This document shows, in pieces, positions 1-50,453 of a stretch of 50,453 nucleotides of DNA. The stretch is from NCBI GenBank assembly GCA_900088475.1, contig FLMG01000572.1, positions 1 to 50,453 of the forward strand, given 5' to 3'. The notes under the pieces are model-generated. The model worked only from the letters and a program-made list of their open reading frames with translations, made no database searches and was not told the DNA's origin. The stretch is from Hyphochytrium catenoides. Its lineage: Eukaryota > Protista > Hyphochytriomycota. Made by a program: the position numbers and the translations under genes. How positions within the stretch are numbered: the stretch's first letter is position 1; each line of letters starts with the position of its first letter.

Positions 1-971
1 CCATATCATGCAGGCCTTCCTGCGGCCTCGTCATCAGCCGCCGGCCGTGGATTCGGTGATGAGAGACTGCAAGAGGAGGACGAAGAGAGCTGCTGCTGCT
101 CCTCCAAGAAGACCAACTGTCCAAAACGTGAGTAGAATGATGAGAGAACGGCTAAAGTTCCTGCCAAATTTTAGAAAGCTTAGGACTGCTTAACGGTCAT
201 AATATATTAGGCTTATCGACAGTCTCTCCTGACTTAGTTCATTATCGGTAGGCTGTGACTAATTCGACATTCCAATATACCTATTCCCCTCTCCAAGGTG
301 TCGTATAATCACTAGGACTGTATAGGTCAACCGTTCGAAGGCAAGCCCTCTCCTTATTTTGTCGCAATTTCCCTTTATCCAATCATCCTTATTCTGGCTC
401 CTTGTTCTGGCTCCCTCTCTCCCTGTTCCCATCTGTCTCTCTGTTCTGTCTCTCTTCTGTTCTGTCTCTCAGTTAGGTCTCCCTCTTGCTGTTCTTCGCT
501 GGATGATCTGTCGTTTCTTAGAGCAGCCAGGGCTGATGAGCTGATGAGCACACTGACAAACAGGAGACATCAACCTTCTTATCCTCTGTCTCCCTCTGTA
601 GCAGGAACTTTAGCGTTCTCCTCTTCTTTCGCTCTTCTTCTCCTTTTTTTTCTCTCTCTCTCTCTCTCTCTCTCTCCCGGCTTCCCTCTTTCTCTCTCTG
701 TGTGTCTCTTTCTTTCTCTTCTTTCTCGCTCTGTCCTCTTTTTTTGGTCGATGATCTCAGGCGACAGTGATGGATCCTCTATCGACGAGCAAGGACAGCA
801 GCAACAACAAGTCCGAATGGAGAATGGCAGCATAACCTTCTCATGATGTCGCTGATCACTATTCGTTTTTCCAGTCAATCAACAACACCCCGGGCTTACC
901 CTAGCGTTGTGTCAATACCCCTGTTCGAATCCTGACTCACAGTGGAGGAGCGGGGCGGCAGAGTTGACAAG

Positions 972-1721
972 ATGACTATTATCAGAAGCGCTGTAGTACT
1001 AGTAGCGGCACTCCTGGGCATGCAGCATGCTGCTGGAGCAGAGGCAGCCCCCACAGTCCCACTCCTGGCAAATCAGTGCTCAGCGCATCGTTACGACACG
1101 AACTGCGAAGGATTTGACATTCGCAGGACGGTCAGAGCATCAGCTACAGACTGCTGTTTAGACTGTCAGCTCACACCAGGCTGTAGCTTATATACTTGGA
1201 GCGACGCAAACGGCGGGACTTGCTTCTTAAAGTCGGAATGTGGTCAGCCCACACTCTCGCTTAGGGCTGCTGCTATTTATACGGGATGGATGGACTGCAC
1301 CTTTAGACGTGATGTGGATCTTGTGGGCAACGATGTAGGAAACGTCAAGCGGACCAGAGCAGAGGATTGCTGTCCAGCTTGCGAAGAGAACAAAGATTGC
1401 ACTGCATGGACCTGGACTGACTTTGAGGGCGGCACCTGCTGGTTAAAGTCGAAGGGCGGTGCGGAGGTTCAGTCATGGGGCTCAATCTCTGGCACCTCCA
1501 CGAAGCGGCGCTGCTTACTATCTCAGGGTTGGGACTACGTAGGCAATGATATTGGCAGCGTATGGGAACCCGAGCCAGAGCGATGCTGTGATCATTGCAG
1601 GGCGAATCCTTCGTGCAAGGCTTTTTCATGGTCCCGCTTTGATGGAGGAGTCTGCTGGTTAAAGAGCGCTATTGGGGAGGTAGTGAGCAGTGAAGTCGTG
1701 GTCTCTGGTTATCCTCGCTAG
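972..1721 (+). CDS. Secreted 3x PAN/Apple-domain protein (CBEL-like PAN repeats), intronless, 249 aa
   Basis: ATG at 972 starts a hydrophobic signal peptide (MTIIRSAVVLVAALLGMQHAAGAE). Three repeats of D(Y/L)xGxD(I/V)...CCxxC...CxxxTW...GGxC(W/F)LKS follow; TAG ends at 1721. Confidence 0.9.
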   Translation: MTIIRSAVVLVAALLGMQHAAGAEAAPTVPLLANQCSAHRYDTNCEGFDIRRTVRASATDCCLDCQLTPGCSLYTWSDANGGTCFLKSECGQPTLSLRAAAIYTGWMDCTFRRDVDLVGNDVGNVKRTRAEDCCPACEENKDCTAWTWTDFEGGTCWLKSKGGAEVQSWGSISGTSTKRRCLLSQGWDYVGNDIGSVWEPEPERCCDHCRANPSCKAFSWSRFDGGVCWLKSAIGEVVSSEVVVSGYPR

Positions 1722-3642
1722 CGAGGAGCATGGTTTAAGTTGCTTTTGAACAATTGGAGACCTCACTCATAGGAGGTATCGTGATCATGCCCAGCCGAAG
1801 GGATAAAACTTCAAACCCCATAGTAGACCATTCATATGCCATCAGGTCTCAATGAGGAGAGATTGTTTATTATAAAAATAACCAACGCAGGGCATTAACA
1901 TCTATTAGTAGGTTCCATTGACCTTAGTTATATCTTCTCTCCATCATTGGTTGACATTCTTTTCTTCATCGTTGGTTGATAATAGTAGTGCAATAATGCT
2001 TTATAACTATTGCGCCTGTGCGCCTTCACCAGTTACGTTTGCGATGAGTTTGCCTGACACCTAACAGACCTTTGTACAATAAGTATATTTGGCATCTAGT
2101 TCTACTACTCGTCGAGCTGGTCTCTCACCTGATGAGTTTCTCCAGCAGGACCTCCTTTTTTGTTCCAGGGCTGAGCTTTTTCTATTAGTTCGCTCTCTCG
2201 TTCAGGGTGGTCAGTTGTCCTTACTACTATGTCGGCGGTCCCACCAGGAGCAAAGAAGGAGGTTCTGACCCGACAAGTAGAGAAGCATTCGGGGGAAGAA
2301 GTTCAAGTTTATTCTCCATTCTTTGTCTTGCAAGCAATTAGATTTCTTCTGCAGTGGGACCGCTTGAGAGCGAACCAGCCCCTCATTCTCCCATCATACA
2401 ATGGTTAGCATACAGTATTCACTCTAGATGGGGCAAAGAGCCTATTATGTCCGGAGTGACGGTGTTGCTGTTGGGATTAAGAGTTAGTAGCGACAAATCA
2501 GCGAATCAGCAGCAAGAAAACTGCCTGTTTCGGGCCCTTTCCGTTTGACAGTTGGACTAGGACGAGAGGAGGATGTTGCAATTGTGAGTCCGCCCCGGTC
2601 TTTCATTGCATCGTCATCGTGATCTTCATCTGAACTTGTTGTGCTGAAGAACGAGTGTAGTAGCAAGATCTCATATACGAAGAATTGCTAATTGCTAAGG
2701 CCTAATAACTTCTATTCAGGTGGAGAAGAGGACAAATCTTCTTCTGTGCACAGCTTTTGGCTACCTCCTTCGAAAACTGTCACTGAGTGGATACATTGAC
2801 AATCATCAAGGAAAGTAAAGTCTTTCTTAGCTGCCACGCCTTCTTTCCAAAAGGCCCTACATTGAACCGACTTGTTTGATCAGAGATAAGATGACATAAC
2901 CCGACCCGTCCTCCATCTTGGGCTTTCAAATTTTCCTTTCAAAGATATGGGCGGACTATTCCCATGCCATCGCACTCACCATGACTGCCTAGGAGTATAA
3001 AGTATGGATACTGCTGCAGTGTATTAAGTTAGGGGGCCAAAAGGGGGAGCGGGTGCTGGCTAAGAGAGCTGTCGCATCGCTCCAATTTATTGAACTGTAT
3101 CTTTCCCGCTTAGCAGCATAACGGACGGGCATAGCCTAACAGAAGGTGGCAAATAGCGACGATATTCGGACGATTTACTTTGGTAAGGTCTACGTTTCAT
3201 TCTGGCTCAATAAAGGCTTGCAGCTTACTAGTACGCAAGAAGAGCGTTAACCCTTCTTCCGTTGTAGACCAAACTACCTTACATAGAAAATGGTCTATAT
3301 TAGGAGGTTCGAAAGGGGTGGACAGTTGGGGGTATAGACAGAGATATAGGACAAACTTTAGGATGTCATTTCCAAACCTCCCATAATTGACGCATAAATA
3401 TTGTTGGCAGTCTATAATATCAGGGTTAATGCATTACAATATAACTAGGAAGGAAACTCCATGGTTTATGAGAGAATGCAAACATGATTTGTTCGCAAAT
3501 CATCAGCGATGATGCGGCTCTTGCTCGGTCGTGAGGATCTTCTCTCTTTTTTCTATCTTCCTCCTCCGTCTCCGTCTCTCTCTTTTCTCACCTTCTTTCC
3601 TGTCTCTCTCTTCGGCGCTTCCCTTCCCTCTCTCTCTCTCTC

Positions 3643-3672
3643 NNNNNNNNNNNNNNNNNNNNNNNNNNNNNN
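3643..3672. other. Assembly gap (30 N) inside a (CT)n microsatellite
   Basis: A run of N flanked by CT repeats on both sides. Confidence 0.99.
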
Positions 3673-3978
3673 CTCTCTCTCTCTCTCTCTCTCTGTCCTC
3701 CCTTTCTCTCTCTCTCTCTCCCTCACAAGTAGTCAAAATTATCTGTCTTTTCACCTTTTTCCTCTCGTCGTCACTTATCCTTTGCTATAAGGATGACCAT
3801 GGAGGAGGAGGGACATCAGAATGGCTCTCTCTTCAGTCTCTCCCCATGTGCCGAGTCCTCTTCTTCCCTCATAAGTGAATCTTCTCTTCTACAGGCGTCC
3901 ACGCCCCGGTCTGTTATTTTGTCCTGTAGCATTCTTTTATAGTCTAGAGGCCCGGACGCCAGCAAAGAGAAGAGCGCA

Positions 3979-5916
3979 ATGAAGGTCACAGCCATTCTTG
4001 TCGCGGCTGTCCTAGCGCTGCATCAGGCGGCAGGCGCAGAAGTTCAGGGTCAAGAAGGCAAAATTATCAATGGCGTGGAAGCGCCACCCTTCAAATACAC
4101 CAGCTGGATGCTTGGCTTGTTCACAACTTCACGCACCCTGCCCATCTGTGGAGCATCCTACATTGGCAAGAATTTGGTGCTTACTGCAGCACGTACGTAC
4201 ATCCTCTCTCTTTTTCCCCGTCTTTCTGTCGTGGGTTTTCGAGTCCAGACCTGGTGCTGTCGGCTGAAGCGTCTCGTCCCCCTTCTTGTCTTGTCATCGT
4301 CTTCGCACTCTTTTCTAGCTGTAGCTTCAAAGCATGTACTAACAGGGTTCTTTCTCTTGTAGATTGCGTCGCTGGCTGGACCGATCTCAGCAGATATAAC
4401 CTGCAGGCATATCGCCACGATATCTACAATACTACGGAGCCCGCCGTGGTTCTTCAGGTGGCCGGCGTCACCAAGCATAAAGACTTTGTGAATGTAAAGG
4501 GTGGAGATGATATTGCTATTATTCGCGTCACCGGGGGCCACGATCTGCCTGAGTACCCCGAACTAGATGACGGAAGCTGGTCCTCTGAAGATCTGCCCCG
4601 GAAGTTCAAGATCGTTGGGTAAGGAGGGGACGCTCTATATTAGTCCAACGCATCCCTGGTAACACCACTCTGTCCTCAGGTGGGGAAACACAGAACAAGG
4701 GACGCAGAGCAACAAGCTGAAGGAGGCTGATGTGGGGTTGACGGCTCAAGCCACGTGCCAACAGCTGTACCCCCGGGAGAAGATCGATCAGACCATGATC
4801 TGCGCTAAAGAAAACAATATTGACACTTGTCAGGGAGACTCAGGTATCAACAACGGCAGATGTAATAGGAAAATATATTAGGGCGGGCGGAAGGAGAATC
4901 ATTGAGAAAAGAATCTAGAAAGAAGGACAGGAGAGACACTGATGTTTGTTCCCGGAAGAATGAGCTTCTGACAATATTGATTGTGCGCAGGTGGACCTCT
5001 TTTTGTCCACAGGGAAGGGAAGGCGCCTTTACTTGTCGGCCTCACTTCTTGGGGCTATGGATGTGCTCAGGCCGAGCCTGGCGTGTACGCTAGAATCTCG
5101 GCGCTGCGAAGTTTTATCGATGAGACTTTAGGCTGTCCTGCGGGCACTACCTTCAATAAGGGAGGGTGCGTTTCTTCTGGCCCTTCTGTACCTCCAACTC
5201 CAGCCCCTACCGCTGCTCCGACACCCGTTATGACGGGTACTCCCCCGCCACCAGTGCCTGCTCGGTGCACTACTCAGCAACTCAATGCTGATTACGAAGG
5301 CTTTGACATCGCTCGGACCAAGAGGGCATCAGCTACTGATTGTTGCAACGATTGTGAGAGCACTAATGGCTGCACGCTCTACGTCTGGACCGGCTGGGAA
5401 GGCGGGACATGCTTCTTGAAGTCTCAGGCAGGCCCATACAAATTCTCTCCTGGCGCCATCGCTGCCTCATATACAGGACAACTTCAGTGCACTTTCACTC
5501 CTGATGTGGACTTTGTTGGCAACGATGTTGGCAATGTCAGGCGCTACAGGGCAGAAGACTGCTGCACTGCCTGCGAGCAAAACAGAATGTGCGGGGCTTG
5601 GACCTGGACCAACTTTGAAGGTGGGACGTGCTGGCTAAAGTCCAAACAGGGTACCGAGGTCGTCGCGGCACCAGGTGCTGTCTCTGGAGCATCTACTAGG
5701 AAGCGCTGCGTCCTATCTCAGGGTTGGGACTACGTGGCTCATGACATTGGAAATGTTCTGGAGTCAGAGCCAGAGCGCTGCTGTGATCACTGCAGGGCAA
5801 ATCCTGATTGCTTTGCCTTCACTTGGAGTCGCTTTAACGGCGGGACGTGCTGGCTGAAAAGTGCCATTGGACAGGTGGTAAGCAGCCCGGATATGGTGTC
5901 TGGGCATGTAATGTAG
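3979..5916 (+). CDS. Secreted trypsin (S1A)-Pro/Thr linker-3xPAN/Apple protein, paralog A, 519 aa
   Basis: Exons 3979-4192, 4363-4618, 4680-4843, 4991-5916 (GT-AG, total 1560 nt, in frame). Signal peptide, activation site EGK|IING, LTAAHC, DDIAII, IDTCQGDSGGP (Asp189-type pocket), SWGYGCA, then three PAN repeats. Confidence 0.92.
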
Positions 5917-8652
5917 ACGAGGGTGCTTAGTCCGTCAAAGAGGAAAGATTCGAGCCTCTTGTCAGGAGCATGCATCGGTTGTCATTCTTTGCAAAAAGAT
6001 ACAAGTCGTCAATGATTGTCACCAGTGGTAGTAATTAAACTCTTCTAGAAGCTGGATGAGGAGATAGATATATTTTATAAAAGAGAATAAGGCAGTCCGA
6101 TTGTCAAATTATTGAACAAGAAATGTCTTTCGTTCTCAAATGGCGACATCATACAGATTCAAGGGTGCCTGGGAGTGTGCTGCCCCAAGCTAATGGAGAC
6201 AGAAAGTCTGTAGCCTACCACATTTCTCCTCGTCGATGGTACTGGCGCTTCCCAGAGGTTACACCGCCACGATAAGCAGGAATACTGACTCAACAGCGTT
6301 AACTGCCCTCTCAGGGGTAACTCTATCTATGCAAGTCAACCACGGAGCGCTAGCGTTTGTTCTGTTTTCTTGACCTACATCCTCCGCCCGTCATGATCGG
6401 ACACTAGCAAGTAAACTTCTCCCATGGCTAACGTACTATAGGCAGCTAAAAACAACAGGAGAAGAGAGACGAAGAAGGCACCGTATCCCTTCAATCCTAA
6501 TCGATATAAGCCCGCGCTCTTGTCTTTCAGGTATTATGACCTTCCTAGTAGCATTCCCTTCTTCTCAAACGGCGATGACGGGTTAGAGTTAGTGTATTGA
6601 ATACACAGACATCCTTCTTCTTGAAGAAGGCATTCCCTACACCTACCTACCCTATTGAGTTCGTTTTGGCTGACCATCTCAGTCAGACCTGAGGACAGGA
6701 TTGTTTGTTGAAGGTTGACCCTCCCCTCCCAAGCGGAGCAGCTCATCTTACACGATGCGGTCGTCTGCAGACGAGGTGCCAACTCTGGCGCCCGACACTG
6801 GGATTTGCCTTGCCGAACGAACTCTAGCTCAAGAAGGAGCCTGACCCATCCAACGATGAGAAACAATTCTAAAAAGATCCTTTCCTAGACCGTATAACTC
6901 CCAGAGGCAAGGCCAAAATGGAAGAGAGGCAAGAACGCTATGCTGACAACAGGTGGTACCATTAGTATTACATCTCAACCTCTCGGCTTTATGACCATCT
7001 AGACGGTAGGAGTGACATGCATTCCCCAAAGACAACCCCAACCATGCGCCTCTAGTGACACGAAGGTCTTGGGATCTTGAGGGGTTGTGGCTCAGCAAGC
7101 TTGCTTTAGTGACCCACCTGATGATTGTTGTTCATCTCTCGATCGTACACTGTCGTTCCTCTCGCTCGTGGCTGCGGTTGCTATAGTTCTAGCATAGAAC
7201 GTTCTTCTCTCCCTCTCTCTCAAACCTCCTTCGAAGCTGGACTAACTACCTTACGAGGATTATTCTGGACAGCAGTTCTCTGCCTTTGAATCTTTTTGGG
7301 TTATTCTGTGTCTTCCTCTCTGACAATCAATCAGTCTTGAGGAACCTCCCATCAATGATTTCTGTCTTCCTGCTGTTGTTTGTCGTGAGCTCGCTTATTA
7401 TCTCCCTTACGTGGTAGCACCACACCCTACCATCATCACTCTTCTTTCCGCTCTTCTTTTCTTCAGTATAAAGCAGGGGCCAGTCCCTCTTCCTCGTCCA
7501 TCAAGGGTGGGTGGCAGTAACGACATGATAACAAGAGGACGACATTGGTAGAGCAGAAGACAGAAGACCAACCCATCCACCATCTTTCACTATCAAATTG
7601 TTTCCTTCTCCTTCCTATGCAGACAAGACTCTCACTCTCTGACCATCATCATCCCTTCATCGTGCTGCATCCTCATCGTGGATGATCATCATCGCTCACC
7701 AGCCGCAGCAGACAGGGGCTCAGAGGGAGCGAGGGAGCAGCCTGAGCTGAAGGAAGGAAGCAGGATCACTGTCTCATTGCTCCATCTGAACTGTATCTCT
7801 CCTCTCCTCCACATTATCAAACGGGAAAATTAGACCCTTCTTTCTAATTTTACTACAAGAATTACGACAAAAACAGAAGGGCCAGACCTGATAATCGTAC
7901 TATAACATACACTCGTCTCATTAAGAATGGGTTTGTATAGTAATTAAGAAACCATTAGGCTTGGGGATTTGAAACATTAGAGGACCGATGGATCTGATAT
8001 TTGTTACCTTTTGGCTTGGAAGAAGGGGGGCGGACAGTGGGGACATAGAAATAAAACCCTACAAATATATTTGGATGTCCTTTGGATACGCAACCCTAGA
8101 TTATCGCAATAACTCTTCAGCAGCTAGATAGACAATAGAATCATAGTCACATTATAACTGCCTGGCATGTTTGCCGCTTTATAGGCTCATAGGTGTCCAA
8201 GCGTATTCGCAAATCATGGCGAATGATGGTTGCTGTCTGCTTTGTTTGTCGCGTGCCCGGCAAGTGAATGTCTTGGTCCTTCCTCTCTCTCTCCATGATT
8301 CTGTCTCTCTGGTCGTCTCGTTCTGTCAGCTTGGACCCTCGTCTCCTTCATTCGCTCTGCCTTGCCTGTCTTCCTCGCGTCAGCGTTCCTCTTCTTCTTC
8401 CTCCTCGGTCGTTTCGGCAAGGTCTCTGATGTCTCTCATCTCTCATCATCATAATGGATAACATGATGGATAATGTGAAGGCCAGAACTTCACGAGGATC
8501 CTCCCAAACTGAAGCAGGCTGCGCATACTCACAACTCAATCTTCTCCTTTGCAGGCATCCGAATCCTGCCCTGCCGCCGGTTAAGTTCTTCCTCTTTTAA
8601 GTTCTTCCTCTTTGTGTAAGTGTCCTTTTCAGGGGCTGACGGAAAGAGGAAA

Positions 8653-10937
8653 ATGAAGATCAGAGCCATTCTCTTCGCCGCCGTCCTAGCGCTGCATCAG
8701 GCGGTAGGCGCAGAAGTGCAGGGTGATGAAGGGAAAATCATCAATGGTGTGGAGGCTCCACCCTTCAAGTATACTGGCTGGATGTTGGGCATGTTTGCCA
8801 GAGGTCGCGCACTGCCTATCTGTGGAGCTTCCTACATTGGCAAGAATGTGGTGCTTACCGCGGCCCGTAAGTGCAGTCGCCATTCCTTGCCACCGTAAAC
8901 CTTTGATATTATTGTGAGGAGCCTGGTGTACTGCCTCTCCAATTCCTTCCTACCAAATCTTACTCCATACAAATGTTGTTCTGGTACCAAGCTCGCATGC
9001 AGCGCCGCGACCTTCTAACCAAATCTCTCCGGCTTCTTCTTAGACTGCGTCGCTGGCTGGACAGAGCTTAGCAAATATAGCCTGCAAGCATATCGCCACG
9101 ATGTCTACAACGACACAGAGCCTGCAGTGGTTCTTCGGGTGACAGGAGTTACCAAGCACAAGGACTATGTGAGTGTGGAGCAGGGAGACGACATTGCCAT
9201 TATTCGTGTTAGTGGTGGCCATGATTTGGACCAATATCCGGAATTCGACGATGGAAGCTGGTCATCCGAAGACCAGCCTCGGACCTTCAGAATCATCGGG
9301 TAACCAATATGCCCTACTCCTGCCAGTGTCCTCTGCTATTAATGCCGTCGTCTCTGGTGCTCTTGGTCTCGGAGTTGTCCTTCCACTTTATCCTGACTAA
9401 CAACCTTGCCTTTCTAGGTGGGGAGTTACGGAACAAGGCCAACAGAGTAACAAGCTGAAGCAGGCAGACGTAGGATTGACCCCTCAGGCAACGTGCCAGC
9501 AGCTTTACCCTGCCAACAACATTGATAAGACCATGATCTGCGCTAAGGGAGAGAATATTGACACTTGCCAGGGAGACTCAGGTAAAACAGCCAGCTAAAA
9601 AGAGGCTAGGATGGCAAGGAAGGGCTAGTAGGACATCGATTATCTTTTTGCTTCCTGTCGACCACCAAAGAGCTCACGTTTTTCATGTCTCGACAGGTGG
9701 ACCTCTCTTTGTTAATAGGGAAGGAAGTTCCCCACTGCTGGTCGGCCTCACCTCTTGGGGGGAGGGATGCGCCCAAGCCCAGCCTGGAGTATACGCTAGA
9801 ATCTCGACCCTTCGAAGCTTCATCGATGAAACTCTGGGCTGCTCCCCAGGCACCACCTTTAATGGTGGAGCCTGTGTACCTACACCAACTCCGACCGGAC
9901 TTCCTACGGCGGCGCCTACTGCTGCTCCCACTGTAGCTCCTACTCCTGAAGCCCCAACAGCAGCACCGACAGTAGCTCCTACTCCTGACATCCCAACTGT
10001 CGCACCAACCGCGGCGCCTACTACTGCACCTACCGTGGCCCCTACACCAGAAACTCCCACTACCGCACCAACCACGGCACCCACCACCGCACCCACTACC
10101 GCACCTACCGTAGCCCCTACACCAGAAACTCCCACTACCGCACCAACCACGGCACCCACTACCGCACCTACCGTAGCTCCTACCCCAGAAGTTCCAACTG
10201 CCGCACCCACACATATCCCAACCGTGGCGCCTACCGTTGCACCAACACCCATTATCACGGAGGCTCCTACTCCAGCTCCTTCTCAATGCACGGTTCAGCA
10301 GCTAAATGCTGATTACGAGGGGTACAACATCGCCCAGACCAAGAGGTCGTCAGCTGCTGAATGTTGCGCGGACTGCGAGACCACCCATGGTTGTACTCTC
10401 TACGTCTGGACCGGCTGGCAAGGCGGGACGTGCTTCTTGAAGGCCCAGGCTGGTCCATACAAATTTACTCCTGGGGCTATTGCCGCATCATATACTGGAC
10501 GATTCCAATGCAGTTTCACCTCGAATGTAGACTTTGTGGGCAATGATATCGGCAATGTCAGGCGCTACAGGGCAGAAGACTGCTGCACTGCCTGCGAGCA
10601 GAATAGACAATGCGGAGCCTGGACGTGGACCAACTATGAGGGTGGGACGTGCTGGCTAAAGTCCAAGCAGGGTACCGAGGTTGTCCCTGCATCAGGTGCT
10701 GTCTCTGGAGTCTCAACCAGGAAGCGCTGCATGTTATCTCAGGGATGGGACTACGTAGCTCATGACATTGCAAATGTCCTGGAGTCAGAGCCAGAGCGCT
10801 GCTGTGATCACTGCAGGACTAATCCAGACTGCATGGCCTTTTCCTGGAATCGCTTCAACGGCGGAACGTGCTGGCTGAAAGGCGCCATTGGACAGGTGGT
10901 AAGCAATCCGGATGTGGTCTCTGGCTATCCGCAGTAA
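8653..10937 (+). CDS. Secreted trypsin-long mucin-like linker-3xPAN/Apple protein, paralog B, 624 aa
   Basis: Exons 8653-8866, 9044-9299, 9418-9581, 9697-10937 (1875 nt, in frame). EGK|IING, LTAAHC, DDIAII, IDTCQGDSGGP, a 137-aa TAP/PT linker and three PAN repeats. Confidence 0.92.
9876..10286 (+). repeat. Coding tandem repeat (TAAP/TVAP/TTAP/TPE) forming a mucin-like linker
   Basis: 12-nt units such as ACCACCGCACCC, plus higher-order duplications of CCTACCGTRGCCCCTACACCAGAAACTCCCACTACCGCACCAACCACGGCACCCAC near 10029 and 10104. Confidence 0.9.
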
Positions 10938-12718
10938 ATCCTGGTGTGAGCTCTGAGCTGCTGCCTCAACAACCAAGGATAGATTAGCTGGCTGTCGTCC
11001 CGCCTATCCCCTGCCAAATAATGGTTGATGCCGAAAGAACTGCAGGTCAGCGAGTAGCTTCAACATTAGTGCCTCATCTTCCCTTATTAGGAGCAAAGCG
11101 TATTGAAAAGTTAGACGCGTCAATTTCTAAACTTTTAAAAAAAATCAAAAGCAGCCAAAGACGAACATAATATTGTAGGCGTTTTATAAAAAGATGTTAT
11201 CTTCAAAGAAGGGAATCCTTCGTTCTTTTGAGAGTCCATCCTAATAAACTTTAAAGATGTCTCGTGTACTTGACGGTGGAAACAGCGTGTGAAGGTTCAC
11301 TGTTACAGCTCTTCACTTGACGCTTCTTCTTGGTTTGGTCTCGTCGTTTCACCAATAATGCTTATGGCGGCTTGAAACAGGAAGGAGGTAACCATGAAAC
11401 TTGAGCATCCTCTCCATATATTATTAGAAGGTCTTGGCCGAGGGCCAGGCAGAGGTTGTTTGTTTGCACTCTTTTCCTAGAGAAAGTAAAAGTTATCCGC
11501 GTATCCGCAGGAGAAGGACGGTTCAATCAGTGTCGGGATGGTTCAAGCAAAGACACAGTACAGACGGGAAATTGGAAGGCAACGCCCAGGTGCTTCAAGC
11601 TTGGAAAGGCTAAGGAATAAGACTTTCGGGCATGCCTGTCCGTCTACCATCGCGTTGGTCAGGGCTCACGCAGTCCTTACACTATAGAAACAAAGGGCAG
11701 CAGCTTGAGGATAAACCCTCAGAGGACCCTCAGTAGTTCTATAGAGTTAGTAGTGCGCTGGTGACTTCTCCCTCGAGGCCCAAGCCCGTCCTTTTATATT
11801 ACAGGTGGAATAACGACCCGGATACACCTGCTGTCCCACCCACCCCCAAGGGGTAATGGTGTCAAGGATTAAGCATTGACAAACCTCCCCACCCGCCTTC
11901 GGCACTACTGTTTTATTCTTGTGTAGTAATAAATGAACCGTAAGTAGCGCTCTTCTCTAGAACTCTGACTATTACCCTTATATTAGTACTTTCGGCTTCT
12001 AGACCGCTGGTCAGTTTAGAGTAGTAGTGTGACATGAGTTAGGAGTCTATCTTGCATCGATAGATTTGTGCAGTGGTGGCACTATCTTCCGCCTTCACTA
12101 CTGGTTTCGGTTGTAAGACCATGGCGATAGTCGGGAAGAAATCAGTGTATATTCTATGTGTTTCCCCCTCCGATTGATAAATAGATGAGAAGGAACAATT
12201 AACCCTAATAATAACTAATAACTACTCAAGCCACTTCGCTAGCTGAATGAGCTTCATTATTGGGGCCGGAGCGGCGGGTTATTCCCTTCTCTTTTTATAC
12301 GGTCGAGCAGAGACCAGATGCCTGTCTAGAAGAGGTGGTGAAGAAGCGATACCGCTGTCCTTCTAGAAATAGCGTGGTGGTGATGATGATGATGCGGCAA
12401 CAAGAGAGAAGGTCGGTCCTCTTGGAGGTTCCTTGCGTTGCTATGGTAAGGAGAAGAGGAGAAGAGACGAGAGCCAAAGAGAAGAAGCAACTGCGATAGC
12501 AATCTCCTCCTCATGGAGGGGAGAGAAGAGAGATTCTTCCTTCCGTTCTCGCTCGCTTCTGGAGATTCATGTGGCGTCTACCTTTACCAGTCTAATCTTC
12601 ATCTCACAGGAGCCTGCCTTCTGCTCGTTGTCAGTGGCCCACCTTTCATTCTCAAAAAATCTCACAGGGGCGCAGCAAAAGTGTCTAAGCGCGCTGCTGG
12701 TGGCGATTGAGCGACACA

Positions 12719-14972
12719 ATGAAGGTCGCCGCCATCCTTCTTCTTGTAGCGCTCTTCCTGTTGCACTACCATGAGAGCACAAGTTCACCAACCACTAAAC
12801 GTTTGCGACCAGGTGACGCAGGCAGGGTCATCAATGGCTGGGAAGCCGAGCCGTTCAAATATACCGGCTGGATGCTGGCAATCTTCGAGAGGGACAACCC
12901 ATTGCCAATCTGTGGAGCTTCCTATATAGGGAAAAACCTGGTGCTCACTGCCGCCCGTAAGCTTCCTCTTTTTGGCGTAGTAGCTCCATCATCTCGATTT
13001 TTGTCAGCCTCCGCTCAGATCTTTCCTTTCCACTTTTGACGCTAACAAGCAGATCAGATGTTTGTCACCTGTGCCAAGGCTGTGTTGAGTTCTCTTATCA
13101 GCTCCTTCTTCATCTGAGCTATGCCATATGTCACCCGCGGCTGATGCAGCCGTCCCTTCGATCTCCGTTCGCAGTCCTCTTGGCTAATGCAAAGTTCACT
13201 TGGTCGTACGTCTGATTAACGCTTTGTGTCTCGTTCATGATCGCAGACTGCGTGGAGAGGTGGCCCTTCACTGACGTCAGTGGATATAGCATTCATGCCT
13301 ATCGCCACGACGTTCTCAACAGCGGTGAACCGGCAGTGGTGATGCAAGTGGTCGACGTCACAATAAGTGAGAAGTATCGCTCACCTGAAACTGGCAATGA
13401 TATTGCTATCGTGAGAGTCACAGGAGGACACGACTTGCCAGTCTACCCTGAGCTTGATGATGGAACCGTATCTTCTGAAGAAGTCCCGCGTGAATTCACA
13501 GTGCTTGGGTAAGTTGTCTAAGCGCGTCATCATTGCGCTCTCTTCCTTGCCTCATCTCTCGACGTCTTCCTCTTTGCAGTCCAACGCATCCTCCGTTAAG
13601 CTTTGCACTCTGTCCTCTCCCCGGCTTCTATCGTCTCGCTGGATCTGACGATTGGTATCACTGAATTCCGGGCTCTTTTAGCTGGGGAGTTACCCAGGAG
13701 GGTGTACAGAGCAACAAGCTGATGGAAGCCGACGTGGATCTAATCCTTCAAGCTACCTGTCAGCAGCTATACTCAGATATGACCACCATCGACCCCACCA
13801 TGATCTGCGCCGCTAGAGATGGCATCGACTCCTGCCAGGGAGACTCAGGTGAGAGGGGTGAAAGAGTGCCACTAGAAGTTGAAAAAGACAAGAGCGATGA
13901 GTTGCGCCACATCTTAAGTTTTTCATAAGATGGAGGCAAGGCAGAAGCACCAGCACGAAAGGATAGAACGAGAAATTGTCTGGAAAGTGGCTTTCAACAA
14001 TCTGACACTCGATGCGCTACCCCTCTAGGTGGTCCGTTCTTTGTCACTCGAAGCGATAATGTACCGGTCATAGTTGGTCTCACATCCTGGGGACTTGGAT
14101 GCGCTGACCCCAATAGACCAGGAGTATACTCCCGGGTCTCAGCACTGCGAAGCTTCATAGATGAAACCCTGGGGTGCCCATCTGGCACTACGTTTAACCA
14201 GGGCAAGTGCGTAGCTCTGTCAACGCCAACACCTCCTATCACTGTGCCTCCTACAGCCGCACCTCTTCCCAAGCCCACACCGGCACCACTGAGCCCTACT
14301 CCGAGCCCCGTCGCACAGTGCTCGGTCCCTAGACCGCATGTTGACTATGAAGGCTTTGACATCGGTCAGACCAAGCGATGGTCTCCCGAGCAGTGCTGCA
14401 CGGACTGTGAGCTTAGCCCAGGATGCATGCTCTACGTATGGACGGGCTGGGAGGGTGGGACGTGCTTCTTGAAATCTAGAGCTGGTCGAGCGCGGCCCCG
14501 TCCTGGTGCTGTAGCTGTTGCTCTTCTCTCGAGCTCGATGTGCACATACCGGGCCTCCGTGGATTACAGGGGTAATGATATTGGCACCGCCAAAGGGAAG
14601 ACGGCCCAAGAGTGCTGCTCTGTCTGTGAAGGGACCGCGGGATGTACTGTCTGGACCTGGACTGAATGGGAAGGCGGCACTTGCTGGCTGAAGTCTAACG
14701 TTACCGCGGCACCCACCACAACTGCTCTGAATGTCATATCTGGGTTGTTGAACCAGCAGCGTTGCTGGTTGGATGATGGGTTGGACTACGTCGGCCATGA
14801 CATTGCTAATGTAAGAGAGACGAATGCAGAGCGCTGCTGCGGACACTGCAAGGCCAATTCGCTATGTAGAGCTTTCTCCTGGAGCCCATTTAACGGCGGG
14901 ACCTGCTGGCTGAAGAGCAAAGTAGGTGAGATGGTGAGCAAGCAAGGCGTCTCTTCTGGTCGCCCTTTTTAG
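12719..14972 (+). CDS. Secreted trypsin-Pro/Thr linker-3xPAN/Apple protein, paralog C (most divergent), 536 aa
   Basis: Exons 12719-12956, 13247-13508, 13682-13848, 14029-14972 (1611 nt, in frame). AGR|VING, LTAAHC, NDIAIV, IDSCQGDSGGP, SWGLGCA and three PAN repeats. Confidence 0.92.
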
Positions 14973-15294
14973 GTTCCTTTGATGGGAGAACGGAGGGACA
15001 TACACCAACAATTTTCTAAAGTCAGCACTATTTTAATAAGGTATATCGTGCTAGTGGCACCTCCAGCGATCTCTGTGTCTGCATATCTTCCTTCTTCCCT
15101 TAGCCTTTCTTTCTCTTGATGGTCATAATACATTGAACAGTCAGGACGAAGATCCGCCACGTGTACTCTAGGATCATCAACCGTATGGTTTGCAAAGGAG
15201 TGGGTGCTGCTCCAGCTGCTGCCCTTCCCAAAGAGATGGCCGCCGAGCTCTAAATTTGACTGTCCTACTCAGGGAGTCCTCTCAGAGTTGCGAA

Positions 15295-17166
15295 TCACCT
15301 GATGAAAGGAACCCCTGAGATCGTTCTCGCTTTGTATGCAGGGTACTCGTCAGGGAAGAACTGCATCAAAATCTCTTCTTCGAAGGTAGAGACGGCAGTT
15401 AAAGAAAGCCCTATTTCATGCTTCGTGGGCATAGCAAAAGGGGGGAGACAGATGAAGGAGTAAGAAAGAGCAGATATCCAGAAACATGGGGCTAGGCAGG
15501 AGTCTAATGGCTGCCATGGGCCAGTCTTCGGACAAAGGTGCCAACAACTTCAACCTTTCAAATCTAGACAGCCGTGGGACGAAGAAGATCAACAGTTAAA
15601 AGAGACCGACAGAAGGAGACGTGAGAACGTGAATCGACCAGTAGGGGCATGTAGCAACAGGACATGTCCAGTGTGGCTGGAAAGGATATGGAATGCGATC
15701 CTTGAAGAAGTTCCACGATGCCCATGTGTACGCGACAAAACAGATGGGATTGCAAAGAATTAGCTGTGAGCCGACGCTCCACCAGAACCATCCACAATAA
15801 GAAGGATGCCGCATGAACCTGAGCACAACAAGCGAAGAGAGGAAAGGGAACAGAAGAATGGTTAGGTAAAGTAGCGGAACGGAATGCCCCCGTCGTAGTC
15901 GTTCACTTCTGGTGCCAGAAGACGCAATGAGCTCTTCCAAGGCAAGAAAGAAAGTTATCCGATAGACCGCCTCTCACTGTTCTTTAACCCAAAATTCTCT
16001 CGGGACTGGCGTTTTCATCTACTTTTGGGCTCGATTGCACCTTTTTTTCTCTTCTCTCTCTCTCTCTCTCTCTTTCCATCTTCTCTCTCTTTTTCGTTCT
16101 TCTCTCTCCAATCAGCTCACTTTGTAACCTCTCACGCTGTACTCCTTCCCCATCTTTCCTTCTTCCATTCCTAGAACTCTTCACTTTTACCTATAAACTC
16201 CATGCGTGACAAGTCTATGGTCCTTCCTCTTGAAAGCCTCTATCCTATGCGAGAAGTTACTGCCCGCGGTCCACATTGATAACGTGCGCAGCAGCTGCCC
16301 TAAGCCAGCCACCACCACTCCAAGACAGAAGATTCTGAAGTTTGTCTTGAAGGAAGGGAAGAGAAAGAGCTCGACCCAGAACTCCACCCAGCTCGCCAAA
16401 GCAGCCATCCGATACTCGAAGCTATGGTTTAGAATGAAAGCTGTGGGAGGAGGTTAAGAGAGCAAAGAGACACATGTTACATGTGTGGAAGCTGGAGCTC
16501 CACGAAGAGACAGGAGAGAGGAGGTGGAAGGAATGTGGGCCTCCGACAACAGAGGAGGAAAAAAGAAGGTAAAGCCCTAAGAGCCCAGGCAAGAAGACCG
16601 CAGGAGATGGGTCTCGGAAGAGATGACGGAGTGCGGAGCAGTAGACCGCATTCTGGAGAACCGAGCGCAGAAGAGAAAACACAAGGGTTACGGAGGACTG
16701 AGATCTCGTATGGGACACGGCCAAGATCAAAGAAACTAAGAGGAGAGATGTCGACCGCCGGCCAATGCAGGTGACGGGAGAGAGAAGAGAGGAAGAGATT
16801 CCGTAGTAAGGGCGCCTCCTCAAGGCAAGCGACATAAGGAAGTGTCAGGGTTTAGAGAGGGGGAGGAAAGGTAGAGAGAATGAAGAGAATCGGAAGTATG
16901 GCCCTAGTACGGAGGCAAAGCGGAGAGAGGAAGGCAGGAGGAGAGAGACACAGAGAGATGAGTAAGAACGGAAGCAGACAGGCATAGTGTGGAGAAAATA
17001 GAGTCGTACAGTCATAGTTAAACGTCGACGGCTTCCACAGAGCTGTTGCCATTCCCTCCGAGAAGTGGAACCAGCTGATATACACAGCGTACACACTCCA
17101 TTGGATCTAAGGGGCCACGAGGCAAGGGAGAGAAGAGAGCGGACGAAGAGACAGAGAGAGAGAGAC

Positions 17167-17200
<34 letters not shown>

Positions 17201-17557
17201 CGTAAAGAACCTGGTCACAAAGAGCATTACATCAAGGACATAAAGAGAAGACGTCCCTCAGCTCTTTCTGCTGGAAGGGCATACGCTGCATGAACAGTGC
17301 GAGAGACTGAGGAGGGGGAGAGTAACGGCACATGAAGAAGAGGGAAAGAGAGAAAGAGAGAGAGAGAGAGAGCGAGAGAGAGAGTGTCTTACCAGGAATG
17401 ACTTCCCACCCTCATTGAGCCACCAGAGATTATATATGAGGATGCACAGATGAATGCTCAGCACCGAACCCAGGCCGAACCCAGTCAGTGCAATCTTCCC
17501 TAGGCCTGTTGGCGACGCAAACTGATAGTTCTCCACCCGAGGCTCTCCCCCGGCCAT
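15295..17557 (-). CDS. ICMT: Protein-S-isoprenylcysteine O-methyltransferase (Ste14/ICMT), 243 aa
   Basis: Exons 17557-17393, 17106-17010, 16440-16191, 15818-15690, 15385-15295 (732 nt, in frame). Motifs FHFSE, FILNHS, TAGSNFSH, HRLVTHGVYRFMRHPSY.GWFWW, RIPFEE..L..FF..EY..Y.....GVPFI. Confidence 0.93.
15386..15689 (-). other. U12-type (minor spliceosome) AT-AC intron, ICMT intron 4, 304 nt, phase 2
   Basis: 5' site ATATCCTTT (15689-15681), branch site TTTCTTTAAC (15407-15398) about 13 nt before a TAC 3' end at 15386. Splicing restores DRIP-FEEE. Confidence 0.9.
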
Positions 17558-17877
17558 CCTCCCAAGACGCTCACTGCGCCAGACAAGGCGACGACGCGTC
17601 TCAGCAGCTAATGGAGAGCGCCGGCACCCTTCAGGAGGAGGAAGAGGACGAGACAGAGCGGTGGATCTACCTCCACTGTTGAAGGTACTTGAGGACGGCG
17701 GCGTTGGATCTCTTCCTCACACGATCATCTCTATCTGCCCTCTGCTTCTTCTGCCTTGGGCTCTGCCTGCTGCCTCTAAAGGCCTCTATCTCCACCTCGC
17801 TCTATTGTCTCGACCTGCGAGCTGAGATCAGAGACCAGAAGCGAGTTGGCCCGCATCCTCTAATACTTCTTCTCTTG

Positions 17878-17917
<40 letters not shown>

Positions 17918-18307
17918 GTCTCTGTGTGTCATTTCTTTGTCTCTCCCTCATATTTTGGCTCTTGTGGTCTGTCGCGTGTCTCTCTCGGTAGGTCTATTCT
18001 CTCTCTTTCTCTCTCTCTCCCATCTTCCCCTATCTCTTCTCTCTATCTGTCTCTCTGTCTCGCTCTCTCTGTCTCGCTTCGTTGTACGAGTAGGGACAAA
18101 ACAAACAGTGTTGTGACTGTAATCCCCGTTTTGGTGATTCCTTCTTTTCATAGTAAGACTTCTTGCTACCTTTGGAAATATTCCACTTGAGCTCTAAGAA
18201 GAGAAAACATCTGAGGATTCCTTCATTTTTGCATGACATAAATTTCATTTCAATCAAGCTTATTGAGGGTTTTCAATCTTTTCAATGAGAATACGAGAAT
18301 ACGAGCG

Positions 18308-18730
18308 CGAGGCAGGAAGGGAGAGAGAGGAGGGGGGAAGAGGGAGGGGGAGAGAGAGAGAGCGAGAGAGAGAGAGAGAGAGGGAGAGAGAGAGAAAGAG
18401 AGACAGAGAGAGAAAGAGGGACAGAGAGAGAAAGAGAGACAGAGAGAGAAAGAGAGACAAAGAGAGAAAAAGAGAGACAAAGAGAGAAAAAGAGAGACAG
18501 AGAGAGAAAAGAGAGACAGAGAGAGAAAAAGAGAGACAGAGAGAGAGAAAGAGAGACAGACAGACAGAGAGAAACAGAGAGACAGAGACACAGAGAGACA
18601 GAGACACAGAGAGACAGAGAGACAGAGAGAGAGAAAGGGAGAGAGCGATGACGAAGACCGGGGAAGACAGAGCAGTGTTGAAGCAAGGAGAATTGCAAGC
18701 AGAGAGGAGAGCGAGAGAGAGAGAGGAAAG
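18308..18730. repeat. Compound GA/GACA microsatellite with ~18-bp higher-order period
   Basis: Repeated GAGAGAAAGAGAGACAGA-like units. It produces the spurious low-complexity ORFs in the track. Confidence 0.9.
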
Positions 18731-19016
18731 ACAGCAGAGTGAGCTTTGTTCCTGAAGACAGACAGACATACGCGAGCTCATACGCGCCTGCGTGGGAAGC
18801 TGTTATCAAGCGATAGATTGCTCTTCGCTGACCGACTTCAAGACTCAGAGTCTAGGCTTTCCATCGCTTTATCTTGCTGCTTCCCTTAAGCGCCTCTCTC
18901 TCCCCTACTTCTGGCCTGGATTGAGAGCTTCTCCCCTGCATCGTCGCAGGTTCGCTGCGCCTCTTTCTGTCCGTTTCTCAGCAGATCCATAAAAAAGTCA
19001 ATCTCCGGTCACTCAG

Positions 19017-20197
19017 ATGGAAAACGGATATGAGGAGAAGAGGCAACGCCCAGAGGTCCACGGCGTCCTGCGCTCTCCGGGCAGCTCGGACCCTAGTATT
19101 GGGTGAGACTCACAGGGACTGACGGTCAAGAGGGAATAAGGGAAAGACGAATGTCAGCCCGAGGGAGGGGAAGAGAGAGACAATGAGCGAGAGAGGCCAA
19201 GAGAGAAATAGGTGAAAAGTTGCATAGTTGAGCACAGACTCTTCTGCTCTTCGCCGTAGTCGGTTTAGTGCTGTCTCTATCCGCGTAGGAAGTTTTCTGA
19301 GTAATTGGAACCTTAGCAGGGCAGACAACATGAGGCTTCAAGTCTCTGGGGCGCTCTTTCTTTCTTTCTTGCCGGCACCCATTCATCCTCGCATTGCGCT
19401 TCTATGTGTCTAACTATAGGAACAAGCACATTCAGTGGGACGAGGAGACAATCGCGGAGCATGATCTGATGCGAGGGACGAGGATGAAGATTGATGAACC
19501 CAACACGCCATACAATCATTATGATACTGAGGAGGACGATGAGCATGTTGCCGATGGCGTGGGATACGAAGAGAGTGAAGCTAGAGAGCAGAAGTCTCCC
19601 TCTGCAGGGAGACCGAGCAAAGATTTATCACATAAGGTATGGGCAAAGGGATGTCCTATCTATGAGAAGAGGGAGAGTAACAGGGCTAAGTGAGAGGGAG
19701 CGCCAAGCAGAAGGGAGAAAGAATGTCTAAGCCGCTCTCCAGTCCTTGAGACGGCTCCTACCAGCTGAATGCGTGTCGTCGACTAGTACTTCCCTGTCTC
19801 TAGTATCTCAGCAGTAAGTCGCTACTCTTGCGCTGAGCTAATATCACTCTTTGAACTCAGTGGGATGAACTGCACTCAAAGTTAGAGAAGGAGTCGAAGA
19901 AACGGACAGGTGAGATCGTCCTCTCTGTGTCGTTCTTCTGCGTGGCCCTATAACGACTCCTCTTTGACGCTCCTGCTTTTGGCTCTCTCTACTGGCTGTC
20001 TCGTCTTCACAGCGAGTTGGTCCGGCAGTGAAAGTAGTGATAACGACTCGAAGAGCAAGCACAAGGAGTTTGAGAAGCATCGGAAAGCGCATTACAACGA
20101 GTTCAAGGTCCTTCAAGAGTTCAGAAAGAGCCATAGCTCACTTGAAGATGATGACGAGAATGAGGATAAGAAAGCTGATGGGCAAAGGGAAGACTGA
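19017..20197 (+). CDS. PPP1R2: Protein phosphatase 1 inhibitor-2 (IPP-2 family), 178 aa
   Basis: Exons 19017-19102, 19420-19636, 19861-19909, 20013-20197 (537 nt). SILK-like HGVLR, RVxF-like KHIQWDE, MKIDEPNTPY and the FEKHRKAHYNEF inhibitory helix. Confidence 0.88.
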
Positions 20198-21174
20198 CTG
20201 CCCAAAGAGAAAAGCACCATAGGTGACCATTCGTCTGCTCTCATACTTTTCTTAACCTATGTTGAAGAGCTACAACTCTCCAGGTTCTTCCTCTAAAGAG
20301 TACGTGGCCTCATGCGACCGACGCATCAATGGGTGAGGCGGCGTCATAACGCCAGGTCTTGACCTTCGCCGATGGCCGGAGTAGCGTGCCACTCTCATGC
20401 CCTTATAACTATTATCAATACATGGAAGCCATAGTGGAAGTGTTAAAGTAAGGGCGGGAAGGCGTGCGGTGAATGTCATAGACCTCCTGACTAGGCGATG
20501 ATGGTCCGTAGATGGTCACTATCCCTTACCACTCTGTGCAATGTTAGGCGGTGGCAGCGGCCGCGCACTCGGAGCTCTGCACTGCTCCATAAGATTTGTG
20601 AGCTCGGATCTGCATCTTCAAACGGTCCCGCATCCTTTCATACGGCCCTAAACCGTTATTTTACGAGATGACGGTTGTATTACTGCTGCGAAAAGATTTG
20701 AATTATTTATATTGAGAAGAGGAAGTAAAGTTGGGCATATTACTAAATTGTCGAAGCGGCGCGGACAAATGAACAGTTTTGAAGGGAAAAGGTTATTGCG
20801 TTTTTCCATCTGAAGTTGGACGCTGAACTCTCCCAACATCCAGTCTGCGGGCATGCGGTCTGCTGACGAGGCTGCAGAGATCCTTCTCACACCCATCCAC
20901 CATTGCAGAGCTCCATAGACCGTGCAGCTGCATAGGGTGGAGGCAGGCACGCTGCTTACGGCTGACTAAGGTGCTACTTATCGCCTGACAAGCACCCACC
21001 AAGTTCAAAGCCGGAGTAGCGGACTGGGTTCAAAATCTCTCAAAGTCCTTACCTGCGTCTGTGGCTGATGAGCTCGTCTGGAGCATGACCGGGAACTCCC
21101 TCGTTTTATAAATTGGTCCGAATCCTAGCGTAGTGAGAGAGGCTGCTAGGCATACCGCCAACTTTATCTAGGAA

Positions 21175-24100
21175 ATGTCACTCTTTAGCTTGAGAGAGTG
21201 GTGGCACACTCAGGGCAACGGCGACGAGGAGTATGATAAGGGCTGCATGGTCCTTGGCAACGTAGACAATGACCAAAATAAAGAGATGAAGATCATAACA
21301 GGAAGCTTTGAAGGCGTACTAAGAGTGTACCGGCCGCGATCAAGCGAGGCGAGCATTGAGGATCTGATGCTGGAGGAGAAACTACCTGCCCCCATCCTTC
21401 AGGTTGATGTAGGGCGATTCTCAGGGTACGTGCGGGTCTAACTCATGTTCGATTTGAGTCGTTCTCGTTGTTTATTGGTCAGTCGCAGACAATGAGCGTT
21501 TCCGGGCCCTTGTGGTTCTATTTCGCCCTTTCGTACATTCATGCAGCCTTCATCCATCTCCCTAAGCAGAGGGGCTAAGTTTGACTTGCTTCGTTGTACA
21601 TTGCGCGTTTGGCCCTATACTCCGCGCCACTTTCCTTTATCTAACCAATTCCCTACAGTGCCTCGGATAGCTATTGTCTGGCGGTTCTCCACCCTCGCCA
21701 GTTAGTGGTATACACTGTGGAACCCAGCACAGCGCAGCCGGACCAGGATGCGTCCTTCTACCACTTAAAGAAGCTCTATGAGCACAATCTTGGGGAGAAC
21801 GGTCAACATTTCACTGCGTACAACATGATTCACGGACCCTTTGGGGGCTCTTACGGTGAGAGAAGGAGGCATGTTGCTACTCTATTTCCTGGCTTTTTGC
21901 TGTCTGAGGGTCCTCCTTTACGTGCCGGACTACCCCTCGGCTCCTAGAAAAATAGCTTGTTTGCGAACCTTCCATCGTCCTAGAATAGAGGTCACTCCGC
22001 CAGATGGCTCTAAAGGTTGACCTCTACTGATTCTGTTGCTATGCTTAGGCCGTGACTTCATCTGTGTGCAATCCATGGACTGTCGTCTCCAGTTCTTTGA
22101 GCAGGTCAGTTTCTAGTCCCGTGCATCTCTACAGTTCTCCCTCGCTCCCCTATTCTCATACTTTATCAGCATCATCTCTGCTCCTTGGGACTGACACATG
22201 ACTTACAATTCCTCGCGTCGTCCAATGTGACATTCGTAGGACCAAAGCTCTTTTCTTGTCGACCTCGGGCACTCTCTTCTGCCTGGGCCAATGTGCTATC
22301 ACTCTCGGATTGACTCCTTGATTTTCGCCACTTCAGAGATGAAGCTCCAGTGCTATCGGTAGGTGCCTATATCGTAGAGATAAAATAATGGACCAGATAT
22401 TGTGAGCCCAAAGGAATAGACGTTCGGTTGTACGGTTTTGCATTGCTTTCCTCACTTCAAGAACCCAAGCATCTTTAACATGCCAAGACATCTCAACTAA
22501 TCTTTGTTCTGGTGCCTCGCATCTCAATTCTGCTAATGTGATGCTGAACTTTGTCTTTTGCTATAGTTATCAGACCATCGCCAGCGCCAACAATCCTAGG
22601 ATGAGGAACCTTCGATTCGTAGAGGACGAAAAAGAAAGAGGTAGGGATGGTTCATCGACTTATAATCTCATAGCTAGGAAACAGTGGTGTCCTTACCCCT
22701 TGCGGTCTGATCAAGTGCTCCGAGACCTTTTTATTCTTGCACCCTCACTATATTTCCTCTCCCCTCTTTTGGGGCAGATGAAAAGGCCTCAGCCGCGAGG
22801 AAATTGGCCTTCGACTGGTGTCTGAACGCTGGCGAACATATTGTTGATCTTTTGGTGACACGGCTCACGAGGTATTTTGGCCCAGCTTAGGCTTCTCTCT
22901 CTCTTTTCTTATTCTAAGCGAATCCCTACGTGTCCTCCTGTCCATATTATCTCGCACCCCCTTAGGTCGCTCAGTGCTACTCAAGCCGACATCGTTGTGC
23001 TGGGAGAGCACTCACTTTTCGTCCTGAAGGACCAAGGAGCCATTCGATCTCAGAGAAGACTGAACTTTGAGCCCACAGCCATTACAGCTTACGCTCTGCA
23101 GCAAGAGGGTATGCCAATGGTTCCGACTTCCGCATAATATACCTCGGCAGTTCTTTTGTTTTCCCTTTCCACTCTGCCGTGCCTTGGGCTAGTCAGCATC
23201 TCAATCCACGTTAATGTTTCCGAGTAGCTGTCCCTTCTGATCGAGCTCAACCTCTCTCCGCTCTGTAATTAGTTAGTGCTAAAGCCTGATTGCGTTTCTA
23301 GGCTCTCGCAACTTCAACCTCATTATTGGTACTACCGACAATCAGATACTGGTGTATAACGACATGCAGCTCCTGTGGGCGGCGAAGGCGCAAAGCACAC
23401 CTATTGCCATCCACGTTGGGACGTTTGGGTACATTGATGTCACTCTCTCCCTTCCTTGTTCCAACTGATCGTGTCTCTTAGTCCTTCAGTGGTACCTGAC
23501 CTAGCAAGCTTTGTTAAGATTGATGGTCCATCAAGTCTGTCTTTGTTTGGTCCTTATTGTAAAAACTCCTTTTAGGCGGCCCCCTTTAATCTTACGTCCA
23601 ACGACCATAGTGGTAGCTGTTCTCTAATGTGCCAGCAGCTCCATTCCAGGAATGGTCGTGACGTTAAGCGAGACTGGAAGTGTCTCCGTAAACTATCTTG
23701 GCACTGATCCACCAAGCAATGCCGTGGCGGGAACAGAGGCAAAGGAGCTGAATTATGCAGAAATGGACGCAGAACATCGGAAGCTCCTCAGCATCATTAG
23801 AGAATCCCAGGGCGGTATGAAACCCTATCTTTAATTAACGCTTCTCTCAGTTCTTGTATGAGTATCAATATGATGAGGTTACGACTTGCGTGCATTAGAG
23901 GTTCATAAACGAGCCCATCGTGCATTGTTTTATCCGTGCCCGCATAACGGGTGTTAATGGATATCTATCGTGATGTTGTTCGACTCTTGCGTGCCGCTAA
24001 TATGCAATGACATATGTAGAGCACAAGAAGGAGCCCAGAGAGAGGATCCTTCTTCGTGTCCAGGTTCCGAATCTAGTGGATGACATGCAAGACGGTGAGT

Positions 24101-27100
24101 GGTCATCTTCATCTTCACTCTTTGATCTTATCGCAGCCTGTGTCAGGATGTGAGGACAGTCTAGCTGAAACCTCGCTCAATTTGTTTTCTGCGGAAACTG
24201 TTCTTCATCCCTTATCCAGGAGGCTGATGACTTCTCTCTCCTCTTTACTTATCTGTCTCCGGCTCGCATCCTGCAGCGTCAGATAGAATAGTTCCTTCAA
24301 ACTTTCCCGCCTATGTTCGTGAAGACGGTTCGCCTGTAAAGCTAACAGTGAGGATCTTCGTGACCTACACCGGAAATTCGGGGCTCTCAGATGTTCAGCT
24401 AGTCCTCAACGTCCCGCAGCATATTTATACCGCAGAGACAACCATATTCTTACAGTCAGTAGGTAGGGGAGCGCAATATGTTTTCTCCTCTACCCTCCGA
24501 GCTGAATCAGGATTGGCGTTGCCCTCTTATATCTCGCAAGAAGTGTACTGAACACTCTCTTCTTTGCACGTTGCAGCGAAAGGCTCTGGCACTCCTACTT
24601 GTGTGCCAGTGACTCTTTACATTAGCAAACAGGCTATCCCTTCGTCGCTGAAGATTGGAATATCAGCACTTTATACGAGGTATCAGCCTTTGATCTTACC
24701 TTAAGCTTGACTCTGCGAACCCTATCGATTATCCCTTCTGTCGTGTGGGGTGTTTATTCTTCCTACTCTGTCTGTGCCAACTAAGGCATTGAGTCATTAT
24801 GAATGGGTCCATCTCTGGCAGACGCCCGTCTTACTATCTTCAAGAACCGCGGTTCTAACAGCTTACCCTGAAGTAACACATTCTTTCTGACTTCAACAAC
24901 AATCTCCCCAACCCGTCATTTTTCCTTTATGTCACCATTCACTTGAATAGCGCTAAGGGAGACCCTCGAGTTTCTGCTACCACTGCCGATTTGTCCGTTT
25001 GTCTTGCAGCGAGACTGGTTCCTCCTATTAAGAATGCCCAGTTTAAGGTAGGTCGAGCCCTTCGTAACCCTACTGGCACTCTTCCAAGTTGTGCTCACCG
25101 GTCTCGCTGATGAAGCTCACTCTACTGTATTTGGCAGTTTACGTTGGACACCAATAAGGACCCAGTACAGCTGGAAAAACTTTTTGAAGATCTCCTTGCT
25201 CAGCCAGGTCTGCCGCCATATTATTAGGTGTCCGATGAGACCTTTCCCAACCGCGTCTACCACACCTGTCTCCCGATACCCCCCTTTCTTTTTCTGTTAT
25301 CTGTCTTTCCTCATCTACTAGTTTGCCGACTCTACCCTGGCGTTAATATTTTACTTAACTCCAGATATGACGGAGGAAATGATCCAGAAAGTGGTCAATC
25401 CCGGTGCAAACGTCCTCAGCTTCCAGTACTATGGAGGGCCTGATGTCACAGTGCTAGGTTCCAAGAACTCCGGTAAGCTTAGTTTTGTTAAGGTTAATGT
25501 AACGACAGGTAGAGGGCAGAGAAATGAGCAAAGTGTTGGAGGCATGAACGTTGTGATATCCTCGTCTCAAGCGTTGCAAGAGAGAGAATACTGCGAAGAA
25601 ACTACAGCGCAAGGGGATATTTGAGAATGATGCACGATGCAGACGAAGAAGAATTTTACTATGTATCTAACTGCTATCTTTGTTCAGGTCGCTATCGAAT
25701 CCAAGCGGGATCGCTAGAAGCTCTCTGGCTCATCTCCAACGCATTCGTCAGCCGTATGGAATCGTATTTCTTAAAGACTGATAGCAAGGAAGGTGAGGCA
25801 GAGTATAGGGCTAGGAGTTTGCTTGCACCACCTGTCATATTCTTCCGCTACCCTTACCCTATGGAGGAATTGGACACCAAAGCACTCTTTCTTGAGTTCA
25901 CATCACCTTAACAAAGCTTCGCATGAACACGACGTAATATCGCGCTCTGCCTCCAAATTCACCTTCGCAGCTCCCCTTGTTATCAGCTATCAAGAGCCAC
26001 TTCCGCTCACGGACTTTTTCGCCGTGATTGATGAGCATCTAGCGGTTCGTATAGACTTCTTGTTTAGAGGCGCTTGCCCTAAGAGAATCCCCCTTATCCT
26101 CCAACTTTCTCGTCGCACCTCCTAGCTTCCATTGCCCATCACAAACTCGCCGTCTCTTGCAAGTCGCCACTTCTCTGCAGAATGGTATTGACTCTGGACG
26201 TGGTTTGCCTATGCTACTTTCTGATTTTATCCCTCCTCCTTTTTCTTGATATGAGCGCGTGCATACCCACGATACTCATGTCCATGGCCACTTCCTCCCG
26301 CTATCCATATCTTACCATCCTGATTGACTCTCTTTTGCGATCTGATTCTCGTCCAGTGTCGAAAGAGGCTTGAAGAGCTGATGGACATTCTTAACGACCG
26401 GTGCCACCAGTACAGAGTGATACAGAAGAGGCTGCTTGTTCGCTTTAAGGAGAAGACACCCACGCCCCTCAACAATCTTGATGCTCTTCTTCATGACACT
26501 CACAGCTCTATTATGGACTTGGCTGCGGAGGTGCGACAACTATTCTATATCGCTCTGCTTTGGCCACCAGTTCACAGCTCTTCTGCGTCTGAAATATCAA
26601 CCTCTGGCTGGTATAGCCCCGGCTTAGCTCAGTCTAGCCCCATCCTGGCTCCATTGCTAAAGACCATACAAGTTCCTCGAAGTTGTCGCCTGCGCTCCAT
26701 AGTGCGAGGTGTTTCTGTTGCTTCAACTTGTACTCTTGTTTTTTGACTTCTGCCCTCTATCGAGTTTTCGGCTGCACCTTTTGACATACCCATGCTGTTA
26801 GATCTCATCCATGCATGACCCTTCAATCTCACCCGACGCCATTATCTCCGACAGGTGGAACGCGCACAAGCTGCCCTTCGTCAAGCTTCAGTTAAGCTCT
26901 CTTGCTGTTGCCAGCTCAATCTGCTCTTAATTCGGTACAAGTTTAACCTTAATGAGGAATCTTTCCAAATCCTCCACTCACACATGTATCCTGATATCGA
27001 GGATAACCAGCAGCAGGTACGACCTTATCGGGAGGGGGACTATGGTTAGCGTTCTTAACGTCGATGCGTGGGGGTATCTGAGAGGGAGAGAGGGAGAGAA

Positions 27101-27708
27101 GCTTTAGGAGGTCTAGATCGAGATAAGAGTGCCTCATATTTAGCACATTAGAGACGAATAGGACAATGGCGAATCGGCTTCTGCTGATCTAACCTGACGT
27201 GCATTCGTAGGGCTGGGAGGAAAGAGTAGATGCCTCGGTCTCATATCTATTGAAGACTCTCCTCTCTAAGAGCAATCGAGACACCTTAGCGCCAACTCCG
27301 GAGCTTGTGATGCCGCAGGACACCTCCAAGGTACTCTTTCCTCCTCATTCATTCCTCGGGCTTTCTGATATTAGCTCTTGGAGCTTGGTCACTGCACTGC
27401 TCATCCCTAGCTATACGGTCTCTTTACATCGCTGTGACTCTCTGAGATGCATTTGCTCCTCTCCGCAGTTAAAGAAGCACATCACGCTTGTATGTGACCG
27501 TCTTTCGAAAGGCGCAACCCTCTCCCGCAACCAACAACCAGAGAGAGAGACGAAGAGTGATGGTGTAAAGGCAGAACGGAGGGGAGAAGACAAAGAAGAG
27601 GCTGAAGATCAAGACAAGAAAGAACAAGGTGATAAGATCGAAGAGACTTCGCCAGAGACGAAGGAAGTTGAGACCGGACGGCGAGCGAGTGCAGAGGAAA
27701 AGAAATGA
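21175..27708 (+). CDS. BBS9: BBSome subunit BBS9 / PTHB1 (~21 exons, GT-AG)
   Basis: Diagnostic N-terminus MSLFSLREWW, then IITGSFEGVLRVY, LAVLHPRQL, AYNMIHGPFGG, DFICVQSMD, LLPGP, LLWAAK, YLGTDP, SKNSGRYRIQ, QYRVIQKRLLVRFKEKTPTPLNNLDALL, QGWEE and LKKHITLVCDRL. Confidence 0.95.
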
Positions 27709-28005
27709 ACGGAAAGTAAAAAATGCGAGATACAGAGGTGCTCTTGACCACGACCATTTGCCACTTATAGAGATAAATAACATTATAATACTAGCTTTAG
27801 AAAACAACCCACAAGCGAAATCGTTCAAGGGCGGAAATATTTCCTATGTAACATCTTTACTCTCCCTTGCTCTTGAGAACACTAGCGTGCAGCTCCTGAG
27901 GCCGGGCTAGTCGCAGCACGCACGTGGTGCCTGAAAATGTGGGTTTCCTACTCTCTCATTCAGCTTAGGTGTCTCACCATAGCAGACCGCAACTACTGAT
28001 AATTG

Positions 28006-31000
28006 CTAACGTCGTACTTCATTGCCCTCTTCTTCCTGCTTGAGGTCATTTAGGATACTCTGCATTATCCCTTCTTCCATCTTGGAGCTTTCGGCCCAAC
28101 GTGAGGTGACTTGCTCTGATGATTTACGTTGAGCTCCAACTCCTCTCAGAGCGCCAAGCGCCCTTAGTTTGCGCTAAGGCATGCACCAAGTAAGAAAAAG
28201 GGATGGAGAGGAAGAGTCAATGGACTGAGTGGCAGTTTTTTTAGACAGAGCTCTGTAGCAACCGTTATACAGAAAGACAAGCTGTAGATAAATATCCCAT
28301 AGAAGTGTCCCATTGGGGGTGTCGAGTAATTGACAACGGTAGGAAAGGCTTCAAGAAGCAGACACAGCAATAGAGAGAGAGATAGGTAGACCAATAGCTA
28401 GAGAGGGACCGAGACACAAAGCTTGTAAATCCTAGCCTTTCTGTCCAACTTTCCCTCTTTACGCTTCCCTAGCCTTACCTTCACTCTCTTCCATTTGGCT
28501 TCACGGGTGAGTCTGGCAGTGATCCTGAAGCACTCCATAAATTCATTAATATTAACAGCTTCCTGTCCTCGGAGTTCTAACATCTCCATCAGCTCCTCAG
28601 GACGGTCAAAGGGAAGAGAATGAGGCGGAAGGTGCTGGTTCAGCAGCTCTACCCCGGCCTTGAACTCATCCAAAGTGATGATTCCATCGCCATTTGTATC
28701 CAGCGTGGTAAAAACCGCTTCAAGGTGCTGGCGATGGCGGTATAGAGAGTCAAAGGTAGCTCTCATCTCTATCTTGTTCTTGTTCATAGATCCGCCCTGG
28801 ACTTCGTAGCGCGAAAGAAAATCCTCATAGTTAACCTGACCTTTGGCGTCTAGGAAGGGACCAACCCCGCCGGCAAAAAAGACAACACGACTATTAAAAG
28901 GAGCAAGGGTTTACAGAAACATATCTGAGGTAACAGAGAGACAAGACTGTATCTCAGTGCATGGTTAGATGGGGCCAATGCGAAAGAAAAGCTGTTGAGT
29001 GCTCAGCAGTTGAAGCAGAACTGGCAGCAAGAAGATCCTAATGCCCAGAGATGGTGAGAACAAGCAAACGGACAAAACAGCAGGGAGACAAAAGTTAACC
29101 GCGTAGCGCGCCTACCCAGGGTAGCAAGAAAAGGTTGCAAAGAGGACCACTGAAGGCTAAGCTCCAACACTGCCTCCATAATCTGGCACCAGAGTGCCAT
29201 GCTTAGCGTTCCAGTCCCACTGACATCTTTTTCTTTAAACGCTAATAGAAGAGCTGCTTTATTCTCAATGATGGCAGAGATGACCGCCTCCAGGTTCGAA
29301 AGCTCTGTCTCTAATGTCTCTCCTACAGTCACGACCAATTGGACTGTTAGGTGAAACCCTTGTTGCGCAAATAGACAGTAGATCTGATCCCCACCTCTTG
29401 GTATGGCGAAGACCCTAAACTGATGCTCCTGAGCCATTTCTTTGCTAACAATCATATAAGCACCCTTGTTCTTAACTTTGCCACCATAAAAGGAGGCCGA
29501 GAACAAAGTGACGAGAAGATTGTTCTCTCCCCACGGCCAATGATAACCCTGTGGCACGCACTCGTGGGAGCGAACGATGAGCTCGATGTCATTGATCTCC
29601 ATGAATGTCTCAACTACATCCAAGCCGTACTTGATGCCTTGGCAGAGTGAGAATGGACAGAAATGGGAGACGGATCGAGGCGAAAGGATGGGAAGAAAAG
29701 GGCAACTTCAGGGGAGGGCGCATAAAAAAAAGGCTTGATTTGCAATACATACTACTGAAGCGAAAGGTAAGGTGGCCACGGACGATCCTAATGCAGAATG
29801 TGAAGAGCCATTGAAACCATCACACGCAAACATGGGTCAAGTTACCTGCTCCCCGCGTATTTTCTAAAAGCCCGTAGCCGGTTTGCGGATCGGACCAAAG
29901 AATGTCTCTCATAGCATTCATCTGGAAGGCATGGAGCATCTGCTTTTCGGATGGAGCGATGTCGAGCTGTTCCCTAGCCAGCTCGTAGTCATTTCTACCA
30001 CAAAGCCCATAATAGTTAGAGTGGGAGAACCAGAGAGTAGTAAGCGAACGTCTTCCTTTTCTACTACTTGCCTTGGAATGGCTTGTAAGTCCTTTATTGT
30101 GGCTGCTACTCGGCTGACACCACCGTGCAGGCAAAGGATCCTCCTCTCTTCAATATATATGCCAAACTAAAGAATATGACGAAGGGAAACAGAGAGTGTG
30201 CAAGAAGGAAGAGACACGTGAGACTCAGCGGAGCGTACCCGTTGTTGACAGGCCACTAAGAGATGGAAGCAAAAGAGGAGAGGTCAGGTGCATTGAAGTG
30301 CAAGGTAGAACATGAGAGATCAGAGAGGAAAATAGAGTAGAGCTCAGTTATAGGTTCACGTAATCCGCCGATGCCCCAGAGCTAAACAATGCCACAAAGC
30401 AGGAGGAGTTGCAAGTACCGGTAGCCAGCGGAAGCACTCAACGGCCTGCTGGAAGAGGGCCTCGTCGTACTTTGAAAGCACCTCCTTCCGGAACCCAAAC
30501 ACATTCGTGATGGCCCTGGGATGACTAGAGTAAGAACCAATAGCGCTGTGAAGGCAGAGATGAGGCATGGGGCGACCCAGAGATCCGAAAAGCATAATGG
30601 CACAGTGAGAGCGACCGTCACTCACTCATCTTCATGGTTTCCTCTATTAATGTGGACTGCTTCGGGATACAAGATTTGAAAGGCGAAGAGGATGCACATT
30701 ATCTCTACGCTGTTGGGGCCGCGATCCACAAAGTCTCCGTTGAATATGTAGGGATTATCAGGGCTGGGATAACCGTTCTCTTTGAAAACATAGAGCAGAT
30801 CGTCCAGCTGCCCGTGGATGTCACTAACCATAAAAGCAAGGCGACAGGACAAGAAGCGTCACAAAAGTTAAGCCACAAATGAACAACAAAAGAATAGGGC
30901 TAGGGGCAGATTCTGGCACTGGCCGTTCATTTAGCGCTTGAAACTCTTCAGCTGCAAAGAAGAGCAGGACCACGCGCAAGCCTCGAGTTCCGGGCTTACG

Positions 31001-32908
31001 ACGTCCAGGATCAAAGGTAGAGTAAAAGCTAAGGCTGTCGCCTTATCTCCAGATAGATCTCCTCCTCCTTCTATCTACTCGCCCGCACTCCCTTGGCCAC
31101 AACTAGGACTTACCCCATTATCGTTATTTTCCTCGCAGGATAGATTCTGACATACTTTATGTTGGGGAGTGTCTGTCGGCAATAAGAAGCATAAGTAACC
31201 TAAAGTTCCTCAAATAACAGGAATCTTCTCCTCCCTCTTGTCTCTCTCTAGGGTTCCTTCATCATCCCTAGTCTTTCACTGAGTGCTCTCTTCCCTACCC
31301 CTTCCCCTGGCCTAGAACTCTCCCAGCAGGCACCTGTCCCGCCGAAGACTGATCAACTACTCCTGCGAGCCCCTTTTGCGCTGCCACCAAATATCTAAAG
31401 CCCATTATCAGTTCTCATGTGTCTTACCTTGAAATACTCTGATGCTTCCAGAATGAGGCGCATGACATAAAGCTGGTGCAAAGGTTGGCCCCGTCTAAAA
31501 CTATTAATCATTGTCATGACTGCCTGCCAAAGCTCCTTTTAGATACATTTGTAACAGTTCAGGGGGGCGAGGTGGGCGGACAGTGACGGACCATAAGCCA
31601 AAACGAGAAGGTTAAGCTAAAAACAGGTTATCCCCACGAAGCGGTCGAGCGAGGTGATAACTCCTGGGAGATAACCTAGGCGAGAAGTGGTTCGATGTGC
31701 ATCGTCTTCGCGTTTATTTCTCTCCTAATCTCTCTAGCCGCACTCTTTCTCTTACCTCGACCGTGACCGCACCGGGGCCAAAATGTACCCCTTTATAGAG
31801 AGAGGAGATATCGATCTCTTTGAGTTCTTGTCGTGAGAGCTCCTTTGTCAGCGATCGGACAGCTTTAAGGGTGTTCTGACGACGGAGCTTCTTCTCTGCG
31901 GGTAGGTACTCCACTAGTGCTTGTAGAAAAGCCGCTAGCCTGAGCTGACATTGGAGAAAGAGGCATGGCGCCCCAAAGCAAGCGAGACGGGAAAGAGCAA
32001 GATCAATGTTGAAACAGATTTACTGAGGAAACAAAGGTGCCGGAGCAAAGAGACCATGCAGTCGTATGGGATCGGAAAGAAGACTTAGATTCAGTGGTGT
32101 GGACCCGTAGACGACAGCCGTTAGCTTGGGACAGCATGAGTAGGAGGATGCTAAGGTAAGAGTGACTGAATGAGGACGACGAACAGAGACCGATGGAGAG
32201 GATAGATCGCCAAGAGTTTCCTGGAAACCTCGTACCATAGCCGCTTCCTCTTTTGAATCCAGCTCACTGAACATCTGCCAATTGCTGAGTTCATGGCCCC
32301 TACGCCTTTCTGCGTGAATGGAAGACATTGGAGTGTAAGTGGACGCGTGCCAGCTGATTAGGGCCATCCAAAAGAGATTTGCACGCTGTAAGACAGGCAT
32401 GCTTATGAATGAAGAGGGGACAAATTGATCAGTGGGAAGAGTAAGACCGATATAGAGATGAAGATAGTAACCTTGCATCGTAGGCCCATCTACTTGTGCG
32501 CTTGGCTCGGCGGAGCTTTGCTTGCTTGCTGGATGGTCCGACCTTCTACAGAGTGAGAGAGCGGAGCTGATAAGAAGTTCTCCCTTTGTTTTTGTTGTTT
32601 GGCTTCAATAGTGATCCTCCACCAGCGAGGTCGAGGCTCTCCCTCTCCGGCGCCTACGTGATCTCTTTGTAATCTATCTCACTCTTGCTCCCTTCTATCC
32701 TCACTCTTCTCTCTCTCTCTCTCTCTTGTTTTGTCAGCGTATCCACCAGATCACGCTTCCTTCATCTTGCCATCTCAAAACTATGTCAGTCGCACCTTGC
32801 CTCTTGCACGCTGTTGGAGCGCCGATCTCGGGGGCGGAGAAGCTTTACCGTCCGGGGAAGGCCGACAGAGGAACTGCGCTCCTGCCTCGTGGACTGCGTG
32901 GTCCCCAT
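28006..32908 (-). CDS. PPEF: Ser/Thr protein phosphatase with EF-hands (PPEF/rdgC-type), ~13 exons
   Basis: PPP motifs GDIHGQ, FNGDFVDRG, NRGNHED, LHGG, DILWSDP, IVRSHEC and TLFSAS.Y. EF-hand DTNGDGIITLDEF plus degenerate EF-hands. Putative start MGTTQS (myristoylation-type) at 32908; the 5' exons are less certain. Confidence 0.88.
29995..30071 (-). other. GC-AG intron in PPEF (77 nt)
   Basis: Donor AAG|GCAAGT and acceptor GGTAG|A. This is the junction that best joins LQAIPR to NDYELARE in frame. Confidence 0.75.
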
Positions 32909-35900
32909 GGCTAGAAGAGTGGAGGGTCACAGATGCGACAGTGAAGTAAGCAGCTTCACCGGCACTTGTCCTCTTTTTCTCTTTGTCGGGTCTTTCTTTC
33001 TCTCTCTTTCCCTCCCTTTCTCTCTCTCTGTATGTGTTTCTCTGTGTCGTGGTGTCTCTGCGTGCTCTCTTTCCGCGTACACTCTCTCGCTCTCTCGCTG
33101 CCCGTGGTCTTTGCCTGTCCATCCCTACGCTTGGGCTCTCTTTGCTAAATAGAAGCGGCCTAGAGCATTTTTCTATCGTTTCCCCTCCTCACTACGTATC
33201 TTGCTCCCTTTTTTTCCACTGTTAGAATGTCTGTCATAGGCATTGTTCAGCGGCGAAGGAGGCGTTCAACCCCTCGTCAGACTTACTCTTGCCCCTTCTG
33301 CCCATCCTCCGTCTCAGCCTCCTTTGCCGCCATCTCTCTCCTTCCATATCTTCCTCCCGTGCTGCTGCTTTCTCTCTCTCCCTCTTCCTCTCTCTCCCTC
33401 TTCCTCTCATCTCTCTCTCTTATTCTCTCTCTCTCTTTCTCTCCCTTTCCTCAATATTCTCTCCTTGTTCTTCTCTCCCTCGTACTGTAGGTCCTTGTTC
33501 CCTTACATCTCCCCGTCTCGACCTACCAAGTTCTGAAGTAGTTGTTACAATCAGGAAATTTTGGTCCGCAGAGAGCTCATCATGACGCTAAGCTTTTCAG
33601 AAAAAAGCGGGCGGGAGCGGTCACCTCGCCCAAAGAATGGTCGCTCTCTCTCCTGTCTTAATCTTCCGTACGTGAGACGCGCCTCGGGTTGATTCCGCAA
33701 AGGAAACAAGGAGAGAGAAACAAGGGACAGTCGTCTACGCTTTAAGGATGATCTTGAGTGTAAGAAAAAATGAGAGGAGGAAGTGGTTCGAGACGGGAGG
33801 ATCTACCAGGATCATCTAGAGCTTTATAGGGCAGCAGTACCTCCGCCGGCATGAGATAAACTGAGAGCGCTCAATGGCAAAGTTGCAAAGAGCCTCAACT
33901 GGTGGGGCCTGCTCTGTTTGTTCAGGCCCTGACCTGGTTGCCCCTCCCAACTAATAACTCTGGAGGAAGTCTTGGCCTCTTATGCCTACTCCTGCTCTCT
34001 TTCGGCCCCCTTTCTCTTATGCGTTTCCTCTCTCCTCGGCTCATCTCTCTCTCTCCTCTCTCACGACTCTCTCTCTTTCTCTCTCTCTCTCTCTGTCTCT
34101 CTCTCTCTCTCTCACTCTTTCTCTCTCTATCTCTCATCTGTCTTACTCTTCTATTTTCTATTTCCCCTCTGTCAAACTCAAGAAAGTTGCGACTGCAACA
34201 AATACGCTAACAAATCATCCTTACCGGGCGGTTAAGGATCAGGGATCCATGGACCCCGTCATGCTCTCTCTATCGGCCACTGCGGAGTAGTATCAGAGCC
34301 ATACTTCAAGGTTCTGATGGGCCCCATAAGAAGTAGAGGTTGAAACATGATGCTTCCAGAGCGAGGCGTGCGCGGCCCCAACACGCCCAAACCGCCGAGG
34401 AGCAGGAGGTCCAGGCAGGCAGGCAGGCAGGCCCGCCACTACTTGATGTTTGAGTGTCAGGAGGAGCTCGCAGATCAAAAAAGTAGGGTGCTTCTGGAGA
34501 ACAGTAAGGCAATAATGCTTTCTTCTTCCCCCACTTTTCTTCTCTTTCGTTCTCTAGGTTGAAGTATGGCTTGTGATGACCAACAAGGCAAGGCACTACG
34601 GTGGCAAGGAACCACCAGCGGCCTCACAGAGATAATAACTCTTCCTTCATTAGAAACGGCACTAGTATGGGAGGATCTGTATCCGTTTCCTTCTATACCG
34701 TCTTCTCTCTCTCATCTTCTCTCTCTCTCTCTCTCTCGGGTTGTGTTTGCGTGTGTTGCTTCTGCTCTCTTTGAGCTCCTCTTTTCTATCCTCTTTCTGG
34801 CGGCTAGAAGCCTTACCCTCTAACCATCTTTCTCCTACCGTTACGGCTCCTCATTACATTCTTTCGGCTCTCAATGGCTCTGCCCCATCACCCATCGTTC
34901 GATGTCAACCTAGCTGGACCCAGTATACTTCTAGTAGGTTATAGCTATGTAGACTTTTGCTCACTCTACTTCATGTTATCCAAACACTAGCCTTAGGAGA
35001 GGACAGGGATATTGTAAGGGAGTCATCTTCTTGAGCGTCTTGCCATCCCCCACATATCTGCGCTCTCCTGCTTGCCATCTGTCCTGGATCTCAACTCACT
35101 GCCTCCCCGTGGTATCCTTTGTTATGGATGTATATCTTCCTCTGTCTTCCGCCGTGCAGACCGTAGTAGTAACGTAAACTAATGCAGGAACCTATTTTTG
35201 TTGTCGCTCTCTAAGTACTGAGAGGAGATCTGCTTTACGCAGTCACTTCGGATGAAGAACTAAAGGAAAGGAGAACTAAAGAATCGATCAACGTTGTCTT
35301 TTCGAAGAGACTTCAACCGGAGAAGAAGAATGAGAGCGATAATGATGCTCGTGTTCATAGATATAAGCGCGCCATACATCATAACCAAATGATGTCTTTC
35401 ACTAGCTTCATCACTGTTCTTTTCTTTTTATAACTACTGTCAGGAGCCAAGCCAAGATATGCAGGGATTCAATGTCACAGCAGGCTAAGAAGAGAACAAC
35501 AAGGGGAACGGGCGTACTGGGAGTGTCAGGGTGATCACAAGGAGGAGACAGATCAATCAATGAAAGAGGAAACCGTCTTGTTGACCCAGAAGAGAGGTGA
35601 AGGAGGATCTTGCTTTCATGTTATAAGGAAGACGCTTGATGTCCTCTAAGTTGCCCTGGGTATAGGAGACAGCACTCATACCCACAGCAGAAAGGAAAGG
35701 AGCTAAAGGGTAACAGGAACGATGGATTTTCCCGCACGCGGTGTTGCCTTCAACAGATCTCTTCGCCTCGGCCCTCTGTCTGGCTCCTTTCGAATCGATG
35801 ATGAAGGGCCAAGCTCTAGGATATGGCAAGAGCCAGGATAAGGAAGGGCTTATCACTTTTCGACACCCAGTCGTCGCTTGGTGATGGGAAGTTCCGGAAC

Positions 35901-38451
35901 AGAAAGGACAAATTTTGCTTCCCGCACCATAAACTGTCTCTTCTTCCCCCTGTCCTGGCCTTTCAATGGTGCTCATATTCTCTTCCTTGTCTTACCTCCT
36001 CCTCTTCTCTCTTCTTGCTCGACTTTTCTACCTGGCTCTCTCGTTCCCATGGGATCCTAATGCACGGTTTTGCGATTGTTGGTTCATTGTCCTCCATTAG
36101 CTCTAAGAACTATCTCCTCGTCGGCGCACTGTTGCTCATCTCTCCTGCGCCCAGTTTGGTTTTTCTTCTTGCTTGATGCTTGTAGGATGACATGACCACC
36201 ACCATCCATGGATAGAAGAGACCATAATAGCGTTCTTACGGCTGATGTGCAGTCCAGTCAATGAATGGCAAACAGACACACCGCCGCGTTCTTTTTGGAC
36301 CAGCGAGATGAGGAGAGGGCCGGCGATGGGAAAGCGCAAAGACCTTGGCTAGACAGTGCAAGATCTCCTCGGACCTCCTTATAAGGACCATTGCTAGGGC
36401 TTATATAAGCTCTTATATATGTATATCTCCTGGTCCAGGAAGTAGAGGTGAAAGAGAAGACAAGCTTCCCCCGCCTTTTTTATGTCACTTCGAAGGTTTT
36501 GGCGGGAAAACTGAACTCAAAGAGAATCATCGGTAAAATCCAGATGATGATCTCTCTAAGGGAATGCTGGGATGCGATCTCTCGTGCTCTGTCTCGAAAT
36601 TGAAAGTCTCTCACTTTTGTGAGACAGACGGTGCTATGGCTTTCCGTCTCTCTGTCTCTCACTTGTGTCTTTAATCCTCCTCTGTCTGTCCTACTTTTTG
36701 AAGTCTAATGTCTCTTTCCAGAAGCTTCAAAAGGCATCTTTCCAGCGATTTCCTCTTTGCTCGCGAAGACCTCAAGTCAGCTGAGGGCGAACCTCCGAGC
36801 GGATGACGCGAGGCGCAGTGTGCTAGTCAATCATCTTGCCCTACCTGTGCAAGCCAATGAGAAGGGAAGCACGTCGAGGATCTTGCTGAAGCTGGGTTGC
36901 GAGAGCTGGAAGGGCGTGCGAACCATTAGTAGCAGAGAAGTGATGGCGTCCACCTCGGCAAAAGAGAGGGGGTTCAAGAGGGTAAATATAATACGATCTG
37001 ATGAGCGTTGCACTCTGCTCTTTCTGATAGTTGCTTGTCTATAATCTTGCTAAAATAGAGCTTGCGTCTTCGTCTCCCACGCGCCCTTCTCTTCTTTGTC
37101 CCGTATGCACTTCGTCATCGCGCTTTACATGCTGTTTGTTCACTGCTGCTCTAGAAAACGATTGAAAAGTATGTCAAGCACGTCTGGGCTCGTGAAGATG
37201 CCCTTTCATCCTCTCTTTCTGTCTCGTCGGTCACCAAGATAAATAATGAAGCGATTGCCTTATTGTCTGAGTACTTGCACGCTTTTATTCTTGGTAAGTA
37301 TTGGTGCGAAAGTGTGAGCGTATATATAGGGCAATCATTGGGTAACAGCAAGCAAAAGCGCTGAGCACCACGCTCCCTGGCGGCGCCCCTCCGCCCGCTT
37401 CCCCCCGACAAAGAAGAGAGAGTCAATGAGAGAGGACGAAGGGAGGCACCGATAGGTAGCGGGGTCAGTTATACTGTATGCTAATGTTGCCTTTCCCCCC
37501 CAACTAGAAGCGTATATGAGAGCAGGTCAGGAAGCAGACATAGACCGTAGCGTCGTGATAGAACCCTGCCACATTGAGCAAGTTCTCCCTCAGCTCCTTC
37601 TGGATTTTTGAAGGTTGCACACTAGGGAGACAGGGGTGGGTTAAGGCAGAGCGAAGGAGTGGGAGAGGGTGGCAGGATCCGATCCTGGAGATGTAACAAG
37701 GCAGCAGCATGTCCCTGTATCCCTTTGATAGCAAACATGTTTTACGATGTATCTATACCAATGTGTAAAAGGCATATTCCTCTCTTATCACAAGTAACTA
37801 TAAACGCAGACTACCTGCAAGCTCTCGTAGCCATCCAGCAGCATTTTAAGGCGCGTGCTAGCCCTTTGAGAAAAGTATGACTCCTGGGAGCAAGCAAGAA
37901 GAAGATTGAGAGATAATTGTAAACTGCCCTCTCCCTTCACGTCTCGCTAGAACTTGTTCATGGAAAGTTTGTCCCCTTACTAGGAAAGCCAACACAACTC
38001 CCGAAGAGAGGTTGTTCAAAGAATATGATGCAGATGCAATGGAAACGACAGATGGTATGCAGACCTGTAGGCCACATACTAATGTAATGAAGTGAATATA
38101 CATATTATTATATAGTCATATACATAGTCCAGCCTGATTTCTGGCAGAAGAGTCAAAGACATTGTCCACTGACAAAAGAGTGGAAGACTTGATATGTCGT
38201 AGGGCCGAAAGCCTACAGATGAATGGGCAGACTACAGAGAGGAAGAGAGAATAGGGGAGTTCGGTCCATGTAGTGTACATGCAGATATGCAGATATATAG
38301 AGGGCTAATGAGAGCCTGGATATGGAAACGACACAACGTGCTAGTGCTTCTTCATAGCTCCTCGGTCAGACTTTCTCTGGCCGTGGGAGTGCGAGCACCA
38401 AAGGAAGAGATCTCACGAGAAAGTGAAAGGACACACCGTGAGCTTCTGAAC

Positions 38452-39330
38452 CTATCGAGAGCTTTTGAGTCGTTCTTGAGCGGCTTTTCGAAAGGCTGCT
38501 AGGGACGAAGAGACTTCATTCGACGACATATCGTCTAGGAGAGGCATAGGCCTGCGGATGCAGTCTGTGGCTAAGATAGGAGGGGTTGTTCTCCCTCTTT
38601 TGTTTATGCTGGGAGCCACTCTCTCTTTGACAGCTCCCACAGCGAGCGGAGAGCATGGAGGAAGTAGGTCGTGCCCTGGTCGCTGTTTCTTAGCTTCTTG
38701 TCGAAGAATATCCTTCTCTGGTGTCACGTTGCAACTGACGGCTCGTAAAGGGGAGAGAGAAGAAGACATAGCTCTTAGATGCATTTGTTGCTGGTCGTCA
38801 AAAGTGGATCTTTCTTCTATAGACTGATGGGGTATGTCCCGTAGGGAACCATTTATGCCTAGGACCATAGGGGAGAGACTGGGTGCGGACTCCCGAGAGA
38901 GAAGTCTAGTCCTGATGTCTTTCTCTCTTTTCCGTTTGCAAGGGACCAGCCCCGGAATGCCTTCCTTCCGAAGCTCTGTACAGCTATGTGATCGAACAAT
39001 CATCTCCTGCTCTGCTGCGTAAAGAGAAGAAAAGATCACTTTGCTGGCTTCGTCCTGACTACGACCTGATATTTGCGATGGTACGTCCAGCGCTCTCGAT
39101 GGCCTCGAGACACTTAGCATCGGAGACTTTGTACTTTTGATCGCTCTGTCAAAGTGGTGAAGCTCGTCCAATACCACTAAGGCACTGTGGAGAGAGAAGG
39201 CCCGGTGGAGGTGATGGTGGCCACTGTGTGAGAATGGGAAGGATAAGGAGACAGAACTAGCTCTTGAAAAATAGGTTGGAGTCTGCGCAGCTTTGAGTCC
39301 TGCACTTCTTATTTTACTCTGCTCCTGTGC
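38452..39330 (-). CDS. Hypothetical low-complexity/disordered protein, large exon of an unidentified gene
   Basis: Part of a 316-codon stop-free frame, S/P/R-rich, downstream of a CT-rich (minus-strand) leader at 39.7-39.8 kb. No family recognised and exon boundaries are uncertain. Confidence 0.4.
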   Translation of the reverse strand, partial: AQEQSKIRSAGLKAAQTPTYFSRASSVSLSFPFSHSGHHHLHRAFSLHSALVVLDELHHFDRAIKSTKSPMLSVSRPSRALDVPSQISGRSQDEASKVIFSSLYAAEQEMIVRSHSCTELRKEGIPGLVPCKRKREKDIRTRLLSRESAPSLSPMVLGINGSLRDIPHQSIEERSTFDDQQQMHLRAMSSSLSPLRAVSCNVTPEKDILRQEAKKQRPGHDLLPPCSPLAVGAVKERVAPSINKRGRTTPPILATDCIRRPMPLLDDMSSNEVSSSLAAFRKAAQERLKSSR

Positions 39331-39680
39331 TCGTTGCTGTTCAAAACAAAGCAGAAGTCGAGCAGTGAGAAGGGACAATCCTCCTAATGGTCGTCCACAC
39401 ACTGCAGTGTCCTAGGTCAATGGCACGAGGAGTCCGCTGTCCCTCTGTAGCATCGATTAACGGCAGTGGGTTGCAGTGTCAGACAACAAAGGTAAGTGTC
39501 ACTGCTTCTGACAGCCGCCGCTGGCTGGATGATCGACCATACCTTTGGAGACTCACACGCTCCTAGATTCACCAGCCCAAAGCCTGCAACTGATGGTACA
39601 ACGGAGAGAGCCAAAACGAAGCGGGAAGAAGGAAGAGCCAGCAAGCGAGGGAAAAGCCCCTTGCCTACTTCGTAATACGG

Positions 39681-39840
39681 GGAGAGGGAGGGAGAGAGAG
39701 GGAGGGCGAGAGAGGGAGAGGGAGAGGGAGGGAGGGAGAGAGAGAGAGGGAAAGAGAGAGAGAGAGGAGAGAAAGAGAGAGAGAGAGAAGAGAGAGAAAG
39801 AGAGGAGAGAGAGAGAGAAAGAGAGAAGAGAGACGGAGGA
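39681..39840. repeat. GA-rich microsatellite
   Basis: A near-pure G/A tract. Confidence 0.9.
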
Positions 39841-40530
39841 GCTGAGGGAGAACTTTCCCCAGCTTTCCCCACAATTTTGATGGAAATATCTCCCACCCGC
39901 CCCTTGTTTGGGTACACGTATCACAATTCGGACAGTTTTGGATGTTGCCCACCCACTCTTATGGACTTGTAGCTCTATACTCATAAAAACTTGTTGCCCA
40001 GAAAGGCCCACACACCCTCTGATAAAGGGACACCTATCTCTTGGTTAACTCTGTCTTTCTCTTTTTTCTGGCCAAATCATGTTCACAACTTATCTAGCGC
40101 TTATTCTCTTTCGATGTCTTTTTCATTAGGCTTGGTCTCTTGTCTCTCAGGTTGGTCTTGAAGATCGTTTAGTTATCATCATCGATCTTCAAGCAACAAT
40201 GATCCCTTATGAAGCCTGTCTTCCTTCTGCCTTCTGCCTGTTATATTGTTCCATCATCATCTTCTTCCTCCTGCTGGCGCTGATAATGATAATGCTGTGA
40301 AAGAAGATAGAACTCCTAGGAAAGAAGTAGAGATCACGCATCGAAGGAGGAGGGCTGGGCGTCGTTATTTGTTGGGGATACCGTGCTACTACTACAAGTA
40401 CCTCTACTACTGCTCAACAAGAAGAAGTAGGACTACAGGTACCATTATTCGTAACCTTGGTCATGGTACGGACGAACGAAGAAGAGAGAGCAATGTTGCT
40501 GGTGTCCAACTTATATAACCAGGTGGTGCT

Positions 40531-40757
40531 TTCTACCTAAATCTACCTGTACATACGGAGACGAAGGATTATTATCATCTATATGAAATAAAGCACCACC
40601 TTCGTCTCCGTATGTACAGGTCCAACCAGGTGGTACTTATATAATACGATAATAAGTCTCCGTCCACAATAAATAGCTCTGTTTCATATAGAATTTTGGT
40701 CTCAAGTCTTCTACCTAATTCTACCTGTACATACGGAGACGAAGGATTATTATCATC
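40531..40757. repeat. Direct plus inverted repeat cluster (49-bp direct repeat enclosing an inverted 23-bp copy)
   Basis: 40531-40579 matches 40709-40757 with 1 mismatch. 40599-40621 is the exact reverse complement of 40545-40567 and of 40723-40745. Confidence 0.9.
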
Positions 40758-43572
40758 ATCGAAAGGACGCGGCATTTTTCTTTTATTATATTGTAGTGGA
40801 ACACGCTCAGTCAGATGTGGCTCCTCCTTTGTAGACTGTCTCAATGAATTCCTTGAGAGAAGACGATGCTTCGTCGTCAAGAATAATCTAGAGGGGAGCT
40901 TGTTGGTAGTTCTTCTTCAGAGTGACTACAAGAGGCTCCGGGGGAAAGGATAGGGCAACAACAACGGAAGAGAAGAGCAGGAGATGAAGCAGAAGAGTGT
41001 CCAACCAAAGCAGCAACAGTAGTCGGTCACTGGGTTTCCTCTACGAGACGGTAGTAGTTCTAGTTAGTAGTCTACTGGGTTGAGGACATGTCTTGAGGAG
41101 ATGGGTGGAGGACCCTTCAACACCCCGCTTACTTTCCGTCGTGGATGAGGTCACAATACCACCCCCACTTACCCTTATTGCAACAGCCAAGAGGCTAAAG
41201 GCCTCCTTTAGATGTTGATGAAGCGTTTATAATAGAGTGAAAGGACTGGAAGAAGGGCGAAAGAGTCGTACCATTGTTCTCAGAAGCCGGGAACGAAAGG
41301 CCTTAATTAGAACAACTGTAATGTCGAAACTTCAACAGAGAAGCCTCCAATCTCCAATCTGCAGTTTGAATTTCAATTCAAACTCGAAATGTTCCATTGT
41401 GAAGTATTCAAAGACATAGTAAATCTGTTAAAACTCTGAAAGCTTCAGCCACTGAAAGCTTCCCGTCGGTTACTGTCTTCGGAACGAGGTTCTTTCTTGT
41501 CTGGCAATGTCCTGAAGAGTCGCCATGCCCTTGCACCCATCAAAAGCACTTGTCAGGCTCACTCCTATGCCAAGTTCAGCTACATCCTCCTAAACCTTCC
41601 CCTCTTTTCTTACGGAGTAGGTGCTTGAGATTGTGGCAACTTGTGCTGGGTGGAGGAATGGGCTTGGCCATTGGAGAGAGGCGGATTCGCTTTGTTCAAT
41701 ATGCCAGCAGCCGCCTCTCTCACTCATCTCTCAATTGCACTTGCAAGCGGCGTTTTGGTACATAAATTATTAAGTCTTATAAGGACCATGTGGAAGAGGG
41801 CACTTATTATCTTACTATGATAACGGGTGAGGGACTGTAGCTGGAAAGGTATGCACGGCAGGTAGAGGAGGGAACTAATATGAATGGAGTAGTGGGAGAA
41901 GCCTGATGGCATGGGTTCCCACAAGGACCCTTTAAGCAATATCCTCCCTCCACCCCCGTTCAACCAGATGGCAGCAGGACCTACCCACCCCAGCTGAACC
42001 TTTCGCCTAATCAGCCATCTGTGACCAGGCTCTGTTAAGGACCGTTAGAAGCAAGAGAGACAAGATAATGAGGAGAGAGAGCCCAGAACCCGTCCCTTCA
42101 TCTCCTCTTCCTTTATCCACTATCATGTCTACCTCTTGGTCCGCTCGTGCAGCAGAACAGCAAGCTTCCTGCCCCTCTGCCTCCCTCAGTAAACAAAAAA
42201 AGGGCATGTGCAGCTCTGACGGCAAGTATGGAGAGGAAGCATAGCAGTAGGCGGAGTGGATGGGCGAACGTCGATAAGAAAGTAATGCAAGCTGCCCTCT
42301 TTCATCTACTTAGATGTCACTGTTCAACCCTGATTTTCTTCGTTGCGAATGTGACTGTTCTGTCTTCTCTCAAGATTTCACTGAGACGACGAAACACGTT
42401 ACTTCATAGTATAGCATAAGGTGCAGGTAATGATGGCATTGGAGGTTGGAGGTAACGGCAGAAACCAGAGATAGGGATCTTCCCTCCTGCTTCCAAGTTC
42501 TAGGTACCGCTGACTTGCCTATCTAATAAGGTTGACGTGGATTTAAGGGACCCTACGTACGTAAGAGCACAGTATCCCTTATTAGTCCTTCAAGTTGCCT
42601 TTGCCTGCATTGCCAGGACTCCAATAAAAGGAGGAGACATGACTTATGTGTCGTCAGCCTTTTGTACACGCAAGTCAACCTGGCCAAACGGGCCCCTCTT
42701 CGAGTTCTGCATCACACTTAAGACGTTTTCATGGGGAGGATGAAAAGGCGACCCTTCATTCCTTTCACTATGACACTACAGGACATCTGCAGTTCTACAT
42801 TAGTGTCGCCGGTTTGTCTGCTGATCTTTCGCCTGTCTAAAAGTCCCCATCGGCCAGGCCAATTGACGAGCTTTCTTCCACTCGTACTGTAGTTCTATAT
42901 TAGGGGAAAGATCATTGGCACGTGCCGCTGACTTCCCACCGCCAGGCCGCCCCGCACGGGGATCACCAGAAAACTGACAGGAAGTTTGACGACCGCCAGT
43001 GCACTTTCCATTGGTGTCCCACCCAAACCGCTTGGCTAACCTCTTCTTCATCTTGACCACCCCTTTTATCATGTCAGGCTTCACAGCATGTTACTACAGA
43101 AGGATTATGCAGAGACCGGCTGTTATCTTCTGACCCGAGCAATCCTTAGAGCTGCCAGATGCTTGTAGTAAAAAGCAGACAGAGAGGCTTTTATCGTCAA
43201 ATATAAAAGCAAAATAGACAGCTCGCTGTCAGCTATTCGCTAATAGTCTACGGTAGAGAAGAAAGAAAGAAGCAACCAAGCAGGCAGAAAGAAGAAAAAC
43301 CGGAACTTGTTGCATTTTAAATTTGCCAATAACATGTCCAACTTGTGAACTATTACTTGGGCGCTTTAACCCTCTTCGAGTCGTCTGGCCTAATCAACAA
43401 AGAGAACGCTCACTTTTCTCTTCTGATCTGAATGATGGTCCCCTTTCCTCGCTATTCTTATCGCTCTCACTCTTGTCTCTTCCTGTCTAGCAGCAAGTCA
43501 CATCTAGAATGTTGCTTGCCATTTGATTGCCTTAGCTTCTCCTACCCAATTGCCGATCTCTTCTATTTCAGC

Positions 43573-46500
43573 CTACTCCATCTTCATCATCTCCTCTAGT
43601 TTCTCCAAATCATCAGCTGGCGCCTCAATGATCACCCGCTGGTAGTAGCTCTCAATTGCCGCCAAGAGCCTCTTTGATTGGTCATCGTGGACGAGGTTGA
43701 TAGCCACGCCCTTGCGTCCAAATCTGCCTGTACGGCCGATACGATGTAGGTAATTCTCGTAATCCTGAGAGAAATTTCATGCACACAAATGTGAGAAACG
43801 AAAGAGGCACAGTTAGCTCTCATGAAGCAAAAAGACAGATGGGAGATACGTCACTCAAGGTCGGGAGAGACCTGTGGAGAAAACGATAGAGCTAGAAGGA
43901 AGCTAGGTAGAAGAGGACGTGAGAAGGCTGGAGCTGCAACCGAGGAATCCTTTTTGAAAGTGAGGCGAGGAAAGATACATTGAGACAATAATGGAAGTTT
44001 CATGCCGCAGCGAGGGAACAGAGAGGCGGCGGGGAGGAATGAAGTGAGAGAAGCCAGCTTGATCTACCACTATAAAGAAGGCAGGACTGTAAAAGGAGAG
44101 TGCAGCTAATGAGGTAGAAATAATTTGCTTTTGGCCCTTACCGGCTGTCCATCCACCGTGGCAGGGATGTCATAGTTGACCACCATAGAGACGCCAAGCA
44201 CATCAATACCTCGGGCCAGTACATTTGTAGTAATAAGAACTTTGGTGGTTCCTCTCCTGTACTCATCCATCACTTTGTCTCTTACGCTCTTGTCCATGTC
44301 TCCGCCGTGAATGATGCCCACAGAGTGACCGGCTTCACGCATCTTCTTGGTAAGCATCTTGCAGGTCTCACGAGTCTTCAATCGAATGTTGCAACAAAAG
44401 CGGAAGAAAGCGAGATGAGACCGAGAAAGTAGAGAGAGAGAGAGAAATGGGAACCAAGGGACCTCAGAAGTACCCTCGTCCTCATGGTACTTTTATATCA
44501 CACCATCCATAGCCTTCATGACAGCTACTAGAGACTATCTATGCTTTCTTTTGGCTTGATCCACTCCTTACCTGGACAAAGATGACGCTCTTTCCCATAT
44601 CTACAAGAGAGTAGAGGTCTGAAAGAACGCGAAACTTGTCTGGCACACCATTGCAGTCTATCCAAAACTGTCTGATGCCATCCAGCGTAAGTTGCTCCTT
44701 CTTCACCTAAAGGAGTAGTCAAAGTGGGTAAACATAGCAGATGTGAGCTTATAAGAAGGATGCCAACCAGAAAAGGACGAGGGGTGCGAGCGAGCATCGA
44801 GGGGTCTCAGAAGTCAGCTCGAGTTCTCAAAGCTAAGGAGGAAAAGACACTTGTCAAAAAGACTGACGAAGAAGATAAGGGCCAAATGGTGTTAGAGAGG
44901 GATAAGTTGGTACGAGAAGTGAAGCACTAACAGTGATAATATTGTGGTTTGGAACAATCCTGACTGCAAAGTCCCTGACTTCGTCCGCGTAAGTAGCCGA
45001 AAACAGCAATATCTGAACCTTAGGGTTCGCCCGCTCTAGCGCTCTGCATAAAAAGATAAGACACGAAGAAAACCAAAAGTTAGCTCCAGCATTATTGAAA
45101 GGTTTAGTGAGAGGAATTTAATGAAGCTATTGACAAAGCACCACTCTGGCGCAGTGTCCTTGTGGGGCAGTTTTAGGTTAATAGCCAATGTTAGTGAGCA
45201 TGACTGAGGGAGATGTCTTCTTACTTTTTGATAAACATTGAGCGATCGCGGTGTCCGCCCTCCTTCACCATCTCGTCTGCCTCATCCAGGACAAAGATCT
45301 AAAAGGCAACGGTTAGCTCTACGTGGCATCTTTTTCCTTCAGCACGTCAGGGGAAAAAATGGAAGAGGCGAGGACACATTTCTGCAAAGAAGCAATTGGC
45401 AGAATAATCACAATCAGCTTTAGGGCAGGTCCATGATGGTGACAATCATCAAGGGATTCCCCTCGCAAACCCAAACACTAAAATAACAAATAGTCCTCCT
45501 GCGCTGGTGACAGAGCTACACTGGCAGGCAACAACCTATTAGGTTTGCAAACGGCAGAGGCCGAAGAAGAAGCGGCCTCGATCGAGAGGGAGGAGAGGGC
45601 TTGAAAATGATTTGAGAGGAATGTAGTAAGGCTTAGCTATAACCTTCACAGTCTTGCAGTCAAGGAACTTCTTTTTGATCAAGAATTCCACTTTGCCTGG
45701 TGTTCCTACTACAATTTGGTCCGACACTTTCTGGCCAACAGGGACATCATTGCCAGGAATAGCAAGAAATGTCGTGATCCCTATCAAACGCAGTTGTTGA
45801 AAATTGATAGTGCACGAATGAGAATAAGTGAGAAGCATAGTAGGGGCCGTACTTCTAACTCAGGTAAATAGCAACTAATGAAAGTCCTTAAACTCTACCA
45901 TGCCAAGGGAGAGGCAAGAGGACGCACGAATTGGGAGTAGGTTCGAAAGCCAACATGCCGGCTAAATATTGACACAAACAAGCACTTGTCAATGCGTACC
46001 TGTAAACTTCCCCATAACTCTCACGACGCCGTCAATTTGCCTAACTAGCTCTCTGGTTGGACCCACGCAAAGCGCCTGGGGAGCTCGCATGGCCACATCC
46101 ACCCGGTGCAGCATTCCCAAGGCAAAAGTTGCAGTCTTTCCACTGCCACTCTGCGCTTGACCGATAAGGTTCTGAGGAGGGCTGCCAATAAGCGCCGAGC
46201 CCAAGAGAAGGACCGGAAGAAAGGAGGTTTACCGGTTGGCAGCAAAGGGCAAGGAATCAGCGGTCCGTAAGTGTAAAGCCTTTGCAGAAAGCTGACAGAA
46301 TGAAGGGGAATGAAAGTGTCCAGCACATCAGATAGGGAAACCAGGCTGAGGAAAGCTTAGTCAAGGTCTTTAGACTCGATCGAAGATTCGCAAAGGGACG
46401 GCTTAGAGGGCTGAGTCAAAGCGGGATATGTCGACCGCCGAGTCGCTGTCAGACGAAATATGGCAAAGGAAGAAGAGAGCGCTCACGGACAGAGCATATC

Positions 46501-47645
46501 ATGAGAGAAGGGTCTTTGATCATACTCAGATAAAATAATTGGCAGAGCCACCGACTGGATTCTTGAGGGACGGGAGAACTTCATGGCATATATTCCTTGC
46601 AGTAGTGTCTCTTCGCTGTAAACAAGGATTGAATTAGCAACACCTAGAACGAAGGCACCCAAGCAGCCCTTATGCAACAAAAAGGGGAAAGAGTTAGGAG
46701 AGACGCCATGCTTTGTAACCATCAAACTAGCGACTGAGGTTGACAGAAGAATGGCCAGTACAGAGGAATGACGTGAGACCATGACCTACAGGCCTAGATC
46801 TTCAAATGTCGTTGCTGCATATAAAGGCGATGTCGGGTCATTTTGCAGGACCTGTAGGGATAGAAGCACTAAGAAACTCACGACTCCGAAACATCACAGA
46901 CACCCATGAATGAGATCAAAATAGCGAAGAGGAAGCAAGAAGAGCAAATATAGAAGACAGTTTGTGGACCAATGTGCAACACCAAGAGCGGAGGTGGCTT
47001 CCAAGAGGCGCGCAGTTGAAAGCATTGAACACCCCCGAAGATGCTTCACGGTAGCCCAGTAGGAGTATCCACTCATTCGAGCAGCAACTTAGCCAAAAGA
47101 GTGGACAGAAAAAAACGTCTATAGGCATTTCTTGTTCTCTTCTAACAGGTACTTACATCCAACTCTGCCTTATAGTCATTTTCATCAAGCCCTTGGCCCA
47201 GAGCAAGTAGTTCCTCGATGCTTACTTCTTTCTCGCCTGCGTTCGCGTGCAAAGCCACAAGGATCGTCAGAAAATGTTAGTGCTAGACTCTGTGAAGAGG
47301 GCTTGAAGGCAACATATCGCATATAAGATTCCTCGGGGAGAACAGAGACAAGAACACAGCTGAGCAGGAAAGCAGCAGGATTACCTTCATCTTCATTCTC
47401 CCTAGTAGAAGGCTCATCAGTACTATCTTGGACGGCATCGGGATTATCAGGAACAGCGTCCGGGTCAACAACCGCGACCTACGTGTTCAGCAGTGCAGGA
47501 GGTCTCTCTTTACATGCTTCCGTCAAGCTCAACCCTATCTGCTTGAAACAGTCTCTGCCCTAACCACCTTCAACCCCTATCCCCTTCTTGTCCTACAACT
47601 AAGTACCTGCTCTTCTTGGACTTCTGCCTTGTTATCGTCTGCCAT
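43573..47645 (-). CDS. DDX19: DEAD-box mRNA export helicase DDX19/Dbp5 (12 exons)
   Basis: [83 protein letters not shown] and [18 protein letters not shown] at 47645, TAG at 43575-43573. Confidence 0.95.
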
Positions 47646-48491
47646 GATACGTGGAAGGACTCAACGGAGCAAGACAAAAGGACAACGGTAGAACGCTTGG
47701 TTGTCCTTTGCGATAGCCACGAAGCTCTCGTCTCACCAACTAGCAGGCGCCGCGGTAAGGTGGATAAAGCGAGATGTTCTAAGATAGAATGAGAAGTCTC
47801 GGCATGAGTTGAGGCAGTGGGAGAGCTCCAAAACAATCACTCCTCCTCTAATAAAAGCTTCAGAAAGCTTTGTCTGTCATCAGTTTCTGCGGAATTGGGG
47901 ATCAGATTTTTGTTGTTGGGAGGGAAGCCGATCCAGCCTCTGGGGGAGGTCACGAGCTGCATTGACCTCATACAGTAATCAATCCCTTCTGATAGCTGAT
48001 TATCAAATGATTATATTGGCTAAGACAAAAGGAGCAGAATCCGTCAGAGCAGTACAACTGTACCATGATACTACACAACCAAACAATCCTTTTTCCGGTG
48101 GCCAGGAATCTGGCTGGTATTTTTCAGGCTCGAATGTTTCCAGTTTGTCTTTATCATGCTAGAGGCTTAGTTAGCACAACCTTCTCAGTAATAAGCCCCA
48201 ACTACTATTTGTTTCCATAGCGATTGGCTCTCCTTAGGGCGTAGTAAGAAGCAGTCTCCACTCTTCCGCATGGATGGCGGCAAAGCGGCGCCAACCAAGT
48301 GCTGGTGGAAGGAAGCGCTGCGAGACAGATTAACGCCAAAGTAAGCGAATCGAAGAACGAGATACGGGAGCAAGTACTGAAGGCAAAGTGAAGCTCGCTT
48401 ATCGGCTTTCCAAACTCTCTTTGGTTCTCATCAGACTCATCTCTCAATAGAGGAACTCTATCCGAGAGAAATCAACTCATCAGCTTCAGCC

Positions 48492-49485
48492 ATGTCGTCA
48501 GGTAAGACCGGTTGTAAAGCTTTCTTTGCCATAGTTGAGAGGTACTGGGCGGTGGGCTTAGACAGACATGATGGCTTTGAGTCGATACTGCCCTTGAGAG
48601 AAATGGACGAGGAAAAGCTATCTGGGAGAGGAGAATTTCGCTTCAGAGAAAGAGCGGCTGTGATGATGGACCTACGAGGCACTGAGCAGTGGCGTGGTCA
48701 AGGATCGACGAATGAGAGATTACGGCTCATCTGCAGTTATAGAGCAAGTAGTCTAATTGGCATTTATAGGGCGCGCTAGAGCTCACAGTATTGTTCTTGT
48801 TCCTCCTCCTACAGGTATTGCCGTAGGCCTTAACAAGGGCTACCCTGTAGAGAAGCTTCCCCAGAAGCCTCGCCCTTCCAACACCAAGGGGGTAAGTGCT
48901 ATTGCCGACCATCTTCGGCCTTGCTTCCAATTTGGACCCATTTTGCATCCGCTCAAGTCCACATATGCCATCAATTAGTGGGCCGTTCTAGCGCTAACTC
49001 CGTCGCCGTCTCTTCCTTCCTCTTAGAAACTGAACAAGCGCGTCAAGCTCGTTCGGGAAGTCATCCGGGAAGTAGGCGGCCTCATGCCTTATGAGAAGAG
49101 AATCCTGGATATGATCAAGTCCGGAGGATCTTCTGCTGAGAAGAGAATCTACAAGTTTGCCAAGAGAAGAGTAAGTACCATCGTCTGACCTGCATCCTGC
49201 AGCCCCTTCTGCTTCACTTTTCCTGGTCGCTGAAGCCCGCCAGTGTCGTATGTTCCCCGTCTATTGTCTAGTGCCTGCACCTTGCCACTCTGAGGCCAAA
49301 CCCTTACTCTTTTGCTTTCGTCCTAGAGGTCTTGCTTGTGACTATTCTGGTGATTGGGATTGTCAATCGTGGTCTCTGACTTCGTTCTGGTTTTTCAGCT
49401 CGGAACCCACCGCCGTGCTCTTGCAAAGCGTGAGGAGCTCAAGAGAGTGTACGGAGAGATGCGCGCTCGCCAGGCACACCACTAA
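48492..49485 (+). CDS. RPL36: 60S ribosomal protein L36 (eL36), 105 aa
   Basis: Exons 48492-48501, 48815-48891, 49027-49170, 49399-49485 (318 nt). [50 protein letters not shown] at 49551. Confidence 0.95.
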
Positions 49486-50084
49486 GAGAGTTTTCCCTTA
49501 CTATTATACCGTGAGCGACTGCGGGGAGAGAGTGTCTCTCTCCTATGACAAATAAAAAGCTGAGAGACTATGTGACGATGTTCTTTGCTATGTTGCTCTC
49601 ATCTCTCTTCCTATCTACCTAACATTCGCGTCCCGGGCCTCAAACAGAGGCAGGGAAGCAGCAAGTTTGCCAAAGAGGCAAGTCGGCCATCCCAAATGAT
49701 TCTCTACTCCCATCCTATGCCGTGCCATACAGTAGATTCAGCCTCCCCCCAACTTCTCGACTTCATGCCACCCTCACTCGTTATCTGTTGCTTACCCTTT
49801 GAGAGTGCAGCTCTATCTTTTGGCGGCACAGGCAGAAGCTTGTTATGGTGCTTCTGTGGTGCGAGGTGTTGCAGAATGTTGCTTGGTATAATGATGCAAC
49901 CACAACTTTATTGTTAGTTCGGCTCCTTCTGCTGAGATAGCGACTTTTTTCTAGTCTCTAAGTAGACTCGTACCCTTCTTGTGGCCAACCCTGTGCAATA
50001 CTCTTGGCTCTCTTTCGTCTGACCTCGTCAGCCCTGGTACAGTAGCCTCTACAGGAAGCTCTGAACCTTTGATTGCCCTTTCCT

Positions 50085-50453
50085 TCACACGGCGAGGGCA
50101 GCATTGTGGACTCTCGCAAGGGAGAGCAGACGTAAGCCAGGAGAGAGATGGTCCATAGATAGCTTGATGTTTGCTCTTCGCGCCTCTTCATACAGCTTCT
50201 CTCACGCCAAAAAATGAAGGTTGGGAAGGCAGGGAAAGGATTGTGAGGGAGAGTAAGGAGCATATGTGATCCTTATATCCAGTTACTCAACTCTTCCATG
50301 TGAGCCTGAGATGGAAAAAGTACCATCTGTTCGGATCTCTCTAGGTGTTGGTTGTTGTCTCAAACCTTCCTTCTGCCCTGGTATAAGTTGCCGTTCTTAT
50401 GCCCGTCTTACCTTGAAAAGCATCAGTCTCATTGGGCCTAGGGGATAGCCGTG
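50085..50453 (-). CDS. Possible 3' end of an unidentified gene entering from beyond the window
   Basis: Minus-strand donor AAG|GTAAGA near 50412 and a natural-looking terminal frame [36 protein letters not shown]. The acceptor is weak and no family was recognised. Confidence 0.3.

Follow-up and report, generated by a model that had tools for sequence, protein, structure and literature searches.

Predicted secreted trypsin-type zymogens with a C-terminal PAN triplet form a tandem array in Hyphochytrium catenoides

Aphanomyces secretes active subtilases tagged with PAN modules (Kiselev et al. 2023, PMC10084794), and the subtilase-PAN/Apple proteins of the plant pathogen Aphanomyces euteiches are secreted pseudofungal serine proteases that carry C-terminal PAN_4 modules, are encoded in tandem clusters and are active in planta (PMC10084794). 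Oomycete PAN/Apple proteins of another kind, namely CBEL (CBM1-PAN) and the 'carbohydrate-binding proteins' made of three to four PAN modules, have no protease domain; they are secreted and have been linked to adhesion to polysaccharide surfaces. Toxoplasma MIC4 and Sarcocystis SML-2 are micronemal Apple lectins of apicomplexans, parasite adhesins without an enzyme domain, whose tandem Apple modules bind galactose-type glycans on target surfaces. In factor XI (FXI) and prekallikrein, S1A zymogens of trypsin specificity that are activated by cleavage after a basic residue, four N-terminal apples precede the protease, and their Apple domains bind proteins, not sugars.

The window analysed here is a stretch of 50,453 nucleotides from Hyphochytrium catenoides, and its positions 972-14972 hold four co-oriented plus-strand genes, g1 to g4, of which g1 is a single exon and g2, g3 and g4 have four exons apiece. 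Like the A. euteiches subtilase genes, g2-g4 form a tandem cluster and encode pseudofungal serine proteases, here predicted to be secreted, whose C-terminus carries PAN_4 modules; in both cases a targeting role has been proposed for the binding module. They differ in that their catalytic domain is a trypsin (S1A) and not a subtilase (S8), in that their activity is a prediction, and in that the organism encoding them is probably free-living. With FXI and prekallikrein they share the combination of Apple modules and a trypsin-specificity S1A zymogen, predicted here too to be activated after a basic residue, but the order is reversed, the protease being followed by three C-terminal PAN_4 modules, so that g2-g4 do not have the N-terminal four apples and C-terminal protease that define that family; FXI and prekallikrein also lack a long Pro/Thr linker, and their PAN subfamily differs. 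The reversed order relative to FXI/prekallikrein and the parallel with the PAN-tagged proteases of Aphanomyces (PMC10084794) had both been pointed out in an earlier sequence-only reading of this DNA, and both hold. Its account of the anatomy was likewise confirmed throughout, from the co-oriented paralogs with their common intron positions, catalytic triad, Asp189 pocket and basic zymogen sites to the Pro/Thr stalk and the three PAN modules. The features are listed below, with signal peptides assigned by eye and arrows marking the end of the propeptide.

972-1721, plus strand: g1, signal peptide, short Pro-rich remnant and three PAN_4 modules, without a protease domain (from ORF, Pfam and AF2)
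972-1043, plus strand: g1 signal peptide, homologous to those of g2 and g3 by DNA alignment
3643-3672, no strand: assembly gap within an intergenic CT microsatellite between g1 and g2
3979-4192, plus strand: g2 exon 1, signal peptide, propeptide ending GK↓IING, trypsin N-terminus to TAA and the first base of His57
4363-4618, plus strand: g2 exon 2, rest of His57 and Asp102 (DIAII); repeat D7 covers 4360-4622
4680-4843, plus strand: g2 exon 3, Asp189 and Ser195 (DTCQGDS-G); repeat D11 covers 4678-4846
4991-5916, plus strand: g2 exon 4, in one frame, trypsin end and Cys loop to 5169, Pro/Thr linker 5170-5265, three PAN_4 modules 5266-5913
8653-8866, plus strand: g3 exon 1
9044-9299, plus strand: g3 exon 2
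9418-9581, plus strand: g3 exon 3
9697-10937, plus strand: g3 exon 4, trypsin end and Cys loop, 137-aa Pro/Thr linker 9876-10286, three PAN_4 modules 10287-10934
12719-12956, plus strand: g4 exon 1, signal peptide and longer propeptide ending AGR↓VING
13247-13508, plus strand: g4 exon 2
13682-13848, plus strand: g4 exon 3
14029-14972, plus strand: g4 exon 4, trypsin end and Cys loop, linker 14211-14318, three PAN_4 modules 14319-14969

All nine introns of g2-g4 are GT-AG and lie at three identical positions, in phases 1, 2 and 1, and the exon total is divisible by three in each gene, with coding lengths of 249 aa for g1 and 519, 624 and 536 codons for g2, g3 and g4, respectively. In a repeat comparison, DNA similarity between the paralogs stopped 3-9 nt from the predicted splice sites, the introns and spacers being unlike, so the exon boundaries are independently confirmed. 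Moreover, in each of g2-g4 the final part of the trypsin domain is continuous with the linker and the whole PAN triplet in one uninterrupted exon, which makes the protease-PAN junction independent of splicing. The linker varies between the paralogs from 32 to 137 residues, that of g3 being built from 12- and 51-nt tandem units (repeat family D2), and the g2-g4 proteins have no membrane or GPI tail. The assembly gap lies 1.9 kb past the g1 stop and 307 nt ahead of the g2 ATG; no gene model and no paralog similarity crosses it, and the g1-g2 spacing is the sole thing it makes uncertain.

These gene models bear on whether the array works at all, as its genes could be unexpressed relics or could be mis-modelled, with the trypsin and PAN exons on separate transcripts. 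The public protein collections searched contain none of the g1-g4 proteins, which speaks for this explanation, but the frames are intact and the splice sites canonical throughout, conservation is confined to exons, the trypsin end and the PAN modules share one exon and so cannot be separate genes, and an unrelated environmental ORF has the same domain order without introns. Selection argues against it as well: the protease exons have dN/dS values of 0.06-0.17 and the PAN triplet, compared between g2 and g3, has one of 0.14, at a dS of 0.6-1.6, and g2-g4 are under purifying selection. We consider a non-working array highly improbable.

The catalytic triad His57/Asp102/Ser195 is complete in g2, g3 and g4. 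Intron 1 splits the His57 codon, with C before it and AT (g2) or AC (g3 and g4) after it, in the context TAA-H-C; Asp102 lies within DIAI(I/V), and Ser195 within GDSGGP, which intron 3 splits. All three genes also encode Asp189 in D(T/S)CQGDS and Gly216 and Gly226 in SWGxGC...PGVY (numbered by motif position), and are predicted to have trypsin-type primary specificity. Searches, scoring and trees for g2-g4 were carried out exon by exon, with the exons unjoined. Scored in this way against Pfam Trypsin (PF00089, cut-off 20.6 bits), exon 3 gave 42.7 (g2), 40.9 (g3) and 30.2 bits (g4), exon 4 of both g2 and g3 gave 27.7 bits, and exon 1 gave 19.5 (g2) and 18.6 bits (g3); exon 1 of g4, scored alone, had no Pfam match. 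Judged by these sequence features, the catalytic domains belong to peptidase family S1A.

The short propeptides end in K↓IING (g2 and g3) and R↓VING (g4), and Asp194, with which the freed Ile/Val N-terminus would pair, is present. It had been suggested that the family itself could cut such basic sites, allowing auto- or cross-activation in a cascade. The P1 residue before the mature N-terminus is K, K and R in g2-g4, versus S, A, T, L, S, S, N, S, G and S in 10 PAN-less trypsin paralogs from the same genome, a 3-versus-10 contrast that counts as one event and not three, since the K/R of three related genes may represent a single ancestral change. Asp189 is common to g2-g4 and all 10 PAN-less paralogs. 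The basic activation site is thus restricted to the fused clade among the trypsin paralogs compared (0 of 10 PAN-less members have one), which favours the auto- or cross-activation half of the suggestion and leaves the ordered cascade unsupported. A cascade would have one of the three fused proteases activate the next. Its ingredients are in place, given that all three combine a basic P1 with a trypsin-type pocket, so that any could cut any other, and given that the g4 propeptide is longer than and unlike those of g2 and g3 and has an additional KRLR motif. Still, the propeptides and pockets of g2 and g3 are near-identical, with no visible hierarchy, no sequence feature separates an initiator from an effector, and simple auto-activation, as in trypsinogen, accounts for the same features, making an ordered cascade quite improbable in our view.

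The same genome contains at least 10 PAN-less trypsin paralogs, with identities of 27-67% per exon, and the intron in the His57 codon is common to all of them and g2-g4. Seven of the 10 stop immediately past the Cys loop GC.xGT(T/S)F..G.C(Q/T) and the other three extend 1-17 residues further, while in g2-g4 this loop runs on into the linker. An exon-2 tree recovered g2-g4 as one clade with 100/99 support. Sequence comparison indicates that the fused proteases descend from the genome's own trypsin family and that the fusion starts where most PAN-less paralogs stop. We rejected animal contamination, or the transfer of a ready-made Apple-trypsin gene, because g2-g4 have the introns and the Cys-loop tail of this family and form a clade inside the genome; the fusion arose within the protist trypsin family, independently of FXI/prekallikrein.

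All four proteins gave three matches to PAN_4 (PF14295), scoring 86-93 bits where the cut-off is 27 (90.8 bits for the three modules of g1), and the oomycete CBEL and 3-4xPAN proteins carry PAN_4 repeats of this type that are 38-49% identical. CBM1 (PF00734) had no match in any of the four proteins, which are therefore not of the CBEL type. The AF2 model of g1 (pLDDT 83.5) has an Apple fold. Foldseek searches with this model returned FXI, prekallikrein, MIC4, SML-2 and the HGF N domain at probability 1.0, the best structural matches being the apple domains of FXI/prekallikrein (E 7e-13); the closest solved PAN relatives by sequence were the galactose-binding MIC4 and SML-2, which resemble the PAN triplet in their tandem Apple modules, at a weak E of about 0.003. 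Elsewhere in the genome, the same C-terminal PAN block is found on two subtilases, a polysaccharide deacetylase, a GMC oxidoreductase and a Phi_1 protein, and oomycete and metagenomic proteins join it to subtilisin (S8), C1 peptidase, GH5, GH6 and GH17 domains. The layout of signal peptide, catalytic domain, low-complexity linker and C-terminal PAN_4 repeats fits g2-g4, which we would class as PAN-tagged secreted hydrolases of pseudofungi, a functional class and not a curated family. The order trypsin-then-PAN is uncommon, yet its parts are used on many secreted enzymes here.

What the PAN triplet binds can be read in two ways. It could serve as a protein-recognition or regulatory platform that docks specific protein substrates or cofactors, dimerises the enzyme, or keeps the protease inactive pending the binding of a partner: the apple assemblies that best match the PAN model bind kininogen and factor IX, and the literature has PAN domains binding either proteins or carbohydrates. 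However, the block occurs on a deacetylase, an oxidoreductase, subtilases, a Phi_1 protein and glycoside hydrolases, whose unrelated substrates fit a general anchor better; the linker of 32-137 residues is flexible and variable among paralogs, as opposed to a fixed disc packed beneath the protease; and the nearest solved relatives by sequence bind galactose. We regard the protein platform as unlikely and favour a carbohydrate- or surface-binding anchor. The sequence-only reading had envisaged surface targeting to prey, host or cell-wall material; the surface-targeting part gains indirect support from the presence of the same PAN block on unrelated secreted enzymes of this genome, as expected of such a module, and targeting to prey or host is unsupported because the organism is probably a free-living osmotroph.

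The protease-less g1 has essentially the architecture of the oomycete PAN-only proteins, but apparently came by it secondarily, through protease loss. Its PAN triplet is 66-67% identical to that of g2, compared with 52-54% for the g4 triplet. Residues 1-21 of g2 exon 1 match positions 981-1043, in the g1 signal peptide, at 48% identity, and this was the sole match of any protease exon outside g2-g4; the g1 signal peptide resembles those of g2 and g3 and not those of other PAN-only genes. No relics of protease exons were found near g1 or between the genes. A PAN tree with distant in-genome outgroups was poorly resolved, with long branches, and leaves the family unrooted, so the branching order of g1 and g4 rests on the identities and the signal peptide. 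By these comparisons, g1 is most likely a protease-deleted derivative.

Taken together, we think it probable, with moderate confidence, that the array encodes tandem secreted S1A zymogens of trypsin specificity with a Pro/Thr stalk and a surface anchor of three PAN_4 modules, one copy having lost its protease. The native trypsin C-terminus would be extended, via a probably O-glycosylated Pro/Thr stalk, into the three modules, which would act like a carbohydrate-binding module and hold an otherwise soluble enzyme on a polysaccharide or glycoprotein surface, be it the organism's own wall or particulate food. The proenzymes would be opened by a cut after the Lys/Arg that ends the propeptide, a cut that active family members could make themselves, and g1 might occupy the same ligand without cutting. 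It is conceivable, though distinctly unlikely, that in the fused clade a protist has convergently evolved a contact-activated protease: PAN binding to one particular surface, a food particle or the organism's own wall, would concentrate the zymogens, which alone among the paralogs compared carry an activation site that trypsin could cut and would fire one another locally, and g1 would compete for those surface sites and set the threshold.

The array thus offers a clean, datable case of a secreted enzyme acquiring a targeting module, for which we propose that a native trypsin ran into a PAN triplet, gained a self-cleavable activation site and was duplicated, after which one copy dropped its protease. 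It extends the PAN-tagging of proteases beyond Aphanomyces and, taken with the genome's other PAN fusions, suggests that the PAN_4 triplet is a general anchor module of hyphochytrid and oomycete secretomes, in the role played by CBMs in fungi. This makes the PAN_4 ligand a worthwhile and directly testable question, with g1 as a natural probe already at hand. The array is of modest practical importance and does not overturn current views.

We searched for the same architecture elsewhere. The proteins of this genome are themselves absent from the protein collections searched, and an exact look-up of the g1 protein found nothing on record. A JGI metagenome scan with the exon-4 alignment returned no relative, and the ESM Atlas gave no usable match. 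An exhaustive representative search with a contiguous PAN-less paralog returned 38,496 matches, the best 150 being mostly multi-trypsin proteins; a local HMM that found five of five positive controls detected PAN in none of these 150, a weak test of absence. Word-index searches with g2 exon 4, the trypsin end of g3 exon 4 and P0117 listed about 240 PAN relatives, and only P0117 had both domains. The architecture is thus not unique, considering this one environmental ORF and the general habit of PAN-tagging, but no second trypsin-PAN example appeared among the matches listed. The ORF (L021 / P0117; ENA ERZ28594481, scaffold_40086) encodes a trypsin domain, a Ser/Pro/Thr linker and three PAN_4 modules in one frame. 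Unlike g2-g4, it has no introns, has Ser instead of Asp at 189 and lacks the Cys-loop tail. Its trypsin matches the g2-g4 exons only locally, at 35-42% identity, and it clusters with P0130 and P0133, PAN-less relatives of its own (76-79% identity), a pattern suggesting that it is probably an independent fusion.

The genes were modelled in a source assembly of 61 Mb in 4759 contigs, where the window makes up the initial 50 kb of contig C1535, and positions 972-14972 of the window were found to hold four co-oriented genes, as the sequence-only reading had claimed. The PAN-only gene g1 is followed by three trypsin-linker-3xPAN genes, g2-g4, of four exons apiece, whose summed exons (1560, 1875 and 1611 nt, respectively) are each divisible by three. 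All nine of their introns are GT-AG and occupy three common positions (phases 1, 2 and 1), bearing out the intron sharing proposed for the three protease genes. DNA similarity between the paralogs ends a few bases from every predicted splice site, introns and spacers being dissimilar, and this confinement to exons both lends independent support to the exon boundaries and indicates that the duplications are old.

Features of the array (positions in the window)
972-1721, + strand: g1, PAN-only, single exon, 249 residues
3643-3672: assembly gap (N run) inside a CT microsatellite, 1.9 kb beyond the g1 stop, with 307 nt remaining before the g2 start codon
3979-5916, + strand: g2
8653-10937, + strand: g3
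12719-14972, + strand: g4

All gene models, repeats and homologies stay clear of the gap at 3643-3672, and the uncertainty it brings is limited to the g1-g2 spacing. Long CT-rich microsatellite tracts were observed at 399-735 and 3538-3724, 250-450 nt 5' of the start codons of g1 and g2; the second holds the gap.

Exon 1 of each fused gene encodes a hydrophobic signal peptide (signal peptides were called by eye) and a short propeptide ending in GK (g2 and g3) or GR (g4), with predicted mature N-termini of IING, IING and VING, respectively. Intron 1 splits the His57 codon after its first base (CAT or CAC) in the context TAA-H-C, Asp102 lies within a DIAI(I/V) motif, and intron 3 interrupts the GDSGGP motif. 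Asp189 in D[T/S]CQGDS, together with Gly216 and Gly226 in SWGxGC...PGVY, forms a trypsin-type pocket, and the Trypsin profile was recognised by Pfam when scored exon by exon. The His/Asp/Ser triad, Asp189-type pocket and K/R sites before (I/V)ING described earlier could thus all be read in g2-g4, as could the Pro/Thr stalk and three PAN/Apple domains: the protease is followed by a small Cys loop (GCxxGTTFNxGxC), a Pro/Thr-rich linker of ~32 (g2), 137 (g3) or 36 (g4) residues and three PAN_4 domains (Apple-type, PF14295) scoring 86-93 bits against a Pfam cut-off of 27. The g3 linker (9876-10286), four times the length of the other two, is a 137-residue Pro/Thr/Ala tract of 12-nt and 51-nt tandem units; judging by these repeats, stalk length evidently changes via repeat expansion. 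Since a single exon holds the trypsin end, linker and PAN triplet, the fusion is independent of any splice, and the lack of a hydrophobic C-terminal tail in the array proteins predicts that they are secreted in soluble form.

An AlphaFold model of g1 (63-sequence alignment, mean pLDDT 83.5) consists of three Apple-fold units, and its best Foldseek matches were the apple assemblies of factor XI and prekallikrein (E 7e-13), followed by Toxoplasma MIC4, Sarcocystis SML-2, the N domains of HGF and plasminogen and an Eimeria PAN module. MIC4 and SML-2 also contain the solved domains closest in sequence (E about 0.003). g2 and g3 share 81% identity over the protease and 83-84% over the PAN triplet; their dN/dS, 0.06-0.17 per protease exon and 0.14 in the triplet (dS 0.6-1.6), indicates purifying selection on both halves. 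Against g2/g3, g4 has 63% identity over the protease and 51-54% over the triplet; in comparisons involving g1 or g4 synonymous sites are mostly saturated.

Assembly-wide, Trypsin was found on 12 contigs and PAN_4 on about 30, both occurring together on the array contig only. We compared the fused genes with ten PAN-less trypsins from six other contigs (C4753, C2762, C274, C2772, C3287 and C2946; loci L001-L008), which are 27-67% identical to the array per exon. An APPFKY-type N-terminal motif is common to both groups, all ten PAN-less paralogs have the intron splitting the His57 codon, and 7/10 have the intron after GDSG. The paralogs carry a C-terminal Cys loop, GC.xGT(T/S)F..G.C, that matched no named motif. 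Seven of the ten stop right after it (...G.C(Q/T)-stop) and three extend 1-17 residues, while in g2-g4 it continues in frame into the linker, placing the fusion point at the usual paralog stop. In a tree of exon 2 only, g2-g4 clustered as a single clade (100/99), branching as (g4,(g2,g3)), and this clade grouped weakly with the in-genome paralogs.

Asp189 is present in all fused and PAN-less genes. The residue preceding the mature (I/V)(I/V)(G/N/S)G is K, K and R in g2-g4 and S, A, T, L, S, S, N, S, G and S in the ten paralogs, whose propeptides all end in non-basic residues. A zymogen site predicted to be trypsin-cleavable is thus a trait that the fused clade has derived, perhaps in a single event, and its restriction to that clade supports self- or cross-activation of g2-g4. 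Auto- or cross-activation in a cascade had been proposed; the basic site speaks for its first part, but the g2-g4 sequences gave no indication of an ordered cascade. Overall, the sequence-only reading held as an observation, and its interpretation is supported in part only.

The g1 triplet is 66-67% identical to that of g2, against 52-54% for the g4 triplet and at most 47% for any other PAN gene in the genome. Its signal peptide, the sole protease-exon match outside g2-g4, aligns with that of g2/g3 (~11/20 residues identical); those of other PAN-only genes are unrelated to it, and that of g4 resembles a PAN-less trypsin's. The g1 signal peptide is followed by AAPTVP...NQC, which resembles a linker end. 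These similarities are most economically explained by descent of g1 from a fused gene, with loss of the whole stretch that runs from propeptide to distal linker; a rooted PAN tree left the branching order unsettled.

Among ~240 PAN-region relatives listed, only an environmental ORF, P0117 (L021), had both domains, in one intron-free 514-residue frame with Trypsin, a Ser/Pro/Thr linker and three PAN_4. Unlike g2-g4, with Asp189 and the Cys loop, its protease has Ser189 and no Cys-loop tail; it gave only local matches to the window exons (35-42% identity) and clusters with the PAN-less P0130 and P0133 (99/97; 76-79% identity). The trypsin-PAN fusion therefore probably arose twice. P0133 (L022) and P0130 (L023) keep a linker homologous to that of P0117 and stop before any PAN domain. 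The comparison suggests that the PAN block was recently gained or lost in the P0117 lineage too. An exhaustive search, a metagenome scan and the ESM Atlas yielded no further trypsin-PAN case, the exhaustive search being a weak test as its top matches listed were mostly multi-trypsin proteins. Factor XI has the opposite domain order to g2-g4, and PAN-trypsin combinations have been called widespread, chiefly in animals (PMC10084794).

PAN_4 was also found joined to other domains in the genome.

Other PAN_4 fusions in the assembly
L017:163-2151 (contig C1195): subtilase (Peptidase_S8) + PAN_4, single open frame
L029:2-1639 (contig C137): subtilase (Peptidase_S8) + PAN_4, single open frame, at contig end
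L018:1492-3039 (contig C2704): polysaccharide deacetylase + C-terminal PAN_4
L027:2187-5252 (contig C1924): GMC oxidoreductase + five PAN domains
L028:2328-5396 (contig C2721): Phi_1/EXORDIUM-like domain + C-terminal PAN_4
L015:463-2142 (contig C2960): N-terminal domain without Pfam match + C-terminal PAN_4
L026:534-2459 (contig C4272): N-terminal domain without Pfam match + C-terminal PAN_4

Standing behind so many enzyme types, PAN_4 looks like a general tag of the H. catenoides secretome. In public proteins, mostly from oomycetes, it is joined to subtilisin, C1 peptidase, GH5, GH6 and GH17, and in Aphanomyces euteiches subtilase-PAN proteins are secreted into the host apoplast and are active (PMC10084794). 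The array trypsins belong to an already known class, PAN-tagged secreted hydrolases, as a variant in which the enzyme is a trypsin and the domain order is the reverse of that in factor XI. The PAN-subtilase combination was stated to be unique to the genus Aphanomyces (PMC10084794), a claim that would be too narrow, given the C1195 and C137 frames, if the genome is that of a hyphochytrid. Because the PAN block is attached to enzymes with very different substrates, it would most likely serve as a general anchor on a surface polymer, the mechanism we prefer. The H. catenoides genome paper counted only 4 'PAN lectin' genes, using PF00024; with at least 88 PAN_4 matches genome-wide, that count probably understates the family.
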